A stretch of 64,000 nt of DNA from Patellaria atrata CBS 101060 (taxonomy: Eukaryota), in contig MU006119.1 in assembly GCA_010093705.1 (NCBI GenBank), forward strand, positions 73,002 through 137,001, in the 5' to 3' direction. The translations under genes and the position numbers were made by a program. Each line of letters opens with the position of its first letter. The first letter of the stretch is position 1. The notes under the pieces were generated by a model. The model saw nothing but the letters and a program-made list of their open reading frames with translations, had not been told where the DNA came from and made no database searches. Shown one piece after another: positions 1 to 64,000 of the stretch.

Positions 1-553
1 TGTCTGCCAGACTTTCATAGCATTATAGTAGTGCTGAAGGGATGGGCCGATTGGAATTCCGGCGTATGAGGGAACCAACAGCATATTGCATAAGAGGGAG
101 AACAAAATAGTGTCAAAAACAAACGAATTAAAGAACGTCACGGCATGACATGTACTCTACCATTTAGAACCAAGAGAACGACATGAATTTGAAAGAGCCA
201 GATGTTGTTTCGAAGGGGCGCTCGTACAATGGAGAATTAGATCTGCTATTGCAGCCTTGACTAACCGTTTGTGGTCATTCCCACCTCACTGCATGTACTG
301 TATAAATACGGCGCCTGTGTATGTGAGAAGAGCTTCAGCCGTATCCTTTCCTCTCTCTCAATAATATGGTTGTGCACTCACAAAGTACCTAAGACTGGAT
401 TCTGTTAACTGTCGTTACAATTAACCGCACGACGTTATGTACGTGCGTCTGTCATACTCGAGGGAGATATACTCGTACAGAAATAAATCATAATTAAAGC
501 AGACTGTACAGCGGATAAGAATCAAAGAAAAGCATTAACCAGATCTTTTTCGC

Positions 554-2858
554 CTAGAAGTTCATCATGTCTAGCATCCGCGTTAGCTAACAATCACTCT
601 TAGTATCAAAGTGAAAGGAGACCTCACCTCTGCCGAACAGCGCTCTCTTACTCCAATCCATGGCAAGCAGAATTCTCGTTCTCAAACTCACGCTCTGCGC
701 GAAATAAATACTTCTCCACAGGTATACCGCCAACAAGCCTCCCGAGAAGTTCATGCCCCCGAAATCAAACACTGCCGCGTTACCGATGTATGCCAAACTT
801 CCCAGGTGTTTGTACTCGAATGCCTTGTAGATGGCCTCATCCAAGTCTCCATAGTCCACCTGATTAGCTTGCATACCCGGCGCCGCCTGCGCCGCCTTAT
901 TGAACTTGCGGCCGAGGTAGAGACCCTGCTGATGCGCACGTTGAGCCGTCGCCGGTAGTGATGTCAGCTTCGAGTCGATCTGCCGCAGGAGTTCCAAAAG
1001 CTCGCCAAAATCCAGTGTTCCGGATCTGTCCTTGTCGTACTCCTGGAACAGCCTATCCAGACGTCGGAGATGGTCGGCCGCTTGAGGAAAGTGGACGCGG
1101 ACTCGTTTGGCTACTTTGCGCCAGTCGGAGAAGGAGATCTGCATTTCTTCCGGATTCTTGCCTTTCTCCCACGCGAGTGTGCGGAGGAAAGTGACGATGT
1201 GCTCGGAGACGTTATTTTGGACTGTGGAGCAATCACCGATGGCATAGACGTCGCCCAACGGCGCGCCAAGCAAGCGAAGATGAGTGTCGGTTTCAAGAGC
1301 ATGTTTGTTGTTCTGATTTTCCAGTTTTTGAGCTAGTATTTGGCAGAACTCTGTTTGGGCTTTGGGCCGTTTAGCTATGGAAGGGAATAAGTAGAGCATG
1401 GAAAGCCTTACAAACACCAGTGGACCAAAGACAAAACCCCATCGGGAGCTCTTTTGTAGTAATCTTCCCGTCTTCGCCCTTCTGACTAAAAAGAATCTTG
1501 TCGGCCTGGACTTCTTTAACGCGTGAGTTCGTAAGCACCTCGACTGATTCATGAGCGAAGCGTTCCTAAACATGTAAGCGTTGAACTTCACAAGTGATGG
1601 GAAAATGATAACTAGCCATACCTCTGCATACTTGGATAGAGCTTCATCATAGGTATTGAGGATATGGCCTCTACTCTGGATGACATGCACAGAGATCTCA
1701 TTGCGTAACAGTCTTGGATACATCTGTATAAGATCCTCGTTAAGCATGTCATACAGCTCCGCCGCAAACTCTACTCCGGTTGGTCCCCCACCACTAATGA
1801 CGAAGGAGAGAAGTCGTCGACGTTCCTCATCAGAGGTCGTGGGCAGACATGCCGTCTCCAAGTTCTCTATCACCTTATTCCGTATAAGCCGGGCGTCAGT
1901 GATATCCTTTAGGAAATGACAATGTTCAAGACCCTTGACTCCATGTGGATTGGTTACAGAGCCTAACGATGGTCAGAAACCGTAGTGGTAAAATGAGCTA
2001 CACCGACAACTCACCGACACCGATGACGAGCTTATCATATGGCAAATAGAAATGCTCCTTCACGCCGTCAGATCCGATAGAGGAGACCTCTACCAGTTTT
2101 GACGAGAAGTCAATGTCTTCCGCCTTAGCATTCAAGAATTGGCCCCGGACTCTAGCGATAATACGTCGGACAGGCTCTACAAGGGATCGGAGTTCTAGAG
2201 TACCGACCGTTGCCGATGGAAGCATTGGTGTAAAGAGGAAAGCATTCGAAGGAGACACCACAGTAACATGATAGTCTCCGGGATTCAGTTGCTTTAATAG
2301 GGCCACGCTACCCCAACCCGTCCCCAAGATGACCAACTTTGGTTTGTGCTTCTGATTGTAGTTTTCCGGTGTAGCATCGTCGTCGATAAGATGCTCAGCT
2401 ATAGGAAGGTTTTTTGGGCCACCTCTTCGCGGATTCAATGCTAATTCCGATATGGGTACGTCCGCACTGGCAGGATCTAATTTATACGTTGTGGCATCAT
2501 AGACGAAAAAGGCCAGCAGAAGGCCGCCTGACGTAAGCATAAACCCACCGAATAATGCAAGACTCCTGTATGCTATTCGAACAAGCCGCGAACGTTGCTT
2601 TGGATTAGGAAGCGTGGATGCCCCGCGGTAAGTGATTTTAGGTCTTATTGTATGCAATTGCGATTGGGAACAAGGTAAGACGAATGACGGCAACGAGGAG
2701 CGAGAATTGAATTGAAGGCGCGAGAAGTCTGAGAAAGGTCTGCGTTGTACTGAATGGAGATCATGGTGGAATAGCTGTCGAGCGCTCGATATCGGCTTAT
2801 GATTCCAGAGAGCAGCATCCGATCGAGTGGACGTGAGTCTGCCGCGCCGCAGTAGCAT
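554..2858 (-). CDS. Mitochondrial type II (alternative, external) NAD(P)H dehydrogenase with EF-hand, NDE-1/64 kDa type; 5 exons (2858-2015, 1962-1622, 1565-1412, 1359-628, 570-554)
   Basis: Rossmann motifs VILGTGWG and SGGGPTGVEFAAE, FLFTPMLPS, YAIGDC, LPATAQRAHQQG, YKHLGSLAYIG; EF-hand DKDRSGTLDFGEL; Arg-rich N-terminal presequence; four GT..AG introns restore one frame ending GRDMMNF*. Confidence 0.93.
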
Positions 2859-4741
2859 CGCTATAGAACTCCTCCAGACACAGAAATCAATTGGCGCTTA
2901 TCTATCATAAGGCAGGTTCTAGGAGCAGTTGAGAGAAATATAAAGAGAAGGGAGAGGTAGGAGTTGATTGATAACTAGAAAAGTACTGTGTACCTTTTAG
3001 TGTGTACTGTACATTGACCCTGTTACCTGTTGCTAACCCTGCTGCGCTGTGACGTAAATCACGTGATGAGCTCTTGAGGTGAACTACAGCATCGGAGAAA
3101 CCATTTGCCGCCCCCTTCTCGTCCGTTCCTTTGCTTCTTTTGACAACATCACAGATAGAACCTCCGATCATTTCATCCCTTTGCTGTATTTCCTTGCAAC
3201 ATCCGTACTATTAGGCATTGCCGCATATGCTAGTGTATTGGAGGATACAACGTATCTCAATTTCAGGCTCTCATGAGATCCGATGATCTGTATTGTGCAG
3301 TTACAAGTTCTTCTGCAGCTTCGATGTCCTGTTCAAGCAGAGAGTCCAGTGAGAGAGAGACAGAATAGCGCCTTTGAATGGCTCAATTCGCTCAGAGGGA
3401 AGCTAAAATAGTGGACTGATCACCAGATATTTATTCAAACTGGATGTATGACTCTTTCCCTGCAGTCAATCGGGATAATACGTTCCAGCTAGTAGACTCC
3501 TTCGGACCTTTTGTCTATTACAAACCGTATCTTCCGATGTCTGAGGAGGTCTTGTCTATTACTCTCATGTTACTCCCTTCTCAACCCACTCTTGTTCCGT
3601 TCAAAGTTCTTAACTAAGTGACACCCTCACTTGTCAATCACTTCTCTTGCACAAAAGGTATCCAGATCTCTAGTGTGTTCTCTCACGTTTGAATTCGACC
3701 CTTCGTCTGCAGGCCTTTACAAAACAGGTGCGGTCCGTCGGAAAAATATATCTTTACGTGTCCTTCATTCCATATTCAAGTTATCTCATCATAATATTGA
3801 ATAACCGTATTCGTAAGCTATCTCAGAATATCAGCGGAGACGTAATGTTCTTTCGTATAATTCTACATCAGCTCACGGACAAATATCACCTTCGTTGTCT
3901 TTCCGAAGGCAGGTTTGAACAAGGAATCCTCTGAAAGAGGTATAACATCTCACTCTCTGATTATGGACCAAATCGATCGAAGAGAAGACGAAGTTTTGTG
4001 AGTGTTTACACCTTTACTGAGGGAAAGGACCATGTTCAAGCGAAGATTGTTGGCCGAGATAGTATAGGTGGGTAAGTCTTTCTTTTCCTTACATCAGCCT
4101 TCAATATCTCTTGAGATTGATAAATAGGATCCCGCACATTTCAAGAGTGGAAATAATAATGCTACAGTCAATTTTTGTATGCTAAATGTTTAGGAGCACT
4201 TACTATGCTATGGTTCGACTCGACGCCGGAGAAGCTGAAGAGCCATCTTCACAGTTTTGAATTCAATCAAACTCTCAGATGCGGAAACCTCACCCGGTTT
4301 AGTTCATCATTGGTTAAAGCGTATTGTCTATACGGAAAGCTTGCATCGTTCAATCTCAAAGTTCAGCGTAGAAGATTTGAGTAGATTTTGATTTTGTGCT
4401 AGACAATTGTTAAGAAACGAGTTCACGGTCTGTCACGTCGATATTAACACACATTTCTTTGCCAAGAGACCTTCAAAACGTGCTTCGCACACAAACACAA
4501 CTTTACCCAAGAACTTAACCTGTCCAACACTAAATTCACCACTAAATTCACCACTAAATTTGAACTTACAGCATTCAAGCCAATTTCTCGCCTGCTTCCT
4601 TTCAGCTTTACCTACATAAATTCTTTTCTTTCCCAACCTCACTTCCACATCACAATCAGCCAAAATCACGTTACAACTTTAGCATCCCCATACTCACGCT
4701 AGTTGTTTACATTGCATAACAATAGCACCATAAACCGCTCA

Positions 4742-7153
4742 ATGAGTTTACCACACAACGAGGACATCATGCCTTACCATTCGGAACACCCCTTCCCCCA
4801 TAACGATCACGCTTCATATCAGTTCAGTCATGATGGATCTGATGAGATCCAGCCTCCCTCTAACAACCGCGCTAGTCCCAACACTTCCGATACTAGGACT
4901 AAACACACACATTCCAAAATTACACAGCTCATCAACGAGGTGAATGCTCAGTTCAGCACCGGCCTTCCACCAGATCAAGTCAAGGTCGGTAGTGTTGTGT
5001 CTATTGTCGCCGAACTTCCAAGTGATTACGTTTTTCTATGGAATTTAACGGACAATGCCTTGGCTAAAGGTTTCTTGACAAAGACCCTCGGCTTCTACTC
5101 AAGAGTAGTGGATGTTAAATGGCTCTTGGACGGTGTTGAAGAGATTGTTGCTCGACGTCGTCTGAACGAAGCTCCGGCTAATCTAAAGAGGGTCGAATCT
5201 ATAAGACCTGCGAGTTCCCAAGGTCAATCCGCATACCAACAAATTTCTGCATCACAGACCCGCCCTCTTAGACCACAAAATAATTACTATACGAATGGAT
5301 TCCAGATTACAGAGAGAGATGACACAAAGCGTCCTAATTCTGGCGTACCATACATTGCAACACCCGGAAGATTTTTGTCTGTTCAAGAAGCGAAAATCCA
5401 CTTGAAGTATCCACGTTGGACCCCACCCGACTCACCAATCCCTGAGACTGAAGAAGAAGTATTGGAATGTGTACAACAGCTGATGGAGGCAATGTTGGAT
5501 TCAAGCAACATCCAGGACAAACGTATGACGAAATTTCAGATGACACAATATTCGCAAGAAGACTTCGAGGCGAGGTGTTGGTTGGTCTATCATGGTATGG
5601 TGAAACTACATCAGAATGGTTGCACGCTTTTCCCGGGCCCGGATATGACAGAAAGGACGTCAACCGATCGCAACTACAGTTTTCAGACTCGTCTTGCCGA
5701 GCTATGCAAACTTCTCAAGCATTGGAAATGTGCTTGTCAAGACATCATGGATGGTGTGAAAATTGATCATTATATCGCCGCGCCAACCATGCACAACAAA
5801 CGCAAACACATCAATAAAGTCGGTAATGATGAAAAGGCTGGTCATCTGAAGAAGGGCAAAGCTATTGCTAAGCAGGAGAAGGAACAGGAGAAACAGATTG
5901 CTAAGCATAAGGACGATGAGGATACAGAACGTCCTAGTAAGAAGAGAAAGACGGCGCCAACCAGTAAAGTGACGCGTGACAAAGCTTGCTCTCCTCCGGC
6001 TGGAATTGAAGATAATGGTGATAACACCGGCGATGCCAAATCTTTACCCCCCGCACATGCAGTTCTACCAACACCGACTGCGAACAATCGTGGCAGACAA
6101 GGTGTGAACAGGAATCAGAAGTTGCGCCCACAAACTTCTGGCCATCGTTCCCCCTTGAGTTCTCGTAGGAATTCTCCTGCAGTCCTTCAACCCATTGGAG
6201 TCAATGATCGCCAGTTCCAGCCAGGGACTCAATCTAGCTTCGCAACACTTGGTAGTGCTTATAATAGCCAGGGTGGAGATGGGCAGACCGCATTTGCCGC
6301 AACTATTTCTTCTTTCCCTCAAGGATGGCAAGAGAAGCGTATAAGTGTATACCGCGAACCAAACGTGCAGTTGGGTGCCACTGTACATCCTCAATATCCC
6401 CCTTCCCAAAATTCTTCCACATACTTTGGGCAGCAAGGTCCTTCTCAGCCTTACCTCCTCAATGATGCCGGCCTCTCTAGTCAGTTGCAAGATACTAACA
6501 CGATTGCCACATCCGATCTATTCATTCCTTGCCAGCAGTTGCCCATGGATCAGGCTTTCACTAATTCTTGGGTGAATGCGGCCTCACCAATGCATCACAA
6601 TCCCAACATGCATAATCAAATGTTGGGGAACACGAAAATCTTCAGTAACGGTAGGATCCAATCAGAAGAGGGAGGCGTCAGCAACCACTCCATCCTACAT
6701 AATCAGATGTTGGGAAACACGAACAACGCCAGTAACAAGAGGAAACGCTCAAGTGACCTAGATGTCAGCAACCACCACAACCTACATAATCAGATGTCGG
6801 GAAATATGAACAACACTGGTAACAAGAGGAAACCCTCATACAACCAAAGTGTCACCAACCACCTCAACCTACATAATCAAATGCCGGGAAACACGAACAA
6901 CGCCAATTACAACCGGAAATGCTCAAATGAGCAAGTTGTCAGCAATCACACCCGACTGCATAATCAGATGTCGGGAAACATTACCAATGCCAGTAACAAG
7001 AGGAAGCGCTCAAACGAGCAAGAGGATAGCAACTATGGTGCCCATTCATCTCCTCCTTTGATTTTGAATGATATCAATAATGATGACTCCGGCATCTTGA
7101 TGGACGATCTAGCCGAGGACGGTTTTGGAGACGGGGCGAACGATGCAGTCTAA
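4742..7153 (+). CDS. Hypothetical protein (~803 aa) with central helical domain, basic NLS-like patches and C-terminal 29-aa repeats
   Basis: 2.4 kb uninterrupted ORF, first ATG at 4742; no family I can name. Confidence 0.75.
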   Translation: MSLPHNEDIMPYHSEHPFPHNDHASYQFSHDGSDEIQPPSNNRASPNTSDTRTKHTHSKITQLINEVNAQFSTGLPPDQVKVGSVVSIVAELPSDYVFLWNLTDNALAKGFLTKTLGFYSRVVDVKWLLDGVEEIVARRRLNEAPANLKRVESIRPASSQGQSAYQQISASQTRPLRPQNNYYTNGFQITERDDTKRPNSGVPYIATPGRFLSVQEAKIHLKYPRWTPPDSPIPETEEEVLECVQQLMEAMLDSSNIQDKRMTKFQMTQYSQEDFEARCWLVYHGMVKLHQNGCTLFPGPDMTERTSTDRNYSFQTRLAELCKLLKHWKCACQDIMDGVKIDHYIAAPTMHNKRKHINKVGNDEKAGHLKKGKAIAKQEKEQEKQIAKHKDDEDTERPSKKRKTAPTSKVTRDKACSPPAGIEDNGDNTGDAKSLPPAHAVLPTPTANNRGRQGVNRNQKLRPQTSGHRSPLSSRRNSPAVLQPIGVNDRQFQPGTQSSFATLGSAYNSQGGDGQTAFAATISSFPQGWQEKRISVYREPNVQLGATVHPQYPPSQNSSTYFGQQGPSQPYLLNDAGLSSQLQDTNTIATSDLFIPCQQLPMDQAFTNSWVNAASPMHHNPNMHNQMLGNTKIFSNGRIQSEEGGVSNHSILHNQMLGNTNNASNKRKRSSDLDVSNHHNLHNQMSGNMNNTGNKRKPSYNQSVTNHLNLHNQMPGNTNNANYNRKCSNEQVVSNHTRLHNQMSGNITNASNKRKRSNEQEDSNYGAHSSPPLILNDINNDDSGILMDDLAEDGFGDGANDAV
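6611..7035 (+). repeat. Five 87-bp (29-aa) coding tandem repeats
   Basis: CATAATCA(A/G)ATG recurs at 6611, 6698, 6785, 6872, 6959; peptide HNQMxGNxxNxxNKRKxS. Confidence 0.92.
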
Positions 7154-7384
7154 AGAATGTAACCATGGTAACCATGATCCCGCTTCAATTGCAAATAACA
7201 CAACTCCAAAAACACCTCGCATAACGTCAGAAATTCAGGGTTAGAAGATTTCTACCGAGTAATATGACACGTAGCGTTAGAATCTTTCCTGACAAACAAT
7301 CTGGCCACCCCTTGGCTTTGCCTACAAACATCATCGGTATTGGGGAAAACTTCATTCAGTATTATCAGAGACATCGTCTAATAT

Positions 7385-7575
7385 TTTTGGAAGCGTATCT
7401 TGTATTATTCGAAAACATTCCTCGGTGTTATTGGAAGCATCCCTAATGTTATTGGAAGCATTTCCTGGTGTCCTTGGAAACACTCCCCCAGTGTTATTAA
7501 AAGCATTCCCTGGTGTCATTAGACACACCCACTGAGCTTATTGAAGCAATTGTTGGTGTTATTAGAGCCATCCTT
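7385..7575. repeat. Degenerate ~21-23 bp minisatellite, roughly 8-9 units
   Basis: Recurring GTGTTATTGGAAGCATTCC-like unit, e.g. at ~7424, 7446, 7468, 7491, 7513. Confidence 0.7.
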
Positions 7576-8315
7576 GAATATCCCTCTCTTTCCTCACTCT
7601 GTTGGTTGTTTTAACGCTCCTATTTTGGACCCTTTAGTTGGAAAGCTTTTTGCTATTTCTTTTCTGTTCAGTATATCACTTGGCCTTGAGGCTAAAATTA
7701 CAGCAACCATTTCGCAGCCCCCAAGTATTTGCTCTCTATCTCAAGAGAGGGACTACACGAGGCTGAGCGAATGGCTGTAGTTGAAGGCGCTATTCATGCA
7801 CACGGTGGGGTCCTGTGTTCCTTCCACACTTTCATACATTGTATAATCGATGCTTGCTTTTGGGATTGTTTGGATGTATTTTGGTGCCCCGTTTTGCTGG
7901 AAAACTATAACCCAACTTCTTTAGGTTACAGAATATAGCAATGAAAATCTCGATTCTCTTCAAACAAAGTGATTCATTCAATGATAGATTAGCTAGATGT
8001 GTTCAAGTGAAAGACCTTGATCCACATAAAGAAGTGATCCTGAAATCTTGCAAATTTCGTTTTCTATGATACGTGTCTCTATCAAGACCTCGTTTAAATC
8101 GGACTCCGTACACACAGCTCGTTGTAGGTTTGCTTCGTGATCCTAGAGAAATTCTATATCACACAGAGGACAGCAGCCATAATTGAAGTGATACAACGCT
8201 AAATGCTAAGCTAACAATGGTTGTTAAAAACCTTGAAGAACATCATAATATAGTTTGGTATCTAATGCGAGCAGCAATGAAAACTATGTCTATAATGCAT
8301 CTTCCAATCCACTTA

Positions 8316-10445
8316 TTATTTTCTACTTCGGGCCTTGACTTTGGCAACCAGTTTCTGCAGATCATCAGCATCTCCGACCTCCTTGTTGATTGATCGCTTG
8401 ACCGCTCCTTTCGCCACTCGGCCAGGTTTGGGGTCAGATTCTCTTTCCTTCCTTTTTCTACGACCTTCCTCTAGTAGTGCTTTCATCCCTTCAGTGCCCA
8501 AGAACCTAGGATTCGTCGGATCAATAGCAAATTCATGGCTCTCAAATACGCCCCTAAACCGAGGGTCGTTGACATCCATCTGGAAGTCATCTCTTTTAGC
8601 TTTCTCAACTGCGTTCTTCCTTTTCTTCCCCCCCTTGTCCCTTTTCCTTTCCTTCTCGGCCTTGGCAATCTCGATCATGTCGAAGTGCTGCATACTCCCT
8701 TGGTCTTTGTCCTCGTCCATCATCAATAGCTCTAACTTAGCACGCTTCGACGCATTCACCCTTTCTTCTGCCTCCCGCTCAGTGCGCTTTCGAGCTTTCG
8801 CGTCGCGTCGCGCTTTTTTAGCTTCTGTAGCAGTATGAGCAGCCGGGTCGAGGAAGAACGGATCATTGAAGGGGTCTTCACTCTCCATTACGTTACTCTT
8901 AGCGTTATCGGAAACTTTTGGAACCTCAATAGCTGTAGATGCTGCTTCTACTGGTTCTTCATCGAGTCGTTTAGCTTTGGCCTTTTCTTTTCGTTTTGCT
9001 TTCCGTTCCTTTTCTTTCCGAATGTACTTCTCCATAGTGGTCTCTTCTGTTATAGGCTCATTTTCGAATACAGAATTATTAGACGGCTTGCTTGAAAGTC
9101 CGGACGTGAACGTGATCTGCATATTCCCCACAGGTCCATCATCTTTTTGTTTTGATGATTTGGCTGGCTCCACGGAAAGGCCGAGGGCTGAGCGAAGGGC
9201 AGCGGCTTTGGCACTCTTATTTGACATTCTCGAAAAATTTGCTTCTGAATCCTCTACTTCCCTTTCTATCTCTTCGTCGGAGAAGCCAGCAAAATCTGAC
9301 GAGGAATTATCGCTACCGATGTACGCCAGCAAGTCATTCTCTTCTAGTTCCCCTCGGCTGAAGGCACGTTTTTGTACCTCTTTCCTCTGGGTGTCGTCGG
9401 CATCCCAAGTGAGCTTAACCTTACTCCGCGTTAGGGCATCAGTAACAAAATCATTAGGTCTATAGCCGTCAGGTACGCTCTCACACTCGTCCCGGGGGTT
9501 TTCATCAAACTTCACGGAATCAGGGATGAATCTAAGGTCGAAGAAGTTAGCAGATGAGAGGTACTCGCGACCGTCCATAGCGTCGTAAAGGTGTTTAGCA
9601 GTGTTCATGTCTGAGCATGAGAGAACTGCGTAATAGTATCGAAGACGAGTAAGCTGATAATTGCGCAAAGCAGCTGAATTAAAATCTGCGCCGTCGTCTT
9701 CTTGGATGAGACGTTTCTTGATCTTCTCTTCATTGTCGGATTCTGAACCATCGTCTGCTGATGCCTCAGAGATAGGTCCATCTTCATGGGTAGTGGACGT
9801 AAATATTTCACGGGGCGGTCCTTCTAACTCTTCCCGCTCCAACCTCTCACGTCCATACTCACTAGGGTATACTGTAACTTTCAATATTCGACCCTCAGGG
9901 GGTGCAAAACTAGACGCGACCGCCATTAGATCCATGGCACGTATATTATCCCAGTCCAAGTTTACTGCCGCTAAGCGTGACGATACGTCTCCGGTGGGAA
10001 CCTGCGCCTCTTCAACATTGAGGAATTCTTCCCCAGGATCTTCAAGATCCTCATCTTCCTCTTCCGATTCGCTCTGACTACTTGACGAGGAGGTATCGAA
10101 ACCCCCGTCTCTCGCTAGATTGTACTTGTTGTCCAACCTATTTAATTCCCTCGCGACCTCATCATCATCATCGGCGCTACTTTCCCCTTCGTCCTCATCA
10201 TCTTCCTCGTCCGTCAATTCCTCCTTATACAGCCTTCGTAGCTTCTCTTTCCCCGCATCACGTTTTACTTCCCGTCCGTATCGGTCTACTGGAGCTTGCC
10301 GAGAGAATTCATCATCGCGTAACATGCGCGAGAAACGCTTGTCGAGTTTAACATGGGTATGCTTTTTGGATGGAAGGCGATATCGAGGGTCGGTGTGGAT
10401 GTTGGAGAACCGCGGGTCGGATACTCGTTTATTTGGAGGCCCCAT
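8316..10445 (-). CDS. ESF1: Pre-rRNA-processing protein Esf1, intronless
   Basis: N-terminal DPRF...DPRY...LDKRF, RLAAVNLDWDNIRAMDL, VTVYPSEYG, LRNYQLTRLRYYYAV, SANFFDLRFIPD, SKVKLTWD, C-terminal NUC153-like DPRF...FAIDPTNPRF. Confidence 0.95.
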   Translation of the reverse strand: MGPPNKRVSDPRFSNIHTDPRYRLPSKKHTHVKLDKRFSRMLRDDEFSRQAPVDRYGREVKRDAGKEKLRRLYKEELTDEEDDEDEGESSADDDDEVARELNRLDNKYNLARDGGFDTSSSSSQSESEEEDEDLEDPGEEFLNVEEAQVPTGDVSSRLAAVNLDWDNIRAMDLMAVASSFAPPEGRILKVTVYPSEYGRERLEREELEGPPREIFTSTTHEDGPISEASADDGSESDNEEKIKKRLIQEDDGADFNSAALRNYQLTRLRYYYAVLSCSDMNTAKHLYDAMDGREYLSSANFFDLRFIPDSVKFDENPRDECESVPDGYRPNDFVTDALTRSKVKLTWDADDTQRKEVQKRAFSRGELEENDLLAYIGSDNSSSDFAGFSDEEIEREVEDSEANFSRMSNKSAKAAALRSALGLSVEPAKSSKQKDDGPVGNMQITFTSGLSSKPSNNSVFENEPITEETTMEKYIRKEKERKAKRKEKAKAKRLDEEPVEAASTAIEVPKVSDNAKSNVMESEDPFNDPFFLDPAAHTATEAKKARRDAKARKRTEREAEERVNASKRAKLELLMMDEDKDQGSMQHFDMIEIAKAEKERKRDKGGKKRKNAVEKAKRDDFQMDVNDPRFRGVFESHEFAIDPTNPRFLGTEGMKALLEEGRRKRKERESDPKPGRVAKGAVKRSINKEVGDADDLQKLVAKVKARSRK

Positions 10446-10557
10446 TTGCAAATTTAGGTTCTTCGAAGATTGTAAGGTAAACTGTTCTGAAAGATATTGA
10501 TTAGTTCAGGTTCAGACGTCCTGCGCACAAAAAAATAAGTGTTTGAGCTTGGACATA

Positions 10558-10571
10558 TCTTATCGATAAGA
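10558..10571. promoter_or_regulatory. Palindromic double-GATA element TCTTATCGATAAGA upstream of ESF1
   Basis: Perfect 14-bp palindrome ~113 bp upstream of the ESF1 ATG; regulatory role inferred. Confidence 0.6.
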
Positions 10572-10759
10572 AGCTTTTAGTGTTTCTACTTTCTACTTTC
10601 CACTGCGGGAAAGCGGGAAAGAGATCGTGTGCCTACAATGGAATAAAGCACTAATTTATATCTTCAACAACTCATCTTCATATATCCATCTATTATCTGG
10701 CAGAACCAAATTTCCAATTCTATTTCTAAATCTCTTTAATACCTTTGAACTGCTTCGCA

Positions 10760-11092
10760 CTACCCATGACTTGGCAAAACTTTGTAAAGTGAGTTCATAA
10801 AGTTCTCCACCCCTACGACTCCGACATATTGTGGCATAACAGCTCTCAATTGACGTTCATAGCCGACGAAATGTATCCATCTTTGTTCTCCTTTCACTAG
10901 GAGGTTCTTACGCCATTTTGAAAGCGCGTACGCTCTCCGAGAAGAGGAAGCAGCGGTTGCAGCGCGATTATTCGGTGCATACCTCCCGATCCGGTCAGTT
11001 AACCCCCAAATTACCTCGAACGGATTCCACCAGACCACACTATAACTGTCCTTGTATCTTGCTGATGGGACTCGGTGCGTAGGAGGTGGCAT
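10760..11092 (-). CDS. Small hypothetical protein (110 aa)
   Basis: ATG in CAAATG context and protein-like composition; no recognised domain. Confidence 0.4.
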   Translation of the reverse strand: MPPPTHRVPSARYKDSYSVVWWNPFEVIWGLTDRIGRYAPNNRAATAASSSRRAYALSKWRKNLLVKGEQRWIHFVGYERQLRAVMPQYVGVVGVENFMNSLYKVLPSHG

Positions 11093-11744
11093 TTGACTTG
11101 GATGCTCTCTTCAAATTGACTGAAGTATCCCTCGGCCTCTCTATTTCTCCTTACTCTTTACGGCTACATCTCGATATGATGGTAATTTGGACGGCGCAGG
11201 CAACAAAGCATAGTGATAATAACTTCTTTTGTTCAAAAAATGGCGTATAATGGGGTGCTAAAGCATTCGCGGGCGTTCTATTTTTTTTTCGGGTGGGTCA
11301 TTTTGTTGGCTATCAGATCATGACTTTTTGAACATTGACATTATATTCATCATCAGGCACTACCCTCACTAGGCTTTTCCAGTTGTCCATTATTCTTAAC
11401 ATTGTTTCTCTGTTCACTCTGTACGAATCTTCCTAATATGCAAGATTCGTCTAGTTCCCGTACTCCTTCACTCGTTCGGCATACCGCCGATTTCACAACG
11501 TCATGATCGACAGTGAGCGACACACATGTGTCTACCTTGAGATTCCAGCACTACCATACCTTACAAGTTATCTTCCGTATGCAAGAGGGAGAAAGACATT
11601 TGACTTGCGGTAACTTGAACATTGCCCCTCTTAACATACTCTCATTGTCAGTGTACTATATGATCCCCGTGGACGGCCCACTTCCCTTTTTCCAGGACTT
11701 CAACCTCATATTCTTTGAATTTTACTGACCTTCGCACCACCATA

Positions 11745-12327
11745 ATGCCTGTCTACGAGATCCACCACTGTATTGACATATCAGATTCTCAGAAGGACCA
11801 ACTAGCAGAAGCTATCACCAAGCTCCATAGCTCGCGTTTCACAACCCCATCGCTCTTTGTTAACGTTCGCTTTCACGACTCATCCTCAATACCGCATTAT
11901 GTAGCAGGAAAAAGGGTATGTACACCTACCTTTCGTACCAATTTTTATCCGTAGCCCACCAGCCGGTTCGGAATCGAAGCTCACATAAACTCACATACAG
12001 AAATCGTTCAACATCATAATTGTCCATCTCCGGCCCGGTCCAGACCGGCCTCGCTCCGCGCTTGACGCTCTCACAAACTTCCTCACAGATCTCTGGAACA
12101 CCATCATGTCGCCCTCCTCCACCTCCGAGAAGCTTCACACTACTTTCCTTCTCAACACCATCGCCGGCGGTCAGGAAGCGGGTTTTCTTCTTCCTGAAGC
12201 GGGAAATGATGTTGAGTGGGTGAAGGATAACTTGGCTGAATTTGAGAAAAGAGCGGGGGAAAAAGAGGAAGATATTGCAGACTTACTAGATGAAGTGAAA
12301 AAACGCAAGGTGTTTGGTCTCGGATGA
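11745..12327 (+). CDS. Tautomerase-superfamily protein (cis-CaaD/4-OT-like); 2 exons (11745-11915, 12001-12327)
   Basis: Starts M-P (catalytic Pro-1), QKDQLAEAITKLH...TPSLFVNVRF...YVAG, later EAGFLLPEAGND..W..DN..EF; intron GTATGT..CTCAC..CAG joins the frames. Confidence 0.85.
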
Positions 12328-12720
12328 GAAAGGAAGGGAGGTATGGCATCTACAAATATTGTGAGGAGGTATGAAGACGACTATCTAGGATACGAGGGGG
12401 ATGGAATGGGCTTGGATATTGAATAGGGGCCAAAGAGAAGATTATAATGATGTATACTAATACCAAGTGGTGTATTGACCATGGACTGGCTACTGAGAAC
12501 ATTTCTTCATCAGACATTACTCTCTTGAGTAGGAGGAACAGAATCATTATTGTTGAAGGTGTTGAAGTACTCACATATCGCACAAAGGAAAGAATGATTT
12601 ACAACTAGCATACATTGCAGGCGGCTTAGATCGGAAAAGTGCGGTATAGAGTTATTTCCCGAATAGCTTTACCGAAACTGGGGACATGGACATCAGTGTT
12701 TCCACAACTGCCAAACCAAC

Positions 12721-12858
12721 GGTCGGTTAGCTCAGTTGGTTAGAGCGTAAGTTAAATTGTCCATCCCACATATTATAACGTCTAACATATCACCAGGTGG
12801 TGCTAATATCAATTGATATGATACGCCAAGGTCGCGAGTTCGACCCTCGTACTGACCA
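12721..12858 (+). tRNA. tRNA-Ile(AAU) with two introns: 50-nt spliceosomal-type (12747-12796) and 14-nt canonical (12809-12822)
   Basis: Removing both gives a 74-nt cloverleaf: acceptor GGTCGGT/ACTGACC, D-arm GCTC/GAGC, anticodon stem TGGTG/CGCCA with AAT at 12805-12807, T-arm GCGAG-TTCGACC-CTCGT; T-runs downstream from 12864. Confidence 0.9.
12747..12796 (+). other. Spliceosomal-type (U2) intron inside a tRNA gene
   Basis: GTAAGT donor at 12747, CTAAC branch site 12782-12786, CAG acceptor 12794-12796; absent from the paralog at 13853-13940. Confidence 0.85.
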
Positions 12859-13852
12859 TTCACTTTTGCACTTTTATTTTTAACTTTAGGCGACTAAGTA
12901 TATTATAATGTTGTCGGCGCTCTACTATTTTGCTCTCTAGGTGTACCTATCAGAAATTTAGAGCTCACTAAGTATAGTTATATTTTTGAGATGCTATTTA
13001 TTCTAGCTTAGCTATAGGGAACACGGTCCCGTTAGAAACAAGGTAATTATAGCACCTGTCTTCTTTCTTATATGTTCACAAGTCTATCCCTTCCACTCAT
13101 GTAGACATTAACATCTGTAAACGACCATGTTCCATCTCTCCCCACCTAAGGAAGTATGCAGGATACCGACAGCGCTTAATCTAGGTTGAGGCAGAAGGAC
13201 CTTCAATCTTGTGAATGCACATGTAAATTCGAACTCTGGAAGGCCGCATCGCGAGATAGATACTGGCGAATAAGATACTGTAGGGATCCGAAATGCTCTT
13301 GTATGATGCTAACTCAAACCGAGTAGTTTGATGAACTATGCCTCTATGATCGTTAGGGAAACCTTTTTTTTAAGACATAATTGGCTTCCACTATAATTTG
13401 AAAGATAACATGAGTCAAATTGCTGTGATTTGAGTGACTTCTTGAATGACTATAGCTTAGAAACCCAGAAAACGTAAGTACCTTAACTGTATAAAAAAGT
13501 ACCCGGTATCTAGTCTAACTCATAGATGGAAATAATGTAAACTTGAAACGGATATTGAAGGACTGGAAAAAGAAGCTGGTAAGCAAATTATAAATAACTA
13601 CGATAGTGCTACCCGACCCGGGTTTCTTTATTACCTTAGTATATAGACTATTAAGGCGATGGACAAGCTTTCTAAGGAGTACTTTCAGATTCCGATAGCG
13701 TTATGATCGATCGATTATTAGGGTGAAAATTTATAATTTTCACTCTTACCTTATGTACTGATGAAAAGGGGTGTTTATACTTAAGAGTAAAAAGAAACTG
13801 AGAACAAAAAGTTAAGCACAAGAAAATGGGCAAAAAGAAAATTTGAGGATTA

Positions 13853-13940
13853 TGGTCAATACGAGGGTCGAACTCGCGACCTTGGCGTATCATATCTACT
13901 GATATTAGCACCACGCTCTAACCAACTGAGCTAATCGACC
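13853..13940 (-). tRNA. tRNA-Ile(AAU) with canonical 14-nt intron
   Basis: Reverse complement GGTCGATTAGCTCAGTTGGTTAGAGCGTGGTGCTAATA-tcagtagatatgat-ACGCCAAGGTCGCGAGTTCGACCCTCGTATTGACCA; intact A/B boxes; downstream T-runs. Confidence 0.96.
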
Positions 13941-14220
13941 GATGATTATAATAACTTAGCAAATCTAAATACTTAACGAGCGCAAAATATTATGCATTGC
14001 AGCCCCTTCAAACTACTAGCTAAGGCGCTAGTCTTGGAGCTATAAGGTAAGCTACCTTAGCTTGAGCTAAGGCGACCTTCAACATCCCTGCTCCAACCTC
14101 GAGCCTTGGCAAAAACTTTCTCGAGAGAACGATCTTGGACGATTGACGTGCAGGGAATAGTTACAGTATGTGCACGCAAAAGAGAGTCTCCAACTAAGTG
14201 ATCAGTTATCGGCGACCACT

Positions 14221-16685
14221 ATGGCCAGGAAGAAAAGATCATCTCGATCCGATATTTCTGCTACAAGTGCCGCCGAGTCATCATCGAGTCCTATGCCGCC
14301 CATAGTCACATCGAAAGCTTTAGACCCGCCTGTCTCTGGCAAGACATTCCAAAATACGACCAAGACACCACCTTCCACTTCGGCACTGATAATATGTCGC
14401 AACAAGTAGGTATTTATCGAGGCATGTCTTTGATATCATTACTCATTACCTGCACTCTTCGCACTTCTGTCAACTTGCGAACTCTATATTAACAGACTCC
14501 GGTTTCTAGACACTGGCGTTACATATCTTCGTTCCATGGACCTTGGCTACAACTACCACCGGAAGTTCTCGAAAGTCTTGCCCATAGCAATTACATATCC
14601 CCGCGACCACATCCCATAGACCCTGCTGTCTTCTATGACCTTGTCAAGATTCGTAAAGCTGTAGATGAAGCGACGAACCTGGCTGTACGCGCTACCAGTG
14701 GCCTTACCTCTGCAGCTCTAAGCAACTCCCTCAATGCAGGAAACGGCATACTTGGAGGTGCTGCAGCCCTGGGATTAGGGTATGGTGGAGGTGGGGGCAA
14801 TGCGAAATTGAGTAGAGAACGTAAACATAGGATGCGAGAACTGGCGACGCAAAAGTTATCCCAAGCATACCATCTCGATGAAATAGCTGCGAGTGTGGCA
14901 ACAATGCAGTCAGCGTCAACTTTAGAGGATGTTGCACAATATGTGCTAGAACGGAGTAGTGCAGATAGTGATGCGAAATACGTTCATTTTTTTCATGAAA
15001 AGATTCCAAGCAGGATGATGGCGCAGAATACACCCTTGGATCCACTGAACGAAATAATAGCTGAACGACCCACTGATGGAGCTCCGCTCAGGACAAGAGC
15101 CCTCACCAGAATGTTCAAGAACGATTATGCTAATGCCGCAAAAGACTTAACGGAGAGCCTGGCGGTTTGTCGATATTGGATGGCGCAGCACAAAGCAGGC
15201 AAGAATCAACTGGTACTTGCCAGGACAGTAAAGGGGGAAGTGGAGAAAAGGAGTTTCGGCAGAGACTGGAGGCAAGAAGTCAAGCTAGAGGAGGAAGATC
15301 AGCCAAGCAGTTTGGAGGCCCAATTATTGTTCCATCGGGCTGGTACGTATTTCGCCATCGCCTGTCAGCATATTCACTCTGCATTGGACGGATTGGAGAA
15401 GGCAGGAGGACCTGGACTGAATGGAGAGAATAATATCGTGTCTGGGGGTGACAGTCTGAAGACGCCACAATTAAGTGCCGAAGAGATAGAGGCTCATCAG
15501 AGACGGCTTGAAGAGCGAAAGATTGTCAAAACGAATGCAAAGAGGGCTATTCGAGATTACATTTCCTTCCTCTCTCATTTTGACTACACATCGGGCTTTC
15601 CGACCGAACTCGCGGAAGAATTCCTCCGCCGCGCAAATGTTGCCGCCAATGGTTCTGAAGAGACTCATCATATCTCTTCGCCTGTGCTTGGATCTTCTTC
15701 TCAGTCAAATGGTAGTTTATCAGATGCATTAGTCCCACACAGGGAACACCACCAGGAAAGACGTTCTGCGCCCAACTGGGCACAACTTCCACCTCCGCAG
15801 ATATACCAGCTCTCTTCGCTTTTCTCACCGAACCCTCCCCCTAACCTACCACCTTATCCTTCAGACTCAACTACCTTATATAAAACTGCGCCACAGTCTC
15901 AGTCCAATTCGCCGTCTGCGACAACCATGTTTGCCGACCCTCATGAAGCGATCACATATCATCCTCTTTTGACAGATGCTTTACATTCTCTACTTTTGTG
16001 CCATGCGCTTCTGCAGACATCTCCCAAGGAACTTCTTCGCCACGCCCACAATGCAGCTCGCCTCGCTCGGGTTTGTGACGGTTACCCAATTTTCCTTGCC
16101 GCTCGGTCGCCTAGTCGTAGCGACTGGATGGAAGTACTTCGAAGAGCGCACAATTGGATCGGCTTGTCCCAATCGTGGGAACAATTGTGTAAGCCTGCTC
16201 CGTTACCAGGTCAGAAAGAAGGAGCGGAGAGGACTGAAACAGAAGAACAAAAGAGGGAAAGGATGAAACATGAAGCGATCCTTGAAGCTCTAGCTGATGA
16301 TCGTGTTGTGGATGAAGAGAGTTTCCAGAAGGCTGTAAGAGCTAGAGAGAGAAGAGCAATGGAAGATGAAGAAGAAAGTAGAAACGCTAGCAGAAGTCCT
16401 AGGACTGACTCAGCCTCCCTTAACGGTAATCATACCAATGGAAACAGTAGTCCAGCAGATAGAGATCCGCCGCGAAGATGGGCTCAGGAAGATGGGAAAG
16501 AGTACCCAATATCTACAGAACGAGCGGAAGCGATTGCAAGATGGGTTAAGGAAGCGCCTTTGGTCATGGAAGGCGTCAAGAGAAAGGGTAAGAAAGGTGT
16601 GAAGGGAAAGAAGAAAGCAGGTTTAGAAGAAAGTGTAGACACATTCAGCGTTGAAGACCTAGGAGAAGTAGAGGAGCTTGATTAG
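14221..16685 (+). CDS. Conserved fungal hypothetical protein with TPR-like helices; 2 exons (14221-14405, 14510-16685)
   Basis: Intron 14406-14509 joins ICRNK|HWRYISSFHGPWLQLPPE to a long ORF; TPR-like segment LRTRALTRMFKNDYANAAKDL. Confidence 0.85.
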
Positions 16686-17023
16686 CAGGTTGTAAGACTA
16701 GGGGTGTCCATATATTAGAGAACACGATTTGAGTACTATGATGAGCGATCGATCAGAGTTCACGGCATTTGTCCTAGTGGACATGGTGTGGTAAAGAAAG
16801 CAGTAGGCACATGTATAGCATAATTTCTTGTATTCCAGGACTAGATAGTACGTATGTCTTAATACTGACTGCTCCGTGCATGGGTAAAGGGTACCTTTGT
16901 ACCGTAAAGGGGCTGTCAGGGGTTAGGGCATCGTACTTCCACTTCCGGGGAGATGCCGACACCAAAACTTTTTGAGCCAGCGCTCTCCAACACTGAGCAT
17001 CTTAAACCTTATTAGAACTACCA

Positions 17024-18884
17024 ATGTGTGGCATCTTCTTTTCTCTCAGTTCTTCCGATTTTATTGTCCCCAGTCCTCAAACCTTGAGACGACTACAGAG
17101 TAGAGGCCCCGATTCAACGCGTGAACATCGTGTTGAAATCCAAACTTTAGGCTTTACCCAGTCAGGGACCTTTTACCTATGCTTCGTGTCCACTGTTCTC
17201 TCCCTTCGAGGTGAGAATATCGTAGCTCAACCTCTGGTTGATGACGCTACAGGCTCTGTTCTCTGTTGGAATGGAGAGGCGTGGAAGGTAAATGGGAGCC
17301 CCATCGATGGAAATGATTCCAAGGCCGTCTTTGATCTTCTGCTCCAAGTATCCGCCACAACGAAGGCTCTATCACCAGATGGTAACTCTGGACCTGCCTC
17401 TAAAAATATTCTCGATGCTATTTCCAGCATAGCCGGACCTTATGCTTTTGTCTTTTATGATGCTCCCTTCAGAAGGATACTCTATGGTAGAGATTGCCTT
17501 GGGAGACGATCCTTGCTCTTCAGAGCTGACAGGACAGACGAAATCACTCTCTGTAGCATTGCTGATATTCCTACTACTAGAGGGTCATGGCATGAAGTTG
17601 AAGCAGATGGACTTTACGTATTAGGTTTGAATGATACTCAACTGTCCTACAGATTCGAAGATCAGAAAAACCCACGGTCAATATGTCCATGTCATGTGCC
17701 TTATCGTTCCTCGCCTTCGCGAGATGGGTCAAAACTCGAACTGGTTCGTCTCATCTGTACCTCGCTCCAGCCTTGTGATAGTCTCACACTCATTCTAGAC
17801 GCTACCATTCGGACCATTGAACAAGATTACCAGTGGAAAGATACTTAATTTAAATACAGATTCGCCCGCTATTTCTGCGCTATGCCATCATCTACGAGAG
17901 TCACTAGCTGATCGCATTTACAATGTGCAGCCTATTTCTAACAACTCAACTGATCCACTAACTCAATCTCACCCAAAAATAGCAATTCTGTTCTCGGGAG
18001 GACTTGATTGTACAATATTAGCTCGCATATCGCACGATTTATTACCCACGGAAGAAATTATCGATCTCCTCAACGTGGCTTTCGAAAATCCTCGAATACA
18101 CAGTAAAAGGATGCAGGACACTGTAAGCTCATGTATTTATGAACTTTGCCCAGATAGAGCTACGGGGCGAGCATCGTTTGAAGAGTTGCGAAAGGTCTGT
18201 CCGCAAAGAAAGTGGCGCTTTGTTGAGATCAACGTTGCTTATGAGGAAACTCTTGCGCACCGTCAACAGGTGATTGAGCTAATGCACCCTCATAACACGG
18301 AGATGGATCTTTCTATTGCCCTCGCTCTCTACTTTGCTTCGAGAGGCAGAGGAATCCTTGAAGGTACTTCCTACGAAACACCCGCCCGTGTACTCCTTTC
18401 AGGGCTTGGAGCAGACGAGCTCTTTGGCGGATACCAACGCCATGCTACTGCATTTGCTCGTAGTGGCTACACAGGCTTGATCGATGAAATTGAACTCGAC
18501 ATCAACCGATTAGGAAAGCGTAACCTTGGACGTGATGATCGAGTTATATCTCACTGGGGCAAGGAAGTTAGGTTCCCATACCTGGCTGAAAAACTGCTCT
18601 CCTGGGCTCTTTCTATACCTGTTTGGGAGAAATGTGATTTTGCAGATTCAGATCTTCAAGGGAGCGGTTCTAATACTGGAGTAGAAGCTGGAAAGAGGAT
18701 TCTACGCTTATTAGCAGTGAAGTTGAACATGGTTCAGGTCGCAAAAGAAAAGAAACGAGCGGTTAGTGACCCATGAATTTTTAGTTTTACAATAATTCCT
18801 GACTGCTGCATTCAGATTCAATTCGGTGCTAGGACGGCAAAAATGCAAATAGGGAAGACAAGGGGCTCCCAACCCATATGTTAA
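17024..18884 (+). CDS. Asparagine synthetase domain-containing protein (ASNSD1/YML096W-like); 3 exons (17024-17743, 17799-18761, 18816-18884)
   Basis: Ntn amidotransferase start MCGIF, RGPDS, WNGE, GRDCLGRRSL; PP-loop LFSGGLDC; SGLGADELFGGY; RNLGRDDR; KKRA|IQFGARTAKM. Confidence 0.93.
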
Positions 18885-19735
18885 AATTGTAGGTTTTCGC
18901 CGTTTCTTTGCAAATATCGATGAGATGTCCCATGGCTATGATGACTGGGACCTCGGTCCCAGCAGATACTTGGTAGAGCAGATTATCAGGTCATACGTAC
19001 ACCAACTTATGCTTGTTCTGCGTTTTCGAGGGACTAACACCTCGTTAACCGCTCAACGTAACTTGTGTTACGCAAGTAGATTCTATATCTGTGGCCTCTA
19101 AAAGGGAAGTCTGAGCCACATCCTTCGAATTTTTACCTTAGTTTCCAAATTCCTCGCAAGTAGTGCTGACGATTAACTTTGATCTAGAAGGATTACTCCG
19201 GGAGACTACCTACGTCTGCTTGTTTCTAGGTTCGGAACTATCCAGTCGAACTTGATCTTCTTCACTTTCTCGGTGTATTCTCCTTTGTACCGGCCGCGCC
19301 ATCAAAGACCTTTGCAATTGTTAGGGGATATCATCTACTTTGAATACTGCGATAACCTGAGTCCTGTATGCTCTGATTTCTGTCCGTCTGCGATTCCCGT
19401 CCTTCTCGGCTTCAGGGCCGGGATCATCTTGTGTGTCGGATGTGTAGCACCCTAGCGAAATTAATTGAAACATGGCTCGAGCATCCAGTTCAAGGCCTCA
19501 AAGGCTAATTCGTACATGTTCTATGGGATTTCCGTGGGATACATGCTTCAATTCTAAGTCTGATCAATACTACATTTGAGTTATGAACATATTGAGTTAG
19601 TTATCGGCAAGGACGTTATATAATCAAGTACAACCTTTTTTTTCCAAGTATCCATGAGGACTATATGGAGGCTCTTGGCGCAGGACTGTATTTTTTGTAA
19701 ACGTCTCGAGAAAGACGTCCGTATCTTCGCCCTTT

Positions 19736-19835
19736 NNNNNNNNNNNNNNNNNNNNNNNNNNNNNNNNNNNNNNNNNNNNNNNNNNNNNNNNNNNNNNNNN
19801 NNNNNNNNNNNNNNNNNNNNNNNNNNNNNNNNNNN
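19736..19835. other. Assembly gap (100 N)
   Basis: Run of N. Confidence 1.
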
Positions 19836-20520
19836 TATTTGATCTGTTTTGCAATATGAAAGAAAATCTCTTCCCTCCATCCTGCAGTTATATCTTATAC
19901 CAGTTTTAGCCATACATATTTCCTTATTTTACTAGGGCTTATAGCCCTATTGTATTTCCCTCTCCTGCCTTGCAGTTGAGTTTTTGGTCTGTTGTGGGTT
20001 GTATCTGGTGGGGTTTTAGTTGCAAGAAAGTGATCTTGGCACGGTGAAAACTCTGCCAATCTGGCTAAGCAGTGTGCGAAGTTTTCTTCAGCGCCCACTA
20101 TCAACAGCGCAATGCTGTATACCAGTATTGGACATGATCCTGATAAGCAGCTTGATCTAGAGATCAAAATGATACCAAAACCAACCCCCATATAACAATA
20201 TAGGTGGGATCATGATTTTGATGTTGCTTTTTCAAGTACAACCTATTTGTACCAAAGTACCCAAATTCCTGCCCCGCTCCCCTTTACTACCGTAGCCCTC
20301 CCTCACCTGAACAAGAAATTTTCAGTTCTCTCAATATCTAATCATCACTAAGAAATCGATGAATCTACTTGACTGGCCTCTGTTGCATATACGGTTGTTC
20401 ACACCGCGGCTTTCTACGCTTTATAGTATGTTACAGCCATCAGCTTGATGGATTTACGTCTTATTCCAATCAGGTAGCTTGACCGTACGACGTCTGTCTA
20501 ACGCCTATTAAAGTCCCTAA

Positions 20521-22520
20521 ATGGCCTCAATATAAAAGATGGGGCACACTGAACTCGAAGAGGATACACGGTCGATACGCTTACTGCGTTTGAAAGCCAC
20601 GACAGACCTTCTTAACTGATTGTCCCGAAACTCAAGGGAATATCTACTGCGAACTGAAAATTAGCAGATCATCCGCCCAACCACCTTACATTGTTCTCTC
20701 GTATACATGGGGAGATCCAAATGTCACTGAGAATAAATATCTAGATTCCAAAGAGCTACACGTGACCACTAAGCTTAGATTAGTTTTATCTCATCTCCGG
20801 CAAGATGAAGGAGATCTACTTTTGTGGATTGACGCTCTCTGTATCAATCAAAAGGATGTAAGAGAAAAGACTTCGCAAGTCGCTATGATGAGAGAGATAT
20901 ATTCTGAAGCAACAAAAGTAGTGGGATAGTTAGGAGAGGAGTTGCCTGGTACAATGAACGCCGTCATGATGATCAAGAACATTGGCACCTGGATGTGTCA
21001 AGAAGGAATCTTTGGTGCAATAATGGCGATGTGGGGTTCATGTGGCGGCGAAGAGATAGATGAGAAGATGTTTTCTAAGCTAAAGGCGAAGGGCAAGCAG
21101 TTTGAAGATTATATGTTACCACTTCAGGCATACCAGGAGCTCTAATCCCGAGATTACTGGCAACGAGCGTGGATACGACAGAAATTTTCCAGGGCTGAGA
21201 CCGTAGAAATTCTTATTGGCCATCTTAATATCTCGTTCGAGCATCTCCATGCGACTATCTTGTTCCTAACTCGGTTCCAAGTAGACCACATCAACTACTT
21301 TAGTAGAAGGTTCTGAGCACGGATGGAGCACCCGAACGGATCAGGAATTACATCAAGATGCTTATATTCCCTTCATAGCTTCTCGTTGCAGATTTGTGCA
21401 GGCTATTCCAACCATATTCGAATTCTGGCTGGCGTGATTCATTGTACAAACACTTGGCCGTTGCTTTCGTACCATCGCCGCGTAATCGGGCCATAGCAGC
21501 CACAGATCCACGAGATCGGATATGCTCTATACTAGAACTTGCCTCTGACGTTGCCGAACTACAGATCGAACCAAATTATTCTCTGTCCTGTACCGAAACA
21601 TATATAACAGGAGCTTTTAAAATAATGCACCAAGGGCATCTAGACTTGATGGTCTACTGCCAGAATCTCGAGCCGGATAAGAGCATAGGTAAAGAACTTA
21701 GGCCTGATTACACGAAGGAGTATTTACCAAATCTGTCGTTATGGGTTCTTGACCGGCTGCTTCCAATGCGATGCCCTTGTGGTGGATACCCTTTCGAGTC
21801 GAGTTTTAAGGTCTCGGGCCCAATTGCTCTAATGTCAGTAGCGCCTTTAACCTTAATAGAAATGGAACTCTCTGTGTAAAAGGTTATTTTATCGACGAAA
21901 TCAGTGAGCTTGGCAGCTCCTGGACAGGACCAAGGGATGGGAAACCGGACATATTGAAAGCACGGATTTTCTTCCAGAGATCAGGGGCTTTTGTAGAAGT
22001 CGGAAACCACGAGCGCAGGAATTGATGCAACGAAAGGAGATGCTGAAACTGCTAAGTACCGTTTGCCCATAGCAGACCAAACGATAAATATACAGGGGGG
22101 AATTATTAACCGAGCCACACCGGATATCTGGAATCCGGGGTACGAGTTTCTGAGATGTGTCAGTGAAGGAGAGCAAAAACCGTTGGATTATCATGCCAGT
22201 TTACATTATGTGACTATGATAGGGTACCTTCATTCTTGGAGACCATTCCTCTTGTCTAAAGGCTACGTAGGTCTCGGTCCCGATCGATTGGAATTAGGAG
22301 ATGTGGTTTGTATCTTTGCCGGTGCGAAATTTCCATATGTCTGAGAGCTCAGAGTGGCGGGAAGCATGTTTTGGTTGGTGGTAAGTGAGAACGCTGCAAA
22401 GTTTAATACATTGCGTATACAGAAAACTTACCTGAAAATAAGAAGCATACGTCCCACGAGATAATGTACGGGGAGTACCTACGCACAAATCGAGAGATGC
22501 GAACATTCGAAATTAGGTTA
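20521..22520 (+). pseudogene. HET-domain (het-6-like) heterokaryon incompatibility pseudogene
   Basis: IRLLRL, YIVLSYTWGDP, LWIDALCINQKD..EK..QV..M..IY, YWQRAWIRQ, ATDPRDR, GYVGLGP...GDVV...G...P; in-frame stops at 20927 (TAG) and 21143 (TAA) plus frameshifts. Confidence 0.88.
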
Positions 22521-23926
22521 ACGGAGCCTATATAGAGAATCCATTTGTAACGGTACTTTTATATGCACCTTCACAACACAGGAGAGGAACAACTAACAAG
22601 GAACAGTTAGGTTATATCCAGATAAAGAATATGCATTTCCACCCTATATATACCCATGCAAGCTACTGTAGGGTTTGCGTCTATTCTTAACACCCCAAAG
22701 AATATACTCACCCGATAAATATATTCAACGAAGTGGTTAAGGAGCTCTTCATCTTGAGACTAGTTTATTGCTGTCATGTAAACCTCATTCTGTAGGTATA
22801 CGGTAATAATAGGGCTTTCTATTTGATCCCGCCTTTTGGTTACTTTCCTCGCTCATCTTTGGGTCTTCCTACGTACACGTAGAATCAATCCTTAAGTTTG
22901 CGGTACGGCTTCTTTGAAAATGTTGTCCGAAGTAGATAGAATACGTCTTGTCCTTCTAGAACAAAACATGTTGTTGATTTCTTCAATTTTCTTCAATTCA
23001 TGTGAGCACTGGCATCGTTCCATCTCACCAACGATCTCTATAGTACTCTCTTCGCTCTTTAACTCCTCATAGTGAATAATGTGTAGGTATGTTCAATGCA
23101 AGCATCGCAAATACCACTGTCATACCACTCACGGAGATGCGCTCTAAAGGTATTCTGGAAAGTAGCACGAGCAAGGTCAACCGTAACACGATCTTCCATA
23201 GTATGAGATATTTGTGCTGCGGATTGCGCATCTTGGGCTTGGGCCTTTGCTGCTTTGTTAAAGTACTATTCTCTTTCTAGCCTTGTCCATCGCCAGAGTT
23301 GTACGCTTAATAAAAAGACGCTGAAAGGTCAGACCGATCCATTTCCTGTACCGTGGAGGTGGACTGAAGAAAAATTCCTTACACACATGGAAGATTGGAG
23401 TAAAAGTTTAGCACCAGCGTACAATTCAGACCGCAACAACTTAAAAGAAAATTAGCGTATGGGTTCACTGAATTATCGAAATCATATAATAAATTGGATT
23501 GTCAAAGTCCTCAGTATTTGGGTAGAGACTGCTGGTGACACTGGAAAATGCAGGTATCCGAGACGTTGCACTAATCACTAACTCATCGTTGGTAATACCG
23601 TGATATTTGAAAAGTTCGCCGCTCCAAAAGGATATTCGGGCTTATAGAACGGGTTGTTGGATCTCGCAGGGGGACTTCGGGCATCAAACCGAGATATTAC
23701 GGCTATCATACTTTGGCCATGTGACTTGATAGTGCAAGGAAAGATCCTTCTCGGTCAATATCCTTATTTCTACGCTCTTATAAGAAGTGGTACCGGTACG
23801 CGAGTATTCCAATCCATCTTTCCTCAACTCACATTTGCCCATAACATCTTATTACCATCGTCGGACTTCGTACTCCAGAATTCAAACTCGTCGAAAAGTC
23901 TCAAGAAACACCTTTGAGGAATCACC

Positions 23927-24991
23927 ATGACTTCAGAGAAGGGTACACCTAAAGTCATGGCCCCGAACCACCCAGTTGTCCGGGCTTACACTCGTCCGAC
24001 TCGCGGGTTTCTGGCTCTTTTGCCACACAAGTTCGTACCGTACGCTGAACTGATGCGTGTCGAAAAGCCTGCTGGGTTTTTCACCGCGCTGTGGCCTCAC
24101 ATGTTCGGAACTTTGTATGCTGCGTGCATCATCAATTCACCCTTTCACGACCTACTTATGGCAAATACCATCCTGTTCTTCGGCTCGTTTTTCCTACGCA
24201 GCGGCGCGTGTACTTGGAATGATACTGTTGACGCTCCCTTCGATCGTCAGGTTTCTCGAACTCGTAATCGTCCCATTGCCCGTCGTGCAGTTGGATCGGC
24301 TGATGCAATCGTCTTCGCTGCACTCCAAGGAATGATATGTCTTGTGTTGCTTCTCGAGTTGCCCGATCACTGCTTCTGGTATGCTATACCGTCAGTAATA
24401 GGTCTAATCTTCTACCCCTTTGCCAAACGCGTCATGGATGTACCACAGCTGGTACTTGCCCTTACCTGTGGTTGGGGAATTCTCATTGGTATAACAGCAA
24501 TGGGTATGGATCCCGTTGGTGACGCGATCGCTATTATTTCTCATAAATCAGCCCCAGGTGCCGCTCCGAGTGCGGTGCAACTAGCGAACGCGCTTACTCT
24601 CCCGATCTCTTGTTTTTGCCTCTACCTCGCCAATGTCTCCTGGACCTTGATATACGATACCGTCTACGGCCACCAAGATAGCACTGAGGATGCCGCCGCG
24701 GGAGTTAAGTCAATTGTCCTGACATTGAGTAATAATACGAAGCCTTTACTTGCTATCCTCACTGCTATACAGACACTTCTGTTCTCGATCGCTGGCTGGG
24801 GAGCGGACTTTGGCTTTCCCTACTTCGCTGGAGCTGTTGTCGCCATGGCAGTGAGCCTTGTCATCATGATCTTAAAAGTGGATACCGCGGATAAGCGCAG
24901 CTGCGGATTTTGGTTCCAACGAGGTGTGTACACCACTGGCACGTTAATTCTTTTTGGTTTCGCCGGAGAGTATGCCAGGAAAGCTCTGTAG
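23927..24991 (+). CDS. UbiA-family aromatic polyprenyltransferase (4-HB polyprenyltransferase-like), intronless
   Basis: PYAELMRVEKP, WNDTVDAPFDRQVSRTRNRP (NDxxDxxxD), YPFAKR, YDTVYGHQD...GVKS; multiple hydrophobic helices. Confidence 0.92.
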   Translation: MTSEKGTPKVMAPNHPVVRAYTRPTRGFLALLPHKFVPYAELMRVEKPAGFFTALWPHMFGTLYAACIINSPFHDLLMANTILFFGSFFLRSGACTWNDTVDAPFDRQVSRTRNRPIARRAVGSADAIVFAALQGMICLVLLLELPDHCFWYAIPSVIGLIFYPFAKRVMDVPQLVLALTCGWGILIGITAMGMDPVGDAIAIISHKSAPGAAPSAVQLANALTLPISCFCLYLANVSWTLIYDTVYGHQDSTEDAAAGVKSIVLTLSNNTKPLLAILTAIQTLLFSIAGWGADFGFPYFAGAVVAMAVSLVIMILKVDTADKRSCGFWFQRGVYTTGTLILFGFAGEYARKAL

Positions 24992-26236
24992 GAGATTGGG
25001 GTATAGCGGGTTTATATGGCATATCGAGAGGTGGTGTGAGGCTAGTAGGGGAAGCCATGGTTCTCTTACCCTGCTCTTTAGACGCGGCTCTTTTCACAGC
25101 TTCGGTTGACTCTGTAAGTTACACTGATGGTGCGTTGTGCTTTATACCGAGTCTTCCTCGTACGGAGTTACCTTTGTATGACACATCTAGGAATTATTTT
25201 GCGTTATTCTGCTTTGCTGCGTAATGCTTGAAGTAGTCAAACTCCCTAAGACCAATGTAGTATCTTAATTCCAGCATCAAGAGCCTACTATAATCACTAT
25301 CACGGCACATGCTCTACTGAAGATGCATGGTATGACTACAGTACCTAGAGTAGGCTTATTCTTCACATTACTCTCTATGAATACGCATGCTCAACACGCG
25401 TCCACATGCTCCCAAGAGTATAGAGAGTGATTGGTGGCTGACTGTAGGGACAAATGAACGAAAGAAACAGCTGAGAGATCAAATCGACAGAAGGGGTAAT
25501 GCGCAAAGAAAACCAGTCCTCAAACTCGAGGTGCGTAATAAAATTTGGATGAACAATATTCAATGGACTCTAGATATAGACTTATGATGGAGAACTGATA
25601 CGCGGAAATGGGACCGCTGGCAATTGAGGGAATTGAGTGATTTAGATGTGGATACTGCAAATCCTAGATACCATTAATATGGCGGACGTTTTTGATACTG
25701 TGTACTGTACCTCAGAGGTAGGCGTCGCTGCCCTCAGCTACTGGATCACCAGCGCCGGAATATACGCTAGACAATAAGGTACAGAGTATACCTAAGTGGA
25801 ATGACAGCATGCACTCCGCCTAAACAAAAATTTGATGGTAATTGATGATGTACGGACGCTCGGAGCCTGATTGGACTGTACTGTACCACATGTGGTGGCT
25901 TGACTTGTGAATTAACTAACTCTTAAGAAGTTTGCAAAGCTTGATAACACCATATTATAGACCTCCCACCGTCTGGCCTGAAAGACTGTGGACAATTGCA
26001 CAAGGTGTACCTCCGTACCGTAGAGGGTAGAACTAAAGATGTGATGAAGGGGACGGGAGCTAGAAGAAGCTTTGCCAAGATAGTTGATTTATCCGTAGTT
26101 CTCCCGGCACTTCTTCTCTCATCTTCATCTCTACCTAAGATAGTTTACGTACATTTACAAGTAAAAGTGTGTTTCTGAAACAAGGGAACTATTTGCGGAG
26201 TACAAAAAGCGGCTTAGCAAAAGGATACAACGTATC

Positions 26237-27882
26237 ATGCAGCTTTTTGACCTCCTGATTGATGTCTTTCGCACCTTACTCGACTTTACGATTTTGGCCA
26301 TTGGCTATCGCGAAGCTTACTGCAAATTGAGACCATTTTCAAGTAAGTAAACTAATGAGCAACTGCTGTTTTATTATGATACTTAGAAACCAATCTGTAG
26401 AACTCCTTAACGACGAAGTATTGGTCATGGTTGTAAGTAAGGGGCATTTAGAACGTAATTTGCAGCAGCTCCAGTCTCCAGATCCAATTAACCGAATAAA
26501 TTTTGAAGTATTCATCGATTATGTTTTTCGACGGGTAGAAAGTGACCGCAACGGAGACAACAATGTACCCTCTGCTATTCATGATATAGTTAGTTATTTA
26601 TTATAACGGATTCCGGATTCCACAGAGTCTCTGCGGTAGCGATACACATATGAGCTGTGCAAGGTAGCAGTTTAGCATGCCGGTATACGAACAATTGAGA
26701 TGCTTAGCCCCAATTACATCCCACTGTCAGGAATGCTAGCCTGTGATCAGATCTCATATTCAAATGCAAAATTTGTGGCCGCAGCGCTACTAGGTAGGAC
26801 AGACATACTTATGCAGTCCCTTGACAAGGAGACCGACGTTATGGAAGTACATCTGTATTTTGGAGCGCCTCTCCATAATGCTGCTAAACAAAGCCACCTT
26901 GAAATATGCAAGTTACTCCTCGATAAAGGTGCTGATTGCTCTAAGCCGAAGTGGAAAGAAGGAACGGCTCTCGAAACAATAGCATATCAAGGACAACAAG
27001 ACGAGAACATTTTCTGCCTTCTTGTCAATTACGAAAAGGATCACAGCGATTTAAAAGCCAGATACTGGAGATTACGTACCAAAGCTGTTATAGGAGGACA
27101 CAAAAGGATACTCCAATTTTGTTTCAGCCAGAAAGACGCTGCTCTGTCTCAAACATGAACTTGACCGGTTACAGATCATCGCTACCCACAACGGCCATGA
27201 GCGCTTGGTCGATATGACCATAAAGAGAGAAGCTGATGCAAAAAAGAGCGAGATAACATGGCCGCAGTTCTCTCCCCTAAGTCGAGCTGCTAGCCGAGGC
27301 TACTTCTCTGTTATCAGCACGATCATACGATCTGGAGTGAGCCTCTGTGGAGACTCGGAGCATATGTACATAGGAGCGCAGGCCCTTCAGGCTGCTGCGC
27401 AATTCGGTTCTGCCCGCGCAGTCCTCGCACTGGTAGGGTACGGCGCCGCAGTCAAGAATGATGCTGTGAGTTTCTCAAGAAATCCAACTTGGTACAATGC
27501 AAAGCGCGGCCATGACCATATCATTCGATTGTTCGTCAAAGCAGGATTAGACGTTAATCATCCCCGAGATATTAGCCAACATGCTCTTTGTGCAGCTATC
27601 AGAGGTGGTCATGAGTCTGCAGTATGTATTCTAGTAGCTCTTGGGGTTGATATTAACGGATGCGGCGATGCACGTGGTACCACACAAATGAAATCTGCTC
27701 GATTGCACGAAAAGTCTTCCGCAGATAATCGGATGGTAAATGCAATAATCTCCCTCGGCACCAGTGATGATGTTACATGTAAATACCATAGCCGCCCCAA
27801 TAGAACTATTTGCATCATAAAAGCATGTGTAAGGAAATGCCAGATGATGAGAGTCGCACAGAGGGTATTGAGACAAGAATAA
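26237..27882 (+). pseudogene. Ankyrin-repeat protein with F-box-like N-terminus, disrupted
   Basis: MQLFDLLIDVF start; probable intron 26343-26400; ankyrin motifs GAPLHNAA..HLEICKLLLDKGAD, SPLSRAASRGY, ALCAAIRGGHE..LGVDIN; stop at 26604 and frameshift near 27160-27200. Confidence 0.72.
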
Positions 27883-28867
27883 GCTGAAGTCGTGGTATAT
27901 TCTTTTGAGCGTCACTTATCATCTGGATAACCCTGAGTTAGACTACAAGGAAACATTTCTGAAGAGTAAGAGACTTAAGTTAGCTCTGCCAATTGACCCT
28001 ATTCCCTTTAAACAGACTTACCATGCCAATAGGTAACAGTCCTAGGTCGACCTTGTTGAAAACCACCAAACCTTCGCAGCATCTCAGCGTAGACTGGCAT
28101 AGAATACACTGTGTCTATTCTGCATTGGCCTTTGAAAAGTAGTAATCAAGCCTAGAAAGATTGATGAAAACGTATCATCCTATCATTGTATTTTGACGTT
28201 ATCTGGAAATTGTGAAGCGGATTCTGCCCTGCCCCAGCCCCCAAGCACGAAATCAATACTGAAGGAGGATACCAACGAACTGATGTCAGACCTAGGTTGC
28301 GCCCCATTTAATGATACCAAGGCGAGCCAGGTCATTTATGACTGGCTCCAGAGGAGTCGACCGCGTTGGTTACCCTTAGGATCCGAAGTCTCTTGGGCTT
28401 AGTCAGTCCTATGTGTGTTCGCAGGGCGGGAGTGGACCGTAGTAGGTATCTGGTGTCTAATTACCAATACATCAGGTACTAGCCTCGAAGACGATAATAT
28501 AAGCGAATATATTATTTCTCTGGGAACTGAGGTTCTGTTTAATGGGCTCCGACCCTCCAGATCATGACTAGAAGAGAAGTGTTGATTGCAGCTTGCTTGA
28601 TTTTTACACTCATCTTATTCGAAAATCGCGTACAAGGACAAGAAATGTGCCAATAGGAAGGGTGACAAGTGCGCGGTGGTCTGGCGGACCTGTTGCAGAT
28701 GCATGAAATATATGTGTGGACAACTTGTGGGTCACCCACCTCTACAACTACCTTAGGGCGGCTCAATGCACCGTCTCCGTATGCATAATCCGTACATAAG
28801 ACAAACAGCCGGTCGGGGTATCATCGCCCATCACCTCTAGACGCCCGAAAATAGATATAACAGTGTA

Positions 28868-30042
28868 TTACAAGAAATACTCCGTCTGTACGTCTTTTCC
28901 TTGCTGTTGCTGTTCCGCCCTATGTACGTCGTTCTCGGGTGCTGCTTCAAAAACGTTGAAATATCTTTCACCCTTTTCACCAACTTCAAGTACGGACGCC
29001 ATATTACCGCAGCGATAGCAGTAATTCGGAGCACTCCAGACAGTAGATAGTTTACCATCGAAAAGTTCCTGGTAGCCTTCTTGACATAACTGATGTGCCC
29101 GTAATATGTGTGACATGCTATTCACTCCCAAGAACTTCTGGACAACCTGGCTCCCAAAGGTATACCCTGCACCACGAGGGGAAAGAGAGAATTCATCTCT
29201 TTCAGCATCAGGATCAGACCATACAAGATCCGCCATCGGCCCTTCGTGCGGGATTTCCCGGAACCTATCGATGATCTTGATTTGATCGATTGAATGTATG
29301 GATGGACTTAACCCACCATGAACGCAGAAAACATCATTATTAATGACGACAGAGAGTGTGAGGAAGTCGAACATGTCGGTGAAGTAGTGCCAAACGTTCG
29401 CATTCCCATACTTGCGAGAGCATTCAGTGTAGAATCCGTAAGACTGCGTGACACCCCTTGATTCGTGGTTGCCGCGAATCAGATGTACGCGGTGGGGATA
29501 GCGCAGCTTCAGACAGACAAGAAGAGATATAGTTTCGACGCTAAAAAGGCCACGATCGACATAATCGCCTACGAGTGGAGCATCCGTCAGCTAGCTGTTC
29601 GCCCCTCCGCACAATGTCTAATAAAGGTAGGATATTTAAACGGTAGGAGAGAATTGGGCGTAAGTCCCAGTAGCGGACATTCAGCGGTAATTAACACCAC
29701 AGGGTCGTGGGAAAGTATAGAGCCATACCTAGAAAGAGGTAGTTTGTATCAGGACACCACCCTCCTATTCTGAATATTTCTATCATATCGAAGAATTGAC
29801 CGTGAATGTCACCGACGACTGTTACTGGTGCTGATATGTGAACGACATTGCTCTCTTTCATAAGCAACTCTTTGGTTTTGGCGCATATTGCCTCGATGAC
29901 GGAATCTGCAAGTAACTCCTTGTTATAGAGGCGTGAAATACACTCATCGAGATCGACAGTAGCTATGAATGGCAGAGCGATTAGTTCTACAGCCCATTAA
30001 CATGCTGATTAGGTGAAATTCAATACCTGGGAGACCTGGCAT
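28868..30042 (-). CDS. PPG1: PP2A-related Ser/Thr protein phosphatase Ppg1; 3 exons (30042-30027, 29962-29729, 29568-28868)
   Basis: GDIHGQ, GDYVDRG, RGNHE, HGGLSP, IDQIKIIDRFREIPHEG, SAPNYCYRCGN, C-terminal EYFL. Confidence 0.92.
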
Positions 30043-30933
30043 GACTACGCAGAGTCAAGCTGTGCAGGTGGGGGTTGGGAGCTCTGATTGAGCGAAGGTA
30101 CCAGTATCAATGTCTTACAATCATACTCTATATATCGGAGACCACGGATCAAACGGGGGAAAGGAGAGTAACATGCAAGGACCGGACCTAAGACTCTATG
30201 TAAAGTAACTCTCGAGGTTGTTGTCCGAAAAAAAAAGAAAATGAGATTAACGTGAGAACGGTGAGATGTCGTCAGGTCGCGATGTTGTGCGTGAAAGGAC
30301 TGAAGTTCTCATTTTGGGGGGTGCGAATAATTTTCAGAGCTGGAAAGTTGAGGCGGATAGGGAACAACACCAAAATGTACAATGCCGATCAATTTTCCTC
30401 CTTCCAGCCCAACCACATCTCATCTGTTCGATCCATCTCACAGCACAACAATCCTCATATCCCCTTCAAAAGTCATCGATCCAATGTCTCCTTTCAGAAA
30501 TCCATAAATCCTCTCGAAGTCCTCTTATCTATCACATTTTCTACCTTGTTAATTCTTCCTCTTCCTAAACTCTTCTACTTTCGTCTTTGAGTGAGAGTTT
30601 ATCTTGGCGAAGCACGCCCGGTCTCCCTCTTGGCTATCTACTGGGAGTCCCCAACCCTTTTTTAAATCTCTTGTTCTCCACTGTTCTCAAGAGAGCTACA
30701 TGGATTTGCTCCTGTCCAGGTAGGATTGATGAGCATCAACTTACACCTTTGGCCGATCTATCAGTTTCGGTGAAGGGCGGGTTGGTCTTGCATCTGGCTG
30801 ATCACCGCCGATTCCATTGTCACCTTACAGTTCTTATGAATCACGGGGCTTTCTAGTGTTACACGTCAAACTTTTGATTCTCTCTTTTCCTTCAAGTCAT
30901 TCACAATCTCCTCACCCTCACTCGAAGCTCAAA

Positions 30934-33500
30934 ATGGCAGGGTATGGGCCAGCACCAGTATTTCAGCAGCAAAGCGCACCATACGGGAACGGTGTTGTTA
31001 GCCATGGCCAACCGGCGTATAACCATCATCAGCATGTTGCTCCTCAATATTCGCAGCCTCAACCGGCTTACAATCAACAACCATATGGGGCACAACCAGC
31101 ACCTCCTTCTCAGCAGTACCATCAACCTACCTACCAGCAAGGATATCAGCAGAGTAGACCCCCTCCTCATGCTCATCAACCCCCCAAGTAAGTTCTAACA
31201 TTCATCCAAACAAGACGAATAATTCCATAGACTTCCACATACTCTAAAAGAAGTTCATATCGATTCAATTTTTACTTACTGTGTTACAGCTCATACCCAC
31301 CGGCTAAGAGACATAAGGGTAACCCTGTAATCACGCGATATCCGCCGCCGCCCGGATATCAGACCTCAGGTGGAAGCCCTACCGGCCCACCATATCCCCA
31401 AAATCAATATGGGTCTCAGCAGAGCTATCAGCAAAGCTATTCACCAGCGCAAGGTTTTCAAACTAATGGCACTTATCTGCCTCCTCAGGGATATCAAGGG
31501 CCCCAACATCAGAACTACCAGCAGCAACATTCTAATACTTATCCTGCGCCCCAAAATTCAGGGTATCAAGGTCTACCACAAGGCTCTCAACAATGCTACC
31601 CACATTCTAAATCTTATCCCGCCCAAGATTACTCACAAACTCCCAATTATCCTCATCAGACGCATGGTTATCAGCAAACCTACACCCCGTATCCACCACA
31701 GAGCTCACCAACGGCCACTAGTCCCCAGCATGGATATCCTGCTGTCAGTTTGGAATGGACACAAGGTGCACACCAAGGTCACCCACAAGGCCACCAACAC
31801 GGGTTTTCACAAGAATTTTCGCAAGGTCATCCACAAGCACATATACAAGCTCATCCACAAGCTCATCCACAAGCTCATCCACAAGCTCATCCACAAGCTC
31901 ATCCACAAGCTCATCCACAGGGCTACCAGCAAGGTCATCCGCAAGGTTATTCAAACGGCCCTTTACAAAGTGCTCCACAGTGTGGTTACTCATATCCTGA
32001 TCAAAATAATTCTCAGCCACCTGCTCGCAATGGCCATGATGGCGTCACAGGACAAATATCTAGGAAAGTATCTGATCGCCGTGCTAGTATCAATGCGCAA
32101 CATCCGTCAATGAGCCATTACGATCCTAAGGAATTAATGGAAGACCGCAAGTTCTTCGAAGAAATTGATCGTAGGTATACTCCGAGACCTAATAACATGT
32201 CAATCTTTGTGGAATCAGACGATTGGGAATATGATTTTGATGGACCAATTTGGCCTAAAGGAACGGATCAGGTCGACCAGCAACTTAGCATTGGGGTCAT
32301 AAGTGAGTAATCCGACTCGCGTACGTGGATTGTTTATCTAATAAATGATCAGCATGGCATCCTGCTACAGAGGTTACACGGCCTTTAGCGTCAACTTTCG
32401 ACGAAGCAGAGGCGGCTGCTGCGCAACCTCCACCGCCTAAACTCGGTAATGGCAACTCCGTGTCTATATATTTCACTCTAGAGAACGACCACGAAGCCTA
32501 TCTTAATGTGAGGCAAACCGATGACTGGGTTCATGTCAAGGATGATCTGTCCTTCGTAGAATTTCCGAAGTACCCTCCATTGATTGCTCTTGACCTAGTA
32601 GTCTCACATCGTCTATCCCGCGGAGGTGAAAAAGACAATGATTTCCAAGAAATCAAGCCGGAAGACCATGATGACGGTTGGAACGTAATGGATAATCTTG
32701 AACAGGCGTTGGCCCGAAGTGACTACACCTCTGGGACCAAGTCAGATCACATGAGTGACAATACCTCCTTAACCGCGATAACACCTATATCCAAGACAAA
32801 GCCCAATAAGGATGAGACACAGGAAGAAATTCTTGCTCGGTTAGGTGTTACTGGATCTCCAAAAGCTGCATACCCGACACCTGGTCCGGCCTATCACTCT
32901 ACGTCAAAAAAGAGGTATAATTAAATTTATACATGTTACTTTCAGTCTCGTTCCTTGACTCACTGCTTTAGGTCATTCTCTCAGATGTCACCTTCTGAGG
33001 ATCAAACTTACCGAGAACGCGATGGTGGCTTCATACCAGCTCACCGCGGGTCAGTATCTCAGACAATCCCACCACCTCCTCCGCCTATCCGTCATCGTTC
33101 ACCATCGTATGATCCTTGGAAAGCAGACGAATTACCCAACCATCGTAGCTATGATGGCGCCAGGGAGAGCCCTGCGCGCTCCGATACGAGTCGTCACACT
33201 GCTGTTGGCCCCGATTTTGATACAGTTGCTGAGCCCAACGGTGTAAAGCCTAACGGTGCGGAGCTTAATCATACTTCGGATATCGAACCTGTCCTAGGAT
33301 CACCGAAGCTACAACGTGCTGACAGCAATCCCGGTCGCAAAAGGAGTCTAGCCGAGTACACTGAAGACTTGAAACGGCGACAAGCGGACGATGATACCAC
33401 CAAGAACAAACGACGACAGCCATCCGTAGCTGCTGCTTACAGGTAATGTCCAATCGCCTTAAAATTTATGATTCTAACGTGTTTTAGCCGTCGCTGGTAG
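30934..33500 (+). CDS. Hypothetical protein with Pro/Gln/Tyr-rich low-complexity N-terminus; 5 exons (30934-31187, 31290-32302, 32353-32914, 32972-33442, 33488-33500)
   Basis: Four GT..AG introns join the ORF pieces in frame; motifs KRHKGNPVITRYPPPPGY, WHPA..VTRPL..TF, QEEILARLGVTG, C-terminal AAYSRRW*. Confidence 0.85.
31846..31917 (+). repeat. Coding microsatellite (CAAGCTCATCCA)x6 = (QAHP)6
   Basis: Six perfect 12-bp units with degenerate flanking units. Confidence 0.95.
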
Positions 33501-34195
33501 GTTCAGTATTTGCTGCGTCCATCATAATACGAGCATATCTTCTTGCTTGTAGATTGTAGCGAAGGAACCGAATCACTTGTATCATAATTCATTGCGTTAA
33601 GGAACACAACGGACTCTTTACCCGAGATGTTCCTTTATCATACTCTTTCAGTCACAGTCCGGTGAATCCTATAGTCTTCTCTCAACTGTTATCCTTCTAG
33701 TATGTCGTTAATACCCGGTCTTATGGTCACGAGCTTCGGCGTTTACTATCAATCATATCACAGTTGATCTACTGCCTAGTCTATCTGCATTTGTTGTCCA
33801 GTCAAAAATTTTCAACTTGTTTCAATGTCAGAAAAGCAAGCTAATAAATAATCTTACCAAACTTTGAAGTCATATCAGTCATTATCTCTTGCTTAGTCAA
33901 TTCATCAGTGATCTGCGTCTAGGGTCTATTCTTACATGTTTTCCGAGACCTCAAGCTTTCCTCCAGTCAACCCCGAAGATCGACAGCGAATGGGCTTGGA
34001 ACGGGTGGCATGGTCGTTACCTTCATAATTTATCGAACGTCTCTTTCAGAAGTAGAGAGAAGCCGAAGTTGAGGAATTGAAGCAGAAAAAAGTGTAGAAT
34101 GGATGGGGACTGCGATAGGAGGTGGTCTTGGTGGCTAGGTAGACATTGTCCTGAGCAGGACATCGGAACATGTGTGAAGAAGAATCCGTTCGTCG

Positions 34196-36759
34196 TCATC
34201 TCTCTTTCATTAACATGACTTTCTCGCCCTCGTCGGTTTCACTCCCTTCCCCCTCGGAGTCATCTTCCGTAGTCTCTTCATCTGTTTCTTCCTCGGTCTC
34301 GCCTTCCTCACTATCACTCTCGTCCAACCAGTCATTTAGGGCCTTTTGCTTGTGTCCATTTGTATTGCTCCCTCCCACTACGTTGTTACTTAATGTCTTT
34401 TCGCTCTCCATCACTTCCAGCTTTTCACTTGCCGAGACTTCTCTCTTTTCGCCGTAATTGTTATCGAACCCCTCTTCTCTCAGTCCCGGATTTGGCTCTT
34501 CGCTTTCTTTCACCCAATCTGGTAGCTTCTCGTAACCACGTAAACCCCCAATCCCTCCTTCTTCGCCAACTATCAGGCTGGAGGATCCCAGCAAAAGATC
34601 CCGTCTCGTTTCAGAGGGGCTAGGGGCTTGTGGGACTGGCTTGGGCGCAAGAAGAACCAAGGAAGCAAGTTGAGTAGATGATGGCACAGCGAGAAGGGAT
34701 CGATAAAGACGAGCACGATCCCGCAAATCGTAAGATGTATCGTACCGACTCAACAGTTGGATATATCGCCATATGACAACAATTGGATGCTCTGGGCCCT
34801 TGAGGCTGTCTTCCGCGCTTCTATCAGGTTCATATTTGTTCACTGCGAAGGTTGATTCTCGGAGTCTGTCTTCGTCATCATTTGGTGCCAGAACGGTGGA
34901 GGTTTTAACCTGTGCAGATTGCTCAAAACTTGAAGCTGTCGGCTGCGTGAGGTTCAGATAATGCACGTAGACCTTAGCTGCTAGAAGAACGATTTGCAGT
35001 TTAGCAACTTCAGCTTCGTCTACAAAACCTTTCACAAGAATGCGAAGTACATCGGCTGCAATGTTATTTTCCGGATCAATACCCGCAAACTCACCGACAA
35101 GCCATATGATACTGGCGCGTGCGTACGGGTTAGTCAGTGTGTCAAGGTTCTTCGCCAGCCTAATGACAATGGACTGGTGTGTTGCAGGATCTCGCTGGAT
35201 GAGATGCCGTACAACTTCCAATGACTCCGCTACCAGATGGCCGTCCGGACTATGGATATGTGATAGGAGAAGTCGCAGACACCGTGAGCTGGTCGACCCG
35301 TCACTATTTTGTGCGCATCGACCAACGGCTCGAACGGCCTCACGAACCAATAGCGTATCGTGACCACGCGACAGATGGTCCAATTCACTAAGAATTAGGC
35401 CTTGTAGTGGAGATGTACATAGTGGATATATCAAGGTTAGTAACTCGAGTTTTAGTTGCCAGATGTGTGGAGCATCAGTGCTGCGTACGAGGAAGTGGGT
35501 CGCGTAAGGAACAAATGCTTTGGGTCTGAGAAGGCATACTTGGATGATGTTGTGGAGAGCTATGTACTGGATATCCGAGGCAGAGCGAAGTAGCGCGATT
35601 AAGGGACCAATAGCTTGGTCCACGTGAGAATCGGTTCCGAGATATAGGTAGGTTCGTGTTACAGCAAGGACTACGGCCGAGTTTCTGGATTGAAGAAGCG
35701 AAGCAGCAGACTCCAGTAAAAGCGAAAGATCTGGATCTAGAATTATTTCATCGTAAAAAGCGTCCTTATTACTCGTATTTTCTTCAGACCCAGATGATGA
35801 GCCGTCATAGAATCCTTTAGTATTCGTGCTGGTTCCTCGCTTGTCTATGAGCCTTTTGACCCTCCGTTTCCGCCGTGGAAAGCATCTTCGTGCATAATTG
35901 CCCATAAGGCGTAGTGTATCGAGCTGGCTCCACTCATCCATATCCAGAAGTTTACGTAACAAACTTCTATAATGCGGGTGTATGAGATCGAGGCGGTCAG
36001 GACAAACTTCGAGGAAGGCAGACACAGCTGCACCAGCCACAAAATATTGCTTATCCCCCAACAGCGCCGCTAAGTACTCAATCATTTGCGGCTCAGTCCC
36101 TGGGTCCAGCCTGTAGCACTTTAGTATCGCGAGAGCCGCCGCTTTTCGTACATATGGGCTCATGTCCCCAACACCCCGCTTGATCCCGAGGCTCACAATT
36201 TGGGAGATCACGGGTACACGGATTCCAGACATGACCCGTAATGCGAGAGCGCGTAGTTGTGGATTCTGGTCCGTAAGAGATTTTTGGATACTGTTGATGG
36301 ACAGAAGGGCCGTATCGGGGGAGGATTCGGCATGCTGGAGGAGGTAGGCGTAAACGAGCTTCTTGATTTCAAGGGAGGGCGAGGCAATATTCTTGATGAG
36401 GTGTGTGAAGAGGCTGTGAGTGGGTTCCTGGCGGTATGACATCTAATAGAGCTGTTGTGAGTGCTGCGTTCGTACCCCATTGTAGAATGGAAAGTTAGCA
36501 ATAACTTCGTACCGCTATCACTCGTCTGAGGCCTTCAAGAACATCTCGTTCAGAGCGACTGTCCAATAGCTTCTTGAGATGTACTGTAGACATTCCCCGT
36601 GTCGCAGATCTACGAGCAGCGGTGGCATCACGGGCTGCTTCAAGAGTTAGGTCCCGAGCTGCAATTAGCGGATGCTGTTAGTGACTGGGAGTTAAAACCA
36701 AGATTTTCGAAATCCGTACCTGTTTCCAGCATACTCGAGATTCTAGATATTGACTCCAT
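34196..36759 (-). CDS. APL6: AP-3 adaptor complex beta subunit; 3 exons (36759-36720, 36658-36513, 36442-34196)
   Basis: Adaptin N domain: EIKKLVYAYL...DTALLSINSIQKSL.D.NPQLRALALRVMSGIRVP, DMSPYVRKAAALAI.KCY.LD, DMDEW.Q, RYDTSYDLRDRAR. Confidence 0.93.
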
Positions 36760-37268
36760 CCAGACCTAATGTGTTAAGGTGAGCTCCCTCACGCAGAATG
36801 TATTGAGGTGATGAGTACAGGAGGTGCAGGGATCTATTGGAGGTGGGGCAACAGGTTGCAAGTTCAAACTTCGAGCTTTCATAGAAGTCTAGGATAGACC
36901 GTGCATAGAGACAGGCCATGCATGTAACGTTATAGTATAGCTATAGAAATAGTATAGTTAATAATATCGAATACTAACTACTAAGTATAAAGAATAAAGA
37001 AAGAGAGTTTTATAACTAAGCTAATAAAATTTATAATAATCTAGTTAATCTATTTTTAAATAAATTAATTTTTATTTAAAAATTAAAGTTTAAAAATCTT
37101 TTTTAATTTTAAAAATAAAAAAGTCTTTAATAAATAAATTAAATATAATTTTAATATTATATTATTTATTAATTAAATTTAATTAAAAATTAATATTTTA
37201 ATTTTAATTTTATATATTTATTAATTAAATTTAATTATTAAAAATAATAAAATATTTTAAAATTATTA

Positions 37269-39147
37269 ACGTGGTTTATAAGCGAGCGGCGTATATAAGC
37301 GAGCGGCGTATATAAGCGAGCGGCGCACTTTTCCACGCATTATAACTTTTTCTTCTATAATAACGCATTTCTCCATAACCAACAATACCTACGCAGTTAA
37401 ACGAAAGTCAAATTGTCCTTGCCATCCAAGCTCTCCAACGCAATAAAAAACTCAGCCGTCGGAAAGCCGCAACGATCTACAACGTCTCCGAAACTACCCT
37501 CCGCGCGAGAACAAACGGCCGAACTCCCAAGCGCGACTGTCGCCCTAATTCTCAAAAGTTGACAGAAACCGAAGAAGAGGTGGTCGTCCAATATATTCTG
37601 GACCTAGATGCGCGAGGCTTTCCGTCCCGGCTGGCTAATGTGGAAGAGATGGCCAATCTGCTCCTCGCGGAGCGCGTCGCGGGACGCGTCGGGAAGCATT
37701 AGGCGGAGAACTTCGTCAAGCGACGACTAGAGCTGAAAACGCGTTTTTCTCGTGCCTACGACTTCCAGAGAGCCCTTTGCGAAGATCCGGACGCGATAAA
37801 CGCGTGGTTCCGTCTGGTAGCCAACATGCGCGCGAAATACGCGATCCAAGATGCCGATCTTTACAACTTCGACGAAATAGGCTTCATGATGGGCGTCATC
37901 TGCGGCGGCATGGTTGTCACGCGTGCCGACAGGCGTGGTAGAGGCAAACAACTTCAGCCTGGCAATCGCGAATGGGCCACGGCAATCGAGTGTGTAAGCA
38001 GCGACGGTTTGTGCTACCTCCTTTCTTGATTGTGCAAGGCGTCAACCACCTCGCATCCTGGTACACCGAATGCGGTCTCCCGCTTTCCTGGGTTATCAAG
38101 ACCTCGCCAAACGGCTGGACGGATAAAGAGACGGCTATGGACTGGATTCAGCATTTCCACTAGTATATAGATGCCCGGCGGAAAGATATCTATCGGATAA
38201 TTGTTCTTGACGGTCATGCAAGCCATCTATCGGCTTAGTTCGAGGAATTCTATAAAGAAAAGAATATTATCACCGTTTATCTACTTATATATTCTTCGCA
38301 CCTCATTTAACCTTTAAATGTTAGATATTTCAACGTGCTAAAGCGGATATATAGCTAGAAACTCGAAACCTTTATTAAAGTCTATATTAACTATATTATT
38401 AAAATTAAGTTCTTTATCGCGTTTAAAGACACTTATATTAATATTATAATAATTAAAAATATTTAAATAAGCTTTTTTAATATTAGTTTAATTTTTTATA
38501 ATCTTTAAACTATTATTTTAAAGTTTAATATAAAACTATAAATATTAATATTAATTAAATCTTTTTTCTTTATTATTAATTTATAAGTCTTTTAAATATT
38601 AAATAATTTTAAAGAAACTATTTTATAATTTAAATATATTAAGAATTAAATAATTTAATATTAAGAAAATTCTTTAAATACTATTTTTTTAACTTTTAAA
38701 TAATTAATAAAGAATATAAAATTTATTATTTATAAAATAATATTTATATATAATAATATTTAAATATTTTAAAAGATTAATAAAATATTTATAAAATAAT
38801 AATAAACTAAAAATATATATATATAAATAAAAGAAATATTTAATATATAAAATATATAAAAATTAATTATTTAAAAAAAAAATTATTAAATAATAATTAA
38901 ATAAAAAGTTAAAAAAAAAGAATTTAATAAAAAAAGAATTATTATATTTATAATATTATAAAAGATATAAAAAGATTAAATATAATATATAAATTTATTA
39001 AAAGAATAAAGAAATATTTAAAGAAAAAAGTTTAATTAAATATAATTAATTTTTTTAAATTATAATTATATAATTAAATTTAAAAATTATAATAAAATAG
39101 AAAAATATATTATTTATTTATATATATCGCTCGTTTATAGACTATAT
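37269..39147 (+). mobile_element. Fot1/pogo-type Tc1-mariner DNA transposon, full length, inactivated
   Basis: TA|ACGT left end with three 17-bp TATAAGCGAGCGGCGTA repeats; degenerate right TIR ending ~39147 followed by TA; transposase start mutated to ATA at 37385; HTH motifs, YNFDEIGF, NGWTD, IVLDGHASH; internal TAG stops. Confidence 0.93.
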
Positions 39148-39579
39148 TATTTTATTTAAAAAATATTAATTTTATTATTATTAAATAAAAAATTTATATT
39201 ATTTATATTTATATAAAATTTAAAGAAAAAAATTTTTTTTAATTTTTTTTATATATTTAAATATTATATTTAATTTTTTTTAGAATTTTTATAATATTAT
39301 AAAATTAATTAAATTATTTTATAATTATTATTATTTTAAATTTTTTTTAATTATTAAAAAATTATATATATTTTAATAATAATTTATATTAATATTTTAT
39401 TTTATTTTATTATATTTTATTATATTATAATATTATATTAAATTTATTTTTTTTATAAAATTATTATTTAATTATTTTATATAATTATTTTTTAAATTTT
39501 AAAAATATTTTAATATAATATTAATTTAATATTTTTAATAAATTAAAAAAAATTAATTTAAATAAATATAATTTAAAAA

Positions 39580-42449
39580 TATATATATATATATATATAA
39601 ATAATATATTTTTTTATATATTATAATTTTTTTTTTATAATAATATATTTTTTTATAATTAATAATATTTATATAATTAAATAAAAAATAAATTATTTTT
39701 ATTATTTAAATTTTTAAATATAATAAAAATTTTAATTATTAAAAAATTATAATAATTTATAATATTTTTAAAACTATTTTTTATATAAAAATTAATAGTT
39801 AAACTTTTAAATATAATTATTATTTTAATTTTAAAAAATTAATAAAAAAAATAATTATTTAATATATTTTAAATTTAAATATATAAAAATTTTCTTTTTA
39901 ATTAATTAATATAAAAGAGAAAATTAATTTACTTTCTATAAAATATATTAGAAAATATATTAAAAAATATTAAATAAAAAATTTTATTAAATAATAATTA
40001 AAATTAAAATATATTTTTTTTATATTTATAATTTTTAAAGAATTTTTTATAAAAATTTAAAAATAATAAATATATAATTTTATTTAATAATTAATATATA
40101 TATAAAATATTAATTATTTTATATTTTAATATATTAATTATAGTTTTTTATTTTATTAAATTATTAAAATTTTATTAAATAAATAAATAAATAAAAAAAG
40201 AATTATAAATTAAATATAATATTTTTTATTAATATATAAATATTAAATAAAAAGATATTTATTAAATAATTATTTTTAATAATTATATAAATTTTTTATT
40301 AATATATTTTATTATTTAAATAATTATTTTATTAATATTAATATATATTTTTATATAAAAATAAAAATAATAATATAATAAAAATTTATTATTTTTTAAA
40401 AAAATAATAAATTATTTTTTATTTTATAAACTTTTTAATTTAATTTAATTTTAAATATATAATAAATTATAAAAGTTTATAATATTTTTAAATTAATAAT
40501 TTAAAAGTGACTTTAAAAAATAATATAAAATAAATTAATAAAAATAAAAAATCTTTTTATATAAAAAAAAGATTTTTATAAATTAAATATTTAATTTAAA
40601 TTAATAAAACTTTTTATTTTAAATTATAAATTTATAAAAAATAGTAAAAACTTTATTTATTAAATATAATTAAAATTTATTATTAATATTTATTAATAAA
40701 AACTAAATTTTATATTTTATTATATAATAATTTAAATTAAAAATATAATAAAATTAAAAGTTTTAATTATAATATATTAAATATAAGAATTTTTATATAA
40801 TAAATATATAATTTTAATAAAATAAAATTTTAAATAAATATTATTATAATTATAAAAATAATTTTAAATTTAAATAATATTAAATAAATAAATATTATAA
40901 AATTATAAAATTATAAATAAATTATAATTATTAAAAAAATTAATTTATTAAATTATATTATTAAATTATATATTATTTTAATAGAAAAAATTTATTAAAT
41001 TAATTAATATATAAATTTATTAATTAATTAAATAATTTTCTTAAATATAAATAATTAAATAAATAAAATATTTTAATATTTATATTAAAAACTTTATATA
41101 ATAAATATATAATAAAAATTAAAGAAATAAAATTATAAATATTATATTTTATATAAAAATAGTTTTTAAATTTAATAAAAATAATTTCTTTTTAATAAAA
41201 TAAAAATAGAAAATATAAAATTAATAAAATTAATAAAATTATTATATAATAATAAATATTATTAATATATAATAAATATTATTAATATATAATAAATATT
41301 ATTAATAAATAATAAATATTATTAATATATAATAAATATTATTAATATATAATAAATATTATTAATATATAATAAATATTATTAATATATAATAAATATT
41401 ATTAATATATAATAAATATAAAATTTAAGATTATATTATTTATATATATTTAAATATAAAAAAAATTAATTAAATAAATTTTTAAATAAAATAATATTTA
41501 TTTTAATTAGATTTTTATATAAAATTATATATTAATATTAATAAAATAGTTATTTAAATAAAATAACTATTTAAATAATAAAATATATTAATTTAATTTA
41601 AAAAATTTTATAGAAAAAAAAATATTATTATTATTTATTTATTTTTATATTTTATTTAATCTTTAAATATTAAATATTTTAATATATTAAAATAAATATA
41701 TAATTAAGAATTTAAAATTTTTATTAATTATATTATTAAAATTAAATTTTTTATTATATTTAAAAATATTTATATTAATATTATAATATATAAAAATATT
41801 TTAATAAATTTTTTTAATAATAATTTAATATTTTATAATTTTTAAACTATTATTTTAAAATTTAATATAAAATTATAAATATTAATATTAACTAAATTTC
41901 TTCTCTTTATTATAAATTTATAAATTTTTTAAATATTAAATAATTTTAAAAAAGTTATTTTATAGTCTAAATATATTAAAAATTAGATAATTTAATATTA
42001 AAAAAATTATTTAAATATTATTTTCTTAATTATTAAATAATTAATAAAAAATATAAAATTTATTATAAATAAAATAATATTTTTATATAATAAAATTTAA
42101 ATATTTTAATAAATTAATAAAATATTTATAAAATAATAATAAATTAAAAATATATTTATATAAATAAAAAAAGTAGTTAATATATAAAAATTATTATTTA
42201 AAAAAAATTATTAAATAATAATTAAATAAAAAATTAAAGAAAAAAAATTTAATAAAAAAGAAATTATTATATTTTTAATATTATAAAAAGTATAAAAAGA
42301 TTAAATATAATATATAAATTTATTAGAAATATAAAGAAATATTTAAAAAAAAAAAAAAGTTTAATTAAATATAATTAATCTTTTTTAATTATAATAAAAT
42401 AGAAAAATATATTATTTATTTATATATATTATTTATTTATAAATTATAT
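39580..42449 (+). mobile_element. Second, fully RIP-degenerate copy of the same Fot1-like element, interrupted by a ~1.3 kb insertion (~40310-41585)
   Basis: 39600-40310 aligns by eye to 37320-38235 and 41585-42449 to 38220-39147, nearly all differences being C>T or G>A. Confidence 0.75.
41241..41420. repeat. 20-bp tandem repeat ATTAATATATAATAAATATT, 8 near-perfect units plus 1 degenerate
   Basis: Units at 41261, 41281 ... 41401. Confidence 0.92.
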
Positions 42450-42454
42450 TATAT

Positions 42455-43750
42455 TATATTTTTTTTATTAAATTTTTTTTCTTTAATTTTTTATTTAATT
42501 ATTATTTAATAATTTTTTTCTAAATAATTAATTTTATTTATATATATTTTTTTTTAATTTATTATAATTTTATAAATATTTTATTAATTTATTAAAATAT
42601 TTAAATTTTATTATATAAAAATATTATTTTATAAATAATAAATTTTATTATATAAAAATATTATTTTATAAATAATAAATTTTATATTTTTAATTAATTC
42701 TTTAATATTTAAAAAATTTATAAATTAAGAATAAAAGAAAATAATTTTATTAATATTAATATTTATAATTTTATATTAAAGTTTAAAATAATAGTTTAAA
42801 AATTATAAAAAAATTAAATTAATATTAAAAAAATTTATTTAAATATTTTTAATTTTTATAATATTAATATAAATATCTTTAAATATAATAAAAAATTAAA
42901 ATTAAATAATATAATTAATATAAATTTAATATAAAACTTTATATTTTTATTTATATTTTTTATTTATATATTTAATTTAATATATTAAAATATTTAATAT
43001 TTAAAGATTAAAAAAATATATAAATAAATAAATAAAAATAATATTTTTTAATTATAAAATTCTTTAAATTAAATTAATAAATTAAATTAAAATAATTTAT
43101 ATAATTTAAAAAATAAAATTATTTAATAAATATTCTTTTATTAAATATTTATATATAAATAAAAATATTAAATTTAATTTATATATAAATAAAAATATTA
43201 AATTTAATTTATAATTATCTTTTTATTTATTTAAATATTTAATAAAGTCTAAATTTTCGTAAAAGATTCTTTAAAAATTATAAATATAAGAAAAATATAT
43301 TTTTAACTTTAAATATTATTTAATAAAATTCTTTATTTAATATTTTTTAATATATTTTATAATATATTTTATAAAAAGTAAATTAATTATCTTTTTTATA
43401 TTAATTAATTAAAATAAAAATTTTTATATATTTTAATTTAAATTATATTAATAATTATCTCTTATTTAATTTCTATTAACTTTTAAAAATTAGAATAATA
43501 ATTATATTTAAAAGTTTAATTATTTATTTTTATATAAAAATAGTTTTAAAGATATTATAAATTATTATAATTTTTTAAATAATTAAATTTCTTATTATAT
43601 TTAAAAGTTTAAATAATAAGAATAATTTATCTTTTATTTAATTATATAAATATAATTAATTTTAAAGAAATATATTATTATAAAAGAAAAATATATTATA
43701 TAAAAAAATATATTATTTATTAATATATATTATTTATTTATAAATTATAT
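42455..43750 (-). mobile_element. Third degenerate, internally deleted Fot1-like copy in inverted orientation
   Basis: Reverse complement of copy 2 segments; left-TIR remnant ends ~43750 followed by TA. Confidence 0.7.
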
Positions 43751-44715
43751 TAAAAATATAATTATAATTTTTATAAATAATAAAAAATAAATTTAAATAT
43801 TTTATAATATTAATATTTTAAATAATTATAATTTATTTTTAATTATTTAATTTAATTATATTAAGTTTTAAAATTTTTTTTTAAAATTTTATAATAATTT
43901 TAATTAATTTAATTATATTTATTTAAAAGTTAATTTTATTAAAATTATAGAAAATATTATTATTATAATAATTATTATATTATAATTTTTTTACTTTTTT
44001 CTATTTAATAGATTTACTTATATTTAACTTATTTATATTAATATAATATTTTATTAATTCTATTAATTCTATTATTTAAATTTATAATTATTATTTTTAA
44101 TTTTTTTTTAATTTAATCTCTTTATTTAATAATAATAATATATAGTTAATAATAATAAATTAGCTTTTAATACTATAATTATTATATTAAATTAAGTTTA
44201 ATATAATTATAATCTTAAAAAAAATAATATAATATTTTAATTAAAATATAATATTAATTTAATTAATATTTTATTATAAATAATTAATTTAATATATTTT
44301 TATAAAATTATTAAAGTATTATAATTAGATAAAATTAAATTATTTAATTATTTAATTATTATTATAAATTATTAATATTTAATTAATAGATAAATCTTAA
44401 TATTAGTTTATTTAATAGATTTTATTTATAAAAATAATAAAAAGTAAAATTATTTATTTAAATATATTAAATAAATATAATTAATTAATAATTATTTAAT
44501 TATATAATTATTTACTAATTTATTATATTTAAATTTATAATAATTTATAATATATTTATAATCTTTATTATAAATTTAATTTTATTAAAATTATATATAT
44601 TTTTATTAAAAATATTATATAATAAATATATTATATAATAAATATATTATTTTAATATATTTAAATTATATATTAATTATCTCTAAATTAATGTATCTAA
44701 TATATTATAAATAGA

Positions 44716-45298
44716 TATTATAATAGAAGTCTATATTTATTAAGACGAAATTAGATAAATTTAAAAACACGTTTAACTTCTTACTTAATATAGTTAACTA
44801 TTAAGATAGATTTAGTAAAATAATAGAATATATATAATAAAGATATTTTAAGTTAATAATATAACTTATTAACTTCTTAATTTCGAGTAATACTTATAAT
44901 AAGATAAGACGTATTATATAGAAATAATATAATAAATAAAGTTAAGTTTAAAACTATAATATCTAAATTTATAGATAAAATTAATAGTAAAAATAACTAT
45001 AAAGAATCTAAATATATAAAAGAGAGATTATCTTTAAATATTTTTATTCTTTATAATTAATTTAGTTATTTATACTCTAATTATTTTAGTTATTAATTAT
45101 TTATAATAATTAACACGATTAATAATTACTATTTAATTATTTTAGTTATTAATTATTTATAATAACTAGCGCGATTAACGATTATTATTTAAATTATATA
45201 ATTCTTTATTACTTATTTTATTTATAGTTTTTTTAAGTAATATTTCTTTTTTTTCCTTATTTATTATCTATATATTCTTATAATTTATAGCTATAATA
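44716..45298 (-). repeat. 3' LTR of Gypsy element
   Basis: Colinear with 51491-52073, differing mainly by transitions; abuts the PPT. Confidence 0.9.
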
Positions 45299-48200
45299 CT
45301 ATTCTCCCTCTTTTTAACTTTTATTTTAAGAGTTTTTTTCTTTTACTTAAATATATAATAAATATATTATCTATTTATTAAATTATATATATCTCTTTTT
45401 TCTTTCTTTCGAGATATTAAAAGCTAAATCCCGTTTAATCTATTATTAATATTATATTATTTATATTATTTTATATAATTATCTTATATTAACTCTTTAT
45501 TCTATTTATTATTATTTTTCTTATTTTTATATTATCGATATCTCTTTTAGTTTCTATTTTAAGTATTTTATTTAGGATATAAAATATAATCTTATAATAA
45601 TATAAAAGGATTAAGATAAATTTAATACTTTAAAAATTAAGCTTTATTATAAGTTTATTAAAGCTTATTTTACTTATAATAAAATGTTTATTTAAAAGAA
45701 ACGTTTAATATAATAACTTTATTTCTTTAATTAAAAGAAGTTCGAAATATCTTATTATAAGCTTAATTTTATCGAGAAACTTAAGACTTTAAAGTAAATA
45801 GTTAAAAAGCGATAAACTTTCTTAATAACTCTTTCTTCTTCTACTATTATATTTTCTTTTAATTAGTTTAATTTAAATTTCTCTATCTTTAAAAGTCTAG
45901 AATTCTCTAATTTTAATAATAAAATTATTTAAGTTTTTAATTATAATTTATTAAGTATTTAAATAGTTTCTATATATTATTTATATATTTATAATCTTTC
46001 TATTTTATTAAGTATTTATATTAACTATTTATTTATTATAAATCTAAGATTTATTCTACTTTATAAATATTTTTTTCTTTAAGTTTTATAGATTATATTT
46101 AGAGTTTAACGTTAATATATACTAGTTTTAAAAGTAATATATAGAAAATTAAGTATATCTTTATTTCTTATAGTAATTCTAATTTATAATTAACTTTTCC
46201 TTTAATCTATTTAATTTTAAAAGAGTCGATTTTCTTATAATCTAGTTTCTTATTAAGTTATTTTATTTTAAGGTTTTTTTATAATAAGTAAATTTTATTC
46301 TCTCTTTTAAAGATTAATTTTAATAATCTATATTAATTATTATATTTTATAGTCTTTATCGTCTAGAAAGCTATATCTTATAATAATTATATATATAATT
46401 TTTTAATTTATTTAACTTTTAATATTACTTCTTATAAAATACTCTAAATTATTCTCGGTTTACGATATACTTCTAGTTTAAAACTATAGTTTATATAGAA
46501 GAATAAAATCTGTATAATATCGAATTTCGCGTTATTATATATAAATTATACTATTAGTAATAACTTTATCTAATTATTTTACTAGTAATTTATATAATTA
46601 TATAAGTATTACTTTAGAGATTAATTTATTCTCTTAGTTTAACTATCTATTTATAGATAAAAGCTCGTTAATAGCTTATAATTTATCTTTAAACTCTATA
46701 TTAGAGTTTATTAAAACGCTAATTTAAATAGTTTATCTCTATTTAAGATAATCTTTTTTAATATTTAATAATTCGTTAGTATTATTTTTATTATTAATAC
46801 TACTATTTATAGTACTATTATCGTCGTCTTTATTAATATAAAATAGATAAACTTTATTAATTATTTTATAATAATTAATATCGCGTTATACTTTATTTCT
46901 ATCGTTAAATCTTTAGATTCTAATAAACTTATAATAAAGTCTATTATTATTAAGTTCTATACTCGCTTTAATAGTTTAATATATTATATTTATCTATAAG
47001 ATATATATTTTATACTCTTATTTTATACGTAATTATTATACTTTAAGATAATTTATTTTACTTTATTTTTTATCTTTAAAAAATAGTAATTTCTTAAAAT
47101 CCTTTTTAAAGTTTTATTAATATCTTAATAACTATATATTAGTACTTCGTAGATCTCTTTAATAAGAGTCTTTTATAGTATTATTAATATATATATAAGT
47201 CTATTATATAGTTATATTTTTTAAGCTATTTTTATTACTTTAAAATTATTACTTTTTTAAAACTTCTCTATTATATTATCCTTTTAATAGATATCACGAA
47301 TTTATTATTCTCTTATAGATTCGATTATTAGTATTATAGCTAATCTTAATTAATTATAGATAATTATATTACTTTCTCTCTTTAATATTATATTATATAT
47401 CGGTTTTATTTTTTTTAAATAATTAAATCTTCTATTTATAATATTAATTAGTTTATTTTTAACTTTTAGTCTATAAAATATTTTAAAGTTAAAGAATATA
47501 AATATTTCTACTTATTTTATTTATCTTTAATTTAATTTCTTTATTATAAGGAAATTTATTAGGTTTTAATAATTTAACTAAACTTTTATAGTATATTTAA
47601 ATCTTTTAAGATATAACCTTTATTATTTAAATATATCGATAATTATTAATAACTCTTTATCGTATATATTATAGTTTAGCTCTATAGCCGTAAACTTTCG
47701 TGAATAAAAGATTATTAAATATAGTTATTCTTTTTTATCTAATTAACTTATATATATATTTAATATATAATTAGATATATTTATTTCTAATACTATTAAT
47801 TTCTCTAAATTAAATATAACTAGAATAAATATTATAATAAATTTCTTTTTAAGTTTATTAAATATTCTCTATACTTTCTTTATTTAATTAAAGGTATTTT
47901 CCTTCTTTATTAATTTTAATAGCGGCGTTATTATCTTTAAGTACTCTTAGATAAATTTTTTATAATAGTTTATAAAATCTAAAAACGATTATATATTTTT
48001 TACGTTCTTTAATATTAGCTAATCTTTAATTATAGCTATCTTTTTTAGGTCTATTTATATACTTTTAATAGTAATAATAAAGTCTAGAAATTTTATTTCT
48101 TTAATATAGAATTTATACTTATCTAAATATATTAAGAGTCTCTTTTTTTATAGTTTCTTTAATACTTTTTTTACGTGCTTTTTATACTCTTTAAATATTC

Positions 48201-51200
48201 TATTTATATATACTAGTATATTATCTAGATAAGTAGTTATAAATATATTTAAATATTCTCTTAATATATAGTTAATCACTACTTAAAATATTATTAAGGC
48301 GTTAATTAAGCTAAATAGTATTATTATATATTTATATAGTTTAAACTTTATTTTTATAACTATCTTCTATTTTTTATCTTCTTTTATTCTAATTCGATAA
48401 TAATTATCTTAAATATCGAATTTCGTAAACTATTTTACTCTTTATAACCTATCTTAGATTTTTAAGATTAAGGATAATAAATATCTATTTTTAACTATAA
48501 TATTATTTAACTATTTATAATTAATATATAATCTTAGCTTACTATTCTTCTTTAATATAAATAGAATTAGTGAAGCTATCGAGTTTTCGTTAAATTATAT
48601 ATATCCTTTTTCTAAGTTAATATAAATATATTCTTTAAGTACTTTATATTATTCTCTTATTAACGAGTAAATTAGGTTAAATTATAGTTTTATACTCTTT
48701 TTTAATATTATTTTATAATCTTATATCTAGTAATTTAAAAGTATAGTCGTTATATCTTCTTTAAATAAATCTTTAAACTCGTTATACTTTTTAGATATTT
48801 TAAATTCTTCGGAAATTTTCTCTATATTTACTTTCCTAAGTTATACTACTTTTATACTTTTAAATTTATTTCTATAAATCTTTATTATCTTATAATATAA
48901 AAAATATTTTATAAATATATTAACGTCTATTTATTTAATATATTTTATTTATTTAATTTTATTCTTTTATAAGATATTTTAGTTAATCTAAATACTTTTT
49001 ATCTTTTAATTAATATTTAAATTTATTATTTATAACTAATCTATTCTTAAAATTATATTTATATCTTTTAGATTAATTATAAAAATATATTAAATAGTTA
49101 CTTTCTTTTATATATTAACTTTTATTAATATAGTTTTAAAATTAATTAGACCTTATTTATATTCTATTTCTTCGTTATTTCCTAGTCGTAGCGAGATTAG
49201 ATTCTTAAATTTTATATAAAATATACTTTTCTTCTCTATCTATTAAAGTAAGATAAACGAATTAGTGGTATTATTATTAACTAATACTATCGTTCTTTTA
49301 CTATATATAGTAATATTTATTTAAAATATTCTATTATTATTTTATAAAGTTTTAAGAAACTTAAAAGTTATATTTTTTAATTATTTTTATCTTAAGTGAT
49401 TTAATAGTTTTTTATATAATTATACGCTAGATAATCGAGTTTTATATATTTAATCTAATATAGTCTATCGTGTTTATTATAATATAGGTCTTTATAATAT
49501 TCTTTATATTTAAGCTCTTAATACTCTCTTTTAATAATTATATTATAATTAAAGTTACTTTTAATTCCTATTCTTTATCTCTATATTATATAATAGTTAT
49601 ACTATATATCTCTTATTATATATTATCCGAAGTCTTATATATTATATTTAATAATATATTTAGATACTTTTTTATCGTTTTAAAGTACTTTTATCTTTTA
49701 TAAGAATACTTTTTCTTTATAAAACTCTTTTTTTAAATCTTTATAGTACTAATAATCTATACTATATTTATAATCTTCCTATATTACTACTATATATTCT
49801 ATATAAATTAATATTTAATAGTATCGTTTATATCTAAACTTATCTATATAATTAAAACTATTATATTTTCTATAATTATTTATTAATAATTTAAGTTTTT
49901 AGTTCTTTTTAAATTTTCTTATTTCGTTTTTATAGATTTTATATCCTTTTATCTAGTATTCACCTTTAGATAAATATATATAAATAAGATTTTAATCTTT
50001 AAACTTTATTATAATCTTCTATTATTTATAGTATAAGTAGTTACTCTCTTTATATTATATTTATTAAAAGGTTAGATAGTTTTTTACTCTTAATATAAGG
50101 TTTAATTATTATTTTTTAACGATTATATCGATATTAAATTTAGATTTAATTAGTTTCTAATCTCGAAATTCTCGTTTAAGTTATTATTATTATTCTATAA
50201 TTCGATATATAAGATTTAATTTATTAAATATTTATACTTTAATTCTCTAATTCTAATTTTATACTAGATATTCTAATATTATATATATATATATATTTTT
50301 ATACGCCTAATATTATTAATTATTTAAATATTATCGAAGTATCTTCTCCTTTAGCTAATTTCCTATTATTAGAAATAATATTAATAGTCTATTTATCTTT
50401 ATTTAATAAAGTAGTAACGTTTCTTTAATCTCTTCCTTTTTTAACGATAAAACTAGTAATAGTAATATTAAATATATAACTTTAAGTTATATATATTAGT
50501 TATATCGCGAGGATAGTTATATTTTCTATAGATAATCTTTCTTAAAATATTCTATTTCTCTATATTATAAATATACTTTATTTATAAAATATTCTTTTTC
50601 TTCTTAAATAAACTATTATTATTTCTTTAACTTCTTTTATTTTATTTATTATAATCGATTAAAGTTTATTAAATCTCTTTAATTTTATTTATTTATAGTC
50701 TTTATTATCTTCTTTTTATATTTAACTATAATATTCTTCTATTCTCTCTTTTTCTATCTATATTTATATAATCTATTATCTATTCTAACTATTAAGATTA
50801 TTATATTTTATATAATTATTAATCTTTTATAATAAATTTATTTATCTTTTATTTCTTTCTTTAAATTTTAATAAAAAGCGATTATTAATAATTTATTAAA
50901 CTATTTTAATATTAATATTATTTATTAGAATATAATTATATACTTTAAAGTTAATTCTTTTTATTTAAGTTCTTAAAGCTTTTTTTTAACTATTTATTAT
51001 TTATCGACTTTTTTAAAGATATTTTTAAACGTTTCTTTAAATTTTAGAAATAACTTAAAAATCTCTATTATTTTATCTTTTTAATATTCTTTATTATTCT
51101 TAAAATAGTTTTATATAATAGATTTAAATTGTTTTAAAGCGTTTTCTTTAAGATATATTAATATATCGAGTATATATTTATTATTATCTATTAATTTTAT

Positions 51201-51490
51201 TCTTTTATAATAAATTCTTATTTAGATTAAAAATTCTTTTAATTTATCTTATTTTCTATTATATAGTATAGATTTTTTAACTTTTATAGTTTACTATTAT
51301 AATAATAATAATTATATAATAAATTATTTAAGCTAGTCTTTAAATTCTTAGATTATTTCTTTATTTTTAAATTTATTAATATATTTATATAACGTTTAAA
51401 TATATTTTTTATTTATCTTTATATTAATTATAGCTAATAATATTATATTTAGGTCTTATTATATATTTCTCTATTATATAATAGTTATAA

Positions 51491-52073
51491 TATTATAACG
51501 GGAGTCTATATTTATCGAGATAGAACTAGATAAATCTAAAAACACGCCTAACTTTTCACTTAACGTAATTAACTATTAAGGTAGATTTAATAAAATAATA
51601 AAATATATATAATAAAGATATTTTAAGTTAATAATATAATTTATTAACTTTTTAGCTTCGGGTAATACTTATAATAAGATAAGATATATTATATAGAAAT
51701 AATATAATAAGTAAAGTTAAGTTTAAAACTATAATATTTAAATCTATAAATAAGATTAATAGTAAAAATAATTATAAAGAATTTAAATATATAAAGAAGA
51801 GATTATTTTTAAATATTTTTATTTTTTATAATTAATTTAATTATTTATACTTTAGTTATTTTAATTATTAATCGTTTATAACGACTAACGCGATTAATAA
51901 TTATTATCTAATTATTTTAATTATTAGTTATTTATAATAATTAACGCGACTAACGATTATTATTTAGATTATATAATTCTTTATTACTTATTTTATTTAT
52001 AGTTTTTTTAAATAATATTTCTTTCTTTCTTTTACTTATTATCTATATATTTTTATAACTTATAGTTATAATA
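51491..52073 (-). repeat. 5' LTR of Gypsy element
   Basis: Colinear with 44716-45298. Confidence 0.9.
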
Positions 52074-52489
52074 ATAGAATCGATAATTTTATTTTATTTA
52101 TAACTTTAATTAAATCTTAATAAATTAATTAATTTAGTATTTTTTAAATAATAAAAAAAAATTATCTAATTATATATAATTAATAAATAATTTATTATCT
52201 ATTATATATTAATTATTAATAATAGAAATCTATATTAATTAAGTTTTAATATTTATTATATTAAAGAATATTTCTTTAATTAATATAACTTTTATTTTTA
52301 AATATTAATTATAATTTAAAGAAAAATATTATAAATATCTTAATATAATATAATTTAAAAAATATTATTTATTATTATAATTTTTTTATAATTTAAAATT
52401 TACTTATTTTAAATTAATTATTTTAATAAAATTAATTTACTTTTCTTTTAAAATTATTAAATATAATATTATAATAGTATTATAAATTT

Positions 52490-55400
52490 AATAGAAAATT
52501 TATTATAATTTTAATAAAATATAATTAATAATTATTTTTTCTAAAAATTAAAGAAGAATAATATAATTTTAATAAAATTAATAAAATTTCTAGATTAAAT
52601 TTATAAAAACTTAAATAGAAAATTAAAAGTTAAAGATAAATTAAAGAAATTAAGATAAAACTATTTAATAAACTTTTTAAAATTTTAATTTATATTTATT
52701 TAATTAATTAATAAAGATAAATTATTATATAATTAATAAAAAGAGAAATTTTATAATAAACTTTATAATAATTTAAGATTATTAATATCTTTAATAATTT
52801 AAAGATAATATTAATTAACTAAATATTTAAGATAAACCTTATAATTAAAGAATAAAAATAGTTAATATTAATTATAATAATAGATATAAACTATAATAAT
52901 ATATTTATAAATAAGAAATAATTCTTTAAAATTAATAATTTATTTAATTATAAATACTATTAAATTATTTAATTAAAATAGACTATTATAATTATTTAAT
53001 TAAAATAGACTATTATAATTATTTAATTAAAATAGACTATTATAATTAAAGATTAATAATAAAATATTATAATTTTAAAAAATAAATTATAAATTTAAAT
53101 TAATTTATAATATTAATTTAATATAAAATAATAAGATAAAGTTATTAATAAATAAAAATATAATTAATAGAAAATATTAATTAATTAAAAAAGGAAATTA
53201 TAACTATTTTAATAAAAGTAATTAAGTTTATAGACTAAAAATATTAACTTTAATCTTTAAAAGATAAAATTAAAACTATTAAATTTAATAAAAAGAAAAA
53301 TATTAAAACTTTTTAAAAAGTTAAAATTAAAATTAAGTAAATAAGTTAATATTATTAGAATTTATATAGATATCTATTTAATTAATAAAGAGAATTATTT
53401 ATAAAATATAAAATATAAATATATTATTTTAAATATTATAAATTTATATAAAATTAACTTCTTAATATAAAATTAATTTATAAAAGATAAAGACTTTTTA
53501 AATAAAGATAAAAATATCTATAAAATAATAATCTATAAAAAGTTATTTAAGAAGTATTATTATTTAACTTATATATTCTTAAAATCTATATTAGATAAAT
53601 TATTACTATTTAAAGAAAATATAAATTATAATATAATATTAAATTAAGATAATAATTTTACTATTAACCTTTTAAATAATATATTTATTAAATATTTATA
53701 GCTAATAAAGGACTATCTAAAGAAGTATTTTTAGAAAAGATTTATTATTTTAAATAAGATATTATATACGTTTTTAATATTATTTACTAAGAAGTTAAAG
53801 GAAGATTAAAGATTTTATATTAATTATAAAAACTTAAATAATATTATTAAGAAAAATAAATATCTATTATCTTTAATTAAAGAAATATTAATACGCCTTT
53901 AATAAGTAAAGATATTTATAAAACTTAATATAAAATAAGTATTCTACTAAATTTAAATAAAAAAGTTAATTAAAAATTTTATTATCTTTTAAATAAAATA
54001 TAAATTATTTAAATATAAGATATTATCTTTTATATTATATAATAATCTAATCTTATTTTAATAATTTATTAATAAAGTATTCTTTTAATACTTAAATAAC
54101 TTTTATATAATATATATTAATAATATACTAATCTATTTTAAATATTTACTAAAGTATTAAATCTATATTATAAAAGTGTTAAAAGTATTAATTAAAACTA
54201 ATCTATAAGTCGATATTAAGAAAAAGTGAGTTTTATATAATAAAGATAAAGTTTCTCGACTTTATTATTAATATTAACGGAATAGCGATAAATCTAGAAA
54301 AGACTAAAATAGTTTAAAATTAAAAGTTACTAATAAATATAAAGAAAATTTTATTATTTAATAAATTCTATAACTTCTACTAGAAATTTCTAGAGAAGTT
54401 TAGATAAATTATACGACTATTAATAATATAGATATAAAAAGGGGTTTAAAAACCACTTAAATAAAAAGAAAAAAAAATATTTAAAAAAGTAAAAAAGTTA
54501 ATTCTATTAAACTAAATATTAATATATTATAACTCTTTATTTAAGATAAAAGTCGAGTTTAATTATAGTAATAAGATTATTATAATAATTATATTATAGT
54601 TTTATAAATATATTTAAAGACTAATTACCTTCTAGACTAAGATATTATTAAAGATAAAATTAAGATATAAAATTCACGATAAGAAAATATTAGTTATAGT
54701 AAAAGTATTAATCGAGTAAAGAAGTATATTAATAGAATTATAATAAATTCTCTCTACTATAATTATTAACTATAAAGTACTAGAATATTTTACTATAAAA
54801 TAGTTACTTAATATTAGATAAACTTAATAGAATAAAGCTTTCTCTAATTTCTATTTCTAAATTATATATCGGCCTAGAGCCTAAAATATCGTAATAAATA
54901 TACTCTTTTATAAATAAGAAGACTTAAAAATAATAAAAAATAAAGATATTATAGTATAAATTTAAGTATTAATTAACTTAAATATAATAGTAGTATCTTT
55001 TTAACTTTTAATAAAATAATAATTATTACTTAAAAAGATATTTTAAAGTAGTAAGAAATATATAATCTTTAAAGAGAAAATAGTAGAAAAGTACACTTTA
55101 AAGTTAAGATTTAAGACTTAAATAATAATAGCTAAGATAGTAATAATTAAGTTTTTATAAAGGATAAAAGAAGTTAAAACTTAAAATTAAGAGTTTATAA
55201 TAATTAAAATATTAAAAGAAAGAAATAATATATTAAAGAAATATATTAATCTCGATTTTAGACTAGAACTTACGCTTATCTATTCTATAATTTTCACTAT
55301 AATTAAAAAAGAAAAGAAAGTTAGATATAAAGTAGAAGAAAGAGAAGATATATCTATAAATTTAAAATAATATATTTAAAATAAACTCGATTAGAAATAA

Positions 55401-55560
55401 AAGTCGCTAATAATATATTTACTAATAAATTAAATATTAGAAGTAAATCGGAAATATAACTCTTTATTAATATATTAAAAGTAAGTTAAAGTTAAAAAGA
55501 AATATTAAAAACTATAAAACGATTTATTTATTAAATTTAATAGATTTATAGTCCTAGATA
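52490..55560 (+). mobile_element. Partial Gypsy relic (gag fragment, RT, RNase H), duplicate of ~55900-59547 with an internal deletion
   Basis: Colinear with the downstream copy; RT motif YI(N)(N)ILIY at ~54112; RNase H IHDK at ~54673. Confidence 0.85.
52964..53044. repeat. 27-bp perfect triplication ATTATTTAATTAAAATAGACTATTATA
   Basis: Units at 52964, 52991, 53018; single copy in the homologous region near 57007. Confidence 0.9.
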
Positions 55561-58500
55561 AAAAGCTATAGAACGTTTTTAGGATAAGATTAATACCTTA
55601 AAAAAATAGATTAAGTAGTTTAAATTAAACTAAAAAAATATCCGGTTTAATAATAAATCTAACGATAAAGAACTATTAATATTATATAATTATAACGACT
55701 AAGCTAGAATAGTCGACTTAACTAGAAGCTATAAAAGTAAAGGCGATAATAAGATAAAAAAGTTCCTTAATCTATTAAAATTAACTAATAGTAAAAAGCT
55801 AACCTATAAGGAGTAGAAAAGTAAAATAAACAATAAACTTTATATTAATAGTAACTAGTTTTAAGATAAAAGAACGAAAACTATCTATATTAAAATATAA
55901 ATTAATGGCGAGGTAGCTAAATATATATACTTTTTCTTAGAATTAGAGAAGAATAACGTAATCTTAATAAAACTAATAAGATTTCTAGATTAAATTTATA
56001 AGAACTTAAATAGATAATTAAAAGCTAAAGATAAACTAAAGAAGTTAAGATAAAATTACTTAATAAACTTTCTAAAGTTCTAGTTTACGTTTATCCGGCT
56101 AGTTAATAAAGCTAGGTTATTACGCGACTAGTGGAAAGAGAAACTCCACGATAGACTCTATAATAGTTTAAGGCTAATAATAGTGGAAGCTATAAATAAC
56201 GATAAAATTAGCTTCTAGAAATACTATAGTAAAGTCACGATATAGATATAAAAGTTAAAAAGGTTAGATAAAGCTAGTAAAGCCTATAGAGAGAGTTAGA
56301 AGTGTGGTAAACTAACTAAAATAACTTCTATCTTAATAATAATAAATAAAACTTTATATCGATTAAGAAGTAGAGGAATTATCTTACCTATAACACTATA
56401 AGTAATAGAGTAGACTATAACTATTCGAAAGTTTATAGGTAACTACTTTAACTATAGTAAGGCCGGATATAAAGCGTTAAAATGCCGGGAACTAAAGAAG
56501 ATAATCGAAGTAAAGTTAGTCTAAAAAGATAAGTATTAGAGCTTAAAGTCCGATTTAGAGTTAAATTCGAAAAACGAGAAACCCTAAGTAGAGACTCTAT
56601 ATTAGGGCTAATAATAGAAGTATTAATAATACTAATTAACGATTTAGTATTAAAAAAGCTATTTATAATACCGTGCTAAATCTCGAAGAATAGAATTATA
56701 ATATAACTTAAGGCCCTAATCGATATTAAAGCTTAAGAGTATACCTTACTAAATAAAAGATAGCTACGCGCTCTAAAATAATACCTTAGAATTAAAGTTA
56801 AAAAGATAGACTAGAAAATCGAAGTTAATACCTTTAATAATTTAAAGATAATATTAATTAACTAAATACTCGAGATAAGCCTTATAATTAGAGGATAAAG
56901 ATAGCTAATATTAATTATAATAATAGATATAAGCTATAATAATATACTTATAGATAAGGAGTAATTCTTTAAAATTAATAGTCTACTTAATTATAAGTAT
57001 TATCGAATTATTTAGCTAGAATAAACTATTATAGTTAAAGACTAATAATAAGATATTATAATTTTAAAGAACGAGTTATAAACTTAAACTAATCTATAAC
57101 ACTAATTCGATATAGAACGACGAGATAAAGCTATTAATAAACGAGAACGTAACTAATAAAAAGTATTAGTTAACTAAAGGAGAAAACCGTAACTATTTTA
57201 ATAGAAATAACTAAGTTTATAGGCTAAGAATATTAGCTTTAATCTCTAAAAGATAAAATTAGAACTATTAAATCTAATAAAAAGAAAGATATTAGAACTC
57301 TCTAAAAAGCTAAAATTAAAGTTAAATAAGCGGGTTAATATTACTAGAATCTATATAAATATCTACTTAGTTAGTGGAGAAAACTATCTAAAAAATATAA
57401 AACGTAAAGATATTATTATAGATACTATAAGTCTATATAAGATTAACTCTTTAATATAAGATTAACTCTTAGAAGATAAAAACCCTTTAAATAAAGATAA
57501 AGATATTTATAAAGCGATAATTTATAAAAAGTTACCTAAAAAATATTATTATTTAGCCTATATATTCTCGAAATCTATATTCGATAAGCTACCACCGCTT
57601 AAAGAAGATATAAACTATAATATAATACTAAACTAAGATAATAATCTTATTATTAGCCCCTTATATAATATACTTATTAAACACTTATAGCTAGTAAAGG
57701 ACTATCTAAAGAAGTATTTTTAGAAGGGGTTTATTATTTCGAGCGAGACACTATACACGTCTCTAATATTATTTATTAAGAAGTTAGGGGAAGATTAGAG
57801 ATTTTACGTTAACTATAGAAAGTTAAATAATATTATTAAAAAGGATAAATATCTATTACCCCTAATCGAAAAAACACTAACGCGCCTTCGACGAGTAAAG
57901 ATATTTACGAAACTCGATATAAAATAAGTATTCTACTAAATCTAGATAAAGAAATTAGCCGAAGATCTTACTACCTTTTAAACGAGATATAGATTATTTA
58001 AATATAAAATACTACTTTTCGAGTTATATAACGGTCTAGTCTTATTCTAATAATTTATTAATAAGGCGCTCTTCTAATATCTAAACGATTTTTATATAGT
58101 ATATATTAACGATATACTAATTTACTTTAAATATCCATTAAAACACTAAACTTATATCGCGAAAGTGCTAGAAGTATTAGCTAAAGCTAGCTTATAAGCT
58201 GATATTAAGAAAAGCGAGTTTCACGTAATAAAGATAAAGTTTCTTAGCTTTATTATTAGTATTAATAGAATAGCGATAAATTTAGAAAAGACTAAAATAG
58301 TCCGAAACTAGAAGTTATTAACGAATATAAAGGGAATCTTATTATTTAATAAATTCTATAATTTCTACCGGAAGTTCCTAGAGAAATTTAGACGAGTTAT
58401 ACGACTATTAACGATATAGATATAAAAAGAGATTTAAAAACCACTTAAATAGAAAGAAAAAAAGGTATTTAAGAAAATAAAAGAGCTAATTCTATTAAAT

Positions 58501-61336
58501 TAAATATTAACGCACTACGACTTTTTACTCGAGACGAAAGTCGAGTCTAATTATAATAATAAGGTTATTATAGTAATTATATTATAACTCTATAAATACG
58601 TTTAAAGGCTAGTTACCTTCTAGATTAAAACGTTATTAGAGATAGAACTAAGATATAAAATCTATAATAAGGAAATACTAGCTATAATAAAAGTATTAGC
58701 TAAGTAGAGAAGTATACTAATAAAGTTATAATAAATTCCCTTTACTATAATTATTAATTATAAAGCACTAGAATACTTTATTATAAAATAATTATTTAAT
58801 ACTAGATAAACTTAATAGAGTAAAGCTCTCTCTAATTTCCACTTCCGAATCACGTATTAGCCCGGAGCCTAAAACGTTGTAGTAGACACGCTCTCCCGTA
58901 AATAAGAAAATCTAAAAATAGCGAAAGATAAAGATATTATAATATAAACCTAAATACTAATTAACTTAAATATAACGGTAGTATCTTTTTAGCTCTTAAT
59001 AAAATAATAACTACTATCTAAGAAGATATCTTAGAGTAGTAAGAAACGTATAATCTCTAGAAAGAAGATAATAGAAAAGTACGCTCTAAAGTTAAGGCCC
59101 GGGACTCGAGTGATAGTAGTTAAGATAGTAATAATTAAGCTTTTATAGAGGATAAAGGGAGCTAAAACTTAGAACTAAAGATTTATAATAACTAAAACCT
59201 CGAAAAAGAGGAATAATATATTAAATAAGTATATTAACTTTAACTTTAAATTAAGGTCCACGCTTATCTACTCTATAATTCCCACTATAACTAAAAAAGA
59301 AAAGGAAATTAGGTATAAAATAGAAGAAAAAGAAGATATATCTATAAATTTAAAACGATATATTTAAAATAAGCCTAATTAAAAATAAGAGTTACTAGTA
59401 ATATACTTACTAATAGATTAAATATTAGAAGTGAACCGAAAATATAACTTTTTATTAGTATACTAAAAGTAAGCTAAAATTAAAAAGAAGTACTAGAAAT
59501 TATAAAATAATCTATTTATTAGATTTAATAGATTTATAGTCCTAGATATAGATAATCTTAGAATATATCTAATATAAAACGTATATAACGCATTAATTAT
59601 AGAATATCTAGAAATTAAAAAGATAAAAGAATTAATCTAAACGCGATACTATTAACTTAGATTAATAGCTAATATAGATAAATATATTTAGAACTATTAT
59701 ATCTATTATCGAACGTATATATTAAGAGATAAAACCCCCGGTTTACTAAAATCACTACTAATTAGAGATAGATATTAGTAATACGTTATCTTCGACTTTA
59801 AATTATTCCTTAAGGATATATATAGATTCGAAATAGCGTTTATAGTAGTAGATTAATTAGAAAAAAGAGCGATTTCACTCCCTTATATTAAAGATATCTT
59901 AGTTAAGGTAACTATAAAGCTATACTATAAATATATATAGCGAATATATAGTATACTAGAGATAGTAATATTAAATTATAGTCTATAGTTTATTTCTATA
60001 TTTATAGATAAGCTTTATAAACTAATAAAAGTAAAATAGAAGCTATTTATAATTTACTATTTATAGATAAATAAAGATATAAAGATTATTAATTAGTATA
60101 TAAATTTATAGTTCCGGCCCTTTATAAACTACTACTAAAGTAATTAGTCGAAGTTATTATCTATAATAGACTTTATCTAGACTATATTAGTCTATAAATT
60201 AACGGGTATTTTCCCTTATAAGTTAGAATTTAATTATTAACTATAAATATATTTTAACTAATAAGAGTAGATAGATCTTAATATATATAAGATAGTTCGA
60301 GAAAAGATAAATAGAGAGGAAGCTTAATTATTTATAAAACACACTTATAATACCGTTAAATAGACGAGGAATAATCTAGAAAAGGTATAAATAATATAAA
60401 TAAAATCGGCTAATAAGTATCGGAGAGAACTAGATTTTAGATTAGAAGATTATATTTTTATCTTATATAAAGACTAGATATTAGATAGGCTAAATATTAA
60501 ACTAAACTATTAGAATATAGGTTTATATAAAATAATAGAAATAAAGAGATATTCTTATATAATCGATTTACCTACTAATATAAAGATATTGAATATATTT
60601 CACGTAAATAGGCTTTATAAAATATCGATAGACCTATTACCCGGATAACAGCTAAAATTATCACCGCCGATCGAAATAGACGGTAAGCCCGAATATAAAG
60701 TAGATAAGATTCTAGTAAGTCGTATCTCTCGCGGTAAGTTATAGTATAAAGTAAGTTAGATTAAATATAACTTTAATAAAATATAATATCTAGCTTATAA
60801 CTTTATCGAAGTATTATATAAGCTCGAAAAATTCTATAATTAAAGATTAGCTAATATCGAATTACTAGTCTAATTTAAAGAATAGCTCTAAACCTTTAAA
60901 TTCGAGATAGAAATAGAGCCGTACGATAATAATAATATAGTTAAAAAGAAAAAAGACTTATATAGATTTTAAAATATTATAAATAGATAATAAATCGTGT
61001 TATAGAATATTATTAATATTATTATAGAAATTAAGGCCGATTTCTACTATTAAAGAGGAGATAATATAATAATATATTATAATATTAATTCTATATTTCC
61101 TATATTAAGTATTTAATTTATTTATAAAAGATCTTTATCGAGTTAAATATAAAAAAGATCTTTAAACGCTAATTAGTTAAATAGAAGATAGTTAAGTTAA
61201 AATTTAATAAAATAGAACTATTATATATAGATATTCGACTTATAATATTATTATTCTTTAACTTAATCTCTATACTTAATAGTTAATAATAGAGATAATT
61301 AAAATATAATTACTATAGCTATACTATATTATTATA
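55560..61336 (+). mobile_element. Chromodomain Ty3/Gypsy (chromovirus) relic, 5'-truncated, with PPT and ~270-bp 3' LTR
   Basis: RIP-altered CCHC knuckle 56441-56488, RT YI(N)DILIY at 58102, integrase ~59550-60600, chromodomain PEY.VDKIL.SR..RGKL.YKV from 60688, PPT AAAGAGGAGA at 61052, LTR ~61066-61336. Confidence 0.88.
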
Positions 61337-61339
61337 ATA

Positions 61340-62155
61340 AATCTATATAAGATAATAGAAATAAAGAGATATTTTTATATAATCGATTTACTTACTAATA
61401 TAAAGATATTAAATATATTCTATATAAATAAGCTTTATAAAGTATTAATAAACTTATTACTTAAATAATAATTAGAACTATTATCGTTAATTAAAATAAA
61501 CGATAAACCTAAATATAAAATAGATAAAATCTTAATAAATTATATCTTTCGCGGTAAGTTATAGTATAAAGTAAGTTAGATTAGATATAATCTTAATAAA
61601 ATATAATATCTAGCTTATAACTTTATTAGAGTATTATATAAACTCGAAAAATTTTATAATTAAAAATTAACTAATATTAAATTATTAATTTAATTTAAAG
61701 AATAACTTTAAATCTTTAAATTTAAGATAAAAGTAAAGCTATATAATAATAATAATATAGTTAAAAAGAAAAAGCTTATATAGATTTTAAGATATTATAA
61801 ATAAATAATAAATCGCGTTATAAAATACTATTAATATTATTATAAAAATTAGGGCCGATTTTAACTATTAAAGAGAAAAGTAATATAATAATATATTATA
61901 ATATTAATTCTATATTTTCTATATTAAGTATTTAATTTATTTATAAAAGATCTTTATTAAATTAAATATAAAAAAGATCTTTAAATATTAATTAATTAAA
62001 TAAAAGATAATTAAACTAAAATTTAATAAAATAGAACTATTATATATAAATACTTAATTTATAATATTATTATTTCTTAACTTAATCTTTATACTTAATA
62101 GTTAATAATAAAGATAGTTAAAATATAATTATTATAATTATATTATATTATTATA
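61340..62155 (+). repeat. ~820-bp tandem duplication of integrase tail, chromodomain, PPT and LTR
   Basis: Colinear with 60520-61336 at an offset of ~820. Confidence 0.88.
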
Positions 62156-64000
62156 CTAGATTAAATTTTTCTTTAATAATCTTTAAAAAGATAATATAAT
62201 ATTTTAATTAAAGTATAATATTAGTTTAATTAATAAATAATTATAAAATTAATTAGAAATTTATAAATAATTAAGCTTTATTAATAATAAAATATTTAAT
62301 ATTTAAAAATATTAATATTAATAATAACGATAATTTAGTATTTAAAAGAAATTAAAATTAATAAATATAAATTATTTAAAAAAGTAAATATTATAGTAAA
62401 TTAAATAAAATAATTAAATCTTTAATAATTTTAATAAAGTAAATAAATAATAAATTAACTATAAATTTAAAAGTAAAAAGTAATATTAAATTAAAAGAAA
62501 AAATATATTAATATAAATTAATATTAAAAGTAATTAATTAATAAATTATTAATAATATTTTAGAAATAAATTTATAAAATTTATTAAAAAAAATTTCTAA
62601 AATAATAAAAAAAGAAAAATCTCTTAAATATATTATTATTATAAATAATTGAAATAATAATATAATTAATAAAATAAAAGAATAAATAGTTAAAAGTTTA
62701 AATTAATTTATAATAAAATATTTTTATATAAAAGTAAAATTTATAATTTAAAAAATATAATTTAAAAAAATAGTAAATTTTATTAATAAAATAATATTTA
62801 ATTTATAATTAAAGCTATAAATATATTAAATAAATAAAAAAGCTATAAAATATTTTTAAAATAAAATTAATATTTTAAAAAGATAAATTAAATAATTTAA
62901 ATTAAATTAAAAAAGTATTTAATTTAATAATAAATTTAATAATAAAGAATTATTAATATTATATAATTATAATAATTAAGTTAAAATAATTAATTTAACT
63001 AAAAGATTTAAAAGTAAAGATAATAATAAAATAAAGAAATTTCTTAATTTATTAAAATTAATTAATAATAAGAAATTAATTTATAAAAAATAAAAAGTAA
63101 AATAAATAATAAACTTTATATTAATAATAATTAATTTTAAAATAAAAAAGTAAAAACTATTTATATTAAAATATAAATTAATAATAAAATAATTAAATAT
63201 ATATATATTTTTTTTAAAATTAAAAAAGAATAATATAATTTTAATAAAATTAATAAAATTTTTAAACTAAATTTATAAAAATTTAAATAAATAATTAAAA
63301 GTTAAAAATAAATTAAAAAAGTTAAAATAAAATTATTTAATAGATTTTCTAAAATTTTAATTTATATTTATTTAGTTAATTAATAAAGTTAAATTATTAT
63401 ATAATTAATAGAAAAAGAGACTTTATAATAAATTTTATAATAATTTAAGATTAATAATAATAAAAACTATAAATAATAATAAAATTAGCTTTTAAAAGTA
63501 TTATAATAAAGTTATAATATAAATATAAAAGTTAAAAAGATTAAATAAAACTAATAAAATTTATAAAAAAAATTAAAAATATAATAAATTAATTAAAATA
63601 ACTTTTATTTTAATAATAATAAAAAAATTTTATATTAATTAAAAAGTAAAGAAACTATTTTATCTATAATATTATAAATAATAAAGTAAATTATAATTAT
63701 TTAAAAATTTATAGATAATTATTTTAATTATAATAAAATTAGATATAAAGTATTAAAATACTAGAAATTAAAGAAAATAATTAAAGTAAAGTTAATTTAA
63801 AAAGATAAATATTAAAGTTTAAAGTTTAATTTAAAGTTAAATTTAAAAAATAAGAAACTTTAAATAAAAACTTTATATTAAAATTAATAATAGAAATATT
63901 AATAATATTAATTAATAATTTAATATTAAAAAAGCTATTTATAATATTATATTAAATTTTAAAGAATAAAATTATAATATAACTTAAAACTTTAATTAAT
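62156..64000 (+). mobile_element. Further, more degenerate copy of the chromovirus 5'/gag region running off the window
   Basis: ~62830-64000 colinear with ~55560-56730; begins directly after the duplicated LTR. Confidence 0.8.

Follow-up and report, generated by a model that had tools for sequence, protein, structure and literature searches.

Introns at position 37/38 are the type of tRNA intron that is normally cut by the tRNA splicing endonuclease. In the excerpted text of a 2023 review (PMC10275265), eukaryotic tRNA introns are placed between N37 and N38, and the spliceosome is mentioned only as a contrast. The U6, U2, U5, U1 and rRNA genes are named as hosts of spliceosomal introns in the accessible part of a 2018 review (PMC5855946), where tRNA is not listed. 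The same part of that review describes the U6 RNA of Schizosaccharomyces pombe as made by RNA polymerase III (Pol III) and spliced by the spliceosome, and states that U6 introns keep their canonical signals while being otherwise unconserved, with several introns per gene in some species. Another kind of intron is marked by the bulge-helix-bulge, which consists of two 3-nt bulges with a 4-bp helix between them at the exon-intron junctions, according to excerpts of a 2014 review (PMC3978253). Searches of the main text of published articles, with few subscription journals among them, turned up no earlier account of a tRNA gene with a spliceosomal intron. In EMBO J in 1990, Kohrer, Vogel and Domdey reportedly described an engineered yeast pre-tRNA with an actin pre-mRNA intron that was spliced via the pre-mRNA pathway.

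Here we describe a tRNA-Ile(AAU) gene, called copy A, from a window of 64 kb, by which we mean the whole stretch of DNA that was analysed. The gene is interrupted by a 50-nt insert in addition to an intron at 37/38. Judging from its sequence, we consider it probable (about 0.72) that copy A functions as a nuclear gene in a Dothideomycete fungus and combines an ordinary 37/38 intron with a U2-type (GT-AG) spliceosomal intron. The closest precedent is the Pol III-made, spliced U6 RNA of fission yeast. Like the U6 genes of S. pombe and other fungi, as described in the accessible part of PMC5855946, copy A has a short GT-AG intron with canonical 5', branch and 3' sites in a small structured non-coding RNA, and the likeness would extend to its presumed splicing and synthesis by Pol III. 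Unlike U6, the host RNA is a tRNA and not a component of the spliceosome, and the same 74-nt RNA also bears an endonuclease-type intron. Because a tRNA is not located at the catalytic centre of the spliceosome, the reverse-splicing origin of U6 introns is not directly applicable to it. The engineered actin-intron construct is said to be of the same kind in that copy A, too, would represent a Pol III pre-tRNA as a substrate of the spliceosome, but that construct was artificial, whereas the present case would be natural and conserved. To our knowledge, the hosts other than U6 (U1, U2, U5 and rRNA) are not Pol III products. The introns in these ascomycete genes are similar to the one reported here as spliceosomal introns in fungal non-coding RNA genes, including RNAs away from the active site (accessible part of PMC5855946), but their hosts are not tRNAs.

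There is also a resemblance to the tRNA introns of Archaea, Cyanidioschyzon merolae and nucleomorphs, which split the genes outside 37/38, including the D-arm and the T-arm, sometimes occur several at a time and are missed by standard scanners (excerpts of PMC3978253). While these bulge-helix-bulge introns are defined by structure and cut by the tRNA endonuclease according to the same excerpts, the conserved features at the present locus are the sequences recognised by U1 and U2. Copy A shares an intron at 37/38 with the canonical eukaryotic cases treated in the excerpts of PMC10275265 (Table 1). Unlike that intron, the 50-nt insert begins with GT, ends with AG and would block the fold of the mature domain which is measured by the endonuclease.

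Table 1. Features of copy A, its paralog (copy B), the AP-3 beta gene and four metagenome loci (L001 to L004). Positions refer to the window, or to the respective contig for the metagenome loci.
Feature	Position	Strand	Remarks
Exon 1 of tRNA-Ile(AAU) copy A	12721-12746	+	tRNA positions 1-25: acceptor 5' strand and whole D-arm, A box included
Spliceosomal-type intron of copy A	12747-12796	+	50 nt; from alignment with copy B and splice signals
5' splice site	12747-12752	+	GTAAGT, copy A intron
Branch box	12781-12786	+	TCTAAC, branch A 12785, then 11 nt to intron end
3' splice site	12794-12796	+	CAG, copy A intron
Exon 2 of copy A	12797-12808	+	G26, anticodon stem 5' strand and loop as far as A37; anticodon AAT
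Canonical tRNA intron at 37/38	12809-12822	+	14 nt, TCAATTGATATGAT; from ARAGORN after excision of the 50-nt insert; paralog intron in the same place
Exon 3 of copy A	12823-12858	+	A38 to discriminator base; T-arm (B box), acceptor 3' strand with C67
Oligo-T runs T4, T4, T5	12864-12881	+	begin 6 nt past copy A; Pol III terminator-like
Paralog copy B, tRNA-Ile(AAU)	13853-13940	-	canonical 14-nt intron only; A6:U67; flank words shared with L004
AP-3 beta ORF	34196-36442	-	100% identical to an NCBI protein of Patellaria atrata CBS 101060; next matches approx. 65% identity, mostly Dothideomycetes
L001 tRNA-Ile(AAU) gene	1404-1586	-	three introns: GT-AG at 26/27, canonical 8-nt at 37/38, GT-AG at 54/55
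L001 junction intron			48 nt; GTTAGT..ACTAAC..TAG
L002 intron-bearing copy	1489-1611	+	ends in the T-arm, runs into T7
L002 junction intron			52 nt; GTTAGT..ACTAAC..TAG
L003 junction intron			55 nt; GTAAGT..TCTAAC..CAG
L004 tRNA gene	683-823		intron-bearing; A6:U67
L004 junction intron			54 nt; GTGAGT..CCTAAC..TAG

Copy A and its paralog, copy B, are convergent and lie approximately 1 kb apart. The original prediction had proposed that copy A differs from copy B by one 50-nt insertion between C25 and G26 with a donor, a CTAAC branch site and a CAG acceptor, that GT-AG excision restores the cloverleaf, and that G6/C67 is specific for this copy, and all of these points withstood re-analysis. When copy A was aligned to copy B in reverse-complement orientation, a single gap of 50 columns appeared, and the inserted sequence was exactly as quoted. 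The only other differences within the gene were G6/C67 in copy A versus A6/T67 in copy B and two bases of the 14-nt canonical intron. The boundary of the insert slides by one base at the DNA level, as a G is present on both sides, and GT...AG is the single register which places the cut between C25 and G26; the three signals are all present at the positions given in Table 1. After removing the insert in silico, ARAGORN reported a tRNA-Ile(aat) with a 14-nt intron. We rejected the insert as a canonical intron of the tRNA splicing endonuclease, since it is located at 25/26, which is 12 nt upstream of the 37/38 site, and the latter is filled by the separate 14-nt intron.

The chance rate of the three anchored signals was determined in the 38 kb of the window with normal composition (1-38000, both strands), where they occurred in 2 of 377,974 windows of 48-55 nt, one of which is presumably the insert itself. 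The observation at 12747-12796 is confirmed as real and far exceeds chance. The insert occurs only once in the 64-kb window, and the best match elsewhere was 11 nt long (E 0.48). Introner-like elements, a multiplying intron family of Dothideomycetes, are known to occur in many near-identical copies per genome.

We scanned metagenomes for homologs with a pattern in which only the exon sequences of the D-arm end and the anticodon-arm start were fixed, allowing for any insert of 35-65 nt and naming no splice signal. This signal-blind scan yielded four contigs (L001 to L004), and the same pattern gave no match in prokaryote genomes or in viral contigs. All four inserts carry the same three signals, namely GT[AGT]AGT, an NCTAAC box whose A is followed by 10-12 nt, and YAG; together with copy A, this amounts to five junction introns with 10-12 bases after the branch A. 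If the second GT-AG insert of L001, located in the T-loop, is included, the 5' splice sites of all six inserts are GTRNGT-like at the exact boundary (GTAAGT in copy A, L003 and the L001 T-loop, GTGAGT in L004, GTTAGT in L001 and L002), and the 3' splice sites are CAG or TAG in each case. A strict intron motif matched exactly once per metagenome locus on both strands, and the match was the insert. Because a relaxed version of the motif also matched non-introns, such as 29660-29702 on the opposite strand of the PPG1 gene within PPG1 intron 2, only the strict and anchored motif tests were used.

The interiors of the introns (5' site to branch box) were as dissimilar as shuffled sequences in all ten pairs, indicating that only the features read by the spliceosome have been kept. 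The GT-AG cut is at 25/26 in copy A, L003 and L004 and at 26/27 in L001 and L002 (GAGCG/GTTAGT...TAG/TGGTG, slashes marking the boundaries), with both registers yielding an identical mature sequence. The intron boundaries follow the GT-AG dinucleotides, not the tRNA position. In copy A and L001 to L004, conserved signals are thus set against randomised interiors, and the one-base boundary shift tracks GT and AG. Since the four contigs from the signal-blind scan combine the three signals and unrelated interiors with exon changes that are exclusively compensatory (see below), the proposal that a genuine tRNA gene carries an intron of spliceosomal type gained support, and we regard removal of the copy A insert by the spliceosome as likely from the sequence data. 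The five loci would best be read as functional tRNA genes from Dothideomycete-like fungi which carry a conserved spliceosomal intron.

A run of N at about 19650-19750, which appears as X in an ORF translation, marks the underlying assembly as a draft with one or more gaps, so that the insert might be suspected to be an assembly or chimera artefact. We regard this as hardly credible, as the same architecture is present in four separately assembled public contigs, and two sequencing runs, which may be the source data, contain 97% of the sampled words of 12400-13200.

The metagenome loci differ in completeness and context. The additional T-loop insert of L001 has a length of 53 nt and lies at positions 54/55 (GCGAGT/GTAAGT...ATTAAT...TAG/TCGACC); its boundaries cannot slide and read GT and AG, and its only branch candidate is ATTAAT, 9 nt from the end. 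This intron splits the B box. The L001 gene is invisible to ARAGORN and Rfam, and a tRNA was detected by ARAGORN only if both inserts were removed. The 3' third of the L002 gene was absent from the 330 nt remaining before the contig end, and we interpret this copy as probably a truncated pseudogene whose splice signals are still perfect. An 87-residue BCP1 fragment beside the L004 gene has its best named matches in Dothideomycetes (92-96%). Directly upstream of the L003 tRNA gene, direct repeats of approximately 345 nt with 68.6% identity are present at 895-1433. Comparing the four loci with the window by blastn and tblastn revealed nothing in common outside of the tRNA. Because the canonical introns of L003 and L004 start alike and both genes have the pair G52:C62, they may come from one organism, and the five loci of this small comparative sample are therefore counted as perhaps 3-4 independent organisms rather than five.

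Where bulge-helix-bulge motifs are present, tRNA introns at non-canonical positions are on record, among them the D-arm (excerpts of PMC3978253). The inserts might accordingly be removed without the spliceosome, either by self-splicing or by the tRNA splicing endonuclease acting on such a motif, in the manner of archaea, red algae and nucleomorphs. In the minimum-energy folds of seven precursors or junction pieces (the L001 piece excluded), however, no common helix linked both boundaries, and none of the folds was notably better than those of shuffled sequences (z -1.8 to +1.5). The inserts of 48-55 nt are far below the size of group I or group II introns, which require a catalytic core of hundreds of nucleotides, and the Rfam matches in 12000-14500 and 1-38500 consisted of tRNA only, without any intron family. 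As this route would also leave the conserved GTAAGT, CTAAC and YAG sequences unexplained, we consider it very improbable.

The exons were compared in a cloverleaf alignment of copies A and B of the window with L003, L004 and L001, leaving out L002 because of its 3' truncation. All 105 stem cells of the five genes are standard pairs, and only four exon columns are variable, which form two compensatory pairs: 6:67 is AU, GC or CG, and 52:62 is AU or GC. Within exon 1, position 6 is the sole variable site across the homologs. In contrast to these exons, hardly any similarity is left among the loci in the GT-AG introns, in the canonical introns or in the flanks. Exon evolution is structure-preserving, and no substitution breaks the cloverleaf, so we rejected the interpretation of the five aligned genes as tRNA pseudogenes, with L002 standing outside of this count.

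Two old paralog lineages, one consisting of copy A and L003 and the other of copy B and L004, are suggested by short words shared in the flanks. In a test of 20 comparisons, copy A and L003 had CTTTTGCACT in common just 3' of the gene, which was reached by 3 of 500 shuffles, and copy B and L004, which have flank words in common on both sides of the gene, shared TTTCTTTTTGCC (1 of 500 shuffles) and TTTAGATTT (4 of 500 shuffles). The former two genes both contain G6:C67, the latter two A6:U67, and copy A and L003 additionally share GTAAGTT and TCTAACAT. This sharing of flank words favours old lineages over fresh insertions. Both members of the copy A/L003 lineage carry the GT-AG intron, which in the other lineage is present in L004, but not in copy B, while the canonical intron has been kept in both copy B and L004. 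This difference resembles an exact loss of the intron from copy B, or else a gain; a gene which lacks the GT-AG intron and retains the canonical one is the product expected from the cDNA of a half-processed precursor.

Because gene conversion takes place in tRNA gene families, well-conserved exons are by themselves no proof of the activity of each copy, and the presence of a copy without GT-AG intron in the window means that copy A may be dispensable. The intron-bearing copies may accordingly be dead or dying, if the D/anticodon junction were a hotspot of repeated intron re-insertion and the exons were refreshed by conversion from active paralogs. The features shared by copy A and L003 (flank words, G6:C67, GTAAGTT and TCTAACAT) rather suggest a single intron inherited through long divergence, although the unrelated interiors could also reflect different source introns, and separate events could lie behind the 1-nt offset and behind the additional T-loop intron of L001. 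The truncation of L002, whose signals are intact, and the intron-less copy 1 kb from copy A would fit decaying copies, but the branch-to-3' distance has been kept at 10-12 nt in all five junction introns, and the signals of the tRNA introns are stronger than those of all four verified mRNA introns of the window (see below). Considering further that the 64-kb window contains no other copy of the insert and that repeated precise insertion at a single site would itself be unprecedented, we judge death or decay of the intron-bearing copies to be improbable and retain a conserved spliceosomal intron in functional genes as the preferred reading.

The branch box (C)TCTAAC has its complement in the D-arm word GGTTAGAG, which directly precedes the intron (12737-12786 of the window and the introns of L003, L001 and L002), and the D-arm word GGTTAG recurs in the 5' site of L001 and L002, which reads GGTTAGT. 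These relations hint at either exon-intron pairing or a clue to the origin of the intron.

Copy A, L003 and L004 each have an intact A box and B box, and oligo-T begins 0-12 nt past each of the five complete genes. None of the six introns contains TTTT, and the copy A intron is free of any run of four or more T. Intact boxes, close oligo-T and the lack of TTTT add up to the layout of Pol III tRNA genes, in which the spacing from the A to the B box of copy A is lengthened by 64 nt. The second intron of L001, which splits the B box, is at odds with a standard Pol III promoter inside the gene. A search with a B-box consensus (up to three mismatches) failed to recover even the B box of copy A itself and thus says nothing on L001.

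This split B box of L001 is one of the observations that would be explained if the insert were spliced by the spliceosome on a transcript of RNA polymerase II (Pol II), from which the tRNA would then be cut out. Such a transcript could arise by read-through from the Tautomerase_3 gene (11745-12327, + strand), which is on the same strand as copy A and ends 394 nt upstream, or represent an unannotated non-coding RNA, and an intron-shaped element (GTAAGT..CTAAC..TAG, 13474-13525, + strand) follows downstream of copy A. We consider this route doubtful, because the boxes of copy A, L003 and L004 are intact and all five complete genes are followed by oligo-T as in ordinary Pol III tRNA genes; moreover, the neighbouring genes are different at every locus, so there is no conserved host gene. 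Provided that the spliceosome removes the insert, we lean modestly towards Pol III over Pol II. The 52-nt element itself lies between the two tRNA genes, with no ORF across it and no Rfam match, and may belong to a non-coding RNA from the strand of copy A that is spliced but unannotated.

We infer the splicing of the RNA, the polymerase and the order of steps as follows. Pol III would transcribe copy A from its intact A and B boxes and stop at the oligo-T just 3' of the gene. In the nucleus, the 5' site GUAAGU would be recognised through base pairing by U1 and the branch box UCUAAC (branch A 12785) by U2, and splicing by the spliceosome would connect C25 with G26. Because the L-shape measured by the tRNA splicing endonuclease could fold only after GT-AG excision, the canonical intron would be removed second, followed at last by end-trimming and CCA addition.

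For comparison with local mRNA splicing, we used four introns which are verified by homology or by the deposited protein, two in the gene for a PPG1-type phosphatase with Pezizomycotina relatives (64 and 160 nt) and two in the AP-3 beta gene (61 and 70 nt). The insert had been claimed to match local mRNA introns of 45-57 nt, and with the verified lengths this agreement turned out to be looser than stated. The verified 5' sites are GTATTG, GTATGG, GTACGG and GTACGA, and the branch sites, as read from the sequence by eye, lie 15-19 nt from the 3' end. The copy A intron is both shorter and nearer to the signal consensus than any of the four mRNA introns. In this small sample, strong signals might be expected for an intron that is spliced without the usual help of Pol II.

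The expectation that standard scanners miss this class of genes was borne out. ARAGORN detected neither unspliced copy A (in default mode) nor any other unspliced intron-bearing copy (none of the four metagenome genes), and Rfam missed both L001 and L002. The Rfam tRNA model assigned 38.3 bits to unspliced copy A by skipping 79 nt, compared to 50.7 bits for copy B. In gathering mode on 71 kb, copy A was not reported even though its score exceeds the family threshold of 29, because the speed filters drop split tRNAs. After excision of the inserts, ARAGORN detected a tRNA in four of the five intron-bearing loci, which are all four complete genes; L002 was not detected because the gene stops in the T-arm. 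The labels 'Ser(aga)' for L001 and 'Asp(atc)' for L004 result from placing the canonical intron elsewhere. Because all copies contain the anticodon loop CTAATA, they were all treated as Ile(AAT). As ARAGORN and Rfam miss the intron-bearing genes, tRNA annotation is incomplete in any genome carrying them.

If the preferred reading is true, copy A represents a natural, conserved tRNA which needs both splicing machineries, and tRNA joins the known substrates of the spliceosome. It would then join U6 as the second natural example in which the spliceosome processes an RNA probably transcribed by Pol III, and would provide a clean system for intron gain in RNAs far from the active centre of the spliceosome as well as a natural test of processing order. 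Beyond these loci, some fungi, at least among the Dothideomycetes, may contain a hidden class of tRNA genes that depend on the spliceosome, with GT-AG introns at the D/anticodon junction (in two registers) and in the T-loop which have long been kept, are removed before the canonical intron and in some cases destroy the B-box promoter; from the sequences at hand, we give this wider proposal an even chance. Such a class would couple tRNA supply to spliceosome activity, tRNA gene counts by standard scanners would be systematically too low in the respective genomes, and the loss of the B box would imply non-standard polymerase recruitment in some of the genes.

The distal part of the window (38000-64000) consists of a 26-kb block of extreme A+T content with a GC content of 2-24% per 2 kb. 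It starts just past a fragment of an HTH_psq transposase (37379-37702). The 420 nt sampled from this block (40000-40420) were almost purely A/T, and no tandem repeats were evident in them. The block may be centromere-like, or else a graveyard of repeat-mutated transposons.
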